A stretch of DNA of 64,000 nucleotides, from contig CAWDVE010000017.1 in assembly GCA_963805625.1 (NCBI GenBank), positions 192,001-256,000 on the forward strand. The letters run 5' to 3'. This document shows positions 1 through 64,000 of the stretch, in pieces; position 1 is the stretch's first letter, and every line of letters begins with the position of its first letter. A model generated the notes under the pieces. That model was given only the letters and a program-made list of their open reading frames with translations. It had not been told where the DNA came from and did not search any database. The DNA is from an uncultured Candidatus Rokubacteria bacterium. Lineage in GTDB: Bacteria; Methylomirabilota; Methylomirabilia; Rokubacteriales; DASRDR01. Both the position numbers and the translations under genes were made by a program.

Positions 1-1992
1 GGGACGTTCACCGACCTCGTCGCCATCGATCCCGCCTCCGGGGTGGTCCGCTCCCGCAAGGTCCTCACGACGCCCGAGGCGCCGGCGCGCGGCGTCCTGG
101 CGGGTCTCCAGGCGCTGGCGCCCGACGCGAGCTCGATCGCCCACGGGACCACGATCGTCACGAACGCCATCGTCGAGGGCCGGCACGCTCGCACGGCCCT
201 CGTCACCACGCGGGGCTTCCGGGACGTGCTCGAGATCGCCCGCCAGAGCCGCCAGGAGCTCTACCGGCTCGACGTCCCGCCGCGGCCGCCGCCGCTCGTG
301 CCCCGCCACCTCCGGCTCGAGGTGACGGAGCGCGTCTTCGCCGATGGCCGGGTCGCCGTGGCCCTCGCGGAGGACGAGCTGCCGGCGCTGGTGGCCGAGC
401 TCCGCGCGAGCGGCGTCGAGGCGGTGGCGGTCTGCCTCCTCCATGCCTACGCGCATCCGGCCCACGAAGCGCGCCTCCGTGCGGCGCTCGAGGGGCAGGT
501 CCCCTTCGTTTCCGCCTCGCACGAGATCAACGCGGAGTATCGGGAATACGAGCGCACGGCGACGACGGCGCTGAACGCGGCGGTCATGCCGATCGCCGAC
601 CGCTACCTCGCCGACCTCGACGCCTCGCTCGCCCGGGCGGGCGTCGGCGCGACGCTCCACCTGCTCCAGTCGAGCGGCGGCATGATGTCGGCGGCGGTCG
701 CGCGGCGGCGCCCGCTTGCCATGGCCGTATCCGGGCCAGCGGGGGGCGTTGCGGCGTCGCGGTTCCTCGCTGAGACTGTTGGCCTCCGGAACGCCATCGC
801 CTTCGACATGGGTGGGACGACCACGGACGTCTGCCTGATCGCCGACGGGCGGGCGGAGACCCTGCCCCAGCGTCGGCTGGGCGGGCACCCCGTGCGGCTC
901 CCCTCGGTCGGCGTCGAGTCTATCGGCGCGGGCGGGGGCTCGCTAGCCCGGGCTGAGGGCGTCGCGCTCCGAGTCGGGCCGGAGAGCGCGGGGGCCCGGC
1001 CGGGTCCCGCGTGCTACGGTCTCGGGGGCACGGCGCCCACCGTAACCGACGCGCACGCGGTGGCGGGCACGCTCCGGGCCGACGCCCTCCTCGGCGAGGC
1101 GATCCGCGTGGACGGGGCCCGTGCTCGGGCGGCGCTCGAGCCCGTGGCGCGCACGCTCGGGCTCGGGCTCCACGAGGCGGCGGCGGGCGTCCTCGAGGTG
1201 GCGAACGCCGCGATGCGACGCGCGATCCGCCTCATCTCCGTCCAGCGGGGCCGCGACCTTCGCGGCTTCACGCTGATCGCCTACGGCGGCGCCGGACCGC
1301 TCCACGCGGGGCGGCTGGCGCAGGAGCTCGGCATGCCGGGCGTGGTTGTCCCCGCGCACGCGGGCGTCTTCTCGGCGCTCGGCTGCGTCGTGGCCGAGGT
1401 GGCCTACGACCACGTTCAGACCTTCTATCGGTCGCTCGACGGCCTGGCGGCAACGGAGCTCGATGCCCGGTTCGCGCCGCTGGTGGCGGCGGTGCGCGCC
1501 CCTCTCCTGGCCGAGGGCCATCGGCCCGAGGCGATCGAGGTGCGGCGGAGCGTCGACGTCCGGTACGTCGGGCAGAACTACGAGCTCGAGGTGGCGTGGG
1601 CCGGGGACGTCGACGGGCTCCGCGCGAGTTTCCATGCCCTCCACCGGCAGCTCTACGCGTACGCGACGGACGACGCGGCAGAGTGCGTGAACCTCCGCGT
1701 CCGCGCCGGGGTCGAGGCGGTGGGGGCGCGGCTGCCGGAGTGGCCCGCGACCGGGACCGGCCAGCCGTTTGCGGAGCACGAAGCGTACTTCCCCGAGACC
1801 GGGTCCACCGTCCTCCCGGTGTACCGGCGGGAGGATCTCCCACCCGACCAGCCGGTCATGGGTCCGGCCCTCATCGAGGATCCGTGGGCCACGACCCTCG
1901 TCTACCCGAGCCACACGGCCCGCCTCGACCGCGCCGGGAACCTGTGGATGGGTGCCGGCTCGGACTTCCTGTCGATGGGGGTCAGACTGTGA
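1..1992 (+). CDS. Hydantoinase/oxoprolinase family, A subunit (5' end lies outside the window)
   Basis: Frame is open from base 1 (GTFTDLV). Motifs [40 protein letters not shown] and YGGAGPLHA. Confidence 0.92.
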   Translation, partial: GTFTDLVAIDPASGVVRSRKVLTTPEAPARGVLAGLQALAPDASSIAHGTTIVTNAIVEGRHARTALVTTRGFRDVLEIARQSRQELYRLDVPPRPPPLVPRHLRLEVTERVFADGRVAVALAEDELPALVAELRASGVEAVAVCLLHAYAHPAHEARLRAALEGQVPFVSASHEINAEYREYERTATTALNAAVMPIADRYLADLDASLARAGVGATLHLLQSSGGMMSAAVARRRPLAMAVSGPAGGVAASRFLAETVGLRNAIAFDMGGTTTDVCLIADGRAETLPQRRLGGHPVRLPSVGVESIGAGGGSLARAEGVALRVGPESAGARPGPACYGLGGTAPTVTDAHAVAGTLRADALLGEAIRVDGARARAALEPVARTLGLGLHEAAAGVLEVANAAMRRAIRLISVQRGRDLRGFTLIAYGGAGPLHAGRLAQELGMPGVVVPAHAGVFSALGCVVAEVAYDHVQTFYRSLDGLAATELDARFAPLVAAVRAPLLAEGHRPEAIEVRRSVDVRYVGQNYELEVAWAGDVDGLRASFHALHRQLYAYATDDAAECVNLRVRAGVEAVGARLPEWPATGTGQPFAEHEAYFPETGSTVLPVYRREDLPPDQPVMGPALIEDPWATTLVYPSHTARLDRAGNLWMGAGSDFLSMGVRL

Positions 1993-2035
1993 TGGTCCCA
2001 TGCTCCGGCGCTTGCCACTCCCCGGAGACGCAGAA

Positions 2036-3700
2036 ATGTCGGTCAGTCAGAGCCTGAGCCCGGTCACCCTGGAAGTCGTGCGCCACGCGATCTACGCGAT
2101 CGCGGATGAGATGAGCCTCATCATCATGCGCTCCGCGCGCTCCACGCTGCTCAAGGAGACGGGCGACCTGTCGAGCGCGCTCACCGACGCGCGCGGCCGG
2201 CTCATCGCCCAGGGCCGTGACATCCCTATCCACCTCGGCGTGATGGCCTTCACGGTGAAGGAGTTCCTCCGGCGCGTGCCGCGGCGGGAGCTCCGCGACG
2301 GAGACGTCTGGTACCTGAACCTCCCCGAGGTCGGCGGCAACCACCTTCCCGACGTGAAAGCGATCCGGCCAGTGTTCGCGGGCGGGCGGCTCGTCGCCTT
2401 CGCCATCAACCTCGCCCACTGGGTTGACATCGGCGGCGCCGTCCCAGGGTCGTACGTGCCGTGGGCGGACGAGGCCATTCAGGAGGGGCTCCGGATCGCG
2501 CCGATCAAGGTGTTCGACCGGAAGGGGCCCACGCGGGCCCTCGACTTCATCATGGCGAACGTCCGTGGCCGGGAGGAGCGCGAGGGCGACTGCCGCGCCA
2601 TGTACTCCGCGGTCGAGGTCGGGGCCCGGCGTCTCGGCGAGCTCTTCGAGCGCTATGGGTCTCCAACGATCCTCGGCTGCTTCGACCGCTACCGGGCCGA
2701 GTCGGAGGCCGCCATGCGGGCGGCGATCCGCGGGATCCCCGACGGCGTGTACGCGGGTGAGGACTGGATCGACGACGACGGCCACGAGGATCGGCCCGTG
2801 CCGGTCCGGGTGACCGTCGCCGTGCGGGGCGAGCGCGCCGCGTTCGACTTCACCGGCACCGGCCCGGCGGTAAAGGGCCCGGTGAACGCGACGCCGTTTG
2901 TCACCTGCTCCGCGGTCTACTACAGTGTGAAATCGCTCGTCGCCCCCGACGTTCCCGCGAACGACGGGTGCTACCGTCCCATTACGGCGCACATCCCGCC
3001 GGGCACGATCCTGAACCCGCCACTCAGCGCTCCGGTCGTCGGCGGCAATCACGAGACGTCCCAGCGGGTCGTGGACGCGTGCTACAAGGCGCTCGCTCAG
3101 GCCATTCCCGAGCGCATCACCGCCGGCGGTCCCACCACCGCAGGGATCCTCCTCTTCGGCAGCCGCCAGGACGGGCGGTGGCGCATCTTCTACGAGGTCC
3201 ACGGAGGCGGGGAAGGCGCCAGCGCGACGCGGGACGGTGGCCACGCCGTGCGGGTCCACATGTCCAACGTCATGAACACGGCGGTCGAGGTCGTCGAGAC
3301 CGAGCACCCGTTCGAGATCCTCCGCCACGCCCTCCGGCCGGGGAGCGGCGGCGCCGGCGCACACCGGGGCGGGTGCGGCTTCACGCGGGCGTATCGGCTT
3401 CTGGCCGACGCCACGCTTACGACCATGCTCGAGCGACGCGTCGTCCCGCCGTGGGGCGCGTTCGGCGGCGCTCCCGGCGCCCCCTACCGCGTCACGCTCG
3501 AGCGGAGCGGGACGGCGCGCGACGTCAAGGGAAAGGAGACGCTCCGCCTCCGGGCCGGCGACGTCGTCGTGATCGAGACCTGCGGGGGCGGCGGGTACGG
3601 CGACCCGGCGGCCCGGTCGCCCGAGCTCCTAGCCCGCGACCGGCTCGAGGGGTACGTGCCCGCCGAGTCTGCGAGCGCGGACGGCGATGGCCGCGCCTGA
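2036..3700 (+). CDS. Hydantoinase B/oxoprolinase family protein
   Basis: ATG at 2036 (MSVSQSLSPVTLEVV). Motifs GGNHLPD, HWVDIGG, QEGLRI and ETCGGGGYGDP; follows the A subunit. Confidence 0.92.
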   Translation: MSVSQSLSPVTLEVVRHAIYAIADEMSLIIMRSARSTLLKETGDLSSALTDARGRLIAQGRDIPIHLGVMAFTVKEFLRRVPRRELRDGDVWYLNLPEVGGNHLPDVKAIRPVFAGGRLVAFAINLAHWVDIGGAVPGSYVPWADEAIQEGLRIAPIKVFDRKGPTRALDFIMANVRGREEREGDCRAMYSAVEVGARRLGELFERYGSPTILGCFDRYRAESEAAMRAAIRGIPDGVYAGEDWIDDDGHEDRPVPVRVTVAVRGERAAFDFTGTGPAVKGPVNATPFVTCSAVYYSVKSLVAPDVPANDGCYRPITAHIPPGTILNPPLSAPVVGGNHETSQRVVDACYKALAQAIPERITAGGPTTAGILLFGSRQDGRWRIFYEVHGGGEGASATRDGGHAVRVHMSNVMNTAVEVVETEHPFEILRHALRPGSGGAGAHRGGCGFTRAYRLLADATLTTMLERRVVPPWGAFGGAPGAPYRVTLERSGTARDVKGKETLRLRAGDVVVIETCGGGGYGDPAARSPELLARDRLEGYVPAESASADGDGRA

Positions 3701-3711
3701 GGGAGATCCTG

Positions 3712-4491
3712 ATGAAGCTCGCGGGCCAGACGGCGCTCGTGACGGGGGCGGCGAAGGGCATGGGGCGTGCCATCTCGCTCCGCCTCGCGGAGGAGGGGGC
3801 GGATCTCGTCCTCGCTGCGCGCGAGGTTCCGCCCCTCGAGGCGGTGGCCGCGGAGGCCCGCGCCCTCGGGCGGCGGACCCTCGTCGTCCCCGTCGACGTC
3901 CGCGACGAGGATCAGGTCCGAGCCATGGTCGCGAGCGCGCTCAGAACCTTCGATCGCATCGACGCCCTCGTGAACTGCGCGGGAACCACCGGACCCGTCG
4001 AGACGCCCGTTCAAGACATCCGGGCGGAGGACTGGGACGATCTCCTCGCGATTAACCTCAGGGGCACCTTCCTTCCGACCAAGCACGTCGTGCCGGTGAT
4101 GCTCCGCCAGCACCGCGGGAAGATCGTGAACATCGCGGGGACCTCCGGTCTTCGGGGATACAAGCTCCGCGCGGCCTACTCGTCCTCCAAGTGGGCAGTG
4201 CGCGGGTTCACGCGGACGGTTGCGCTCGAGGTCGGCCCCCACGGGATCAACGTCAACTGCGTTGCCCCCGGGATCGTGGCGGGGGAGCGCATGGACCGGC
4301 TCTGCCGCGAGAAGGCGAAGAAGCGCGGGTGGACGCCCGAGCAGGTCTACGAGGAGTACGTGCAGGAGATGGCGCTCCGCCGCGTCACGACAGCCGAGGA
4401 CATCGCGAACGCCGTGCTGTTCCTCTGCAGCGAGGAGTCGCGTAACATGACCGGGCAGTGCCTGACGGTGGACGGCGGCTGGGACGTGTAG
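3712..4491 (+). CDS. Short-chain dehydrogenase/reductase
   Basis: TGAAKGMG Rossmann motif, NCAG, YSSSK (YxxxK) and C-terminal TGQCLTVDGG. GGGAG precedes the ATG. Confidence 0.92.
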   Translation: MKLAGQTALVTGAAKGMGRAISLRLAEEGADLVLAAREVPPLEAVAAEARALGRRTLVVPVDVRDEDQVRAMVASALRTFDRIDALVNCAGTTGPVETPVQDIRAEDWDDLLAINLRGTFLPTKHVVPVMLRQHRGKIVNIAGTSGLRGYKLRAAYSSSKWAVRGFTRTVALEVGPHGINVNCVAPGIVAGERMDRLCREKAKKRGWTPEQVYEEYVQEMALRRVTTAEDIANAVLFLCSEESRNMTGQCLTVDGGWDV

Positions 4492-4502
4492 CGGAGGATC
4501 GG

Positions 4503-5540
4503 ATGAAGCGCAGCGGGCTCACGAAGCAGGCGCCCCATCCCTGGCCCTTCTCGCACGGCGTAGTGGTCGAGGGGCCGGCGCGGCTCGTCTTCCTGGCCGG
4601 GCAGGTCGCGTTCGACCGTCACGGGCCCGACCGGCAGCTCGTCGGCGTCGGCGATCCGGCGGCGCAGACTCGCCAGGCGATCGAGAACGTTCGGACGCTC
4701 CTCCGCCAGGCCGGCGGCGACCTCCAACACGTGGTGGAGATGACCGTCTACGCGACCAGCGCGGAGCTCATGGAGCCGGCCGGCCGGGTCGCGCAGACGT
4801 ACTTCGCCGACCCGCTACCGGCGCAGTCGTTCATCGTGGTGAAGGCGCTCGCGCGCCCGGAGCTGCTCGTCGAGATCCGCGCGATTGCGGCCATCCCCCT
4901 GCCGCGCGCCGGGGGGCGCACGATCCGCGGCCGGCGACGGGCGCGCACGATCCGCGGCCAGGCGTCGGCCGCGCGCCCGGCGGACCTGACCAGGCCGGCC
5001 GAGAACCGGACGCGAGGAGGCAACATGGGACGAAAGGTGCTGGCGCCGACGGCGGACGCGAAGCCGATCGGCATGTACTCGGCGGGATTCTCCGTGGACC
5101 CGGCGCGCCTGGTGTTCGTCTCCGGGCAGGTGGCGATGAACGCCGAGGGCCATGTGGTGGGCGAGGGCGACATCAAGGTGCAGGCGGGCCAGGTGTACCG
5201 GAACCTGGCGGCGGTCCTGGCCGAGGCGGGCTGCACGCTCCGCGACGTCGTCAAGTTTACGACGTTCCTCGTCCGGAATGAGGACTGGACGCCGTTCGCC
5301 GAATGGCGCCGGGCCGAGTATCCGAAGCTGTTCCCGGATGGCGTCTATCCAGCGAACACCGGCGTCGTGGTGGTGGAGCTCGCGCGCCCGACCCTGCTCC
5401 TCGAGGTGGAAGCCATTGCCGTGCGGCCGGGCGGGCCGACGGCGCGAAGCCGGCGGCCGCGGGCCGGCGCGGCGAGCCGTCGGGGAGGTCGAGGCCCGGG
5501 AAAGAAGACGAGCCGGGCGCGCGGGCGGCGTCGCGCTTGA
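4503..5540 (+). CDS. Two RidA/YjgF domains in one frame (possibly two genes, second start at 5025)
   Basis: Both domains carry VFLAGQVA/VFVSGQVA and ELLVEIRAIA/LLLEVEAIA. Internal GAGGAGG-caac-ATG at 5025. Confidence 0.8.
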   Translation: MKRSGLTKQAPHPWPFSHGVVVEGPARLVFLAGQVAFDRHGPDRQLVGVGDPAAQTRQAIENVRTLLRQAGGDLQHVVEMTVYATSAELMEPAGRVAQTYFADPLPAQSFIVVKALARPELLVEIRAIAAIPLPRAGGRTIRGRRRARTIRGQASAARPADLTRPAENRTRGGNMGRKVLAPTADAKPIGMYSAGFSVDPARLVFVSGQVAMNAEGHVVGEGDIKVQAGQVYRNLAAVLAEAGCTLRDVVKFTTFLVRNEDWTPFAEWRRAEYPKLFPDGVYPANTGVVVVELARPTLLLEVEAIAVRPGGPTARSRRPRAGAASRRGGRGPGKKTSRARGRRRA

Positions 5541-5556
5541 GAGGCCGTCCGGCGGC

Positions 5557-5808
5557 GTGGTCGTCACGGTGCGGTACATCTTCGGGCTCGCGCGGGCGGC
5601 GGACGGTGGCGACGCGCTCTCGCTCGAGCTGCCGGCCGGGTCGACGGTGTTCGAGGCGCTCCAGCGGCTGGGGCTGTCGGCGCTGGAGCTTCACGCGGCC
5701 GTCAACGGCGAGTCAGCCGCCGACGGCACAGTGCTCCGGGACGGCGACGAGATGATACTGATCCCGTCCATCCAGGGCGGGCGGGGTGAACGGGAGGCGT
5801 GGCCATGA
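5557..5808 (+). CDS. MoaD/ThiS-family sulfur-carrier (ubiquitin-like) protein
   Basis: AAVNGE...LRDGDEMILIPSIQGG motif followed by an 8-aa extension; lies next to Mo-hydroxylase genes. Confidence 0.75.
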   Translation: MVVTVRYIFGLARAADGGDALSLELPAGSTVFEALQRLGLSALELHAAVNGESAADGTVLRDGDEMILIPSIQGGRGEREAWP

Positions 5809-6317
5809 GACAGGCGATGGTCGTGGCGAGCGTGCTCGCGGGTCTTGGACTCGCAGGCACTCCGGCGGGGCCGGCGGCGGCCCAGACCCGCGTGATCGTG
5901 CCGATCGTCATCCAGACGCAACGAGCGGCGTCGCCGCAGTCGGCGCGCACGCCGTCCATCCACGTCACCTCCCGGACGGCGTCCCCCCAGCCGGGCGTGA
6001 CGACGACACGGGTCACGGTGCGAGACACCACGGGGGCCGGCCGGAGCGTCGGTTTCTCGCCGGCGAGCCAGACGATGGCGACCGTCCCGGCCGGGACACC
6101 CTCGGTCCTGGTCACGGTCGACCGGCGGCGCGGGCCGGACGGAGCCGGCGCCCCAGGCCGGACGCGGGTGACTGTCGAGGACGTCTCGCACTCGAACCGC
6201 GCTCTGGGCGGTCCCGCGCCCGTGTCGATCCAGCGGGCGGTCGGACTCGGGCACCAGACGCTAATCATCACGAGCGAGGCGCCCATCGACGCGCCGATCG
6301 TGATCCTGGCCCCCTAG
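5805..6317 (+). CDS. Hypothetical secreted protein with repeated beta-strand motifs
   Basis: GGAGG RBS, signal peptide ending AAA-Q, repeated TRVTV and TPSxxVT motifs. Confidence 0.65.
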   Translation: MRQAMVVASVLAGLGLAGTPAGPAAAQTRVIVPIVIQTQRAASPQSARTPSIHVTSRTASPQPGVTTTRVTVRDTTGAGRSVGFSPASQTMATVPAGTPSVLVTVDRRRGPDGAGAPGRTRVTVEDVSHSNRALGGPAPVSIQRAVGLGHQTLIITSEAPIDAPIVILAP

Positions 6318-6319
6318 CG

Positions 6320-7174
6320 GTGCTCCTGCCGCGCTTCGAGTATCGGCGCGCGACGTCGTTGCTCCAGGCGGCGACGTTCCTTGCGGAGAACCCGGTGGCG
6401 CAGGCCCTCGCGGGGGGCACCGATCTCCTGGTCGACCTCCGCGAGCGGCGGCGGCAGCCGCCCATGCTCGTCGACGTCGGCGACCTGGCCGAGCTCCGGG
6501 GGATCGAGACGGACGACGGCACCACGCGGATCGGCGGCGGGGTGACGGTGGGCGAGCTGCTCGCCTCGCCCCTCGTCACGGCCCGCCTGCCGGCGCTTCG
6601 GGCCGCCGCCCGGGACTTCGCCGACTTCCTGACGCGGAACAAGGCCACGCTCGGTGGGAACCTCGCGAACGCGAGTCCCGGCGCCGATCTCGTCGTCCCC
6701 CTGCTGGCGCTGGACGCGGCCGTGGTTCTCGCGGGCCCGGGTGGCGAGCGGACGGTTCCGCTGGACGCCTTCCTGCTCGGACCCCGCCGGACGGCGGCAC
6801 GCCCCGGCGAGCTGATCCGGCAGGTCGTGGTGGCGCGGCACGGCGGCCGCCAGGCCTGGTACAAGCTCGGGCTGAAGCGTGGCGGCGCGATCGCGGTTGT
6901 GAGCGTCGCCACCTGGATCGCGCTGGATGCATCCGGGCGTGTCAGCGACGCGCGGATCGCCCTGGGCGCAGTGGGGCCGCGGCCGTTCCGCCCGCGCGAT
7001 GCGGAGGCGCACCTCGTCGGCGCCCCGCTCGACCCGGACCGCGTGGGGCGCGCGGCCGGCCTGGCCGCCGCCGCTGCCCGACCCATCACCGACGTGCGCG
7101 GCGGCGCCGACTACCGGACGGCCATGGTCCACGCGCTGGTCGCGCGCTGTCTCGGCGCCGCGAGGGGTGATTAG
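6320..7174 (+). CDS. Xanthine dehydrogenase family FAD-binding subunit (CoxM-like)
   Basis: Motifs LAGGTDL, RNKATLGGNLANASPGAD, ARIALGAV and DVRGGADYR. Confidence 0.9.
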   Translation: MLLPRFEYRRATSLLQAATFLAENPVAQALAGGTDLLVDLRERRRQPPMLVDVGDLAELRGIETDDGTTRIGGGVTVGELLASPLVTARLPALRAAARDFADFLTRNKATLGGNLANASPGADLVVPLLALDAAVVLAGPGGERTVPLDAFLLGPRRTAARPGELIRQVVVARHGGRQAWYKLGLKRGGAIAVVSVATWIALDASGRVSDARIALGAVGPRPFRPRDAEAHLVGAPLDPDRVGRAAGLAAAAARPITDVRGGADYRTAMVHALVARCLGAARGD

Positions 7175-7176
7175 CC

Positions 7177-7665
7177 GTGCGGCCCATCGAGCTCGTGCTG
7201 AACGGCACGCGGGTCCGGACGACGGTGGAGTCCCACGAGACCCTCCTGGGCGTGCTCCGCCAGCGCCTCGCGGCGACCGAGGTCAAGTCGGGCTGCGAGC
7301 GGGGCGACTGCGGCGCGTGCGCGGTCCTGCTCGACGGCCGGGCGATCAACTCCTGCCTGGCGCTGGCCGTCCAGGCGGACGGCCGCGCGGTCACGACGGT
7401 GCGCGGGCTCGGGACGCCGGAGGCCCCGCACCCGCTCCAGGCCGCTTTCATCGAGCTGGGCGCGGCGCAGTGCGGGATCTGCATCCCGGGCATGCTGGTC
7501 ACGCTCTATGCGGCCCTTGCGGCGAATCCCGACGCGAGCCGCCAGGAGATCCGCGAGGCGATCGGCGGCAATCTCTGCCGCTGCACCGGGTACCACAAGA
7601 TCGTGGACGCCGCCCTCGCCGCCGCCAGCTCGAGTCTCGGCCGGTCGGAGCGCCGTCATGAGTGA
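7177..7665 (+). CDS. Xanthine dehydrogenase family 2x[2Fe-2S] subunit (CoxS-like)
   Basis: Motifs GCERGDCGAC, QCGICIPG and GNLCRCTGY. Confidence 0.95.
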   Translation: MRPIELVLNGTRVRTTVESHETLLGVLRQRLAATEVKSGCERGDCGACAVLLDGRAINSCLALAVQADGRAVTTVRGLGTPEAPHPLQAAFIELGAAQCGICIPGMLVTLYAALAANPDASRQEIREAIGGNLCRCTGYHKIVDAALAAASSSLGRSERRHE

Positions 7666-9985
7666 CGGCTCGGCGGCTCCGTCGACGCCCGGCCCCGGCG
7701 GCTTCCGGATCGTCGGCCAGCGGGCGCCCCGGCCCGACGCCACCGATAAAGTCTTCGGGCTCACGCGCTACGCCGACGACTTCGCCATGGGCGGCATGCT
7801 CCACGCGAAGGTCGTGCGCTCCCCCCGCCCCTCGGCGCGGATCGTCCGGATCGACGTGAGCGCGGCCGAGGCCGTGCCCGGAGTGCGGTGCGTTCTCACG
7901 GCGCGGGACGTCCCGCACAACGTCCTCTTCAGCGACGTCCCCGGTCAGACGACGACGGTGGGCCCCCTGCGCGCCCGGACCCAGGTGCTCGCGGAGGAGG
8001 TGGTGCGTTTTCTTGGAGAGCCCGTCGCGCTCGTGGCCGCGGAGAGCGAGGAGGCGGCGGAGGAGGGCGCCCGCCGCGTGACCGTCGAGTACACGGATCT
8101 TCCCGGCGTCTTCGATCCCGAGGCGGCGATGCGCCCCGACGCGCCCCAGCTCGAGCCGACCGGGAACGTCATCTCGCGCTGGAAGATCCGCAAGGGCCAC
8201 GTGGAGGCGGGCTTCCGCGAGGCCGATGTCGTCATCGAGCGGAGCTACCGGACGCCGTTCATCGACCACGCCTTCATCGAGCCCGAGGCCGGCGTCGCCT
8301 GGCTCGACGAGAACGGCGTGATCACGATCCGCGTGGCGACGCAGGTCATCGAGCACTTCCGCGACGTCGCCAACGTGCTGGGACTTCCCCATTCCCGGGT
8401 CCGGATCATCGCGCCGTACATCGGCGGCGGCTTCGGGGGCAAGGAGGACGTCACGGTCGAGGTGTTCCTCGGGCTCCTGGTCTGGAAGACCACGCGGCCG
8501 GTGAGGCTCTGCTACTCGCGCGAGGAATCGATCATCTCGCCGACGAAGCGGCACCCGTTCATCATGCGGTACAAGCACGGCGCCCGCCGGGACGGCACGC
8601 TCGTCGCGGTCGAGGTCGAACTCATCTCCGACGCCGGCGCCTACGCGTACCTGTCGCCGCTGACCCTCCTCTACGGCATGGTCCACGCTGCGGGGCCGTA
8701 CCGCATTCCCCACGTCAAGGTCGACGGGGTATCGGTCCTGACGAACAACCCGCCGACCTCCGCCTTCCGGGGCTTCGGCTCGGCGCAGCCGGCGTTCGCC
8801 TACGAGAGCCAGATGGACGAGCTGGCCCGGGCCCTCGGCCTGGACCCCCTTGCCTTCCGCGAGCGGAACTACCTCCGGAAGGGCGAGCGGCTGGCCTCGG
8901 GACAGGAGCTCGAGACGGCGGTGTGGCTGCCCGAGACCGCCCGCCGCGCCTCGGCCGCCCTCGGCCTTCCCCGCGCGCCCTCGGCCCCCGGCAAGCGCGT
9001 GGGACGGGGCATCGCGTCGGCGCTCACGTCCTACGGGCGGATCGTCTGGCTCCACGACTGGGCGAGCGCGTGGGTGGAGCTCCAGATGGACGGCACGGTC
9101 CTGGTCCGGACCGGCGTCCCCGACATCGGTGGCGGCCAGGCGGCCTCGCTGGTGCAGATCACGGCGGAGCTCCTGGGCGTGCCCCAGGCGGACATCGCCA
9201 TCCACATCGGCGACTCGGCGCTCACGCCGCTCGCGGGCACCACCACCGCCACCCGGCAGCTCTACATGTCGGGCTCCGCGGTGCACAAGGCGGCGAGCGA
9301 GCTCCGTGCGACGCTCATCACCCAGGCGGCCGAGCTGTTCGCCGCGCCCCCGGACGCCGTGGAGCTGGCCGACGGGGCGGCGGTGATGCGCGACGCGCCG
9401 GATCGGCGGGTGGCATTTGGGGAGCTGGCGGCGGCCTGCGCGCGTGCGCATCGGCCGCGATCGGCGTTCGCCATCTACCAGGCGCCGGCGGGGCAGGTGA
9501 TGGACTTCGAGACCGGGCAGGGGAAGGTGTTCCCGGACTTCACCTTCGGCTCACAGGCGGCCGATGTCGAGGTCGACGAGGCGACGGGGGAGGTCGCGGT
9601 GCTGGCGCTTGCGGCGTGCTACGACGTGGGCCGCGCCATCAATCGGAACTCGGTCGAGGGTCAGATGGAGGGCGGCGCCGCGATGGGTCTCGGCTACGCA
9701 CTCCTCGAGGAGGATCGGGTGGCGGAGGGAGTAACCCTCACGCCCAACCTCATGACCTACCTCATCCCGACGGCGCTCGACGTTCCCGACGTGACCACGA
9801 TTGTCCTCGAGTCCGGCGAGGGCATGGGCCCCTGGGGCGCCCGCGGGATCGGCGAGCCCGCGATGGTCCCGACCGCGCCTGCGATCGCCAACGCCGTTCG
9901 TGACGCGGTCGGCGTCCGCCTGACGCGCCTGCCGATCACGCCCGAGCGCCTCTGGCGCGCGATGCAGGACGCCCGGCCGTCCTGA
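7658..9985 (+). CDS. Xanthine dehydrogenase family molybdopterin-binding subunit
   Basis: Motifs GGGFGGK, SAFRGFG, EGQMEGG and RGIGEP. Confidence 0.93.
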   Translation: MSDGSAAPSTPGPGGFRIVGQRAPRPDATDKVFGLTRYADDFAMGGMLHAKVVRSPRPSARIVRIDVSAAEAVPGVRCVLTARDVPHNVLFSDVPGQTTTVGPLRARTQVLAEEVVRFLGEPVALVAAESEEAAEEGARRVTVEYTDLPGVFDPEAAMRPDAPQLEPTGNVISRWKIRKGHVEAGFREADVVIERSYRTPFIDHAFIEPEAGVAWLDENGVITIRVATQVIEHFRDVANVLGLPHSRVRIIAPYIGGGFGGKEDVTVEVFLGLLVWKTTRPVRLCYSREESIISPTKRHPFIMRYKHGARRDGTLVAVEVELISDAGAYAYLSPLTLLYGMVHAAGPYRIPHVKVDGVSVLTNNPPTSAFRGFGSAQPAFAYESQMDELARALGLDPLAFRERNYLRKGERLASGQELETAVWLPETARRASAALGLPRAPSAPGKRVGRGIASALTSYGRIVWLHDWASAWVELQMDGTVLVRTGVPDIGGGQAASLVQITAELLGVPQADIAIHIGDSALTPLAGTTTATRQLYMSGSAVHKAASELRATLITQAAELFAAPPDAVELADGAAVMRDAPDRRVAFGELAAACARAHRPRSAFAIYQAPAGQVMDFETGQGKVFPDFTFGSQAADVEVDEATGEVAVLALAACYDVGRAINRNSVEGQMEGGAAMGLGYALLEEDRVAEGVTLTPNLMTYLIPTALDVPDVTTIVLESGEGMGPWGARGIGEPAMVPTAPAIANAVRDAVGVRLTRLPITPERLWRAMQDARPS

Positions 9986-10019
9986 CCGGCTGGCCCCCGA
10001 CCGCGGACGTGCCCAGCTG

Positions 10020-11189
10020 ATGGCGGCGACCCTGCCGGGGTCGCTCGCGGCGGTCCTCCGCCCGCTCCTGCCGCTCTTCGTCGTCGACGTCCTCACGGCC
10101 TTCACCGTCGGAATGGTGCCGCCGCTCCTGCCGCTGCTCGCCGACGAGTGGCAGCTGTCGCCGCTCCAGGCCGGGCTCATCAACACGGTCTACGCGCTTG
10201 GCCGCCTCGGGACCAGCTATCCGGCAAGCACGCTGCGCGCCCGTCACGGCACGCGTCGGGTGGTCTTCCTCGGCCTCGCGCTCCTGGTGACGAGCGTGGT
10301 GGCCTGCGGGCTGGCGCCGGTGTTCCTCGCCTTCCTGCTGGCCCGCCTGGTCATGGGCGTTGGGGCTTCGGCCGCGTTCCTCGCGATCTTCGCCGAGCTC
10401 CTCGAGACCGCGCCGGCCGCGTGGCGGGGCCGGCTCACGAACCTGTTCGAGGGCATGGCGATCCTGAGCCTCGGGATCGGGAGCACGCTGGGGGCCTGGG
10501 TCGCAGGCCAGGTGGGCTGGCGGTGGGTGTTCGTGGGCGCGGGGCCGGTGCTCCTCCTCTGCGGTCTCGTGTGGCGCGCGCTCGGGGCCGCGGCTGGCCG
10601 TCACGTGGTCGAGGCCGCGGTGGCGGATCAGCCGGACCGGCGCCTCGCCCATCGCCGCCTCCTGCCCGTGTACACTGCGAGCCTTAGCCTGTCGATGACG
10701 TGGGCCGGCCTCTTCGCGACGATGGCGCCGCTCCTCGGTCACGCGCGGTACGGGCTCGGCTCCGGCCCCCTCGGCCTCGCGCTCAGCGCCGGGTACGCGG
10801 CGGAGCTGGCCGGGCTCCTCGGGGTCGGGCTCGTCATCGATCGGATCCGCCGGGAGCCCATCTTCTTCGTAGGGGCGGGGGCGGTGGCAGCTGGCGGCCT
10901 GGTCCTGGCGGCCGGCACGCATCCCGCCGTCTTCGTCCTCGGGCTCGTCCTGGTCGGCGGCGGGTTCGCGGTCTGGATGGTGCCGGCTATCGTGCTGGCC
11001 GACCGCGTGGGCACCCCCATGCCCCCGGGTTACTTCGCCGTCTACCGGATCGCCATGGACGCGGGGATGATCGTCGGGCCGCTCGCGCTCGGCGCCGTGG
11101 CCGATCTCCTCGGCGCTCGTGCGGCCGTCGGGAGCGCCGGGTTCGCGCTAGTCGCCGGGGCGGTAGCGCTCACGCTCGGGCGGCGCTGA
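10020..11189 (+). CDS. MFS transporter
   Basis: About 12 hydrophobic segments and a DRIRR loop motif. Confidence 0.85.
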   Translation: MAATLPGSLAAVLRPLLPLFVVDVLTAFTVGMVPPLLPLLADEWQLSPLQAGLINTVYALGRLGTSYPASTLRARHGTRRVVFLGLALLVTSVVACGLAPVFLAFLLARLVMGVGASAAFLAIFAELLETAPAAWRGRLTNLFEGMAILSLGIGSTLGAWVAGQVGWRWVFVGAGPVLLLCGLVWRALGAAAGRHVVEAAVADQPDRRLAHRRLLPVYTASLSLSMTWAGLFATMAPLLGHARYGLGSGPLGLALSAGYAAELAGLLGVGLVIDRIRREPIFFVGAGAVAAGGLVLAAGTHPAVFVLGLVLVGGGFAVWMVPAIVLADRVGTPMPPGYFAVYRIAMDAGMIVGPLALGAVADLLGARAAVGSAGFALVAGAVALTLGRR

Positions 11190-11196
11190 CGCCGAG

Positions 11197-11205
11197 TGCT
11201 ATACT
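11197..11205 (+). promoter_or_regulatory. Extended -10 promoter (TGC-TATACT), probably giving a leaderless lemA mRNA
   Basis: TATACT lies 7 nt upstream of the GTG at 11213; no SD sequence. Confidence 0.6.
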
Positions 11206-11212
11206 CCCGCGG

Positions 11213-11806
11213 GTGAAGGCCGGTCTCGTCGTCCTCGCGGTCGTCGCGCTCGCGGTCATCGTCGCCCTCGGATGGTTCGTCTCGATCAGCAACGATCTCG
11301 TCGCGCGCGAGCAGGCGGTCCACGAGGCGTGGGCGCAGGTCCAGAACGTCTACCAGCGCCGGGCCGACCTGATCCCGAACCTCGTGGAGACCGTCAAGGG
11401 CTTCGCCGCCCAGGAACGGGCCGTCCTGGAGGAGGTCACCCGCGCCCGCGCGAGCGTGGCGGGGATGCAGGTCACGCCCGAGATCCTGCGGGACCCGGAG
11501 GCGCTCCGGAAGTTCCAGGAGGCGCAGGCCCAGCTGGGCGGTGCGCTCGGCCGACTGCTGGCCGTCGTCGAGCGCTATCCCGACCTCAAATCGAACCAGA
11601 ACTTCCTGGCGCTGCAGAGCCAGCTCGAGGGGACCGAGAACCGAATCGCGGTCGAGCGCCGCCGCTACAACGAGGCCGTGCGCGAGTACAACACCGCGAT
11701 CCGGCGCTTCCCGGGGAGCCTGGTCGCCTCGCTCCGAGGCTTCCCGGAGCGGCCCTACTTCGAGGCGACGCCCGGCAGCGAGGTGCCCCCGGCGATCAAG
11801 TTCTGA
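11213..11806 (+). CDS. lemA: LemA family protein
   Basis: N-terminal TM; motifs YQRRADLIPNLV, ERYPDLKSNQNF and LEGTENRIAVERRRYNE. Confidence 0.93.
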   Translation: MKAGLVVLAVVALAVIVALGWFVSISNDLVAREQAVHEAWAQVQNVYQRRADLIPNLVETVKGFAAQERAVLEEVTRARASVAGMQVTPEILRDPEALRKFQEAQAQLGGALGRLLAVVERYPDLKSNQNFLALQSQLEGTENRIAVERRRYNEAVREYNTAIRRFPGSLVASLRGFPERPYFEATPGSEVPPAIKF

Positions 11807-11863
11807 CCGAGGCCGGGAGGTCCCGCGCCGGGCCGCGACGGCGCGGCGCGACGGCGCGGTGGT

Positions 11864-11892
11864 TTGACAGGGGCTTCCCCCTCCGCTAGCAT
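11864..11892 (+). promoter_or_regulatory. Sigma70-type promoter of ftsH
   Basis: TTGACA-N17-TAGCAT. Confidence 0.65.
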
Positions 11893-11912
11893 TTTTCTGC
11901 GGTAATCCTTCG

Positions 11913-13817
11913 ATGAAACCCCGCATCCGTCAGCAAGCTCGGTTCTCCGCCCTCTACATCGCGGGCGCGGTGATCGTGCTGATCTTCCTCCAGAGCTGGC
12001 TGCTCACACCCCAGGCTCAGGAGATCCCCATCAGCCGGCTGGTGGAGTGGGTCCGCGAGGACCGGGTCGCCCGCGTCTCCTTCGGCGAGCGGGAGATCCG
12101 GGGCGTCCTCAAGGAGCCGATCCCCGATGCGCCGGTCCCGGCACCCCAGTGGCTTGCTCGCCTCACCGGATGGACGCCGGGGGTCCTGTTCGCCACCGTG
12201 CGCATTCCCGGTGCCGACGACGCGGCGCTCTTGCGCGAGCTCGAGGCCCACAAGGTCGAGTTCTCGGGCCGGATCGAGTCCACCCTGGTCCGGGATCTGA
12301 TCTTCGGCTGGCTCCTGCCGATCGGCGTGATGGCGGGGATCTGGATCTTCCTCATGCGGCGCATGGGCGGCGGGCCGACCCAGGCGCTCACGTTCGGGCG
12401 CTCCAAGGTCAAGATCTACGACCGCAAGGAGCTCAAGACGACCTTCGCCGACGTTGCCGGCGTCGACGAGGCGAGGGCGGAGCTCGTGGAGGTCGTCGAC
12501 TTCCTGCGCAACCCGCAGAAGTACCAGCGGCTGGGCGGCCGCATTCCGAAGGGCGTCCTGATCGTCGGGCCGCCGGGCAGCGGCAAGACGCTCCTCGCCC
12601 GCGCGGTGGCGGGCGAGGCCGACGTGCCGTTCTTCTTCCTGTCGGGCTCGGAGTTCGTCGAGATGTTCGTCGGCGTCGGGGCGGCCCGCGTGCGGGACCT
12701 CTTCGAGCAGGCCAAGGAGAAGGCGCCTTGCATCGTCTTCATCGACGAGCTGGACGCCATCGGCAAGAGCCGCGCCGGCGCGACTGGCTTCGTCGGGGGC
12801 CACGACGAGCGTGAGCAGACGCTCAACCAACTCCTGGTCGAGATGGATGGGTTCGACTCCTCCAAGGGCGTCATCATCATGGCGGCCACGAACCGGCCCG
12901 AGGTCCTGGACGCGGCGCTCCTCCGGGCCGGGCGCTTCGACCGTCAGGTGGTTGTGGATCGGCCGGACGTCCGCGGCCGGGAGGCGATCCTGCGGGTCCA
13001 CGCGCGCCACGTCCGGCTCGCCCCGGAGGTGAGCCTCCAGGTCATCGCGGCACGGACCCCGGGATTCGCGGGGGCGGACCTCGCGAACATCCTGAACGAG
13101 GCGGCCCTCCTGGCCGCCCGTAAGGGCAAGGAGTCCGTCGAGCAGGCGGACCTCGAGGAGGCGATCGACCGCGTGGTCGCAGGGATGGAGCGCCGGAGCC
13201 GCGTGCTCTCCGAGACCGAGCGTGACATCGTCGCGCATCACGAGATGGGTCACGCGCTCGTGGCGTCCTCGGTGCCCCACGCCGATCCCGTGCACAAGGT
13301 GTCGATCATCCCACGCGGTGTGGCGGCGCTCGGCATCACCTACCAGCTGCCCACGGAGGACCGGTACATCCTGCGCCAGAGCGAGCTCGAGGACCGGATC
13401 GCTGTGATGCTCGGCGGCCACGCGGCGGAGGAGCTCGTGTATGGCGAGCTTTCCACCGGGGCGCACAACGACCTCGAGCGGGCCGCGGCGGTGGCCCGGG
13501 CGATGGTCATGCGGTACGGGATGTCGCAGCGGCTCGGCCCGCTCACCTTCGGCGGGGATGGCGGCCCGGGCTTCCTGCGCCGGAACGGTTCCGGCTGGGA
13601 GGGGGGCGAGCGGGAGTACAGCGAGGAGACCGCCCGCGCGATTGACGAGGAGGTCCGGCGCATCGTCGACCAGACGTACGAGCGGGTTCGTGCGATCCTC
13701 GGAGCCAAGAAGGACGTTCTGCTCCGTGCCGCCGAGGTGCTGAAGGTGCGCGAGACGCTCGAGGGCGACGAGCTCCGGCGGCTGCTCGCCGGGGACCCGG
13801 TCCCCGCCGGCGCCTGA
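11913..13817 (+). CDS. ftsH: ATP-dependent zinc metalloprotease FtsH
   Basis: Two TMs, Walker A GPPGSGKT, Walker [22 protein letters not shown] and HEMGH. Confidence 0.97.
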
Positions 13818-13834
13818 CCAGGCGGCGCCGCGCC

Positions 13835-13843
13835 TGCTAGAAT
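13835..13843 (+). promoter_or_regulatory. Extended -10 promoter (TGC-TAGAAT), probably leaderless
   Basis: Lies 6 nt upstream of the GTG at 13850; no SD sequence. Confidence 0.6.
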
Positions 13844-13849
13844 TCCTCC

Positions 13850-14917
13850 GTGGCCGTCACCTACAAGGACTACTATAAGACCCTCGGCGTCCCGAAGACC
13901 GCTGACGCCAAGGCGATCAAGCAGGCCTACCGGAAGCTCGCGCGCAAGTACCATCCGGACCAGAACCCGGGCAACACCGCCGCCGCCGATCGCTTCAAGG
14001 AGATCAACGAGGCCAACGAGGTCCTCTCCGATCCGGAGAAGCGTCAGCGGTACGACACGCTGGGCCCGGACTGGGCCCGCTACGCGGAGGCGGGCGCCGG
14101 CGGGTTTGGCGTGCGGCCGGGCGGCCCGGGCGGACCCGGCCCGGGCGGTTACCGGGTTCACGTCGATGAGTCGGGTGGCCTCGGCGACTTCTCGGAGTTC
14201 TTCCGCACGATCTTCGGGGATCTCGGCACCCGCGGGCGCCCGTTCGAGGGCGTCGAGTTCGAGGAGCGCGATCCGTTCCGCGGTGGGGGGCGCGGGCGGC
14301 GGGGTGGCGACCTCGAGGCCGAGGTCGAGATCACTCTGGAAGAAGCCCATGCCGGGGCCCGGCGGACCGTCGAGTTCCAGCAGCTCGAGCCATGCGGCAC
14401 GTGCCACGGCACGGGACGCCAGGGCAAAGGGACATGCTCGACGTGCGGCGGCTCTGGCCAGATGCCTCGCAGCTACCGGGTCGAGGTGAAGATCCCCGCC
14501 GGTGTTCGGGACGGCTCGCGGGTCCGTGCCGCGGGCGAGGGTGGGGCCGGTACGGGCGGGGGGATCCGCGGGGATCTCTATCTTCGCGTGCATGTGACGC
14601 CGCACCCCCTCTTCGAGCGCCGCGAGGACGATCTCCACGTCGAGCTGCCGATCGGCGTCTGGGAGGCCGCGCTCGGCGCCGAGGTCGAGGTGCCCACGCT
14701 CCGCGGCAAGGTCTCGATGAAGATTCCGCCCGAGACGAGCAGCGGGCGGACGTTCCGGCTCCCGGGCTACGGCCTCCCGCACGTGAAGGGTGGCGGGCGG
14801 GGCGATCAGTTCATCCGCGTCCGTATCGCAATGCCCCGCGACCTCACGGCCGCCGAGCGCGCCCTCTTCGAGCAGCTCCGGAGCCTTCGCCCCGCGCCTC
14901 CGCGCGAGACCGCCTGA
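13850..14917 (+). CDS. DnaJ-class co-chaperone (J domain, G/F region, shortened Zn finger, DnaJ_C)
   Basis: KDYY and HPD motifs; only two CxxCxGxG repeats; VKIPAGV...GDLY. Confidence 0.92.
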   Translation: MAVTYKDYYKTLGVPKTADAKAIKQAYRKLARKYHPDQNPGNTAAADRFKEINEANEVLSDPEKRQRYDTLGPDWARYAEAGAGGFGVRPGGPGGPGPGGYRVHVDESGGLGDFSEFFRTIFGDLGTRGRPFEGVEFEERDPFRGGGRGRRGGDLEAEVEITLEEAHAGARRTVEFQQLEPCGTCHGTGRQGKGTCSTCGGSGQMPRSYRVEVKIPAGVRDGSRVRAAGEGGAGTGGGIRGDLYLRVHVTPHPLFERREDDLHVELPIGVWEAALGAEVEVPTLRGKVSMKIPPETSSGRTFRLPGYGLPHVKGGGRGDQFIRVRIAMPRDLTAAERALFEQLRSLRPAPPRETA

Positions 14918-14981
14918 AGCATCGGGCATGTCTGGCCACAGGGCGATCCGCCCGACTGGCTGTCCGTTGGTTGACGGCTTT

Positions 14982-15045
14982 TTGACAGTGTCCGGGGGCC
15001 TGCTAGACTCCTCACTGATCCCGCGTGACGCATGGCGCGGGATCA
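14982..15045 (+). promoter_or_regulatory. clpB promoter plus a perfect 10-bp inverted repeat in the 5' leader
   Basis: TTGACA-N16-TAGACT; TGATCCCGCG (15016-25) N10 CGCGGGATCA (15036-45). Confidence 0.6.
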
Positions 15046-15068
15046 TTTGTTAAGGGCAAGGAGGGCGC

Positions 15069-17672
<2,604 letters not shown>

Positions 17673-17674
17673 TC

Positions 17675-17693
17675 GGCCCGCGCTACGCGGGCC
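17675..17693 (+). terminator. GC hairpin after clpB (possible terminator)
   Basis: GGCCCGCG-cta-CGCGGGCC; no U-tract. Confidence 0.35.
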
Positions 17694-17780
17694 TGAGCCC
17701 ACCGGCTGCCACAGATCGAAGACCGTCCGATCGAAACGTCCGATCAGCTCCCACGCAGCCCGGGTAGCCCAGTGAGCGAG
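17694..17780 (+). repeat. Dispersed ~87-bp repeat, copy A
   Basis: Aligns by hand with 29555-29642 at about 67/88 positions. Confidence 0.7.
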
Positions 17781-18505
17781 GGTCCGGTCCCGAGCGTGGC
17801 GCCGGGCGCCCGCTCGACGGGGCGGCTGGCCGCGGGCGCGGGCTGGCAGGGCACGGGGTACGTGAGGCGGCGGCCCTGGGGGGCGTAAGGCTGCCCTGAC
17901 ACGAAGCACGGGTTGGCCGCGATCCAGTGGCGGGTCGGATCCTCCCAGCCCCCGTCGATCCACTCCCCGCAGAGTCCCCCCTCGCGCCGGCAGACCCCGA
18001 AGTGTAGGTGCGGCGCCGTCGCGTTGCCGGTCGCGCCGACCCGTCCGATGACCTCACCCCGCCGCACGACCTGGCCACCCACGACCTCCACCGCCGAGAG
18101 GTGGTAGTACGCCGTCGTGAGATCGACGTCGTGCTCGATCACGATGAGTCGCCCGGCGAAGGCCTGGAAGCCGGTCCGGAGCACCACCCCGTCAGCGGCG
18201 GCCAGCAGCGGCGTCCCTGTCGTCGCCCGGATGTCGATCCCCGCGTGACGCGTCGGGGTCGCCGCGCCGCCCTCGCCGCGCCACTCCCCGAACCGCGAGA
18301 TGATCGGGGGCGGCACCAGGGCGAGGAGGCCGGGAGTCTCGGGAGGCGGCGGTAGCAGCGCCGGCCGTGGCGGCTCGACGGCGCAGCCCGTCACCGACAG
18401 GAGGAGCAGGAGGATCCGCCCGCCGCGTGTGAGGCATCGGAGGGGCCGGGCTGCCGGGGCCCGCCGCGTCCGGCGGCGCCAGTCGGGCGGGGTCGCGCCT
18501 CTCAC
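17744..18505 (-). CDS. M23 family metallopeptidase, probable lipoprotein
   Basis: Motifs HAGIDI, YYHL and TGNATAPHLHF; lipobox-like LLLSVTGC. Start taken at the GTGA overlap with the ggt stop (uncertain). Confidence 0.85.
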   Translation of the reverse strand: MRGATPPDWRRRTRRAPAARPLRCLTRGGRILLLLLSVTGCAVEPPRPALLPPPPETPGLLALVPPPIISRFGEWRGEGGAATPTRHAGIDIRATTGTPLLAAADGVVLRTGFQAFAGRLIVIEHDVDLTTAYYHLSAVEVVGGQVVRRGEVIGRVGATGNATAPHLHFGVCRREGGLCGEWIDGGWEDPTRHWIAANPCFVSGQPYAPQGRRLTYPVPCQPAPAASRPVERAPGATLGTGPSLTGLPGLRGS

Positions 18506-20319
18506 CACGCCACCGCGTAGGAGTCGCGGCGCGGGTCGGCCGCGCCCCAGCGGATCCCGGCGTCGTCGACTCGCGCCAGACACACGCCACCGGCGCGCCA
18601 TTCCCAGTCCCTCCAGCGCTCGACCTCGTGACCGCGGGCGCGCAGCGCCGCGGCGGTGGCCTCCGGGAGGCGACCCTCGAGGGTGACGCGGCCCGGGAAG
18701 TAGCGGTGGGGCCAGAACGAGTCCGGGAACGACTGGGTCGCAAAGCGGGGCGCCTCGACGGCGCGCTGCGGGCTCATGCCGAAGACGACTATGTTGAGAA
18801 GGACCTGGAGCATCGCCTGGAGCTGAACGTCACCACCCGGTGTCCCGAGCGCCATCACGTCCCCGCCGGGTCCCAGAACCAAGGCGGGACTGGGGGTCAG
18901 CCTCGGACGCTTGCCCGGCGCGACGGCGCTCGCGTGCCCGGGCTCGAGCCAGCCCTGGGATCCGCGCGAGGACACGGCGAGCCCCGTGCCGGGAATGACG
19001 GGCGTGTCGGTCGACACGTCACTCGGGGTGGCCGAGAAGGCGTTACCCTCGCGGTCGACCACGGCGGCGTACGAGGTGCCGAGCGTGGCCGGACCGCCGG
19101 CGATGGCCGCGGCGGCGCGGGACCCGGGGCGGGGCGGCGCGCCCGCCGGGGCACCCGGATGCGGCATTGCCGGCCAGGCGCGGTCGGGATCGATGAGACC
19201 ACGGCGCCCGGCCGCGTAGGCCGGGTCGAGGAGGCCGGCTCCGGGCACCTCCACGTGGCGGGGGTCTCCGTAGAAGGCCTCCCGGTCGGCGAACGCGAGC
19301 TTCATCGCCTCCGTGATCGTGTGGACGTAGTCCGGCGTGTTGTGACCGAGCGCGGCGAGATCGATCCCGTCGAGGATCTGGAGCATCTGGAGGAACGCCG
19401 GCCCCTGGCACCAAAACCCGCAGGTGAGGACCTCGCGGGACCCGATCCGGGCCCGCGCCGGCGGCTCCACGCCGACCCGGAATCCGGCGAGATCCTCGCG
19501 CGTGAGGAGCCCGCCCTCGGCTGCGTGGTAGCGCGCGATGGCGGCCGCGACGTCGCCCCGGTAGAAGGCGTTGCGCGCGGCCGTGAGGCCGGCGACCCGA
19601 CCAGCACGGCGGCCGCCCCGGTCCTCGTCGGCCAGGTAGCCGAGGGTGCGGCCGAGGTCGGCCTGGACGAAACGCTCGCCGGCCCGCGGGATCCGCCCGC
19701 CCGGCAGGTAGATCGGCGCCGAGGTGGGCCATCGCCGGTAGGCGTCCGCGTTGGCCTGGATGATCCCGGCGACGAACCGGCCGAGGGGGAAGCCTTCCCG
19801 GGCGAACTCGATCGCCGGCTGGGCGACCTCCGCGAAGCCGAGGGTGCCGAAGCGCTCGAGCGCGGTGATCCAGGCGTCGGGCGCCGCCGGGACGACAGTC
19901 CGGAGGAGGCCGTCGGGCATGTCGCCCTTGCAGTGGTCGCGGAAGTATTCGAGGGTCGCCGCCCGCGGCCACACGCCCAGACCCGAGATCGTCGTCACCT
20001 CGCGACGGCTGGCCTCGTAGACCATGATCGGCGCGACCCCGGCGAAGCTGACGATGTCGGAATGGACCACGCCGAGGCAGATCCCGGCCGCCACGCCGGC
20101 GTCGACGGCGTTTCCCCCCGCCTCGAGGATGCGGTGTGCCGCGAGGGCCGCCAGCGGGTGGCCTGCGGCGACCGCGTGGTGCGTGCCGAGGGCGTCTGGG
20201 CGGAGCGCGTGCGCCGCAGCGGCCGGTCCGGTCAGAGTCTCGAGTGGGGCCGCGGCGACGCCCGGATGAGGGGCGCGACCGCTATGCTCGCTCGGAGGCC
20301 GGTACGAGTCGACCGTCAT
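18502..20319 (-). CDS. Gamma-glutamyltransferase family protein
   Basis: GGNAVDAGVA, LAFADRE, nucleophile Thr in GTSYAAVVD, PGKRPRLT, GTPGGD and GAADPRR. Confidence 0.93.
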   Translation of the reverse strand: MTVDSYRPPSEHSGRAPHPGVAAAPLETLTGPAAAAHALRPDALGTHHAVAAGHPLAALAAHRILEAGGNAVDAGVAAGICLGVVHSDIVSFAGVAPIMVYEASRREVTTISGLGVWPRAATLEYFRDHCKGDMPDGLLRTVVPAAPDAWITALERFGTLGFAEVAQPAIEFAREGFPLGRFVAGIIQANADAYRRWPTSAPIYLPGGRIPRAGERFVQADLGRTLGYLADEDRGGRRAGRVAGLTAARNAFYRGDVAAAIARYHAAEGGLLTREDLAGFRVGVEPPARARIGSREVLTCGFWCQGPAFLQMLQILDGIDLAALGHNTPDYVHTITEAMKLAFADREAFYGDPRHVEVPGAGLLDPAYAAGRRGLIDPDRAWPAMPHPGAPAGAPPRPGSRAAAAIAGGPATLGTSYAAVVDREGNAFSATPSDVSTDTPVIPGTGLAVSSRGSQGWLEPGHASAVAPGKRPRLTPSPALVLGPGGDVMALGTPGGDVQLQAMLQVLLNIVVFGMSPQRAVEAPRFATQSFPDSFWPHRYFPGRVTLEGRLPEATAAALRARGHEVERWRDWEWRAGGVCLARVDDAGIRWGAADPRRDSYAVAW

Positions 20320-20408
20320 CGTGTGATCATCGTGTCAACGCCTCCCCGGCCGGGGGGTTCCGGCTATGGCACCACAGACCGGAGCCGGGGTCAATCCAAA
20401 TCGGTGTT

Positions 20409-20437
20409 TTGACAGGCAAGCCGCACGGTGCTAGCGT
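20409..20437 (+). promoter_or_regulatory. Sigma70 promoter, probably leaderless
   Basis: TTGACA-N17-TAGCGT lies 7 nt before the GTG at 20445. Confidence 0.6.
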
Positions 20438-20444
20438 GGCCACC

Positions 20445-21200
20445 GTGCGGACGCCACGGATCGGCCTCACGGCGTCGGTCATGCCGACCAAGCTCGGCAC
20501 TCGCCGGACCTTCCTGAACGAGCCCTATATCGTCGCGATCCAGGAGTCGGGCGGGATCCCGCTGGTAGTGACGCCGGCGCACGGCGGGCCCGCGCTGCGC
20601 GCCCTCTTCGACCTCTTCGACGGGCTCGTGCTCACGGGTGGGGAGGACGTGGCCCCCGAGCGCTACGGCGAGGAGGTCCTCCACCCAAACATCGAGAGCG
20701 TGCCCGAGCGGGACGCGCTCGAGTTCCAGCTCCTCGAGTGGGCGCTGGCCGACGACCTCCCCGTGCTCGCCATTTGCCGGGGGGTACAGGTGCTCAATGT
20801 CGGTCTGGGCGGAACCCTTTACCAGGACCTCGCCACCGACCGACCCGCCCCCCTCGTCCACGACCAGGGCCTCGGCGACTTGCCACGTCCGCGAACCGAG
20901 CCGCACCATCCGGTGACGGTGCGGTCCGGCAGCTGCCTCGCCGACCTCCTCGGCCTGGAGACGGTCGAGGTCAACAGCATGCACCATCAGGGCATCAAGG
21001 GGCTGGCGTCGCCGCTCGTGCCGGTCGCCCACGCGCCGGACGGCCTGGTGGAAGCGGTCGAGGCGGCCGACGCCGCGCGGTGGAGTTTCCTCGTCGGCGT
21101 CCAGTGGCACCCGGAGGAGCTGGCGCGGGCGGGGCACGTGCCCTCCCGCCGGCTCTTCGAGCGCTTCGTCGCGGCCTCCGCGAAGCGCGCTCGCCGCTAG
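20445..21200 (+). CDS. Gamma-glutamyl-gamma-aminobutyrate hydrolase family (peptidase C26, PuuD-like)
   Basis: Motifs DGLVLTGGED, AICRGVQ, VNSMHHQ and GVQWHPE. Confidence 0.93.
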   Translation: MRTPRIGLTASVMPTKLGTRRTFLNEPYIVAIQESGGIPLVVTPAHGGPALRALFDLFDGLVLTGGEDVAPERYGEEVLHPNIESVPERDALEFQLLEWALADDLPVLAICRGVQVLNVGLGGTLYQDLATDRPAPLVHDQGLGDLPRPRTEPHHPVTVRSGSCLADLLGLETVEVNSMHHQGIKGLASPLVPVAHAPDGLVEAVEAADAARWSFLVGVQWHPEELARAGHVPSRRLFERFVAASAKRARR

Positions 21201-21220
21201 GCCGGGCGTCAGCGCCCGGC
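21201..21220 (+). terminator. GC hairpin after the PuuD-like gene
   Basis: GCCGGGCG-tcag-CGCCCGGC. Confidence 0.35.
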
Positions 21221-21300
21221 TGAAAGATCCTCTTCGGCCGACCGCCGGCACCCCGTATCGTCCGGGACCACCGCCGAGAACAGCGAGGGCCCATCTCGGC

Positions 21301-22105
21301 GGGGTCATCGCCAACACGTCGGTGGGGTCGCTGTTCCTGGCCGGGATCGTCCCCGGGTTCCTCACGGCAGGCGTCCTAATGATCCAGTGCTACTTCTGGG
21401 CGCGGAAGCGGAGCATGCTGCGCCATCCGCGAGCGAGCCTCTGGGAGCTTTGGGCATCGTTCAAGCGCGCCTCGCTGGCCCTGGTCACGCCGGTGATCAT
21501 CATGGGCGGGATCTTCGGGGGAATCTTCACCCCGACCGAGGCCGCGGCGGTGGCCGCGCTGTACTCGCTCGCGCTCGGTCTGTTCATCTACCGGGAGATG
21601 TCCTGGCGCGATCTGCCGCGGATCTTCAAGGAGTCGGTCAGCACCGCGGCGGTCGTCGGTCTCATCGTGGCCGGCGCGAGCCTCTTCGGCTGGGTGCTTG
21701 CCCGGGAGCAGGTACCGCAGAAGGTGGCCGCCGTCTTCCTGACCATCTCCCACGACCCGCTGGTCATCCTGCTGATCATCAATCTCCTGCTCCTCTTCCT
21801 CGGCTGCATCATGGAGGGGCTGGCGATCATGATCCTGCTGGTTGCCGGTCCTCCTGCCCGTGACGCAGGCCGTCGGCATCGACCCCGTCCACTTCGGCGT
21901 GGTCGTGGTCATGAACCTCATGATCGGGATCCTGACGCCGCCGTTCGGCGTCGCCCTCTTCGTCGTGGCGAAGGTGGGCAACATCCCGTTCCACGTCCTC
22001 GCCCGCGCCATCCTTCCGTTCCTGGGGCCGCTCCTCATCGTGCAGGTCATCGTGACGTACTGGCCCGGGCTCATCCTCTTCCTGCCGCGCCTGTTCTTCG
22101 ACTAG
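21301..22105 (+). pseudogene. TRAP transporter large permease (DctM) remnant, 5'-truncated and frameshifted
   Basis: SVGSLFLAGIVPG and GIFTPTEAAA in one frame; GIDPVHFG and TPPFG in another after ~21842 (gttgccg instead of gtgccg). No N-terminal part and no dctP/dctQ. Confidence 0.8.
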
Positions 22106-22299
22106 CGCCCGGGTGTCGAGATCGGCGCGGGCGCCCGCGACCGATCGGTTCCAGGGGCGGGCCGCTTGATAGAGGCGAGTGTTCCGCAATCCTCTCAGAG
22201 GCACGCCGGGCTGACGCGCTCGTGGGCGTGGGGCGTGACCGCGCCGCTGTCTTGACAGGTCTCCGAACGGCCCCCGAATATGGCATTGGTGAGCCAACA

Positions 22300-23727
22300 G
22301 TGAGAGACGCAGCAAGGGCGGAGCCGTGGGCGCGGCCCGCCGCGCGGCTGGCGGAGGCGATCGCTCGCAGGGAGTTGTCGCCGGTCGAAGTCGTCGAGGC
22401 CGTCCTCGCGCGGATCGAGCGCCTGGACGGGCGCCTGACCGCCTTCGCCACGGTGACCGCGGAGCTCGCGCGCGCCGAGGCGCGCCGGGCCGAGGACGCG
22501 GTGATGCGCGGCGCCCCGCTCGGGCGCCTCCACGGCGTGCCCTTCTCGGTCAAGGACACGCTCGACACGGCGGGCGTCCGGACCACGATGGGCGCCGTGC
22601 GCTTCGCCGACCGGGTGCCCGCCGAGGACGCCGTCGTGGTCGCGCGGCTCCGGGCCGCCGGCGCGATCCTCGTCGGCAAGACGACGACCCCCGAGTTCGC
22701 CCACAAGGGCGTGACCGACAGCGCGCTCTTCGGTGTCACGCGGAACCCCTGGGCGCTCGATCACACGTGCGGCGGGTCGAGCGGGGGCGCGGCGGTGGCC
22801 GCGGCCACCGGGATGGGGCCGTTCGCGGTGGGCACCGACGAGGGCGGTTCGATCCGCATCCCGGCGAGCTACTGCGGGGTGGTCGGCCTCAAGCCGACGT
22901 TCGGGCTGGTCCCGCGCGTCCCGGTAGGCGTCGCGGAGCTGCTCACGCACCTCGGGCCGCTCTGCCGCACGGTCGAGGACGCCGCGCTGTTCCTCTCGGT
23001 CACAGCCGGTCGCGACGACCGCGATGGCTGGTCCCTACCGGTCGAGCCGACGGACTACACGCGCGCGCTCGCCCGGTCGCCGGCGCGCCTGCGCGTTGCC
23101 TGGAGCCCGCGGCTAGGCTATGCCCCCACCGATCCCGACGTGGTGCGGGTGACCGGCGCCGCCGTGCGCGGGCTCGCCGCGCTCGGCTGGACCGTGGAGG
23201 AGACGGATCCGGGCTTCGACGATCCTGCCGACGTGGCGGACGCCTTCCGGTATCCGGGCCTCGCCGCTGCTCTCGGCGACGACCTGGAGCGCGAGCGCGG
23301 CCGCATGGACCCGGGTCTCGTCGCGCTCGTCGAGGCCGGCCAACGGATGACCGCGGAGCAGGTTGCCCGCGCGGCCGTCCGCCGCCACACGCTCTGGGCG
23401 CGGCTCGATCGTTTCTTCGAGGGCCACGACGTCCTGGCGACCCCCGCGGTGGCGGTCCCACCGTTCCGGATCGGCCAGGCGCCGCCGCGTGAGATTGACG
23501 GCCGACCTGTCGGCGCCCGGGGTTGGATCGCGTTCACGTATCCCTTCAACGTGGCCGGCCTGCCGGCGATCGTTCTCCCGGCCGGCCGGACGGCCGCCGG
23601 GTTGCCGGTAGGACTCCAGTTCGTGGGACGGCGGCTCGACGATGCGCGGCTCCTCGCCGCCGCGTCCGCGTTCGAAGCGGCCGCCCCGTGGGCCGATCGC
23701 TGGCCACCGGCCGCCATGAAACCATGA
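22300..23727 (+). CDS. Amidase signature family enzyme
   Basis: Motifs GVPFSVKD, GKTTTPEF, GGSSGG and GTDEGGSIRIPAS. Confidence 0.93.
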   Translation: MRDAARAEPWARPAARLAEAIARRELSPVEVVEAVLARIERLDGRLTAFATVTAELARAEARRAEDAVMRGAPLGRLHGVPFSVKDTLDTAGVRTTMGAVRFADRVPAEDAVVVARLRAAGAILVGKTTTPEFAHKGVTDSALFGVTRNPWALDHTCGGSSGGAAVAAATGMGPFAVGTDEGGSIRIPASYCGVVGLKPTFGLVPRVPVGVAELLTHLGPLCRTVEDAALFLSVTAGRDDRDGWSLPVEPTDYTRALARSPARLRVAWSPRLGYAPTDPDVVRVTGAAVRGLAALGWTVEETDPGFDDPADVADAFRYPGLAAALGDDLERERGRMDPGLVALVEAGQRMTAEQVARAAVRRHTLWARLDRFFEGHDVLATPAVAVPPFRIGQAPPREIDGRPVGARGWIAFTYPFNVAGLPAIVLPAGRTAAGLPVGLQFVGRRLDDARLLAAASAFEAAAPWADRWPPAAMKP

Positions 23728-23729
23728 GG

Positions 23730-25078
23730 GGCCAGGTGCCACACCATCTCGGTCGGAGAAGAGACGACTCGAGGGAAGGTGCCACCGCATCTCGGTCACT
23801 CGTGGAAGGGCTTGTGGGGAAAGACATAGGGCGCCTCACGCAAGAGAGGCTGCTGATCCGGCGCTCGACGCCGCAGGGCGTAGAAGCGGAGCATCCCGGC
23901 GGTGAGATCCAGCTCGCATCGCACCAGGCGGTGGGGCCAATGGGGCGCGACCTCCAGGGTGCGATTGAGCAGGCGCACCGTCCCCGCGTCCGAAGTGCGT
24001 CGCAGGAACAAGACCTCACCCTGCAGGCGGGCTTGCAGATCGGCCTGCCAGGCGACGGGGAACGGGCGGCGCGGCGGGGCGGCCTCGATCCGCGCGGCCG
24101 CCCGCTGATGGTAGGCGCGGATGTACCGGTCGGAGCGCTCCTGCAGGGCGGCCAGCGATTCGTGATGGAATCGGGTCCAGACCTTGGCCTGCCAGCGGCC
24201 GTTGAAGTTCTCGATGGCGGCTTGGAAGCCACTTTCCTGGGGTGGGGCGAAGACCGGGCGGACGCCCAGGCGCAGGCACGTGCGGACGACGCGACCCAGC
24301 GCATCGGGCCAGCGGTGCGTCCCGGTGAAGATGCTGTCATTGTCAAATTGGGCGTATGCCGGCAGGCCCCATGTGCGCCAGTGCGCGACGAGCGCCGCCA
24401 CCGCGGTGCTCGCCGTCACGAGCGGCTGCGGCCAGGCCCCGGGCAATCCCCCATACAAGGACACGACGGTCAGGACCTCCAGCTGCAGCCCCCCGGTGAG
24501 CGCCAAGCCCTCTACAATGTCGAAGCTGTCGAGCTCCCCCCGTCCCGGGGTGCCCGGGAGGTACCAGCCGGGGCGGGGCGGGGGCCGACGCAGCCGGCGA
24601 ACACGATCCAGGACCCCCCGGCGGTACAGAATCCGGCCGATGGTGCGCACGGACGGCACGGCCGTCGCCGGCCGACGCGCCGCGAAGGCGCGGTGGATGG
24701 CCCGGGCGCCATACTCGCCCAGATCGCTGGTCGTCCTCAGGTCGTGCCGCAAGGTCATCACCAGCTGCTCCACCGCCTCGGGGATCCGGTGGATGCGCTT
24801 GGCCACCCGTGGCTGATCGCTCCAGTCCACGTCGTCCAGGGCCTGCGCCCCGGCCCGGCGGTGCCACCACTGCACCGTGGACAGGCTCACTCCATGGGCG
24901 CGCGCCACCGCCCGCATAGAGGCCCCGGCCCGGACCTTCGCCACCAGCGTTCGCCGCGTCGCCTCTCGTCGCCGCCCCTTTTCGCCATGGCTCCCCCTCG
25001 CTCACAGGCTTTACTCCAGTATCACCGTGACCGAGATGCGCTGGCACCTAACCGACCGAGATGGTGTGGCACCTGGCC
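23730..25078. mobile_element. Complete insertion sequence (~1349 bp), IS481-like
   Basis: 27-bp perfect terminal IR (GGCCAGGTGCCACACCATCTCGGTCGG), a second sub-terminal repeat at each end, and flanking direct repeat CATGAGG (23723-29 and 25079-85). Confidence 0.9.
23796..24944 (-). CDS. DDE transposase/integrase (HTH + rve-like core), IS481-like
   Basis: HTH SMRAVARAHGVSLSTVQWW; PSVRTIGRIL; D in SFDIV, D in QFDNDSIF, E in AIENFNG. Confidence 0.88.
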   Translation of the reverse strand: MAKVRAGASMRAVARAHGVSLSTVQWWHRRAGAQALDDVDWSDQPRVAKRIHRIPEAVEQLVMTLRHDLRTTSDLGEYGARAIHRAFAARRPATAVPSVRTIGRILYRRGVLDRVRRLRRPPPRPGWYLPGTPGRGELDSFDIVEGLALTGGLQLEVLTVVSLYGGLPGAWPQPLVTASTAVAALVAHWRTWGLPAYAQFDNDSIFTGTHRWPDALGRVVRTCLRLGVRPVFAPPQESGFQAAIENFNGRWQAKVWTRFHHESLAALQERSDRYIRAYHQRAAARIEAAPPRRPFPVAWQADLQARLQGEVLFLRRTSDAGTVRLLNRTLEVAPHWPHRLVRCELDLTAGMLRFYALRRRAPDQQPLLREAPYVFPHKPFHE

Positions 25079-25092
25079 CATGAGGTCCTGAC

Positions 25093-26826
25093 ATGGCGTT
25101 CCGCCCCACGCTCCTCGCCCGCGACTGGCTCATCACGACCGAGCACTACCTCTCCGCCGAGGCCGGCGCCGGTGTCCTCCGAGACGGCGGCAACGCCATG
25201 GACGCGGCTGTCGCCGCGGTCCTCGCTGAGTGCGTCCTGAACCCGCACATGCTGAGCCTGGGCGGCGAGGTCGTCATGCTCGTCCACGAGGCCGCGACGG
25301 GACGCGTCACCGCGATGAACGGCCACACGGTCGCGCCCCGCGGGCTCACCCTCGATCGCTGCCGGGCCGCCGGCTTGACCATCGGGCTGCCGACCGACCA
25401 CCCGCTGGCCTGGAGCGCTCCGGCCACGCCCCATGCGCTCCTGACGGCGCTCGAGCGCTGGGGCACGCGCCCGCTGGCCCCGGTCGCCGCGGCGGCGCAG
25501 GATCTGGCGCGCCGCGGCTTTCCGATGCACCCGGGGCTTCGCGGCCCGAGTGAGCACCTGTCCATCACCACCTACCTCGACCGCCTCCGCGGCTGGCCGA
25601 CGTCCGCCGCGCTCTACCTGCCCGGCGGCCACCCGCCGGAGGTCGGGGCGCTCTTCGCGAACCCGGCCCTGGCCGACACGCTGGATCTCCTCGTCGACTC
25701 CGAGCGACGGGCCGGCGGCGATCGGGCGGCCGGCCTCGCCGCCGCACGCGACGCCTTCTACCGCGGCGAGCCGGCGGGCGTCATCGAGCGCTTCACGCGG
25801 GACCACGGCGGCGTCCTCGACAAGGCGGACGTCGCGGCGTACGCGTCGCGAGCCGAGCCCGCGGTCAGCCGGGACTACGCCGGGCTCACCGTCTGGAAGT
25901 GCCCGACCTGGACCAACGGGCCCCTCTTCCTCCAGGCCCTCGCCCTCCTGGACCCGGCCGCCCTCCGCGCCGCCGGCCACAATTCGGCCGACTATCTCCA
26001 CTGGGTAATCGAGGCCCTCAAGCTCGCCTTCGCCGACCGCGAGCAGTACTACGGCGACCCGCGCTGCGTGAACGTCCCGCTCGACGCGCTGCTCTCCGAG
26101 GCGTACGCGGCTGGACGGCGCGCGCTGATCGACCCGGAGCGGGCGTCGCTGGACCTCCGCCCGGGCGACCCTCGTCGGCTCCGGCCGCTGCTCGAGGGCC
26201 CGTTGCCGGTCCCCGGGCCGCCGGGCCACGGCACGATCCACGTCAACGTGGTGGACCGCCAGCGCAACATGGTGAGCGCCACCGCGAGCGGCGCGTGGCT
26301 CAGCGCTTCCCCGGTCGTGCCGGCGCTGGGCTTCCCGATCTCGTCCCGGTGCCAGACGTTCGCTCTCGATCCGGCGCATGCGAACGCGGTCGCGCCGGGC
26401 AAGCAGCCGCGCACCACGCTTACACCCACGCTCGTGACCGCGGGCGGGCGCCCGCGGATGGTGCTGGGGACGATGGGCGGCGACAACCAGGATCAGTGGA
26501 ACCTCCAGGCGTTCCTGAGCCTCGCGGTTTTCGGCATGCCGGTCCAGGACGCGCTGGAGGCGCCGCGGGTCTCGACCCAGCACGTGCCCAACACCTTCTA
26601 TCCCCACGGGGCCCAGCCCGGCCACGTGCGGATCGAGGGCCGCGTCCCCTACGTGGTGCGGCGGGACCTTCAGGCCCGCGGCCACCGGCTCGAGCTTCGG
26701 CCCGACTGGGTGGAGGGCTACGTGCTGGCCATCGTGGTGGACGAGGCGCGGGGCTGCCTCATGGGCGGCGCCGACCCGCGCGGAGAGGTCGCGACGATCA
26801 TCCCGGCGTACGCCATCGGCTGGTAA
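25093..26826 (+). CDS. Gamma-glutamyltransferase family protein
   Basis: Motifs GGNAMDAAVA, LAFADRE, GTIHVNVVD, PGKQPRTTL and GGADPRG. Confidence 0.93.
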   Translation: MAFRPTLLARDWLITTEHYLSAEAGAGVLRDGGNAMDAAVAAVLAECVLNPHMLSLGGEVVMLVHEAATGRVTAMNGHTVAPRGLTLDRCRAAGLTIGLPTDHPLAWSAPATPHALLTALERWGTRPLAPVAAAAQDLARRGFPMHPGLRGPSEHLSITTYLDRLRGWPTSAALYLPGGHPPEVGALFANPALADTLDLLVDSERRAGGDRAAGLAAARDAFYRGEPAGVIERFTRDHGGVLDKADVAAYASRAEPAVSRDYAGLTVWKCPTWTNGPLFLQALALLDPAALRAAGHNSADYLHWVIEALKLAFADREQYYGDPRCVNVPLDALLSEAYAAGRRALIDPERASLDLRPGDPRRLRPLLEGPLPVPGPPGHGTIHVNVVDRQRNMVSATASGAWLSASPVVPALGFPISSRCQTFALDPAHANAVAPGKQPRTTLTPTLVTAGGRPRMVLGTMGGDNQDQWNLQAFLSLAVFGMPVQDALEAPRVSTQHVPNTFYPHGAQPGHVRIEGRVPYVVRRDLQARGHRLELRPDWVEGYVLAIVVDEARGCLMGGADPRGEVATIIPAYAIGW

Positions 26827-26887
26827 CGGCCGGCCGGCGCCGACGCCGGCGCCCACCCTGGACCCAGCGCAGACAAGGAGGTCTGAC

Positions 26888-28513
26888 GTGAGATCCACGA
26901 TGTCCTCGCACGCGTCCCGCTCCGGACGGACCCGCAGGGTCGCGCTCGGCCTCGTCCTACTCGGCCTGCTCGCCGGATCGCTCCTCCCGATCGCCGGGCC
27001 GGTCCCGGCCTTCGCCCAGGAGCCTCCGACCCGAGGCGGGCGTGTCCTCGACTCCCTGATCTCGGAGCCCGACAGCCTCGACCCCGCGCGGGCGAACCTC
27101 CTCGTCTCGCAGTACGTGCTGGGGCTGCTCTACGACCGCCTCGTCTACATCGACCAGACCGGCCGGCCGCGGCCGTGGCTCGCCGAGTCGTGGTCGGTCG
27201 ACAAGGACGGCCGGGAGGTCACCTTCGTCATCCGCAAGGGGGTCACGTTCACCGACGGGACGCCGCTGGACGCCGAGGCCGTGCGCTACTCACTGGACCG
27301 CTACCTCAAGATCTCGAAGCGGAACGCCGACCTCGGCCCCGTCCAGAAGATCGAGGTCGTCGGGGGCGGCGGCAGCGTGCGGCTCACGTTCGAGCGGCCG
27401 TTCGCGGCGCTCTTCACCGCGCTCGACTTCTCGTACCTCGGCATCGTCTCGAAGAGCGCGGTAGAGAAGACCGGTGAGGAGTTCGGGAGGCGGCCGGTCG
27501 GCACCGGCCCCTACACCCTGAAGGACTGGAAGGCCGGGAGCACGCTCCTCTTCGCGCGGAACGCGGGCTACCGGAACCTCCGCGCCGACGTCGAGAACAA
27601 AGGCGCGCCGTACCCCGACGAGTGGCAGATCTCCATCGTGAAGGAGGAGGGGACGCGGATGGCGGCCCTCGAGACCGGCCAGCTCCACATGTCGTGGGCA
27701 CCGTTCGAGGAGGTCCCGCGGATCCAGAAGGATGCACGGCTGCAGCTATTCCGCCGCCCGAAGGGCGTCTCCTACATCTTCCTGGAGTTCAACACCAAGA
27801 AGCCGCCCTTCGACAAGCTTGCGCTCCGGAGGGCGATCGCCTACTCCGTGGATTCGAAGGAAGTCCTCGACGCGTCGTACCTCTACGGCACGGTCATCCA
27901 GGCTCCGCTCCCGCTCGGCGTCCCGGGCTTTTCCGCCGAGGTCGGCCGCCAGTACGGCTACCGGCGCGACGAGGCGAAGGCCGCGGCCCTCTTCAAGGAA
28001 GCCGGCTTCGCGAAGGGTGCCGACGGCAAGCTCCGCGACGGTGCCGGCAAGCCGGTCCGGATCACGCTCACGACCTGGGTGGCGCCCCAGATCTCGCGGG
28101 CGGCCCAGGTCATCCAGGCCCAGCTCCAGGCGGCCGGGGTGGAGTGCGAGCTGACCCAGACCGACGCGGGCGCGTTCCTGGCCAAGCTGCCCGAGGGCAA
28201 GCACGACTTCGACCTGATGCGGATGACCTTCCCGGACCCGAACGGGCTGAGCCGCCTGGTGAAGAGCCCCGGCCGGTGGAACCACTACGGCAACCCGAAG
28301 CTCGACCCGCTCCTGGACCAGGCGGACGCGGCGATGGATCCCGACCGACGGATGGCCTTGCTGCAGGAAGTCCAGAAGCTCGTGCTGGAGGACGCGGCGA
28401 TCATCCCGCTCTTCAGCGACGACTTCATGATCGCCGCGCGCAGCGAGGTGCGGGGCTACAAGTACGATGGGACCGGGACGCCGATGTACTACGACGTCTG
28501 GCTCAAGCGCTGA
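26888..28513 (+). CDS. Peptide/nickel-type ABC substrate-binding protein (family 5)
   Basis: AAGGAGG RBS, signal peptide, SLDP, PWLAESW, FTDGTPLDAE and GTGPY. Confidence 0.93.
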   Translation: MRSTMSSHASRSGRTRRVALGLVLLGLLAGSLLPIAGPVPAFAQEPPTRGGRVLDSLISEPDSLDPARANLLVSQYVLGLLYDRLVYIDQTGRPRPWLAESWSVDKDGREVTFVIRKGVTFTDGTPLDAEAVRYSLDRYLKISKRNADLGPVQKIEVVGGGGSVRLTFERPFAALFTALDFSYLGIVSKSAVEKTGEEFGRRPVGTGPYTLKDWKAGSTLLFARNAGYRNLRADVENKGAPYPDEWQISIVKEEGTRMAALETGQLHMSWAPFEEVPRIQKDARLQLFRRPKGVSYIFLEFNTKKPPFDKLALRRAIAYSVDSKEVLDASYLYGTVIQAPLPLGVPGFSAEVGRQYGYRRDEAKAAALFKEAGFAKGADGKLRDGAGKPVRITLTTWVAPQISRAAQVIQAQLQAAGVECELTQTDAGAFLAKLPEGKHDFDLMRMTFPDPNGLSRLVKSPGRWNHYGNPKLDPLLDQADAAMDPDRRMALLQEVQKLVLEDAAIIPLFSDDFMIAARSEVRGYKYDGTGTPMYYDVWLKR

Positions 28514-28633
28514 GGCGGCGCGCGGCGAGTCGTTGCGGGAGCCCGGGCCGGGTGGGCCGTCGCGGGATGACGCGCCTCACGGACCGCGCGGCGGCCGTCC
28601 GCGCGGCCGTCGGGTAGGGCGTCTCCGGGCGCC

Positions 28634-29557
28634 ATGGGGCCGTTCGTCGTCCGCCGGCTCCTGACCGTCGTCGCGATCATCCCCGTCATCACGCTCCTCG
28701 TCTTTCTGATGCGGGTCCTGGTCCCGGGCGATCCGGTCGAGATCATGTTCATGGGCCAGTCGACCGACCGCGCGACGATCGAGCGCGTGCGGCGGGAGCT
28801 CGGCTGGGACCGCCCGCTGAGCGTCCAGTATGCGGAGTACGTCGGCCAGCTCGCCCGGGGGGACCTCGGCCGGTCGATCCAGAACAACCGGCCCGTCGCC
28901 GAGGACCTCCGCGCGCGCTACCCGCTGACGCTTCTCCTCGCGGTCGCCAGCCTGGTGCTGGCCACGACCCTCGGGCTCGGGCTCGGGGTGGTGGCGGCGC
29001 TTCAGCGCGAGCGGCTCCTCGACGCGGTGGCGACGGCGCTGGCCGTCGTCGGGATCTCGATGCCACCGTTCTGGCTGGGGCTGCTCCTCATCAGCCTGGT
29101 CAGCGTCCGGTGGGGGTTGTTGCCGGTCATGGGCGCCGACTCCTGGCGTCATCTGGTCCTGCCGGCCGTCACGCTGGGCGTCCTGTCGGCGGCCGCCATC
29201 GCCCGCCTCGTCCGCTCGAGCCTCCTCGAGACGCTCGGGCAGGACTTCATCCGCACCGCGTGGGCCAAGGGACTGCCCGGCCACCTCGTCGTTGCCAAGC
29301 ACGCCCTCCGCGCGGCGCTGAGCCCGGTGCTCTCCGTGATCGGGCTTCAGTTCGGGTTCATGCTGTCGGGTGCCTTCATCGTCGAGGTGGTCTTCGCATG
29401 GCACGGGGTGGGGGAGCTCGCTGTGATCGCGATTCAGACGCGCGACTTCCCGCTGATCCAGGGCGTGGTCGTGACCGTCGCGGTCACCTACGTCGTGATC
29501 AACGCGGCGGTCGATCTCCTGAGCGGGTGGTTCGACCCGCGGGCAGCCTCTGGATGA
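28634..29557 (+). CDS. ABC permease (DppB-like)
   Basis: Motifs PGDPV, GDLGRS, DFIRTAWAKG and RDFPLIQG. Confidence 0.93.
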   Translation: MGPFVVRRLLTVVAIIPVITLLVFLMRVLVPGDPVEIMFMGQSTDRATIERVRRELGWDRPLSVQYAEYVGQLARGDLGRSIQNNRPVAEDLRARYPLTLLLAVASLVLATTLGLGLGVVAALQRERLLDAVATALAVVGISMPPFWLGLLLISLVSVRWGLLPVMGADSWRHLVLPAVTLGVLSAAAIARLVRSSLLETLGQDFIRTAWAKGLPGHLVVAKHALRAALSPVLSVIGLQFGFMLSGAFIVEVVFAWHGVGELAVIAIQTRDFPLIQGVVVTVAVTYVVINAAVDLLSGWFDPRAASG

Positions 29558-29642
29558 GCCCACAGGCCGCCACAGGCCAAAGGCCGTTCGATCTAATCCG
29601 TCCGATAGACTTTCGCAGAGCCAGGGCAACCCAGTGAGCGAG
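29555..29642 (+). repeat. Dispersed ~88-bp repeat, copy B
   Basis: Homologous to 17694-17780; runs from the stop codon of one permease to the start of the next. Confidence 0.7.
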
Positions 29643-30491
29643 CCCCGGGCGTCCGCCCCCGGGTGGTGGTCGACGCTCGCGCGCCTCGGGGCCTCTTGGT
29701 CGGGGCGGATCGGCGGGGCGATCGCCCTCCTGCTGCTCGCGGTCGCCGCTTTCGGGCCCACGCTCTACCCGGTGGACCCCTACCGCATGGCGATCGGCCA
29801 GCGCCTGCGCCCGCCGTCGGCCCAGCATCTCCTCGGCACCGATGAGTTCGGGCGGGACCTCCTGGCGCGGGTCATTCACGGCAGCCGGATCAGCCTGCGC
29901 GTGGGCCTGATCAGCGTGGCCATCGGCGGGCTCGTCGGCACCGCGCTCGGGCTCGCTGCGGGGCTCGGCGGCCGCAAGGTGGACCTGGCGATCAGCGGGC
30001 TCGTGGACGTGATGCTGGCGTTCCCCGGCTTCCTGCTGGCGCTGGCCATCGTCGCCACGCTCGGGCCGAGCCTGGAGAACGCGATGATCGCCATCGGGAT
30101 CCGGCGCGTGCCCGTGTTCGTCCGCGTCGTCCGGGCCGGGGTACTGCAGCTTCGCACGAGCGAGTTCGTCCTCGCCGCGCGCGCGCTCGGCGCCGCGCCG
30201 CTCCGGGTGTCGACTCGCCACGTGCTCCGGAACGTCGCGCCGACCCTGATCGTGTTGGCGACGCTCCAGTTCCCCGAAGCGCTCCTGGTGTCGGCGGGCC
30301 TGTCGTTCCTCGGACTGGGCGCCCAGCCGCCGCTCCCCGAGTGGGGGGCGCTCCTGACGAGCGCGCGCGTCTACCTCACGCGTGCCCCGTGGCTCGTGAA
30401 CTTCCCGGGGCTCGCGATCCTCGTCACGGTGCTCGGGCTGAACCTCCTCGGCAACGCGCTCCGGGACGTCCTCGACCCGCGGCTGAAGTGA
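29634..30491 (+). CDS. ABC permease (DppC-like)
   Basis: Motifs HLLGTDEFGRD, LSFLGLG, EWG and LRDVLDPR. Confidence 0.93.
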   Translation: MSEPRASAPGWWSTLARLGASWSGRIGGAIALLLLAVAAFGPTLYPVDPYRMAIGQRLRPPSAQHLLGTDEFGRDLLARVIHGSRISLRVGLISVAIGGLVGTALGLAAGLGGRKVDLAISGLVDVMLAFPGFLLALAIVATLGPSLENAMIAIGIRRVPVFVRVVRAGVLQLRTSEFVLAARALGAAPLRVSTRHVLRNVAPTLIVLATLQFPEALLVSAGLSFLGLGAQPPLPEWGALLTSARVYLTRAPWLVNFPGLAILVTVLGLNLLGNALRDVLDPRLK

Positions 30492-30758
30492 CCGCTACAG
30501 ACCACAGGATTCCGCCACCAGCCGCCGACGATCGGCTTGTGGGGCGGTTCGGCGCGCGGCTGCCCGAACGTCGGGACGACGGATCGCTCGTCGCCCGCCG
30601 GCGCGACGGCCTACAACGCCTCCGGTCGAGGCCGAGCGCGCTTAGCGCACGCGCCCGGCCAGCGCGACCGCGCGACGCGAGCGAGATTCATGGCTGCCCG
30701 GAGTTTCCGCGTGATTCGCGGGTCGGCTGACTGAGACGTCACCGCCCCGCGGAGTCCA

Positions 30759-32012
30759 CTAGGCGGCGCCCACCTCCGCCGCCGCGGCCGCGGCCCGCGC
30801 GACCGCCCCGTCGTCGATCGCGCCAGAACCCGGCACGACCGGCACCGGCCCATCCAGCAGATGCGGGTAGCGGAGTCCCGTGGCCGTGTTGAACACTACG
30901 ACCCGCGAGGTCGGACCCAGCTGCCCCTCGCGGACCATCCGCCGCACGGCGGCGATCGTCGCCGCGCCCTCCGGGGAGAGGAACAGGCCCTCGTGACGGT
31001 TGGCCCAGCCCATGAAGTGGAGCGTCTCGGCATCAGGGACGCCGACAGCCCAGCCTCGGGTGGCGCGCAGCGCGCGCAGGATCAGGAAGTCCGCGAACGG
31101 CTTCACCACCATGATGCCGGGGGCGATCGTCTTGACGTGCTTCGCACCGAGGCACTCGTCGAGCCCCTCGTGGAAGGCCTTGACCACGGCGCCGCCGGGG
31201 ACTTGGACGGAGACGAGCCGTGGCCGCTCGCTCCCGATCCAGCCGAGCGCCTCCAGCTCGTCGAAGACCTTCCACATCCCGATGATGCCGACGCCGCCGC
31301 CGGTCGGGTAGAGGATCGCGTCGGGCATCTTCCAGCCCAGCTGCTCGACCACCTCGAGGCCCATCGTCTTCTTGCCCTCGATGCGGTACGGCTCACGCCC
31401 GGCGCCGGCATGGAGCCACCCGTAGCGCTTGGCCGCCTCGGTCATGATCCGGAACACGTCGCCCACCGTGCCGTCGATCCGGTACACGTGGGCGCCATGG
31501 GCGAGGCTACCCTTCCAGCCGAGCTCGGGGCACTCGACGGGCAGCGCGGTGTGCACCTCGCATCCCGCGCGCGCGCCGTACGCGGCCCACGCGTGGCCCC
31601 CGCTCCCGACGGTGGGCTGGGCGAACCGGGTGACGCCCAGTTCCTTCCACCGAGACACCGCCGCGGAGGCACCCCGCGCCTTGAACGTGCCGGTCGGGTT
31701 CATCCCCTCGTCCTTGACCCACAGCTCTCCGACGCCGACTTCGCGTGCGGCCCGCGGCACGGGAATCATCGGGGTGAAGCCCTCGCCCATGGACACGATC
31801 GACGCGTCCTCGCGGACCGGCAGGAGCTCGCGGTAGCGCCACATCGTCGGGGGGCGCCGCGCGATCTCGTCGGGCGTGACCGCCTTGCGGATGGCCGCGA
31901 GGTCGTAGCGGGCGAGCAGCGGCCCGCCGCAGTCGCAGAGGGCGCGCGGCGTGTCGCCCGGGTAGTAGGCGGCGCAGCGGCTGCAGTCGAGGCCGGCGAG
32001 GTATCCGCTCAT
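30759..32012 (-). CDS. Threonine synthase-like PLP enzyme (fold type II) with N-terminal Zn ribbon
   Basis: CxxC...CxCGG, MGEGFTP, PLP Lys in NPTGTFKARG, EGKKTMG and PTGGG. Confidence 0.85.
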   Translation of the reverse strand: MSGYLAGLDCSRCAAYYPGDTPRALCDCGGPLLARYDLAAIRKAVTPDEIARRPPTMWRYRELLPVREDASIVSMGEGFTPMIPVPRAAREVGVGELWVKDEGMNPTGTFKARGASAAVSRWKELGVTRFAQPTVGSGGHAWAAYGARAGCEVHTALPVECPELGWKGSLAHGAHVYRIDGTVGDVFRIMTEAAKRYGWLHAGAGREPYRIEGKKTMGLEVVEQLGWKMPDAILYPTGGGVGIIGMWKVFDELEALGWIGSERPRLVSVQVPGGAVVKAFHEGLDECLGAKHVKTIAPGIMVVKPFADFLILRALRATRGWAVGVPDAETLHFMGWANRHEGLFLSPEGAATIAAVRRMVREGQLGPTSRVVVFNTATGLRYPHLLDGPVPVVPGSGAIDDGAVARAAAAAAEVGAA

Positions 32013-32025
32013 GACGGTCTTCCTT

Positions 32026-32886
32026 TCAGGCGCCGGCGCCGCGCCCCTGGCCGCGCAGCCGCGGCTCGAGGAGGTCGCGCACGCCGTCGCCCAGCAGATT
32101 CATGGACAGGACGACGAGCATGATGGCGAGACCAGGGAAGGTGGCCAGCCACCAGCCGGTGATGAGGTATTCTTTGCCGTCGGCGAGGGACATCCCCCAG
32201 CTCGGCGTCGGCGGCGGGACGCCGAGGCCGAGGAAGGACAGCGTCGACTCGAGCACGATGAGCCGGCCGATCTCGGTGGTCATGATCACCAGCGCGTACG
32301 AGACCACGTTCGGCAGAAGGTGGCGTCCGAGGATCCACCACGCCGGGCAGCCGAGGCTCCGGGCCGACTGGACGAAGTCGGACTCCCGGAGGCTCAGGGC
32401 CTGGCCGCGGACCACGCGTGCGTACGTGACCCAGCCGCTCAGCGCGAGGATGATCAGGAGGTTCCGCAGGCTCGGCCCGAGCACGGCGATGACTGTGATG
32501 GCGAAGAGCAGGAAGGGAAAGGCGAGCTGGATGTCGATGAGCTTCGCCACCACCGAGTCGGTACGGCCCCGGAGGTAGCCGCTCAGGAGGCCCAGCGCGA
32601 GCCCGATCGTGCCCCCGATCAGCGACGAGACCACGCCGACGAGGAGCGACACCCGGGCGCCGTAGACGAGGCGGCTCAGGATGTCGCGGCCGAGCTGGTC
32701 GGTGCCGAGGAGGTGAGCGGCGCTGCCGCGGGCCATCCACACCGGGGGGCGGAGCCGCGTGGCCAGGTCGCTCTTCGCCGGGTCGTGGGGCGCAAGGCGC
32801 GGCGCGAGGACCGCGCAGGCCGTGGCGGCGGCGAGGGGCAAGGCGGCCACGAGCAGCGTGAGCCGGAAGCGCCCGGGCCGGCTCAC
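32026..32886 (-). CDS. ABC permease (DppC-like)
   Basis: Motifs HLLGTDQLGRD, LSFLGLG and SWG. Confidence 0.93.
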   Translation of the reverse strand: MSRPGRFRLTLLVAALPLAAATACAVLAPRLAPHDPAKSDLATRLRPPVWMARGSAAHLLGTDQLGRDILSRLVYGARVSLLVGVVSSLIGGTIGLALGLLSGYLRGRTDSVVAKLIDIQLAFPFLLFAITVIAVLGPSLRNLLIILALSGWVTYARVVRGQALSLRESDFVQSARSLGCPAWWILGRHLLPNVVSYALVIMTTEIGRLIVLESTLSFLGLGVPPPTPSWGMSLADGKEYLITGWWLATFPGLAIMLVVLSMNLLGDGVRDLLEPRLRGQGRGAGA

Positions 32887-32917
32887 CGGACCGCCGTCGT
32901 CCGCGGGGCGATCCGCC

Positions 32918-33838
32918 TCACGCGCTGAGCCTCACCCGGGGATCGAGCCAGGCGTAGCAGAGGTCCACGAGGAGGTTCCCCAGCACGAAGACCATGGCCA
33001 TCACGAAGACCGCGGCCTCGACCAGGGGGAAGTCGCGGTTGTAGATGGCGAAGATCATGAGCCGGCCCACGCCGGGCCAGGCGAAGATCATCTCGCAGAC
33101 CAGCGCCCCGCCGAGCAGGAGGCCGAACTGGAGCCCGATGACGGTGACGATGGGCATCGCCGCGTTCTTGAGTGCGTGCTTGAGGACGATCAGGTGCTCC
33201 CCAAGCCCCTTGGCCCGCGCCGTGCGGACGTAGTCGGCGTCGAGCACTTCGAGCATCCCCGACCGTACGAGCCGTGCCATCGCCGCCATCGGGTAGCTGG
33301 CCAGCGTGAGAGCGGGCATGACCAGGTGCTGCCACGTGCCGTACCCGGTGGTGGGAAGGAGCTTGAGGGTTACCGAGAGGACGAGCATGAGCATGAGGCC
33401 GGTCCAGAAGATCGGCGCGGACTGGCCGAGGGCGGCGAGGCCGACCGCGAGGTGGTCGAGCGTGGTGCCGCGCCGCGCGGCGGCCGCGATGCCCAGCGGG
33501 ACCGACAGCGCGACGGCGAGCGCGAGCGCCGTCACCGTGAGGAGGATGGACGCGGGCAGGCGCTCCATCACCAGGCGCATGGCCGGTTGCTGGTGCTGGA
33601 GCGACGTCCCGAAGTCGCCGCGCAGGAGCTTCGTCACGAACCGCCAGTACTGGACGTGGAGGGGCTGGTCGAGGCCGAGGTTGCGGGTGAGCGCCTCGAT
33701 CTCCTCGCGGGACGGGTCCGGAGGCAGCAGCATCATCACCGGGTCTCCGGTCAGGTGCAGGACTACGAAAACGAGCGTGAGGACGCAGGCGGCGACGATT
33801 GCCGTGTGAGCGAGCTTCGCGAGGAGATAGTCACGCAT
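32918..33838 (-). CDS. ABC permease (DppB-like)
   Basis: Motifs GDPV, DYVRTARAKG and RDFPLV. Confidence 0.93.
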   Translation of the reverse strand: MRDYLLAKLAHTAIVAACVLTLVFVVLHLTGDPVMMLLPPDPSREEIEALTRNLGLDQPLHVQYWRFVTKLLRGDFGTSLQHQQPAMRLVMERLPASILLTVTALALAVALSVPLGIAAAARRGTTLDHLAVGLAALGQSAPIFWTGLMLMLVLSVTLKLLPTTGYGTWQHLVMPALTLASYPMAAMARLVRSGMLEVLDADYVRTARAKGLGEHLIVLKHALKNAAMPIVTVIGLQFGLLLGGALVCEMIFAWPGVGRLMIFAIYNRDFPLVEAAVFVMAMVFVLGNLLVDLCYAWLDPRVRLSA

Positions 33839-33901
33839 GGCGGACGGCGGAAGCCGCCGGCCGGCATCGGGCGCGCCGGCCGCCCGACGCCGGAGCCGGG
33901 C

Positions 33902-35449
33902 CTAGCGGAGGCCGATATCGTACACGATGATACGCTGGTCGCCGCGCGTCTTGTAGGCGACCTCGTTCCGGGCGGCATCGATCAGCTCGCCCTGGAAGAG
34001 GAAGAGCTCGACCGCCTCGTCGTGCCAGATCTGGGCGGCCTCATGGTAGAGCCGGAGGCGCTTCTCGGCGTCCAGGCTGAATCGCGCCTCCTCCATGATC
34101 TGGTAGAAGCGGGTGCCCTCGTAGTTCCCGGGCCAGATCTTGTGAACGATGCCGCCGGGGCCGTGGAGGCGCCACAGGACCCCGTCGGTGTCGTAGGTCG
34201 TGCTGGCGGGGTCGGCGAGCAGCAGCCCCGGGAAGGTGTTGGCGCGGAGGAGCTGGATCCGCGTGGACGGCTCCAGCACGCTGACCTTGGCGCGGACTCC
34301 CACTTCGCCGAGCATGGCGGCCACCGCCTCCGTGAGCTGCCGGTCGTTCAGGTGGATGCCATTGCCACTCTGGAGCTCGATCTCGACGCCGCCCGCGAAG
34401 CCGGCCTCGGCGAGGAGCTTCTTCGCCATCGCGGGGTCGTACGGGTAAGGCTTGATGCCCGGGTTGAAGCCGAAGTCGGTGTTTGGAATTCCGCTTCCGA
34501 TCGGGATCGCGTAACCGTTGTAGAGCTCCTTGATGATCTTGTTCTTGTCGACGGCGTAGTTGAGGGCCTGACGAACCTTGGTGTTGGCGAGGGGTCCCTT
34601 CTGCGCATTGATGAGGTACACCGTGATGAGGTTGGTCAGGGTGTGCTCGACCCGGCAGCACCCGGTCTTGTCGATCTGCGCCACGTGGTCGGGGAGCACC
34701 TTGGTGATCAGCTGCGCCTCGCCCCGCGTCAGCGCGGCCACGCGGGCGAAGTTGTCCGGGACGGGCCGCCACACGACCTTCCTGATCTTGGGCGCACCCC
34801 GCCAGTATCCGTCATTGGCCTCGAGGACGACCCGGTCGTCCTTGACCCACTCCACGAACTTGTACGGCCCGGTGCCGATCGGCTTGAGGGCGAAGTCCTT
34901 CCAGTCCACCTGCTTCAGGTACTGGGGTGGGAGCATCTGGCCGCCGTAGCCGGCGAAGCGCTTCACGAGGATCGGGTCGGGCTTGCTGGTGACCACGTTG
35001 ATCGTGTACGGATCGACGACCTCGGCCCGCTCGATCGTGGCGAAGCCGCCGTAGACTTGATGGACGCCCTTCGTGATGAGCCGGTCGATCGTGAACTTAG
35101 CGGCCTCGGCATTGAACGGCTCTCCGTTGTGAAACTTCACGCCCTGGCGGAGCTTGAACTGCCACGTCGTAGGGTTGACGCTCCGCCACGAGACGGCCAA
35201 CTCGGGGGCCACCTTGCCGATGTCCTTCGAGTCCCAGGTCACCAGCGCGTCGTAGATGTTGTAGAAGAGGTTGAGATTGTGGATCTGCGTCGCCTGGGTC
35301 GGATCGAGCGTAGTGATGTCGGCGCCCTGGGCGATGACGAGGGTCGGTCCCTGGGCGGGCGCGGGGCTGGCCATCAGCAAGGCGAGGGCGATGCTCGCCA
35401 GGAAGGCGCGGAGCGCCACTCGGGACCTCGGCCGGATGAAGGGTCGCAT
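33902..35449 (-). CDS. Peptide/nickel-type ABC substrate-binding protein (family 5)
   Basis: AAGGAGG RBS 8 nt before the ATG at 35449; TLDP, PELAVSW, FHNGEPF and GTGPY. Confidence 0.92.
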   Translation of the reverse strand: MRPFIRPRSRVALRAFLASIALALLMASPAPAQGPTLVIAQGADITTLDPTQATQIHNLNLFYNIYDALVTWDSKDIGKVAPELAVSWRSVNPTTWQFKLRQGVKFHNGEPFNAEAAKFTIDRLITKGVHQVYGGFATIERAEVVDPYTINVVTSKPDPILVKRFAGYGGQMLPPQYLKQVDWKDFALKPIGTGPYKFVEWVKDDRVVLEANDGYWRGAPKIRKVVWRPVPDNFARVAALTRGEAQLITKVLPDHVAQIDKTGCCRVEHTLTNLITVYLINAQKGPLANTKVRQALNYAVDKNKIIKELYNGYAIPIGSGIPNTDFGFNPGIKPYPYDPAMAKKLLAEAGFAGGVEIELQSGNGIHLNDRQLTEAVAAMLGEVGVRAKVSVLEPSTRIQLLRANTFPGLLLADPASTTYDTDGVLWRLHGPGGIVHKIWPGNYEGTRFYQIMEEARFSLDAEKRLRLYHEAAQIWHDEAVELFLFQGELIDAARNEVAYKTRGDQRIIVYDIGLR

Positions 35450-35563
35450 CAGCATGTCCTCCTTCGCCCCGGACCGCGAGTCCGGGCGCTCAGCATGCAC
35501 AGGCTCTCGCCGGGGACCGCGGCGCCCGCGGAAGCCGCCGGATCCCGGCGTGCATCGTCGCGC

Positions 35564-36481
35564 TCACGGATAGGCCGGCGTGCGCCACTCGGGATGGGGT
35601 CCCGAGCCGCCGCGGACCGCCTGGAAGTAGGCCTCGCGCACCTTGGCGGTCAGGGGGCCGACGGCGCCGTCCCCGATCGGATGCCGGTCGACCGACAGGA
35701 TCGGCGTCACCTCGGCGGCGGTCCCGGCGAAAAAGGCCTCATCGGCGATGTAGAGCTCGGTCCGATCAACCTCTCGCTCCCAAGGCTCGACCGACAGGGT
35801 CTCACGGAAGAGCGTCAGGAGCGTCGCGCGGGTCACGCCTTCCAGAATGTTGCTGGTGACAGGCGAGGTGATGGGCTGCCCGTCGCGGACCAAGAACAGG
35901 GTGTAGCCTGGACCTTCGGCGACGCTCCCGTCGCTGTTGAGCAGGATCGCATCGTCGTAGCCGTCCGTCCTCGCCTGGAGCAGGGCGAGCCGGCTGTTCT
36001 GATAGTTGGCCGCTGCCTTGACCCGGGGCGGGATGGCGTTGTCCGAGGTGCGGTCCCAGGAGCTCACCGCCACATGGAGGCCGCCGGCGCCGAAGTAGCG
36101 GCCGGTCGGAATGGGCGCCAGCACGTAGCTCACCGGCTCGCGGGAGGCCAGCCCGCCGTCGTCGGTGTCGACGAAGACGATCAGGCGCACGTGGAGGTCC
36201 TCGCGAAATCCGTTTGCGCGGATCACCTCGTGCGTCTCCTGCTCGAGACGAGCGAGGTCCGCCGGGAGCGGGATCCGGGCGATCTTGGCGGACCGCTGGA
36301 GCCGGCGGAGGTGATCGCGGAGGCGGAAGACGTAGAGCTGCTGGTCCGGGTCGCTCCAGTACGCGCGCATCGCCTCGTACACGCTGGCGGCGTACTTCAT
36401 CGCGGTAGACAGGACGTGGACCCGCGCGTCCTCGTACGGAATGATCCGGCCGTTCATCAGGAGCAGGCGAGGCTTGGCCAT
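35564..36481 (-). CDS. ilvE: Branched-chain amino acid aminotransferase (class IV PLP)
   Basis: Motifs FRLRDHLRRL, KAAANY, AEGPG, ILEGVTR and ADEAFFAGTAAEV. TAACGT lies 7 nt before the ATG. Confidence 0.88.
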   Translation of the reverse strand: MAKPRLLLMNGRIIPYEDARVHVLSTAMKYAASVYEAMRAYWSDPDQQLYVFRLRDHLRRLQRSAKIARIPLPADLARLEQETHEVIRANGFREDLHVRLIVFVDTDDGGLASREPVSYVLAPIPTGRYFGAGGLHVAVSSWDRTSDNAIPPRVKAAANYQNSRLALLQARTDGYDDAILLNSDGSVAEGPGYTLFLVRDGQPITSPVTSNILEGVTRATLLTLFRETLSVEPWEREVDRTELYIADEAFFAGTAAEVTPILSVDRHPIGDGAVGPLTAKVREAYFQAVRGGSGPHPEWRTPAYP

Positions 36482-36674
36482 GGGGGCCACGTTACCCGAA
36501 GCGTCGGCCGGGCGGCAAGGGATGGAAGGGAAGGTCACGTCGAGGGCTCCCGCCCGCCGGCCTGCTCGCGTGCGCAGACGCGGCGACGAGCGGCCCTCAC
36601 CTGCGGTACCCTCGGGGAAACGGTGTTCGACGGCGCCGGCGGCGCGTGACGTACAGGTCCGGGAGGATGACGGC

Positions 36675-37082
36675 GTGAAGATGAAGAAGGGGTTTCGGCA
36701 GCTGGTCGACGAGGCCAAGTCGCGCGTCCGGACGCTCACTCTGGAGGAGGCCCGGGCGCGACACGGCCGGGCCGACATCGTCTTCGTCGACGTCCGCGAC
36801 GTCCGAGAGCTCGAGCGGGAGGGCCTGATCCCCGGCGCCTTCCACTGTCCCCGCGGCATGCTCGAGTTCTGGATCGATCCGGAGAGCCCCTACTTCAAGG
36901 ACGTGTTCGGCTCGGGGAAGGAGTTCGTCTTCTACTGCAACGCCGCGTGGCGGTCGGCGCTCGCGGCCGACACCGCTCAGCAGATGGGGCTCGAGCGCGT
37001 CACGGAGATGGACGGCGGGTTCACCGCGTGGAAGGCCGCCGGATTCCCCGTCGCGGAGCCCCCCGCCAAGAAGCCCGCCTGA
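36675..37082 (+). CDS. Rhodanese-like domain protein
   Basis: Motifs VDVRD, IPGA, RGMLEF, FYCNAAWRS and GGFTAW. Confidence 0.92.
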   Translation: MKMKKGFRQLVDEAKSRVRTLTLEEARARHGRADIVFVDVRDVRELEREGLIPGAFHCPRGMLEFWIDPESPYFKDVFGSGKEFVFYCNAAWRSALAADTAQQMGLERVTEMDGGFTAWKAAGFPVAEPPAKKPA

Positions 37083-37119
37083 CGTCCGGGTCGGGCGCCG
37101 CCGCGAGACGGCTGCCCGA

Positions 37120-37782
37120 CTACGGGGCCCCCCTTCGCGCATCGCAGTACTCGGGATTGCGCCAGACGATGAACGCCGCTTTGTTGTCGCACGAGGCGTC
37201 GGTGACGTAGTTCTGGATGATCCCGTGCACGCGAAAGCCGCACCGGAGCTGCACGCTGAGCGTCGGATCGACGAGCCGGTCGGCGATCACCAGGGCCACG
37301 TACTCCTCGACCGGCATCCGGTCTTTCCACAGGCCGTACCCATTGAGCAGGCCGCCCGCGATGTGCCCCCTGAGATTCAGGCGTCGGACGAGCGCGTGGC
37401 GGGCTCCGTAGAGGAGCCGGGCGATCCCTCGACGGCGATACTCCGGGAGGACGCCGATGTCCGCGCCGTAGAGCCAGTCGCCGTCCGGGTCGTGGTGGCC
37501 GAGCCAGTTGTGATCGACCGCGTCGATGTAGCGGTGCTCGATGTGATCGAGGTCGGCCGTCGTCCGGAAGTCCGTCGAGCAGGCGACCGGTCGGCCGGCG
37601 GCGGTGACGGCGGCGAGCTGGCCCTCTGGAAAGCGCTCGAGGTGGGCCCGGTAATGCGCGGCAGTGATCAGCTCGTGCTCGGCCAAGGTGGGGAACGACG
37701 CCCGCTGAATGGCCTCCAGCTCGACGGCCATGCCGGGCGTGCTGTTGACGACCGAGAAGGCCTGGCTCGCGGAGTCCGTCAC
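37120..37782 (-). CDS. GNAT family N-acetyltransferase
   Basis: FPEGQ, HDPDGDWLYGADIGV and acetyl-CoA motif YRRRGIA. Confidence 0.85.
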   Translation of the reverse strand: MTDSASQAFSVVNSTPGMAVELEAIQRASFPTLAEHELITAAHYRAHLERFPEGQLAAVTAAGRPVACSTDFRTTADLDHIEHRYIDAVDHNWLGHHDPDGDWLYGADIGVLPEYRRRGIARLLYGARHALVRRLNLRGHIAGGLLNGYGLWKDRMPVEEYVALVIADRLVDPTLSVQLRCGFRVHGIIQNYVTDASCDNKAAFIVWRNPEYCDARRGAP

Positions 37783-38996
37783 GGCGCCGCGCGGGTTCGG
37801 CCGTAGGTCTCGGGGGCGCGCCACGCGAACAGGACGCCGACGCCGGCCAGGAGCCCGGCGCCGGTCGCGAGGGCCGTTTCGATGCCGAAGGCATCGGTCA
37901 CGAGGCCGAGCACGATCGGTCCGATGACGTAGCCGGAGTCGGCGAGCGTCCGGTAGAGGCTCATCGCCGCCGCGTTCATCCGGGGCGGGGCCACGTCGAC
38001 GGCGTAGGCGGCCGGGGCTACCCCGCCGATTCCCTGGGCGATGCTCCAGACGAGGGACGCCGTCACGAACCACGCATAGGACGGGGCCAGCAGGAACAGG
38101 AGCAGCGAGACGCTGGTCAGGAGCGTGGCTGGCACGATCACGGCCTTCCGGCCGTAGCGGTCCACCAGCACGCCGGCGGGATAGGCAAGCCCGAAGCCGG
38201 CGAGGCTGCCGAGCGCCATGGCGAATCCGATCCGGTCCGGGCTCAGCCGCAGGCGATCCTGGCCGAGGACCGGAATCACGTTGAACAGAGCGCCCGTCCG
38301 GGTGAAGGCATTCGCGAAGCTCACCAGGCTGACCAGGAGAAACCCGATCCGGCTGGCGAGGACACGTAGCTGCGCCCTGAACGGCGGGGCCGGCGAGAGC
38401 GATTCCGCGGCGCCCGGGCGTCGGAGCGCCATCGTCTCGGGGACCTGGAGCCAGGCGACCAGCCCCGCGAGCGTGCCGGTGATCGCATAGGCGACGAACG
38501 GGGCCGACAGGCCGAATCGCTCCGCCAGCACCCCTCCCGGGAAAGGTCCGAGGCCGACCGCGAACAGGAAGCTGCCCTGGTAGATCGCCATCGCGCGCCC
38601 GCGCCCCGCCGGCGTGGTGATGTCGGCCAGCACGATCTGGCCCGCCGTCAGGACGAACGCCGCCCCGGCGCCGGCCACGAACCGCGCGCCCACGAAGGTG
38701 GGGTAGTTCGGGGCGTACGCGCAGAGGAGGTTGCCGGCGGCCGTCACGAGCCCTCCGAGGGCGAGCGCCGGGCGTCGACCGAGCCTGTCGGAGACCTGTC
38801 CGACCGGCACGGCCACCAGGAAGCGCGCCAGCCCGTAGACCGCGATGGAGACTCCGATCGCCGCCTGGGACACCCCGAACGACCGAGCGTAGAGGGGGAG
38901 CACGGGCACCACGCTCCCGAACCCGAGCTGGTTGATCCCGATCAGGATGCACATCCAGACCAGGATCCGAACGTCGCTCTGCGGCGGGCGGGTCAC
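37779..38996 (-). CDS. MFS transporter
   Basis: Motif A in both halves (SDRLGRR, VDRYGRK); about 12 TMs. Confidence 0.92.
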   Translation of the reverse strand: MTRPPQSDVRILVWMCILIGINQLGFGSVVPVLPLYARSFGVSQAAIGVSIAVYGLARFLVAVPVGQVSDRLGRRPALALGGLVTAAGNLLCAYAPNYPTFVGARFVAGAGAAFVLTAGQIVLADITTPAGRGRAMAIYQGSFLFAVGLGPFPGGVLAERFGLSAPFVAYAITGTLAGLVAWLQVPETMALRRPGAAESLSPAPPFRAQLRVLASRIGFLLVSLVSFANAFTRTGALFNVIPVLGQDRLRLSPDRIGFAMALGSLAGFGLAYPAGVLVDRYGRKAVIVPATLLTSVSLLLFLLAPSYAWFVTASLVWSIAQGIGGVAPAAYAVDVAPPRMNAAAMSLYRTLADSGYVIGPIVLGLVTDAFGIETALATGAGLLAGVGVLFAWRAPETYGRTRAAP

Positions 38997-39148
38997 GGCC
39001 CGATCACGGGGATCTTGGCACCAAGGCCGCGCACCACCCCCGACGGGCCGCGCAGCCTGTTGGGCGTCACAGGGGCCGGTGGGCGGACCGGCAGCGATTC
39101 GCGCGGTCCATCATCGGCGCAGCGTCTCCGAGTTGGCGGCGTCGAGCG

Positions 39149-39513
39149 CTAGCTTGCGGCGCGCCGCTTGGGCGGCCGCAACTTCACCGCCTTCTGGGCG
39201 CGCAAGCCCAAAGCCCGAATGGCGGTCGAGACGCTCACGCCCTTCAGGCGAAGGCGCACCGTCTTCTTGACGCGTGAGACCGGCACCAGCACGTCCCGGG
39301 TCAGGAGCCGGTCGAACTTCGCGGCGACCTGTCCGAGCGGCAAGCCCGAGACCGACACGTCGATCTTGTTGCCGAGACTCAGCACGCCCGCCGACCCGCT
39401 AGGCTCCTCGCCGTAGCATTCGCAGTCGCAGGTGTCTGACTCGTACACGTAGACGCAGCCACAGCCTCCGGGGGACACACGATCTTGCATCGTCCAGCAC
39501 TGCACGTCGCCAT
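39149..39513 (-). CDS. Small Cys-rich protein with C-terminal STN/secretin-N0-like domain, frameshifted at a C5 run
   Basis: AAGGAG RBS and ATG at 39513 give MATCSAGRCKIVCP; the reading continues in another frame as GGCGCVYVYESDTCDCECY...KIDVSVSGLPL...VRLRLKGVSVSTAIRAL. Confidence 0.55.
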
Positions 39514-39630
39514 GGGCGTCGCTCCTTCCCCAGGGGGCCCTGGGTCGTCAAGCCAGTCTGACATGGGAGAACGACGCGGCATAGGGCTCCGGCGCCGGGA
39601 ACAGGGCATTCGATGACCTGATCAAACCGC

Positions 39631-40242
39631 GTGCGAGACACACCCCACAAGGTCGACTGGTACCCGAGTCCCCCGACAGGACCACCATCGAAATGGTTGG
39701 CGGTTCGCCGGAGTCCTATCCCTTCACACGCACGCTGGGGGGCCCATGGTGAGCTCCGATACGCCACCTCGGACAACTGGGGATGGACACGCGAGTCCGG
39801 GAGAGGATTTGGGGATGCGACGACCATCCCGACCCTGATGGTGGAGCATCGATTCATCGGTCGAACCAGTGGAGAGCAGCCAGTCGCGGTGACGGCGCGG
39901 ATTCGCCTGGACCGGAGCGTGGGCAAGATCGTGCCCCCGACGCCTTCCACGAGCGGCCCTCTCCCGCCGCGCAAGGCGCTCAAGGACTCCTCCGATCTTG
40001 CCACGCTGGCTGGTCGATGGCGTGGATTCGTCCGGACGGACGGCCGTGAGTTCGATGTCCCAGTCGAGTTCACTCTCGAGCCGGATGGGACGCTTCGCGT
40101 CGCCCTGAGTGAGCCGGTCACGGAGCGATTCCGCGCGACGATGTCGGTCCGCGACGGCGGTCTGGCATATGTGGGGACCAACGGGGTGAATGGCCCGTTC
40201 GCGCTGCACGAGCAGGACGGGCGGCGGATCCTGGCGGGGTAG
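39631..40242 (+). pseudogene. Hypothetical protein or gene remnant
   Basis: C-terminal half looks protein-like (LAGRWRGFV...LHEQDGRRILAG). No clear start or RBS; visibly more AT-rich than the flanks. Confidence 0.3.
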
Positions 40243-40350
40243 GTCACCAATCCCCGCCAGAGCTCTGAGGCTCCGGTTGGCCACACCATCAGGGTGCAGT
40301 GGCAGGGGCCGCAGCGGATCGCCTCGAAGCGGGCGCGGCCCGTCACGCCC

Positions 40351-40617
40351 TCACGCCGCGTCGTCCCCCCCGCGCCGGAGCGGTCGCACCAGGCGGAGAT
40401 CCGGCTGGCCGTCCCGCCCGTCCGGCTTCTTCTCGTTGGTGAAGGCGAGGTAGCTCAACCGCTCGTCCCCGCGCACGAGCGCCGCGATCGCGTCCGCGAT
40501 CACCGCGCCGGCGTCGATCTCGATCGCGAGAAATGGCCCGCTCGAGCCCGTCTTCTGCCAGGCCGCTCCGACGTCTTGCCGTCCGTTCCGCCCGCGCCGG
40601 ATGTCCGTCGTGGCCAT
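40351..40617 (-). CDS. DUF736-like small protein
   Basis: GAGGAGG RBS; motifs VGAAWQKT..GPFLAI and NEKKPDGR..QPDLR. Confidence 0.65.
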   Translation of the reverse strand: MATTDIRRGRNGRQDVGAAWQKTGSSGPFLAIEIDAGAVIADAIAALVRGDERLSYLAFTNEKKPDGRDGQPDLRLVRPLRRGGDDAA

Positions 40618-40628
40618 GCTCGACCTCC

Positions 40629-41078
40629 TCAGGTGGGTTTCTCGCCGGCGGCGACGCGCGCCCGACCCAGGAGATTGACCACGATGCGACGGGTTTCCCC
40701 GCCGCTCCGGATCGTGATCGTCCCGGCGGGCACCGCGAAGCCCTTCGACGAGAACTGGATCGTGACGTTGCTCGTGGCGACCGCCCCGTCCACGAGGCGA
40801 TGAGGTCCCTCAACCGTCTGGGCGTCGCCGCCGGGATCGGCGACGATCCGGAAGCCCCGCCCGTCGGGTTCGAGGACGAGCGCGTGGGTCACGTCCTGGG
40901 CGCGCGCGCGAGCCCTCGTAAGGTGGACCGCCGCGTAGAGGTCGGCGGTCGCCCCGCCCGCCCGGTATCCCTCGAGGGCCGCGCCCACCGTGGGGACGGC
41001 GGCGCCCATCAGGATCCCCAGTACCAGCAGGACGACGACGACCTCGACCAGCGTGACCCCGCACTGCCCACCTCGCAT
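40629..41078 (-). CDS. GspH/FimT family type IV minor pilin
   Basis: Prepilin cleavage motif G|VTLVE, hydrophobic helix, IQFSSKG and C-terminal GRAR; AGGAGG RBS. Confidence 0.85.
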   Translation of the reverse strand: MRGGQCGVTLVEVVVVLLVLGILMGAAVPTVGAALEGYRAGGATADLYAAVHLTRARARAQDVTHALVLEPDGRGFRIVADPGGDAQTVEGPHRLVDGAVATSNVTIQFSSKGFAVPAGTITIRSGGETRRIVVNLLGRARVAAGEKPT

Positions 41079-41101
41079 GGCGACCTCCTGCCGATTCACG
41101 G

Positions 41102-41117
41102 AGCAATGGCGGTGCCA
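41102..41117 (-). promoter_or_regulatory. Sigma54 (-24/-12) promoter of the pilin-DUF736 unit
   Basis: Minus strand reads TGGCAC-CGCCA-TTGCT, a full consensus match just upstream of the pilin RBS. Confidence 0.8.
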
Positions 41118-41277
41118 TCGCGCGCCGGGCGGCCCGCGGAGTCCGATCCATCCATTTCACGCGGACTTGAGCCTCGTGGACGCCCGAGCGGTCTCTCGAC
41201 GCGTGACGTGACCGTCGGCCCGTGTGGACGAGGTGCATCGAAACGGATGCGCCGGGGCGCGCCCGGCCCCGGTCAGG

Positions 41278-42126
41278 TCAGACGGAGCGGAAGCGGGGCG
41301 GGTCGCCGGGCAGGCGGACGACGCGCCCCTCGCGCTCGAGCTTGGCGAGGTGCGAGAGGACGGACAGCCGGGCCACCGGATGGAGCGCGGCCGCCACCTC
41401 CCGATACACGCGGGCGACGATGTCAGCCACGGTCTCGGCACCGGCGCCGACGGCGGCGAGGATCTGCGCGTCGCGCTCGAGCCGGTGGGCGATGTAGCCC
41501 TCGACGACCGGCCGGGCGGGCTCGAGGACCGGGCCGTGCGCCGGGTAGATGCGCTGGACGTCCAGCTGGAGGACCCGCCGGAGGGACGCGAGGTAGTCGC
41601 CGAGGTCGCCGTCGTCGGGCGGGATCACCGTTGTCGAGCCGCCCAGGATGAGGTCGCCGGTGAAGAGCGCCCGCTCCTCCTCGAGGTAGTAGCAGAGGTG
41701 GTCCGACGCGTGCCCCGGCGTGTAGACCGCGTGGAGGGTGACGCCGTCCCCCTGGATCACCGAGCCGTCGGCGAGGGACTTCATGGAGACCGGGAGGGTG
41801 GCGTCGTTCTTCACGAGCTTCGCGACGGGGACCCGCGGGAACGCCCGCCGCACGTCGGGCACGCCGCCGATGTGGTCGACGTGCCGGTGCGTCAGGATGA
41901 CCCGGGACACCTTCTCCGAGCCCTCGGCGGCGAGGAACGCTGTCAGGAGGCGGATGTAGCCCGGTACGCCCGCCCCCGTGTCGAGCAGGATCGGCCGGCG
42001 CGCCCCCACGAGGTACGTGTTGGTGCCGGGCCCGGTCATGAGCCCGGGGTTCAGCCCGAGGACGCGCCCGACCAGGGGCGTGAGGCGCGCCGTCTCGGGG
42101 ATCACCGACGGACGGGGCGCGCTCAC
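41278..42126 (-). CDS. MBL-fold metallo-hydrolase (LACTB2-like)
   Basis: Motifs NPGLMTGPGTNTY, THRHVDH, TPGH, GD and PAHG. Confidence 0.92.
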   Translation of the reverse strand: MSAPRPSVIPETARLTPLVGRVLGLNPGLMTGPGTNTYLVGARRPILLDTGAGVPGYIRLLTAFLAAEGSEKVSRVILTHRHVDHIGGVPDVRRAFPRVPVAKLVKNDATLPVSMKSLADGSVIQGDGVTLHAVYTPGHASDHLCYYLEEERALFTGDLILGGSTTVIPPDDGDLGDYLASLRRVLQLDVQRIYPAHGPVLEPARPVVEGYIAHRLERDAQILAAVGAGAETVADIVARVYREVAAALHPVARLSVLSHLAKLEREGRVVRLPGDPPRFRSV

Positions 42127-42920
42127 GCGGGCCGCACCACCGTCGACCAGTCGAAGAGGTAGTAGCGCGCAGCGTCCAAGCGGTCGATGATGCCGTGGAA
42201 CTTCGCCCGCCCGTCGGCGTGGTGCCGCCACACGGCCTCGTACGACTCGAACTGGGCGAGGTACTGCGTCCCATACTCGGCCGGCTCCGCCATGGGCCAG
42301 TCGCCGCCGCGGAAGCGGCAGTGCGCCTCGGCCGGATCCACCCAGAAGCCCTCCGAGGCCTCCTCGGCGATGAGCCGGGGCCCCTGGCCGGCCGGGACGG
42401 GGCAGAGGAAGAAGCGGGCGGAGAAGCGGATCGGGCTCGCCGGCGGTGTCACGAATTGAGAGAGATAGGCGAGCGGCGCGAGGTCCGCGAACCACTCCTC
42501 TGCGGCCAGGACCGCGGTGAACGAGCGCTCGCCGCGGACGAGGCACCGCCGGTGGCTCTCGAGTCGGGGGGCGACATTCGGCGCGCCCGCCGCGACGGGC
42601 CGCCCCTCGGCGTCGCGGGCCAGCAGCACGCCGGTCTCCTCGAAGACCTCGCGCACGCCGGCGAGCCAGTAGGCGAGGGCGGGCACCTCGTCCGCCGGAT
42701 CGTCGATCGCCCGCGCGGCGGCCTCGGGCGAGAGCCCGCGGGTCCGGGCGAGCGCGTCGTGGCTCCGGTCGGCCAGGTCGACCTTGCCGCCGGGGAAGGC
42801 GTAGTAGCCTCCGAGGAAGCGCATGTCGCGCGCCCGGCGGATCAGGAACACCTCGATTGCCGCGGCGCGCCCGGGCCGGATCAACAGGACGGAGGCCGCG
42901 GGCCGAGGCTCGACGGGCAC
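42123..42920 (-). CDS. NUDIX hydrolase (NUDT19-like)
   Basis: Motifs AFPGGKVD and GVREVFEETG. TGC-TACACT lies 7 nt before the GTG. Confidence 0.9.
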   Translation of the reverse strand: MPVEPRPAASVLLIRPGRAAAIEVFLIRRARDMRFLGGYYAFPGGKVDLADRSHDALARTRGLSPEAAARAIDDPADEVPALAYWLAGVREVFEETGVLLARDAEGRPVAAGAPNVAPRLESHRRCLVRGERSFTAVLAAEEWFADLAPLAYLSQFVTPPASPIRFSARFFLCPVPAGQGPRLIAEEASEGFWVDPAEAHCRFRGGDWPMAEPAEYGTQYLAQFESYEAVWRHHADGRAKFHGIIDRLDAARYYLFDWSTVVRPA

Positions 42921-43095
42921 GACGGCGAGTGTAGCACGCGCGTTCGCGCCGCTCGCCGGGCGGCCGCCGTCACGTCACCCGGAAGAGAATCGCGGCGTTC
43001 CCCCGCGGGATGCGGGTGCGGTCGGCCGGGTGGAGGCCGAGGCGCTCGAGAGTGCGGCGCGGGCCGCACAGCCCCGGCGGCGGCCAGGGTGGAGA

Positions 43096-44115
43096 CTAAC
43101 CGGCGAGAGACTCCCAGTCGCCCTCGGAGGCGTCGAGCGCGAGCGCGAGGCTTCCATTGGAGCCGGCGAAGACCGGGTCCTCCACCACGCGCACGGCGCC
43201 GCCGCCGTAGTCGGCGAGGGCCCGCTCCATGGCGGCGGCCAGGCCCGGAACCTGCGACCCGCCTCCCGCCAGGATGATGTTGTGGCGGACGCGCTCCTGG
43301 TACTCGGGCTCCACTCGCGCCAGGAGATCCGCCATCGTCTCCGTGACGGGCGCTACCAGGCTCTCGCACGCGCGGCGCATCTCGCTCGTGATGTCGATCT
43401 GCGTGGCCTTGGCGGCTTTCTGGACGGTGACGACGACGGGCCCCGGAGGCTCGCCGACGAAGCTCCACTTCTCCTTCCACTCCCGGACCATGTAGATGGA
43501 GAACTGGGCGTCGGGGTGCTTGGTCCGGACGAGCGTCATCAGCTGCTCGTCCACCGAATCCCCGGCGTTCGTGAGCGTCCGCTGATCTTCCTCGGTGGGG
43601 TAGCGGCCCCGCATGACGCAGAAGTCGGTCGTCCCGGCGCCGATGTCGACGATCATCGTGTGGAGCAGCGCGTCCATCCCGTAGGACACGGCGAACGGCT
43701 CGGACACGATCATCAGGGCGTCGGCAACCCCTTTGACGGCGTTCCGCAGGTTCTGCCGGCTCACGCGGAGCGCTTCCGCGGGCACGCCCACGACCGCGCG
43801 GATCGGCTGGCCCTCGCGCCCGCCGGCCAGCGAGATCAGGTGCCGCAGGAGCTCGCGCACCGCCAGCTCGTCCTGCTCCGATCCCTCCTTGATCAGGCCC
43901 CGCTCGAGGGGGCGGCGCAGATCGAGCATCGGCCGGCTGTCGAGGGCCTCCCGGCCGAAGAGGATGGGCTTCTTCACGAGGCGTCGGGCCACCATGTCAA
44001 CCGGCCACCCGACGTAGCTCTCGACCACGTGGCGGCCGCCGTTCGAGGCGGAGATCGAGCTGCGGGAGGTTCCCAGATCGATGCCGACGTGAAGGACATC
44101 GGTCTTCTTGGTCAT
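43096..44115 (-). CDS. MamK-family actin-like protein
   Basis: GIDLGTSR, VSEPFAVSYG, VDIGAGTTD, EDQRTLTNAG, KEKWSFVG, PEYQ..NIILAGGGS and DPVFAG..W..L. These match MamK rather than MreB (DLGTAN, EPMAAA, DIGGGTTE). Confidence 0.88.
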   Translation of the reverse strand: MTKKTDVLHVGIDLGTSRSSISASNGGRHVVESYVGWPVDMVARRLVKKPILFGREALDSRPMLDLRRPLERGLIKEGSEQDELAVRELLRHLISLAGGREGQPIRAVVGVPAEALRVSRQNLRNAVKGVADALMIVSEPFAVSYGMDALLHTMIVDIGAGTTDFCVMRGRYPTEEDQRTLTNAGDSVDEQLMTLVRTKHPDAQFSIYMVREWKEKWSFVGEPPGPVVVTVQKAAKATQIDITSEMRRACESLVAPVTETMADLLARVEPEYQERVRHNIILAGGGSQVPGLAAAMERALADYGGGAVRVVEDPVFAGSNGSLALALDASEGDWESLAG

Positions 44116-45099
44116 CTACTGGCTCCCTGGGGCCTGGCCCAGCGTGGCGACGCGGTTGCGAGCCTCCGCGTACGCGTGGATGCCGTGGAAGAGCGCGCGC
44201 GCGATGCGCTGGCGGTAGGCCGGGTCGGCGAGCCGGCCGGCCTCCTCGTCGTTCGACAGGCACGAGACCTCGGCGAGGATGCCGGGGCTCTCCGTGGCGA
44301 CGAGGACCAGGAACGGCGCACTGCGCACCCCCTTGTCCCGGATCGCGGGGTTCGTGTTGCCCAGGACGGTCACCAGCTCCTGCTGGACGACCTGGGCCAG
44401 CTTCCGTGACTCCGCCTGGCGGACATGGGCATACACGCCTTCGAGGAGCCGGCGGAAGTCGGCCAGATGATAGCCCGATTCGTGGTTCTCCTTGCCCGCA
44501 AGCTGTTCGGCGCGCGGGTCGTCGGCCGGGCCGAGATAGTACGTCTCGACGGCGTGGCACTCCCGTGACGGGACCGAGTTGACGTGGATCGACACGAACA
44601 GATCGGCCCGCTCGACGTTGGCCGTCTGAGCCCGCTCCCGGAGGGACACGAAAGTGTCGGCGTCCCGCGTCATGGCGACGTCGTACTTCACGCGCTTGAG
44701 GAGGGCCCGCACCTCCCGGGCGATCTCGAGCGTGATCTCCTTTTCCCACACGCCCTGGGCCCGGGCGCCGGAGTCGTTCCCGCCGTGTCCCGGATCCAGC
44801 ACGAGCTTCTTGACGCCGAGGGCCGCGGTCACAGGACCGATCGCCTTCGGCGCCCGGAAGGTCAGGACCGTGGGCGCCGTCGCCAGCACGGCCGCGCGGT
44901 CGGGCGCGCTCCCGGACAGGGGGTTGTAGGCGAGGAGCCCGAGCGTCGGGAGGGCGACGAGGAGGGTGGCCTGGATGGCCCCCCGCCGGACCCGGGTGCT
45001 GACGCGGAGCGGCGGCGGCGGGAGCCCGCGAATCGTGTCGACGTTCTCCCGGACGGCCCCCCGGAGGACCCGTCGCTTGAGCCGGTCGGATGGCACCAT
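44116..45099 (-). CDS. N-acetylmuramoyl-L-alanine amidase (Amidase_3) with N-terminal membrane anchor
   Basis: LDPGHGG, EKEITL, MTRDAD, SIHVNS, APFLVL and LAEVSCLSN. Its stop codon directly abuts the actin ATG (TAGATG). Confidence 0.92.
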   Translation of the reverse strand: MVPSDRLKRRVLRGAVRENVDTIRGLPPPPLRVSTRVRRGAIQATLLVALPTLGLLAYNPLSGSAPDRAAVLATAPTVLTFRAPKAIGPVTAALGVKKLVLDPGHGGNDSGARAQGVWEKEITLEIAREVRALLKRVKYDVAMTRDADTFVSLRERAQTANVERADLFVSIHVNSVPSRECHAVETYYLGPADDPRAEQLAGKENHESGYHLADFRRLLEGVYAHVRQAESRKLAQVVQQELVTVLGNTNPAIRDKGVRSAPFLVLVATESPGILAEVSCLSNDEEAGRLADPAYRQRIARALFHGIHAYAEARNRVATLGQAPGSQ

Positions 45100-45110
45100 C
45101 GGCCGGGCGG

Positions 45111-46258
45111 CTAGAGCTCCAGCAGCCGTGCCACGCGTTCGCGGTGGAGCGTCGCGTCGCCGAACGCGACCTCCGAGCCCTTGGCGCGCTTGAAGTAGAG
45201 GTGCATGTCGTGCTCCCACGTGAAGCCGATGCCCCCGTGAACCTGGATCCCGTCGCCGGCGACCTTCCGGTAGGCGTCGGACACGAAGGCCTTGGCCATC
45301 GAGGCGGCCAGCATCGCGTCGGGCGCGTCCTGGTCGGCCGCCCACGCAGCATAGTAGGTGATGGACTTCGCGTTTTCGACGGCCACCAGCATGTCCGCGC
45401 ATCGGTGCTTGACCGCCTGGTAGGCTCCGATCGGCCGCCCGAAGGCGACGCGCACCTTCGCGTACTCGGTGGAGAGGTCCAGGACCTTCTGCGCCCCGCC
45501 GCACATCTCGGCGGAGAGGGCGACGGCGGCCCGGTCGAGCACGCGGGCCACCACCGGCCACCCCTGGTGGAGCGGCCCGAGAAGCGCATCAGGCCCGACC
45601 TCGACGCGCCGGAACGCGACCTCGGCGAGCTTCCGCGTCTGGTCCATCGTCGGCAGGAGGGTGGTGGTGACCCTCTTCCGATCCGCCGGCACTAGGAAGA
45701 GGCTCACGCCGTGCGCCGGGTCCTCCTTCGTCGCGCGCGCGGTCCGCGCGGCCACGACGAGGAGATCCGCCGTGTGCCCGTCGGGCACGAAGAGCTTCGT
45801 GCCCGAGAGGACGAAACCGCCGGCCTTTCCGGGCTTGGCGGCGACCTCGACCCCGGCGGCGTCCCAGCGGGCGCTCTCCTCGAGGAGCGCGAGAGTCGCA
45901 CGGGCGTCACCGGAGGCGATGCGGGGGAGCCATGCCTCCTTCTGGGCGTCCGAGCCCGCCTGGAGGATCGCGAGCCCGCCCAGGAGCACGGTCGAGAAGA
46001 ACGGCCCCGGCATGACGACGCGCCCCATCTCCTCGAGGACGACCGTGAGGTCGACGAGCCCCAGCCCTCCCCCCCGTGAGCCTCGGGATAGATCAGGCCG
46101 AGCCACCCGAGCTCCGCGAGCTTGCCCCAGAAGTCGTCGGTCGTGCCGACCGGATCGTCCATCATCCGGCGGACGAAGCCGGAGGGACACTCCTTCTCGA
46201 GGAAGCTCCGCGCCGTCTGGCGCAGGAGTTCCTGTTCCTGGCTGAATCCAAAGTCCAT
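45111..46258 (-). CDS. Acyl-CoA dehydrogenase (partner subunit of a heteromeric pair), frameshifted at a G7 run
   Basis: MDFGFSQEQ N-terminus in one frame; LGLVDL...IQVHGGIGFTWEHD in another. The shift lies at or near 46069-46075. Confidence 0.85.
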
Positions 46259-46302
46259 CAGTTCACGTGGGGTCGGCGGCGAGATGAATAGCTCACGCTT
46301 GG

Positions 46303-47496
46303 TCAGTCCTTCGGCAGGCCGAGGACGCGCTCGGCCAGAATGTTCCGCTGGATCTCCGTGGTGCCACCCTCGATCGAGTTGGCGCGGGACCGGAGGAACG
46401 TGTAGTGCCAGTTACCCCGGTCGACCGCCCAGGGTGAGCCCCGGCCGAGCTGTCCGTAGGCGCCGAGGAGCTCCTGGGCGAGATCCTGGAGCGCCTGATG
46501 CCGGTCGCACCACCAGATCTTCCCGGCCGAGGCCTCGGAGCCCGGCATCTCGCCGCGCAGGAGCTTGGTGATGGCGCGCTTGGCCGTGTACTTGAACACC
46601 GCGTTGTCGATGACCAGCTGCGCGAGCCGCTGGCGAAGCACCGGATCCTTCGCGGCGGGCCGGCCCTCGCGCGACATCCGACGAGCCAGATCGAGCGTCG
46701 CGCCGGTGGCGATCTCGAACCGCGCCTGGAGCCCGAACCCGAGCGCCAGCCGCTCGTACATGAGGGTCGTGATCCCCACCTGCCAGCCCTGGCCCTCGGT
46801 GCCGAGGATGTTCTCGGCGGGCACGCGGACGTTCTCGAAGAACACCTCGTTGAACTCGGCGTCGCCGGTGAGCTGGCGGAGCGGGCGGACGGTGATGCCT
46901 GGCGAGTGCATGTCGACGAGGAAGTAGGTCAGCCCCTTGTGCTTCGCCACGCTCGGATCGGTGCGGGCGAGCAGCATCATCCAGTCGGAGATCTGCGCGA
47001 GGCTGGTCCAAACCTTCTGGCCGTTGACGACGTAGTGGTCACCGTCCTTCACGGCCCGGGTCTGGAGCGACGCGAGATCCGAGCCCGCGTTGGGCTCGGA
47101 GTAGCCCTGGCACCAGATCTCCTCGCAGGTGAGGATCTTCTGGAGATGGCGCTGCTTCTGCGCGTCGGTACCGTAGGCGATGATCGTCGGGCCGGCCATG
47201 CCGAGGCCGAGGATGTTGAGCGGCGGCGGCGCCCGATGGAGGACCAGCTCCTCGTGGAGGAGGAGTTCCTCCATCCACGTGAGCCCGCGCCCACCGAACT
47301 CCTTCGGCCACGTGAGACCCAGGAACCCGGCCTCGTGAAGCCTCCGCTGCCAATGGCGGCCGAACTCGTAGAGCTCGGCCCGCGGCACGTCGCTCACGAC
47401 CGGGCGCGCGGCCCAGTCGGGGGGCAGGTTAGCCGAGAGCCAGGCCCGCACCTCGGTGCGAAACGTCTCCTGCTCGGGGGTGAGCCTGAAGTCCAT
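46303..47496 (-). CDS. Acyl-CoA dehydrogenase
   Basis: Motifs WCQGYSEPNAGSDLA, NGQKVWTS, FNEVFF and SIEGGTTEIQRN. Confidence 0.95.
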   Translation of the reverse strand: MDFRLTPEQETFRTEVRAWLSANLPPDWAARPVVSDVPRAELYEFGRHWQRRLHEAGFLGLTWPKEFGGRGLTWMEELLLHEELVLHRAPPPLNILGLGMAGPTIIAYGTDAQKQRHLQKILTCEEIWCQGYSEPNAGSDLASLQTRAVKDGDHYVVNGQKVWTSLAQISDWMMLLARTDPSVAKHKGLTYFLVDMHSPGITVRPLRQLTGDAEFNEVFFENVRVPAENILGTEGQGWQVGITTLMYERLALGFGLQARFEIATGATLDLARRMSREGRPAAKDPVLRQRLAQLVIDNAVFKYTAKRAITKLLRGEMPGSEASAGKIWWCDRHQALQDLAQELLGAYGQLGRGSPWAVDRGNWHYTFLRSRANSIEGGTTEIQRNILAERVLGLPKD

Positions 47497-47687
47497 CGAT
47501 CCTCCGCGGCCTGGAATCGAGCGCCGCCAGTATATAGTACCCGGTCCGCTGGCCGCGACGAACGCACCGGGGGCTCCGGCCTGCTTCTGCACCAGTTTTG
47601 GGGCACCCCGGCGGCTTGCGTCGGCGGAGCGCGGATGCCATCCTCACGATGCTGGCGGGTAGCTCACCGGAGGGAGCCGACCGACTC

Positions 47688-49067
47688 ATGCGAGCCCAGA
47701 CGCTCAAGATCGAGCACGCCTGCTACGTCGTCACCCTCGACGGCGACCGGCGGATCATCCAGGACGGTTCGATCCTCGTCGAGGGCCAGCGGATCGGCCG
47801 GGTCGGCAAGGCGGCCGAGCTGGCGGACGCTCCGGCCGACCGCGTGATCGACGCCCGCCACCTCCTGGTAACCCCCGGCTTCGTCAACGGCCACATGCAC
47901 ATCAGCTACGCCCACGCCGTGCGCGGCATTTTCCTGGACGATCTGGGCAGCCCGCTGCCCTACGTCTTCCGGCTCCAGATGGCGATGACGGAGGAAGAGG
48001 AGTACGCCACGACGCTGCTCGGCCTCGTGGAGCTCCTCAAGAGCGGCACCGTCGGCTTCGTCGATCCCGGCAGCACCAAGTTCCCGGACGCGTGTCTGCA
48101 GGCGTACGAGGACGCGGGCATCCGCGTGATCCTCGGCGAGTGCGTGGCGGACCGGGAGGCCCCGTTCCCGCTGCCCCGCTATGGCACCGAGGAGGCGATC
48201 GCCCGCACGGCGTCCTTCGTCCGGAAATGGGACGGCCGTCTCCACGGTCGCATCCGGGCGTGGGCGATGCCGTTCTCGCCGGAGACCTGCAGCGCCGATC
48301 TCCTGGGAGGCCTCAAGCGCCTGGCGGACGAGCACGGGACCGGGCTCACGCTCCACCACGGAAGCGGCCCCGAGGCGCGGCGGGAGTCCCTCGCGCGGTA
48401 CGGGCTCAGCCCCACCGAGCAGCTCGAGTCGAACGGGGTCCTCGGCCCGAACGTCCTGCTATCCCACGTGCTGGGCCTCGACGACGCCGAGATCGAGTGC
48501 CTCGCCCGGACCGGCACCGCGGTGGCGATGTGCCCGGTCACCGCCGCCAAGGGCGCCAAGGGGATCGCCGTGCAGGGCCGGATGCCGGAGCTCCTCCGGC
48601 GGGGCGTGCGGGTCGCACTGGGCTGCGACTCGCCCAACAACTCAAACCATCTCGACATGGTGCGGACCATGAACATGGCGGCCATCCAGTACAAGGACGC
48701 CCGCCAGGACATGCACCAGATCCCGGCCGAGCAGGCGCTCGAGATGGCCACGCTCGTCGGCGCGCAGGCGCTCGGGCTGGGCCACGAGCTGGGCTCGATC
48801 GCGCCGGGCAAGCGCGCGGACCTCGTCCTGTTCGACACCCAGCGCCCCGAATGGCAGGCTCTGTTCAACCCGGTCAACAACCTCGTCTACAATGCCGACG
48901 GCCGGAGCGTGCACACCGTGGTCGTGGACGGCCGCGTCGTCGTGGACGCCTACCGCCAGTCCTTCGTGGAGGAGGCGCGACTCTTCGCGCGCGTCCAGGA
49001 GATCGGCGAGCGGCTCCTGACCCGGACCGGCGTCACGCTGCCGCGCTCGCGTTGGCCGATCGTCTGA
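47688..49067 (+). CDS. Amidohydrolase family (deaminase-like)
   Basis: Motifs PGFVNGHMH, ALGCD and GSIAPGKRADLV. Confidence 0.9.
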   Translation: MRAQTLKIEHACYVVTLDGDRRIIQDGSILVEGQRIGRVGKAAELADAPADRVIDARHLLVTPGFVNGHMHISYAHAVRGIFLDDLGSPLPYVFRLQMAMTEEEEYATTLLGLVELLKSGTVGFVDPGSTKFPDACLQAYEDAGIRVILGECVADREAPFPLPRYGTEEAIARTASFVRKWDGRLHGRIRAWAMPFSPETCSADLLGGLKRLADEHGTGLTLHHGSGPEARRESLARYGLSPTEQLESNGVLGPNVLLSHVLGLDDAEIECLARTGTAVAMCPVTAAKGAKGIAVQGRMPELLRRGVRVALGCDSPNNSNHLDMVRTMNMAAIQYKDARQDMHQIPAEQALEMATLVGAQALGLGHELGSIAPGKRADLVLFDTQRPEWQALFNPVNNLVYNADGRSVHTVVVDGRVVVDAYRQSFVEEARLFARVQEIGERLLTRTGVTLPRSRWPIV

Positions 49068-49069
49068 CC

Positions 49070-50521
49070 GTGGGCCCTCGCCGCCCGGTCTGGCCGGTCG
49101 TCCTCGCCGTTCAGCTCGGCGTTCTCCTCGCGGCGCTCGACGCGACGATCGTCGGGACCGCCATGCCCACGGTGATCGCCGCCCTCGGCGGCGCCCACCT
49201 CTACCCCTGGGTCTTCTCCATCTACATGCTCGCGTCCACGGTGGTGATGCCGGTCTTCGGCGGCCTCTCGGATCGGCTCGGGCGTCGCGGCCCCTTCGTC
49301 GCCGCCATCGTCATCTTCTGCGCGGGCTCCCTCATGGCCGGGGTCGCCACCAGCATGCCGGTCCTGGTGGCGGGGCGCGGGGTCCAGGGCGTGGGCGCGG
49401 GCGGCATCCTGGCGCTCTCGCTCATCATTTTCGGGGATCTATTCGCCGGCCCGCGCCGGGGTCAGATGCAGGGGCTCATCACCGCGGTGTGGGGCGTCGC
49501 GAGCATCGCGGGGCCGCTCCTCGGAGGCATCATCGTCGACGGCTGGAGCTGGCGCTGGGTCTTTCTCCTGAACCTCCCGCTCGGCGCGGTCGTCATCGGC
49601 CTGGCCGTGGGAGGCTTGGCGGAGACCGGGGAGCACGTCGCCGGCCGGACGCTCGACCTGGCAGGTGCGCTGACATTCCTAGCGGGCGTGACCGGCCTCA
49701 TGCTGTTCGTGCTCGAGCCCGGCTCGCCCGGGCATGGCGGCCTCGGCGCCGGCCAGCTCGGCGCGTTCACCGTCGCCGCCCTCGGTCTCGCGGGGTTCGT
49801 GTGGGCCGAGCGGCGCTCGGCGGATCCGCTCCTGCCGTTCAGCCTCTTCAAGGAGATGCCGTTCGCCGCGGGCTCCGCCGCGGCGTTCTTCTCGGGCGCC
49901 GCGATGTTCGGGGCGCTCGTGCACGTGCCGCTCCTGGTCCAGTGGGGGCGCGGGACCGATGCGACCACGGCCGGGCTCTCGCTGATGACGATGAGCACGG
50001 GCTGGTCGGTCGGCGGACTCTTCGCGGGGCAGGTTCTGAACCGGCTCGGGTTCCGCCCCCTCGCGCTCGCGGGCGCCGCCCTCATGACGCTCGGGTACAC
50101 CGCGCTGGCCCTCAAGCCGGACGTCGACTGGGTGGGGCTCATGGTCGTTGGCGGAGCGATCGGGGTGGGAATGGGCCTCCTTTCCATCACCCTGGTCGTC
50201 GGCGTGCAGACTGCGATCGAGCCCGCGCGGCGGGGAGTGGCGACCTCGGGCGTTCTCTTCTTCCGCAACATCGGCGCGACGCTCGGCGTCGCCGTCATGG
50301 GCGCGAGCCTCACAGCGCGGCTCGGCGTCCGGCTGGCCGGCCTCGAGGAGGGCGCGCGGCACTTGCCGCCGGACCTCGTCCCTGCCCTCCTGGAGGCGAT
50401 CGGCTTCGTCTTCTGGCTCGGGGCCGGCGCGACGGTGCTGACGTTGATCGCGACCTGCTTCCTGCCGGACGGAACCCCCCGGACCGCCAGGGCCTCCGCG
50501 CGCGGGGAGGTGCTCGGATGA
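49070..50521 (+). CDS. MFS transporter, DHA2/MDR type
   Basis: Motifs LDATIVGTAMP, SDRLGRR, GPLLGG and WRWVFLLNLP. Confidence 0.92.
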   Translation: MGPRRPVWPVVLAVQLGVLLAALDATIVGTAMPTVIAALGGAHLYPWVFSIYMLASTVVMPVFGGLSDRLGRRGPFVAAIVIFCAGSLMAGVATSMPVLVAGRGVQGVGAGGILALSLIIFGDLFAGPRRGQMQGLITAVWGVASIAGPLLGGIIVDGWSWRWVFLLNLPLGAVVIGLAVGGLAETGEHVAGRTLDLAGALTFLAGVTGLMLFVLEPGSPGHGGLGAGQLGAFTVAALGLAGFVWAERRSADPLLPFSLFKEMPFAAGSAAAFFSGAAMFGALVHVPLLVQWGRGTDATTAGLSLMTMSTGWSVGGLFAGQVLNRLGFRPLALAGAALMTLGYTALALKPDVDWVGLMVVGGAIGVGMGLLSITLVVGVQTAIEPARRGVATSGVLFFRNIGATLGVAVMGASLTARLGVRLAGLEEGARHLPPDLVPALLEAIGFVFWLGAGATVLTLIATCFLPDGTPRTARASARGEVLG

Positions 50522-51759
50522 CAGCGGACGAGCTCCGCATCGACCTCGGCCGCCTGCGCGGGGACATCGAGGCGCTCGCGGCGATCGGGCGCGATCCCAC
50601 CGGCGGGATCTCGCGGCCGGCGTGGAGTCCCGCCCACGAGGAGGCACGCGCGTGGCTGCTCGGCCAGCTCCGGGCGGCCGGATTGGCCGCGCGCGTGGAT
50701 CCCGCGGGGAATGTGTTCGGCCGGCTCGGCGAGGGGACCCCGGCGGTCCTGACGGGTTCCCACATCGACACCGTGCCGCGCGGGGGACCGCTCGACGGGG
50801 CGCTCGGCGTGCTGGCCGGCCTCGAGTGTCTCCGAACGGTCGCGGCGTCGGGCGCCCGGCCGGCACGGGCGCTCGAGGTTGCGGCGTTCACCGACGAGGA
50901 GGGGCGCTTCTACGGATTCTTCGGCTCCCGTGCGCTCACGGGCAGCCTTGACCGCATCCTCGCCGAGCGACTCACCGACCCGACCGGGCTCGCACTGCCC
51001 GAGGCGATGCGGCGCGCGGGCTTCGACCTCGCGCGGGCGCCCGAGGCGCGCCGCGACCCCCGGGAGATCGACGCGTACGTCGAGCTTCACATCGAGCAGG
51101 GGCCATGGCTCGAGACCGAGGACGTGCCGATCGGCGTCGTCGAGGGCATCGTCGGGATCCGCCGCTTCCGCCTGACCTTCGTGGGCCAGCCCGATCACGC
51201 CGGGACCACACCCATGGATCGCCGGAAGGACGCCTTCCTCACCGCCGCCGAGTACGCGACGAAGAGCCGCGAGCTGGTGGTGCGAGGCGGCCAGGGACAC
51301 GCCGTCACGACGATCGGCGTCGTGGATGTGCGTCCGGGCGTGCCGAACATCGTGCCCGAGCGCACGACGCTTCTCCAGGAGCTCCGCGACCCCGCCCCCG
51401 CCCTTCTCGAGCGCCTGGCGAGCCGCACTCTCCAGGCGGCCCGGCGGGTGGCGCGACAGCGCGGGCTCGTTCTCGAGGTAGAGCACCTCATGCGGGCCGA
51501 ACCCGTCCGGATGTCCCCACGGATCCAGGCGGCGATCGAGGCGACGGCCGTGGGGCTCGGGCTCCCGACGCGACGCATGCCCTCCGGCGCCGGTCACGAC
51601 GCGCAGGTCCTGGCGGCGGTGACGGACGCCGGCATGATCTTTGTCCCGAGCCAGGGTGGCCGGAGCCACCGCCCGGACGAGTGGACCGACTGGCCGGCGA
51701 TCGAGCGGGGGGCCAACACACTCCTGGGGACGCTGCTCCGTCTGAGCGAGTCGGGCTGA
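50518..51759 (+). CDS. Zn-dependent hydrolase, M20 family (N-carbamoyl-amino-acid / allantoate amidohydrolase-like)
   Basis: Motifs GSHIDTV, DGALGV, DEEG, ELHIEQG, HAGTTPM and SGAGHDA. Confidence 0.93.
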   Translation: MTADELRIDLGRLRGDIEALAAIGRDPTGGISRPAWSPAHEEARAWLLGQLRAAGLAARVDPAGNVFGRLGEGTPAVLTGSHIDTVPRGGPLDGALGVLAGLECLRTVAASGARPARALEVAAFTDEEGRFYGFFGSRALTGSLDRILAERLTDPTGLALPEAMRRAGFDLARAPEARRDPREIDAYVELHIEQGPWLETEDVPIGVVEGIVGIRRFRLTFVGQPDHAGTTPMDRRKDAFLTAAEYATKSRELVVRGGQGHAVTTIGVVDVRPGVPNIVPERTTLLQELRDPAPALLERLASRTLQAARRVARQRGLVLEVEHLMRAEPVRMSPRIQAAIEATAVGLGLPTRRMPSGAGHDAQVLAAVTDAGMIFVPSQGGRSHRPDEWTDWPAIERGANTLLGTLLRLSESG

Positions 51760-51857
51760 CGCTCGGCCGCCGGCCGTGAGGCGAACCCGACGGCCGGCTG
51801 TGGCCTTCGAGAGTGCGAGGCCTGCCCGTGACGTGATTGTCCTTGAACCCCGTTTGC

Positions 51858-51886
51858 TTGCCGCATCGAGGGGGGTCCGGTAACAT
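51858..51886 (+). promoter_or_regulatory. Possible sigma70 promoter of the nucleotide-sugar operon
   Basis: TTGCCG-N17-TAACAT. Confidence 0.4.
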
Positions 51887-51937
51887 AGCGAGGCCGTAGA
51901 AGCTTCCGGGCGTCGCGTCCGGCATGAGGCGGTCGAC

Positions 51938-53248
51938 ATGAACGTCGCGGTGGTCGGGACCGGGTATGTGGGGCTCGTGACGGGGGCGGTCTTCGCCGAC
52001 CTCGGGAACGACGTCGTATGCGTCGACAAGGACGCCGCCAAGATCGAGGGGCTCCGCGCCGGGCGCATGCCGATCTATGAGCCCGGCCTGGAGGAGCTCG
52101 TCGCCCGCAACGTCGCCGACGGCCGGCTCGAGTTCACCACCGACCTGGCCGGCGCCGTGCGCCGCTCGGACATCATCTTCATCGCTGTCGGCACCCCACC
52201 CAAGGCCACGGGCGAGTCCGACCTCACGGCCGTCGAGGAGGTCGCCTACGGGATCGCGCAGGCGCTCGACCGCTACAAGGTCATCGTGAACAAGTCCACG
52301 GTGCCGGTGGGGACGGGTGATCTGGTGCGCACGATCATCGAGCGGACCCGCCCGCGGCCGGTTAACTTCGACGTCGTCTCGAACCCCGAGTTCCTGCGCG
52401 AGGGCTCGGCGATCGAGGACACGCTCCGACCCGACCGGATCGTTGTCGGCGCCCCTAGCCAGCATGTGGCGATGACGCTACTCGAGCTCTACGCACCGCT
52501 CGAGCGGCCGATGATCATCACCGACGTCTACTCGGCCGAGATCATCAAGTACGCGTCGAACGCCTTCCTGGCCGCGAAGATCTCCTTCATCAACGAGATC
52601 GCCAACCTCTGCGAGCTCGCCGGGGGCGACGTCACTCAGGTGGTCAAGGGGATGGGGCTCGACCCGCGGATCGGTGCTGCGTTCCTGAACGCGGGCCTCG
52701 GATACGGGGGCTCGTGCTTCCCGAAGGACACCGACGCCCTCATCCAGACTGCCGCCGGGCTCGGTTACGAGCTCCGCACGCTCCGCGCCGTGGTGGACGT
52801 CAACCGTGAGCGGGTCCAGCGGCTCGTCGCGCTCATCCGGAAGGTCCTCGACCCGCTGGACGGCCGGATCATCGCGGTGCTGGGGCTGGCCTTCAAGCCC
52901 AAGACCGACGACATGCGCGAGGCGCGGAGCGTCGAGCTGATCACGCGCCTGGTCGAGGCGGGGGCACGGGTGCACGTCTACGACCCGGTTGCCATGGATA
53001 ACGCCCGGCGCACCCTGCCGGCGGCCGTCGAGTACTGCCAGTCCTCCTACGAGGCGGCGGAGGGCGCGGACGCCGCCGTCGTCGTGACGGAGTGGAACGA
53101 GTTCAAGCTGCTGAACCTGGAGCGCTTGCGCCAGGTGATGAGGCGCCCGCTCGTCTTCGACGGGCGGAACATCTACGAGCCCGAGCGGATGCGCCGCCTC
53201 GGGTTCGAGTACCACTCGATCGGCCGGAAGCCGGTCTTCCCGGCCTGA
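51938..53248 (+). CDS. ugd: UDP-glucose 6-dehydrogenase
   Basis: Motifs [22 protein letters not shown] and [10 protein letters not shown]. Confidence 0.95.
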
Positions 53249-53259
53249 GCCACGTCTTC

Positions 53260-54192
53260 ATGCGCGTGCTGGTGACCGGGGGGGCGGGCTTCATCGGCTC
53301 CCACCTGTGCGAGTTCCTCCTCGACAAGGGCGCCGAGGTTCTCTGCCTCGACAACCTCTCGACCGGCGCCAGCGACAACATCGACCGGCTGCGCTCCGAG
53401 CGGTTCCAGTTCATCAAGCTCGATGTCACCAACTACATCTACGTGGCCGGCCCGGTCGACTACGTGCTCCACTTCGCGAGCCCGGCGAGCCCGGTGGACT
53501 ACCAGCTGCTGCCGATCCCGACCCTCAAGGTGGGGGCGCTCGGAACCCACAAGGCGCTCGGTCTCGCCAAGGCCAAGCGGGCGCGGTTCCTTCTCGCGTC
53601 GACCTCGGAGGTCTACGGGGATCCCCTCGTCCACCCGCAGCGGGAGGACTATTGGGGCAACGTGAACCCCGTGGGGCCGCGCGGAGTCTACGACGAGGCC
53701 AAGCGCTTCGCCGAGGCGATGACGATGGCCTACCACCGCTACCACGGCCTCGACACCCGCATCGTCCGGATCTTCAATACGTTCGGGCCCCGCATGCGGC
53801 GGGACGACGGGCGGGCGATTCCGAACTTCATCGACCAGGCGCTGCGCGGGCAGCCCATCACGGTCTACGGCGATGGCTCCCAGACGCGGTCCTTCATGTA
53901 CGTGACGGACCTCGTCGACGGCATCTGGCGCCTGATGGAGTCCGCCGTCCACGACCCCGTCAACATCGGTAACCCGCACGAGATGACGCTCCTCGAGCTC
54001 GCGAAGCGGGTCATCCGTCTAACCGGGAGCGCGAGCTCCATCGTCTTCCAGCCGCTGCCGGTCGACGATCCTAAGATCCGGCAGCCCGACATCACGCGCG
54101 CCCGCACGCTCCTCGGCTGGGAGCCGCGAGTGGACGTGGACGAAGGGCTTCGCCAGACGATCGAATGGTTTCGCCAGGCGCTCGACCGGTAG
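53260..54192 (+). CDS. UDP-glucuronate decarboxylase (UDP-xylose synthase) family
   Basis: Motifs [25 protein letters not shown] and YDEAKR. Confidence 0.93.
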
Positions 54193-54220
54193 CCGGCGGG
54201 CCTTCCGGGGAGGCATCGCG

Positions 54221-54403
54221 ATGATCGACGACGAGCTCAAGGCCATCCTGGTCTGTCCCGCGTGCAAGGGCGACCTCCTCTTCGAGGAGACTCGCATCGT
54301 CTGCCCCGCGTGCCGGAAGGCCTATCCCATCCGCGACGACATCCCGGTGATGCTGGTCAGCGAGGCGGCCGACTGGGCGCCGTCGGGCCCGAGTCACCCC
54401 TGA
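54221..54403 (+). CDS. Trm112/YcaR family protein
   Basis: ILVCPACKG...CPAC..AYPIRDDIPVML; GGAGG RBS. Confidence 0.9.
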   Translation: MIDDELKAILVCPACKGDLLFEETRIVCPACRKAYPIRDDIPVMLVSEAADWAPSGPSHP

Positions 54404-54419
54404 CCGCCCGGGGCCACGG

Positions 54420-55496
54420 GTGACCGTCCAGGCCGTCATCCTGGCCGGGGGCCTGGGGACCCGGCTCAGGCCGTTGACCCTCGAGCGGCCGAAGCCGGTC
54501 GTCCCGCTGCTGAACGTGCCGTTCCTCTCCTACCAGCTCGGGCTGCTCGGCGCCCACGGCGTGCGGGACGTGATCCTGTCCATCTCGCACCGAGCCGAGG
54601 TGATCCGGGAGATCATGGCCCAGGAGCACCTCGGGGAAGTCCGGCTGCGGGACGTCGTCGAGCGGGACCCGCTCGGCACGGCGGGCGGCGTGCGGAACGC
54701 CGCCGACCTCGTCGACGGGCGCGTGGTCGTCATGAACGGGGACGTGCTCACGGAGCTTGACCTCACCGCGATGCTCCGGGCGCACGAGGCCCGCGGTGCG
54801 GCGGCGACGATCTATCTCATGCCCGTCGAGAACCCCACCGCCTACGGCCTCGTCGAGCTCGAGCCCGACGGCCGCGTGCATCGCTTCCTGGAGAAGCCAG
54901 GCTGGGAAGAGGTCACGACGAACACCGTCAACGCGGGCGTCTACGTGCTCGAGCGGGAGCTTCTCGAGTGGATCCCCAAGGGGGAGGCATACTCGATGGA
55001 GCGCGAGTTCTTTCCGCTGCTTCTCGAGCGGGGCGTGCCCTTCTACGGCTTCGTCTCGCCGGGGTACTGGGTCGACATCGGCACCCCCGCCAAGTACTTC
55101 CAGGCGCAGCAGGACCTCCTGGCGCGCCGCTTCCGGGCCCACGTGGAGCCGCAAGGACGCGAGGGTCCCGAGGGATGGATCCACCCGACGGCGACCATCG
55201 CCTCGTCGGCGCGGGTTCGGGGGCCCGTGGTGATCGGCGCCGGCTGCCGGGTCGAGGCGGGCACGGCGGTGGGCCCGAGCGTCGTCCTCGGCGCCGGCTG
55301 CCGGATCGGGGCGGGGGCCCAGCTTGACACGTCGGTGCTGTGGGAGGAGGTCGAGGTCGGGGAGGCCGCCCGGCTCACGGGGTGTCTCGTCGGGCGGGGC
55401 GTGTCGATCGGCGCCTACGCCCGCGTTACGCCCGGCGCCGTCCTGGGCGACGGCACGCGCCTCGGCGACTACTCCCGCCTCGCCGGGGACCCCTGA
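54420..55496 (+). CDS. NDP-sugar pyrophosphorylase (mannose-1-phosphate guanylyltransferase-like)
   Basis: LAGGLGTRLRPLT..PKP, EKP, YWVDIGTP and hexapeptide repeats. Confidence 0.92.
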   Translation: MTVQAVILAGGLGTRLRPLTLERPKPVVPLLNVPFLSYQLGLLGAHGVRDVILSISHRAEVIREIMAQEHLGEVRLRDVVERDPLGTAGGVRNAADLVDGRVVVMNGDVLTELDLTAMLRAHEARGAAATIYLMPVENPTAYGLVELEPDGRVHRFLEKPGWEEVTTNTVNAGVYVLERELLEWIPKGEAYSMEREFFPLLLERGVPFYGFVSPGYWVDIGTPAKYFQAQQDLLARRFRAHVEPQGREGPEGWIHPTATIASSARVRGPVVIGAGCRVEAGTAVGPSVVLGAGCRIGAGAQLDTSVLWEEVEVGEAARLTGCLVGRGVSIGAYARVTPGAVLGDGTRLGDYSRLAGDP

Positions 55497-56927
55497 GTGC
55501 CGGCGGAGGGGCAGACTCCTCCCATCCGGTTCGGGACGGACGGGTGGCGGGGCGTCATCGCGGACGACTTCACCGAGGCGAACGTCGCGACGGTCGTCCA
55601 GGCCGCCGCGACCACGTGGACCGAAGAGGCGGGAGGCCTCGCGCACCCGCTCGTGGTGGGCTACGACACCCGCTTCAACTCCCGTCCGGTCGCGCATTTC
55701 GCCGCGGACATTCTCGCGGCGAACGGCTGGCGGGTCCTCCTGGCCGACCGGCCGGTGCCGACCCCCGTCGTCTCCTACAGCGTAATCGCCCGGGGGGCGG
55801 CCGGCGGTCTCGTCGTGACGGCGAGCCACAACCCGGCCCGCTTCAACGGGATCAAGCTCAAGGGCTCGTTCGGGGGCTCCGCCACGCCGGAGTTCACGGC
55901 GCGCGTGGAGGCGGCCCTCGGCCGGATCCCGCCCCGCCGGACCCCGGCCGCCGGAGGCGGCCGCGTCGAGACGGTCGACCTCCTGCCCGACTACCTCGAG
56001 CGGCTGCGGAGCCGCATCGCCGTCGACCGCCGCCCGGCCCGGCCCCTTCGCATCGTGGCGGATGCCCTCCACGGCGCGACGGACGGGCTCATGAAGGCGC
56101 TGGTGCCAGCCGCGTGGGGCGAGGTCCGGATCCTCCACGGCGCGCCTGACCCGCTCTTCGGCGGGCTCCATCCCGAACCGATCCCGCCGCACCTCGACGA
56201 GCTCGCCGCCGACGTGCGGGCGAGCGGGGCCGACCTCGGGCTCGCGATGGACGGGGATGGCGACCGGCTCGGCGCGGTGACGGGACAGGGGCGCTACGTC
56301 ACGCCCCACGAGGTCCTCACCCTCCTCGTACGTCACCTCGTCCGGGTCCGCGGGTGGCGCGGCGACGTCGCGAAGGGCTTCGCCATGGGCGTGCAGGTCG
56401 ACCGGCTGTGCGCGCGTCTCGGGCTCACGCTCCACGTCACGCCCATCGGATTCAAGCACATCGCAGGCCTTATGCGCACCCGTGATATCCTGATTGGTGG
56501 CGAGGAATCGGGCGGAATGGGGTTCCGGGACCACCTGCCCGAGCGTGATGGTCTCCTGTCGGCCTTGCTCGTCCTGGAAGCGGTCGTGGCCTCCGGCGGC
56601 ACCCTCGACGCGCTCCTGCGGGACCTGGAAGCCGAGGTCGGCGCCGCGGCCTACCGGCGGCGCGACTACACCCTCTCCCCGGATCGGGGGCGCGTCCTCG
56701 TCGCGGCGCTGGACGCTGCTCCCCCGGAGCGGATCGGCAATCGGCCGGTGACGCGGCGCGAGACACTGGATGGGCGGAAGTACTGGCTCGGGGACGGGGC
56801 GTGGGTGCTGATCCGGCCGTCGGGGACGGAGCCGGTGCTCCGCGTCTACGTGGAGGCGGAAACAGCGGTGGAGGTCGACCAGTTGCACGCGGCCGCCGAG
56901 GCGCTGGTGGGCCGACACACATCGTGA
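55497..56927 (+). CDS. Phosphoglucomutase/phosphomannomutase
   Basis: Motifs [27 protein letters not shown] and RPSGTEP. Confidence 0.95.
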
Positions 56928-56946
56928 TGAGCTCGACGAGCCAGCC

Positions 56947-58740
<1,794 letters not shown>

Positions 58741-58751
58741 GGCGCGCCGCG

Positions 58752-59393
58752 ATGACACAGCCGGTCAACCACACGTCCCCAGAAGATGTCCCACGGGAGA
58801 TCGTCAAGGTGCGGAAGAAGTCCGTCCTCCGCGAGTACACCGAGGCGATTCTCGTCGCGGTGCTGCTCGCGCTGCTCATCCGGACGTTCGTCGTTCAGGC
58901 GTTCAAGATCCCCTCCGGCTCGATGATCCCGACCCTCCTGGTGGGCGATCACATCCTGGTCAACAAGTTCGTCTACCGGTTCACGGCTCCGAAGCGGGGC
59001 GACGTCATCGTCTTCAAGTACCCGGTGGACGAGTCGCGCGACTTCATCAAGCGGATCATCGCGGTCGGCGGCGAGGACCTTAACATCAAGGACCAGAAGA
59101 TCTACGTGAACTGCAAGCCCCCGGAGCCGAGCTGCCGCCCGATCGACGACCCGTGGGGGAAGTGGGAGGAGCGCTTCGGCGTCAGCGAGAGCACGTCGGT
59201 GAAGGTGCCGCCGGACTCCTACTTCGTGATGGGCGACAACCGGAACAACAGCCAGGACAGCCGCTACTGGGGCTTCGTCAAGCGCGACAAGATCAAGGGC
59301 CGAGCCTTCCTCATTTATTGGTCCTGGGACTCGGAGAAAGACTCCATCCCGGAGCGTGTCCGGTGGAGCCGGCTGGGCAAGCTCATCTACTAG
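58752..59393 (+). CDS. lepB: Signal peptidase I
   Basis: Motifs IPSGSMIPTL, FIKRII and GDNRNNSQDSR. Confidence 0.96.
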   Translation: MTQPVNHTSPEDVPREIVKVRKKSVLREYTEAILVAVLLALLIRTFVVQAFKIPSGSMIPTLLVGDHILVNKFVYRFTAPKRGDVIVFKYPVDESRDFIKRIIAVGGEDLNIKDQKIYVNCKPPEPSCRPIDDPWGKWEERFGVSESTSVKVPPDSYFVMGDNRNNSQDSRYWGFVKRDKIKGRAFLIYWSWDSEKDSIPERVRWSRLGKLIY

Positions 59394-60571
59394 CGCCGCC
59401 GGGGGGCAGCGCTTTCCCGAAGCCCGAGCTGCTGGCGGGCCCGACCGGCGAGCGGTTCGGCATCTACGTCCACTGCCCGTACTGCCGAACGAAGTGCCCC
59501 TACTGCGACTTCAACGTCGCAATTCACCGCGAGGACCGGATCGCCCCGTTCGTGGCCGGCCTCCGCGCGGAGCTCGCGCGCTACGCGGCGCTGCCCTGGG
59601 CCGACCGGGTGCCGGCGGGGAGCCTGTTCCTCGGTGGTGGCACGCCGTCCCTCCTGCCGGCCGAGGCGGTCGCGGCCGTGCTGGCCGACGCCCGGCAGGG
59701 GCTCGGGCTCGCGCCGGACGCCGAGGTCACGCTCGAGGCCAATCCCGAGGGGCTCGACGCCGACCGCCTGCGCGCGTTCCGCGCGGCCGGGGTGACGCGC
59801 CTGTCGCTCGGCGTCCAGGCCCTCGACGACGCGCTCCTCCGGCGCCTCGGGCGCACCCACTCCGCGGCTGACGCGGCCGCCGCCTATCGCGCGGCGCGTG
59901 CGGCGGGATTCGACGACGTCAGCGTCGACCTCCTCTACGCATGTCCCGACCAGGACCTGGCGACCTGGGTGCGGACGCTCGACGAGGCGCTCGCCTGGGC
60001 GCCGGAGCACCTCTCCGCCTACGCCCTCACGCTCGAGGCCGCCACCCCGTTCGGCCGGCGCCCACCCGCGGGGCTGCCCGACGAGGATCTCCAGGTGGCC
60101 CAGTTCGACGTGCTGGTCGAGCGCGCCGCGCAAGCGGGCCTCGAGCGGTACGAAGTATCGAACTTCGCCCGGTCGGGCCATCGCTCCCGCCACAATCTCG
60201 GCTACTGGCGCCGGGAGGACTACATCGGGCTCGGCCCCGGCGCCCACGGGGCCTTTGGCGCGCTCCGTTACTGGACGCAGCGCTCCGAGCCCCGCTGGCG
60301 GGCCGCGGTGCTCGCGGGGGACTGGGGGATCGAGGGCTGGGAGCGGCTGTCCGAGCGGCAGGTCTCGGCCGAGCGCCTGGTTCTCGGGCTTCGTCTGGCG
60401 GAAGGCATTCCGCTCACGTGGCTCGAGCGCCACCTTGGCGGCCCGGGCGAGGGGCAGGCCGGAATCGCCCGCTACCTGGCGGCGGGCGTGATGGCGGTCC
60501 GGGACGGGCGGATCATGCTCACGGACCGGGGCGTCCTCCTGTCGGACACGATCTTCGCCGAGCTGGTCTGA
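59363..60571 (+). CDS. hemW: Radical SAM heme chaperone HemW (start uncertain)
   Basis: YVHCPYCRTKCPYCDFN, GGGTPS, YEVSNFA and HNLGYW. The nearest in-frame GTG overlaps the lepB end. Confidence 0.9.
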   Translation: MEPAGQAHLLAPPGGSAFPKPELLAGPTGERFGIYVHCPYCRTKCPYCDFNVAIHREDRIAPFVAGLRAELARYAALPWADRVPAGSLFLGGGTPSLLPAEAVAAVLADARQGLGLAPDAEVTLEANPEGLDADRLRAFRAAGVTRLSLGVQALDDALLRRLGRTHSAADAAAAYRAARAAGFDDVSVDLLYACPDQDLATWVRTLDEALAWAPEHLSAYALTLEAATPFGRRPPAGLPDEDLQVAQFDVLVERAAQAGLERYEVSNFARSGHRSRHNLGYWRREDYIGLGPGAHGAFGALRYWTQRSEPRWRAAVLAGDWGIEGWERLSERQVSAERLVLGLRLAEGIPLTWLERHLGGPGEGQAGIARYLAAGVMAVRDGRIMLTDRGVLLSDTIFAELV

Positions 60572-60619
60572 TCGCTCCCGCGCCGTTCGCCCGCCCGGCG
60601 CCGCCGCCCGGGCGGAGGG

Positions 60620-61576
60620 TCATCTTGCCTCGCGGACGTGCGGGCGGACGTCCGCGGCGAACCGCTCCATGGCCTCTATCATCCGAGGGGGCGACGGCAC
60701 GGAGAAGTCCAGGACGAAGTGCCGGGCGCCCGCCGCCACGTAGGCCTGGAGGTCCTCGATGAGCTGGGCGGGGGAGCCGGTCAGGGGGGCGCGGTCCCGC
60801 CCCTGGGCCTCCCGGAACGCGAACGGGGCCTTGAACGCGATGACGATCTCCGCCGGGTCGCGGCCAGCCGCGGACGCGAGCTCCCCGAGCCGCCGGGCGC
60901 GCGACGCCAGCTCATCGGGGTGGAGCATGACGGGCGGGCGGAGCCCGAGCGGGTGCCAGCCGTCGGCGACCTCCACGACGCGCCGGAGGGCGGCGTCGCT
61001 GTGCCCGCCGATCCAGATCGGGATGTGAGGCTGCTGGACCGGTTGCGGCCGTACGCCCCCGGCCTCGCGGACCCGCCAGAATCGCCCCTCGAATGTGACG
61101 CGCGGCCGGGTCCAGATCTCCCGCATGAGCCGGAGCGCCTCGACGGTGCGGGCGGCGCGGTCCTCGAAGGGCACGCCGAGGGCTTCGAACTCCTCCCGCC
61201 ACCAGCCGATGCCCGCGCCGAGGATCACGCGCCCGCCCGAGAGATAGTCCGCCGTGGCGAGCGCCCGCGCCGTGAACACGGGATTCCGGTAGGGGATGAC
61301 GAGGACGCTCGTGCCCACGCGGATCCGCCGGGTGACGCTGGCGACGTACGTCACCGCGGTGAGGGCTTCGAGCCAGGGCTCGTCCGGCCCCAGCGGGAAG
61401 GCGCCCGTGGCGGAGTAGGGATAGGCCGCCGTGCCGGCGACCGGGATGAGCATGCGGTCGGTGACGAACACCGAGTCGTAGCCGAGCGCCTCGGCGCGCC
61501 GCGCCAGCGCGGTGATCGCCCCGCGGTCCGCCAGCGCGCCGCGCCCCGTCAGCGAGAACCCAAACCTGATGGTCAT
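60620..61576 (-). CDS. LLM-class (luciferase-like, probably F420-dependent) oxidoreductase
   Basis: Motifs AEALGYDSV, GTSVLVIPYRNP, SGGRVILGAGIGW and IPIWIGG. Confidence 0.92.
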   Translation of the reverse strand: MTIRFGFSLTGRGALADRGAITALARRAEALGYDSVFVTDRMLIPVAGTAAYPYSATGAFPLGPDEPWLEALTAVTYVASVTRRIRVGTSVLVIPYRNPVFTARALATADYLSGGRVILGAGIGWWREEFEALGVPFEDRAARTVEALRLMREIWTRPRVTFEGRFWRVREAGGVRPQPVQQPHIPIWIGGHSDAALRRVVEVADGWHPLGLRPPVMLHPDELASRARRLGELASAAGRDPAEIVIAFKAPFAFREAQGRDRAPLTGSPAQLIEDLQAYVAAGARHFVLDFSVPSPPRMIEAMERFAADVRPHVREAR

Positions 61577-61598
61577 CCCGTGAACCTCCGCTCCGACG

Positions 61599-61627
61599 GT
61601 TTTAGGGGACGCGTGTGACACTGTCAA
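61599..61627 (-). promoter_or_regulatory. Possible sigma70 promoter of the LLM gene
   Basis: Minus strand reads TTGACA-N17-TAAAAC. Confidence 0.4.
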
Positions 61628-61753
61628 TCGCCGCTCCCGCTGACCGCGCGGATCTCTCAGCCTTGACAACCCCGCGTGGTGCCTAGATATTTGCCATCAT
61701 GAGCCGCTTCAGCCAGATGCGACCGTCCATTCGCTGACACACACAGGAGTGCA

Positions 61754-62806
61754 ATGACCACCGGCGAGCTGAGCGAACGCGCACGGCAGGTCCTCCAGGC
61801 CCTGCTGTTCGAGTACACCGTCACCGCGGAGCCCGTCGGGTCCCGCCAGGTGGCGAAGAAGCACGCGCTCGGCCTCTCCCCGGCCACGATCCGGAACACG
61901 ATGGCCGATCTCGAGGAGATGGGCTACCTCGCCCAGCCGCACACCTCGGCGGGGCGCGTGCCGACGGACAAGGCCTACCGGTACTACGTCGACAGCCTGA
62001 TGGGCCGGACCGAGATCGGGCGTCCGGACGCGCATCGGCTTCAGCGCCAGGTCTCGGGCACGCGGAGCGAGATCGACGACCTCATGGAGGCGACGTCGGC
62101 CCAGCTCTCCGAGCTCTCCCATTACGCCGCCGTCATCCTGGCGCCACCGCTCCAGCACACCCGGCTCGAACGGGTCGACCTCATCCCGGTCGAGGGGGAC
62201 CGCACCATCGTCGTCCTGGCGACCGAGACGGGATGGGGGATGAGCCGCATTCTCGCGTTCGAGGAGCCGGTGCCGCGGAGCGAGGTGCGCGAGGTTGCGC
62301 GGCTCCTCACCGAGCGATACGCGGGGCTTACGTTCCAGGAGATCCGGAGCCGGGTGGCCGAGGCGGGCGCCCCACCCGAGGCCGAGCGCGCGCTTCGCGT
62401 CGCCGTCTACGTGGCGCGCAAGGTGTTCCAGTCCCTCTGGGACCGGAACCTCTACGTCGGCGGTGCGATGAACATGCTGGACCAGCCCGAGTTCGGCATC
62501 GGCACGATGCGGGCCCTCCTCAAGACGTTCGAGGAGAAGCGCCAGCTGATCGAGCTCCTGACGACGCGCGCGCAGACATCGGGCGACGTCCAGGTGGTGA
62601 TCGGATCGGAGATGCCCTTCCAGGAGATGCAGGAGACCAGCCTGGTGGCGGCCTCCTACCGGTTCCACGACCGCGTGCTGGGCGTCCTCGGCATCGTGGG
62701 CCCGCGGCGCATGCCCTACGCCAAGATCGTGCCGCTCGTCGAGTACACGGCGCGTTTGGTATCCAGGCGCCTCACGCGGCTCGGCGGCGTGTCGCCGCTC
62801 GGATAG
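61754..62806 (+). CDS. hrcA: Heat-inducible transcriptional repressor HrcA
   Basis: Motifs EPVGS, SPATIRN.MADLE, PHTSAGRVPT and GIVGPRRMPY. Confidence 0.96.
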   Translation: MTTGELSERARQVLQALLFEYTVTAEPVGSRQVAKKHALGLSPATIRNTMADLEEMGYLAQPHTSAGRVPTDKAYRYYVDSLMGRTEIGRPDAHRLQRQVSGTRSEIDDLMEATSAQLSELSHYAAVILAPPLQHTRLERVDLIPVEGDRTIVVLATETGWGMSRILAFEEPVPRSEVREVARLLTERYAGLTFQEIRSRVAEAGAPPEAERALRVAVYVARKVFQSLWDRNLYVGGAMNMLDQPEFGIGTMRALLKTFEEKRQLIELLTTRAQTSGDVQVVIGSEMPFQEMQETSLVAASYRFHDRVLGVLGIVGPRRMPYAKIVPLVEYTARLVSRRLTRLGGVSPLG

Positions 62807-62809
62807 GAC

Positions 62810-63388
62810 ATGGCGAACGATCGGTGGCCGGGGGCGGGCGATGCCGCCCGGGGCGAGTGGGACGCCGAGACTGACGCGCCGGGCCGCGGGGAGGAGAGCC
62901 TCGAGGCGCTCCGGACCGAGCGGGACGCCCGGGCGCGGGAAGCGGCCGAGACGCAGGAGCGCTATCTCCGCACGCTCGCCGACTTCGAGAACTTCCGCCG
63001 GCGAACCGGCCGGGAGCGGGAGGACTGGCGGCGTCAGGCTCAGGAGATGCTGCTCCGGGAGATCCTGCCGGCCCTCGACAACTTCGACCGGGCGCTAGCC
63101 GTCCCCCCGGCGCCGGGCGCCGACCCGGCCTTCCGGACCGGTGTCGAGCTCATCCACCGGGACTTCCTGGCGGCGCTCGAGCGGCTGGGCGTGAGACCGT
63201 TCGTCGCCGTCGGCCAGCCCTTCGACCCGACGCGCCACGAGGCGGTGAGCCGTGTGGAGCGCGCCGACGTGGACGACCATACGGTCGTCGCGGAGCCCCT
63301 CCGCGGCTACCTGTTCCAGGAGCGGGTGCTCCGGCCCGCCCAGGTCGTCGTGGCCGTTCACCCGCCCGGCGCCGAGGGCGCGGCCTGA
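62810..63388 (+). CDS. grpE: Nucleotide exchange factor GrpE
   Basis: Motifs [18 protein letters not shown] and GY...RVLRPAQV. Confidence 0.96.
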
Positions 63389-63437
63389 CCGGTCACGGCC
63401 GGCGCTGCCCGGCCGCCGCGACGCTCCGCCGATAGCC

Positions 63438-64000
63438 ATGGCCCAGCGCGACTACTACGAGATCCTGGGCGTCCAGCGGGACGCGAGCGACGCGGAGATC
63501 AAGAAGGCGTTCCGGCAGCTCGCGCTCAAGCACCATCCCGATCGGAACCCGGGCGATGCCCACGCCGAGGAGCGGTTCAAGGTCATCAACGAGGCCTACG
63601 CGGTCCTCTCGGACGGGGACCGTCGCGCCCAGTACGACCGCTACGGCCGGGTCGACCTCCCGCCGGGCGGGGCGGACTTCGGCGGGCTCGAAGACCTCTT
63701 CGGGGACCTCTTCGAGGGTTTCTTCGGCGGCCAGCGCGGAGGGCGACGCGGTCGCGCGCGGTCGGGAGACGACCTCCGCTACGACCTCGAGATCACGCTC
63801 GAAGAGGCGGCGCAGGGGCTCGAGACGCGGCTACAGATCCCGCGGCTCGAGGTCTGCGAGACCTGCCACGGGAGCGGGGCGGAGCCGGGATCGGGGCGGA
63901 CCCAGTGCCCCAACTGCAAGGGGCGCGGCCAGCTGCGCTACCAGCAGGGCTTTCTCACGGTCGCCCGTACCTGTGCCCAGTGCGGCGGCGAGGGCCAGAT
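63438..64000 (+). CDS. dnaJ: Chaperone DnaJ (runs off the window)
   Basis: [17 protein letters not shown] region, and [16 protein letters not shown] and CAQCGGEG repeats. Confidence 0.95.

Follow-up and report, generated by a model that had tools for sequence, protein, structure and literature searches.

The 64,000-nt stretch of DNA from an uncultured Candidatus Rokubacteria bacterium analyzed here (the window) carries, on its minus strand, a gene for a wall amidase followed at once by a gene for a MamK-like actin (Table 1). Both frames are open on translation. The stop codon of the intact Amidase_3 gene abuts the actin start codon, as the initial annotation of this DNA had described, and this 0-nt junction is compatible with translational coupling of the two genes. 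Their pairing in the window is confirmed as real, not a product of chance. Acyl-CoA dehydrogenase genes lie upstream of the pair; NUDIX and metallo-β-lactamase-fold genes lie downstream. A promoter scan at the pair returned 0 sites, and a weak hairpin 3′ of the actin gene (42991-43007) is at chance level. The share of the pair's words present in any RNA run searched did not exceed 0.12. Contigs of relatives from four runs span both genes, and two cross the amidase-actin junction; they are not counted for expression, since they neither show a single transcript nor exclude DNA.

Table 1. Features of the amidase-actin pair, in window coordinates
Feature	Position	Strand	Detail
Amidase_3 (N-acetylmuramoyl-L-alanine amidase) gene	44116..45099	minus	327 aa; N-terminal tail and hydrophobic segment
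Conserved N-terminal helix, amidase residues 4-23	45031..45090	minus	Invariant Asn19; predicted cytoplasmic, predicted actin binder
Hydrophobic segment after basic stretch, amidase residues 40-58	44926..44982	minus	Predicted membrane anchor; cleaved signal possible
Ala/Pro-rich variable linker, amidase residues 59-95	44815..44925	minus	Predicted disordered; low conservation
Catalytic Amidase_3 domain, amidase residues 100-308	44176..44802	minus	H105, E119, H172 and E277 invariant
AmiA-type regulatory region, amidase residues 195-223	44431..44517	minus	Blocking helix with E204; interaction helix with L218/L219
Stop-start junction	44113..44118	minus	Amidase TAG 44116-44118; actin ATG 44113-44115; gap 0 nt
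MamK-like actin gene	43096..44115	minus	339 aa; nucleotide-binding motifs intact, E139 invariant
Predicted tail-binding groove, first half, actin residues 120-172	43600..43758	minus	Predicted complex
Predicted tail-binding groove, second half, actin residues 325-339 (C-terminal region)	43099..43143	minus	Predicted complex

Identity and anatomy of the two proteins

The best NCBIfam family of the actin is MamK (NF040964), at 370.8 bits, below the cut-off of 400. Two members of its clade exceed this cut-off (425.6 and 431.5 bits), so the cut-off does not track function. Scores against the BeeR and MreB models are 212.8 bits (cut-off 530) and 65.8 bits (cut-off 293). The best sequence match in the PDB is MamK 5ljw (263 bits), and the best fold match to the predicted model (pLDDT 85.9) is the MamK filament 5ljv, with a TM score of 0.89; identity to MamK is about 40%. 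The MamK-type motifs reported earlier (DLGTSR, SEPF, DIGAGTTD, EDQxTLTxAG, KExxSFVG, PEYQ and the terminal W) are present in the translation, and D13, G15, T16, E139, D157, G159, G161, E215 and W334 are invariant in 75/75 aligned actin relatives. Glu274 aligns with the site of the non-polymerizing A278D mutation of MamK. As a mark of a non-polymerizing actin this residue was judged neutral, because Asp or Glu also occupies the site in 4/8 magnetosome-associated sequences.

The sole Pfam match in the partner protein is Amidase_3 (E 6e-47), and the His/Glu/His zinc ligands and the catalytic Glu are present. Ahead of this domain lies a long N-terminal region. In the AlphaFold2 model, the tail forms a helix over residues 4-23 (pLDDT ~63-72), a second helix over residues 29-56 takes in the hydrophobic segment, and the linker appears disordered, with pLDDT <50 across residues 53-92. 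Among the 75 aligned relatives, the tail is conserved, N19 being kept in 75/75, whereas the adjacent membrane segment and linker vary. The tail motif holds the same register in 75/75 and 24/24 amidases of two subclades, by a pattern composed after inspection of those same sequences. A profile of the motif has one significant match in the genome, and the same search found no other significant tail-bearing partner in the host.

The hydrophobic segment is modest in strength: its best 19-residue Kyte-Doolittle mean is 1.58 in the window amidase and at least 1.6 in 68/75 relatives. A cysteine near the segment occurs in 2/75 relatives only. AmiA and AmiC of Escherichia coli are exported via Tat. The N-terminal region might likewise be a long cleaved export signal, in which case the actin would hold or time the export of a precursor, leaving a mature amidase that diffuses in the periplasm like AmiA; the basic, Arg-rich stretch, the moderate hydrophobic segment and the small residues after it fit such a signal. 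Against this stand the strict Tat motif, found in 0/75 relatives, and the 40 residues ahead of the hydrophobic segment, which include an invariant Asn and differ from a signal n-region. The second, separate amidase of the host genome (564 aa) has an ordinary short signal-like start. A cleaved signal is therefore considered quite unlikely, and a membrane anchor is preferred.

The catalytic domain probably carries its own lock. Residues 195-223 align with the regulatory domain of E. coli AmiA (8c2o), and the model places helices at 195-206 and 212-219. In AmiA, Glu167 is described as the zinc latch, and L184/L185 lie in the EnvC-binding helix (PMC10268282). Counted by hand from the alignment, E204 corresponds to Glu167 and L218/L219 to L184/L185; E204 is kept in 73/75 relatives and L219 in 74/75. 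Sequence and model thus both contain the features of AmiA/B/C-type autoinhibition, a latch Glu in a blocking helix and a hydrophobic interaction helix. Because these residues match, the amidase is likely off until an activator binds.

Spread, ancestry and neighbors of the pair

A neighborhood survey, proposed in the initial annotation, found the adjacency conserved. Related places in species genomes numbered 456; in 78 of the best 80, the gene immediately upstream of the actin is the amidase, and the other two loci are contig-cut. A gap was computed for 74 loci: it measures -4 to 25 nt in 72 of them and 130 nt in one, and the last value is an artefact of a frameshift. Hosts among these best 80 of 456 are Rokubacteria, Acidobacteriota, Binatia and deltaproteobacteria, and the nearest loci among those listed belong to Ca. 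Rokubacteria / Methylomirabilota, with identities reaching 98%. These conservation counts overstate the case, because kin are not independent.

Within Methylomirabilota, the actin and the amidase subfamily occur in exactly the same 26/251 genomes. The cassette is found in 19/20 other genomes of the host's family and in 3/159, 2/21 and 1/15 genomes of three further families, so that 6 of the 26 cassette genomes are scattered among three other families. This patchy joint presence suggests that the pair travels as a unit. No relative was found in viral contigs, and a distant MamK query had no match in plasmids.

An alignment of distant MamK proteins was used to draw a second, independent sample, consisting of 80 metagenome loci. 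In it, the amidase stands beside 35 of the 38 clade actins and beside none of the 42 outside the clade, 24 of which have at least 700 nt of upstream sequence. Two of the three misses within the clade are contig-cut; the third, L158 (21 kb), is a real amidase loss, in an actin placed in the amidase-linked group after the first tree was inspected.

Trees were built with FastTree on 175 sequences and with IQ-TREE (LG+G4) on 72 of those. In this phylogeny, also among the checks proposed earlier, the amidase-linked actins form a single clade (100/100) with two subclades. The clade sits within the MamK-like radiation, whose backbone is open, with BeeR and MreB outside. Magnetosome-cluster sequences L102, L107 and L109 form a separate, starred clade, and more such sequences (L166, L168, L170 and the putative L131) lie on the open backbone. 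It had been suggested that the pair would bear on what MamK did before magnetosomes. That idea is not borne out: the clade is one branch of an open-backbone radiation, so no order of events follows, and with unsettled bootstrap values and a long MreB branch the tree is silent on whether the module preceded magnetosomes.

The score, the clade and the lack of the N-terminal extension all speak against BeeR, and the score, the tree position and the mreCD/pbp2/rodA context all speak against MreB. The actin is MamK-related, neither MreB nor BeeR, and not functionally MamK.

Completeness of the host genome is 99.9% and contamination 6.3%; the MamK-like actin occurs in it once. For the magnetosome queries, nine metagenome loci supplied 141 ORFs, and NCBIfam gave names to 62 of the proteins; all 141 were searched against the host genome, with results covering seven of the nine loci. 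MamI, MamP, MamT, MamS and MamR have no match in the whole host genome. MamB/M queries match only scattered CDF transporters at ~25% identity, MamE/O queries only HtrA-type protease domains, and MamA queries only generic TPR-like genes. MamQ queries match at 28-34% a gene near window position 11291, 32 kb from the pair, which Pfam assigns to LemA. A genome search for magnetochrome (PF18509) gave no match, with the controls equally silent. The absence of magnetosome genes reported for the window thus extends to the whole genome, where no cluster was found.

A MamM-like match at E 1e-45, a level also reached by four non-magnetotactic controls, occurs in 0/26 cassette genomes and in 5/251 genomes of the phylum, all without the cassette; in genomes from other phyla the MamM cut-off was reached in 0/5. 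The actin could still be a true or relic magnetosome MamK in an incidental neighborhood, given its ~40% identity, its TM score and the two clade members above the NCBIfam MamK cut-off. The lack of core mam genes in the host, the MamM counts in cassette genomes and other phyla, and the separation of the amidase-linked clade from magnetosome-cluster sequences make this extremely improbable, and it is largely refuted. The initial annotation had itself named three outcomes that would count against it, namely grouping of the actin with MreB or another actin-like (Alp) family, a full magnetosome cluster elsewhere in the genome and a non-conserved adjacency; none of them was found.

Some lineages add a third gene. 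A bitopic SPOR gene comes next after the actin in 43/51 Acidobacteriota loci, and five of the eight loci without it are contig-cut. Neighbor clustering had suggested a bare two-gene cassette everywhere, a description overturned by this SPOR gene. In nine loci of the second subclade a REC-domain gene comes next after the actin, with SPOR confirmed in L111 and L118; in L175 a SPOR gene lies ahead of the amidase. Neither neighbor is present in the Rokubacteria, Binatia or deltaproteobacterial loci or in the window, and SPOR genes are present elsewhere in the host genome. SPOR domains are described as binding glycan stripped by amidase (PMC6895207). On that basis, the repeated recruitment of SPOR is an argument for action of the amidase on the wall in vivo.

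Predicted docking of the tail on the actin

The amidase N-terminal tail was modeled on the actin, as had been proposed, and a docked complex is predicted. With amidase residues 1-40 as partner, the complex has an ipSAE of 0.87, against 0.00 for the best of three controls, which were proteins other than MreB and magnetosome MamK. The runs share at least 91% of contacts, and the partner pLDDT is at least 64. The ipSAE mark is reached by 116/157 solved complexes and 2/215 mismatched pairs, counts that are rough where own alignments are used. On the amidase, the predicted interface comprises residues 4, 7-20, 22-23 and 25; N19 makes the most confident contacts, to actin residues 135-136.

The tail helix is predicted to lie on actin residues 141-151, 168-172 and 325-339. 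In terms of the general actin fold, this surface is the groove between subdomains IA and IIA, and amidase residues 7-25 are predicted to occupy it. By an assumed offset, Y145 and Y172 are taken to correspond to Tyr143 and Tyr169 of actin. In F-actin, these two tyrosines accept the D-loop of the next subunit (PMC7247010). The IA/IIA groove is described as a peptide site for ParR on ParM, arcadin-2 on crenactin and WH2 on actin, and in crenactin and actin it joins the longitudinal filament contact (PMC5173319). Such use of the groove lends plausibility to the predicted pose, but because the groove is so well known as a peptide site, the pose may also echo solved complexes. Because the groove is part of the longitudinal contact, a bound tail might cap or sequester the actin instead of riding on the filament, and the modeled location makes filament ends or monomers more likely targets of the tail.

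R124, R171, Y172, A329 and D333 show almost no variation within the window's subclade, and most other MamK-like proteins have different residues there. Conservation of groove residues such as F141, Y145, L150 and G170 extends to MamK-like proteins that lack the amidase. The second subclade has a smaller residue in place of Y172 and a larger one at tail position 15. This covariation amounts to one event and, seen in the alignment, is suggestive only.

It might be argued that the two proteins are co-expressed parts of one envelope pathway that never touch, the predicted complex being a sticky-groove artefact. Mismatched pairs do occasionally reach the mark, close relatives of solved complexes can reach it because the predictor has learned them, and some groove residues are conserved where no amidase is present. 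The conservation of the tail beside a varying membrane segment and linker, its single significant match in the genome and the uniform 0.00 of the three controls speak against this explanation, which is judged very unlikely.

The groove also bears on the direction of the relationship. The amidase, with SPOR where present, might act on filament ends at a landmark in the wall, anchoring, capping or nucleating them in the way that ParR serves ParM. The filament would then have another job, such as cargo positioning or polarity marking. The predicted site is the ParR/arcadin-2 groove, which the next subunit fills in the crenactin filament (PMC5173319). In BacA-LmdC, the hydrolase is reported also to influence polymer localization (PMC10945521), and a Sinorhizobium polarity landmark is described as consisting of SPOR and amidase (PMC7822825). 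Neighborhood analysis, however, found no conserved cargo gene near the pair, and the invariant catalytic residues indicate that the amidase is no mere anchor. This reversed arrangement, including a separate job for the filament, is regarded as unlikely.

Possible function and comparison with known systems

The preferred reading, with a probability of roughly 0.55, is that an actin filament, by way of the amidase tail, keeps the enzyme at chosen sites of the membrane, where stem peptides are then removed locally. The amidase would be a membrane-anchored, bitopic protein, with its catalytic domain in the periplasm and its N-terminal helix docked on the MamK-like actin. ATP-dependent polymerization of the actin would set where peptide stems are cut, and the denuded glycan left locally would be bound by the SPOR protein whose gene adjoins the pair in other lineages. 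A periplasmic activator would still be required to release the latch, probably a LytM-type protein encoded elsewhere; the cassette contains no activator gene, and the host genome has five M23/LytM matches. The actin most likely positions the amidase and does not switch it on, because the AmiA latch is kept and a disordered linker separates the tail from the enzyme.

The host is not short of other wall machinery. Its mreB, mreC, pbp2 and rodA form one cluster, on a different contig from the pair, and the genome also encodes FtsA and the second amidase. The module is thus an addition to the MreB and FtsA systems, not a replacement, and the MreB-independence proposed in the initial annotation is not supported. 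Its likely job is accessory, site-specific wall remodeling beside MreB and FtsA, for instance by shaping cells locally, providing a polarity landmark or assisting their separation.

The initial proposal of a filament that positions the amidase gains from the MamK-relatedness, the conserved pairing and the predicted docking. It loses both its pre-magnetosome role and the link to the polygonal cell shape of Methylomirabilis: the cassette occurs in 0/20 genomes of the pMMO-bearing family, in which pmoA is found in 10/20 genomes and one cassette-less genome is a single contig.

A bolder version of the preferred reading, put forward tentatively and held at clearly less than even odds, is a horizontally spread cytomotive system. 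A dynamic MamK-type filament would move or place the amidase and write a track of denuded glycan, which SPOR would read in many lineages. If true, MreB and FtsA would be joined by a third actin-guided wall system, one that guides cutting instead of synthesis, and a wall amidase would be gripped across the membrane by the same groove that takes WH2 and ParR peptides.

A search of the open-access literature, supplements excluded, found no description of an actin-amidase module, and supplementary MamK trees may include these proteins. The module is real, widespread and apparently undescribed. MamK is treated as the actin of magnetosomes, and its gene is reported to serve as a marker of magnetotactic bacteria (bioRxiv 10.1101/682252). 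Here, a large clade of MamK relatives in soil and sediment lineages pairs with a wall enzyme, and some of its members pass the curated MamK cut-off. With just two proteins, the pair lends itself to direct tests of whether an actin-fold protein holds a peptidoglycan hydrolase, and it gives access to the biology of cells in uncultured Rokubacteria and Acidobacteriota.

Compared with known systems, each component has familiar relatives. Like MamK of Magnetospirillum (PDB 5LJV, 5LJW, 5JYG; NF040964), the window actin has the fold, the nucleotide motifs, the catalytic Glu and the C-terminal Trp; unlike MamK, it belongs to a separate clade, scores 370.8 against 400, has no magnetosome genes and has a wall amidase as its fixed partner. 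BeeR of Verrucomicrobiota (PDB 8R2N) is likewise described as a MamK-related actin of non-magnetotactic bacteria (PMC11929497), but the window actin falls in a separate clade, scores 212.8 against 530 bits and lacks the disordered N-terminal extension described for BeeR. The amidase shares with E. coli AmiA, AmiB and AmiC the catalytic zinc site, the latch Glu of the blocking helix and the leucines of the interaction helix (PMC10268282). It differs from them in having no AMIN domain match, a long conserved tail, a likely uncleaved anchor and an operon with an actin, in a host that keeps a separate, longer amidase. In ParM-ParR and crenactin-arcadin-2, as predicted here, a short helix sits in the IA/IIA hydrophobic groove of an actin-fold protein (PMC5173319), whereas the ligand predicted for the window pair, a tail, belongs to a wall enzyme that spans the membrane.

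The closest parallel in design is BacA-LmdC, described as an overlapping two-gene operon in which the conserved cytoplasmic N-terminal tail of a bitopic M23 hydrolase binds a bactofilin (PMC10945521). Both systems are tightly coupled operons that join a polymer to a hydrolase with a conserved tail, bitopic by prediction in the window, and both are accessory to the core machinery. The parts differ: an actin-fold ATPase takes the place of the bactofilin, an autoinhibited-type Amidase_3 that of the M23 enzyme, and a predicted helix that of the β-hairpin in the tail. By this analogy, the module is best read as an accessory filament-hydrolase system built like bactofilin-LmdC from different parts, sharing neither component with it. 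It would show that the design of a filament joined to a bitopic hydrolase arose twice, from unrelated parts.

Window genes and the cassette in related genomes

Besides the amidase-actin cassette, the window carries several other genes of interest (see table). The gene matched by MamQ queries (magnetosome proteins from metagenome loci, run against the whole host genome) is, according to Pfam, an ordinary LemA.

Coordinates of window genes and of MamK-like actins outside the amidase clade
Feature	Location	Strand	Remark
LemA-family gene	window ~11291-11806	+	Pfam; matched by MamQ queries at 28-34%
FtsH, DnaJ and ClpB genes	window 11913-17672		adjoin LemA-family gene
M23 peptidase gene	window 17744-18601	-	25 kb from cassette
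382-aa ORF	window 23796-24944	-	resembles IS transposase/integrase; sequence judged by eye
GspH/prepilin-like gene, lone	window 40629-41099	-	downstream of NUDIX and metallo-beta-lactamase-fold genes
MamK-like actin	L147:3253-4038		metagenome locus
MamK-like actin	L167:9122-9913		metagenome locus
MamK-like actin	L171:8952-9899		metagenome locus
MamK-like actin	L172:2579-3457		metagenome locus

Both cassette genes are absent from G004, a 95%-complete genome of the host's genus. In G014, of the same genus, the actin (C15:324375-325393) is split over three frames, probably through sequencing error. Within the amidase clade itself, the actin of metagenome locus L158 (9998-11026) has no amidase in 21 kb; its upstream gene encodes an M48 peptidase with TPR repeats.

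MamK-like actins with other neighbours

No mam genes were seen near the MamK-like actins of L147, L167, L171 and L172, and the gene preceding each of them has no NCBIfam or Pfam match. A basic helix at the start is similar in L147 and L167. The four actins and their preceding genes possibly represent another actin-partner module.

Unusual architectures and the L131 locus

One clade of MamK-like actins (P0135, P0139, P0140 and relatives; 523-1232 aa) carries very long unannotated N-terminal extensions, and the tree places the actin of metagenome locus L115 as its sister. Another MamK-like protein, P0193 (768 aa), is a putative FtsZ-MamK fusion, both domains exceeding their NCBIfam cut-offs.

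At metagenome locus L131 (6811-11086), the neighbours of a MamK-like actin include another actin, which scores as volactin, a MinD/ParA ATPase and coiled-coil genes; L131 may be a deep-branching magnetosome cluster.
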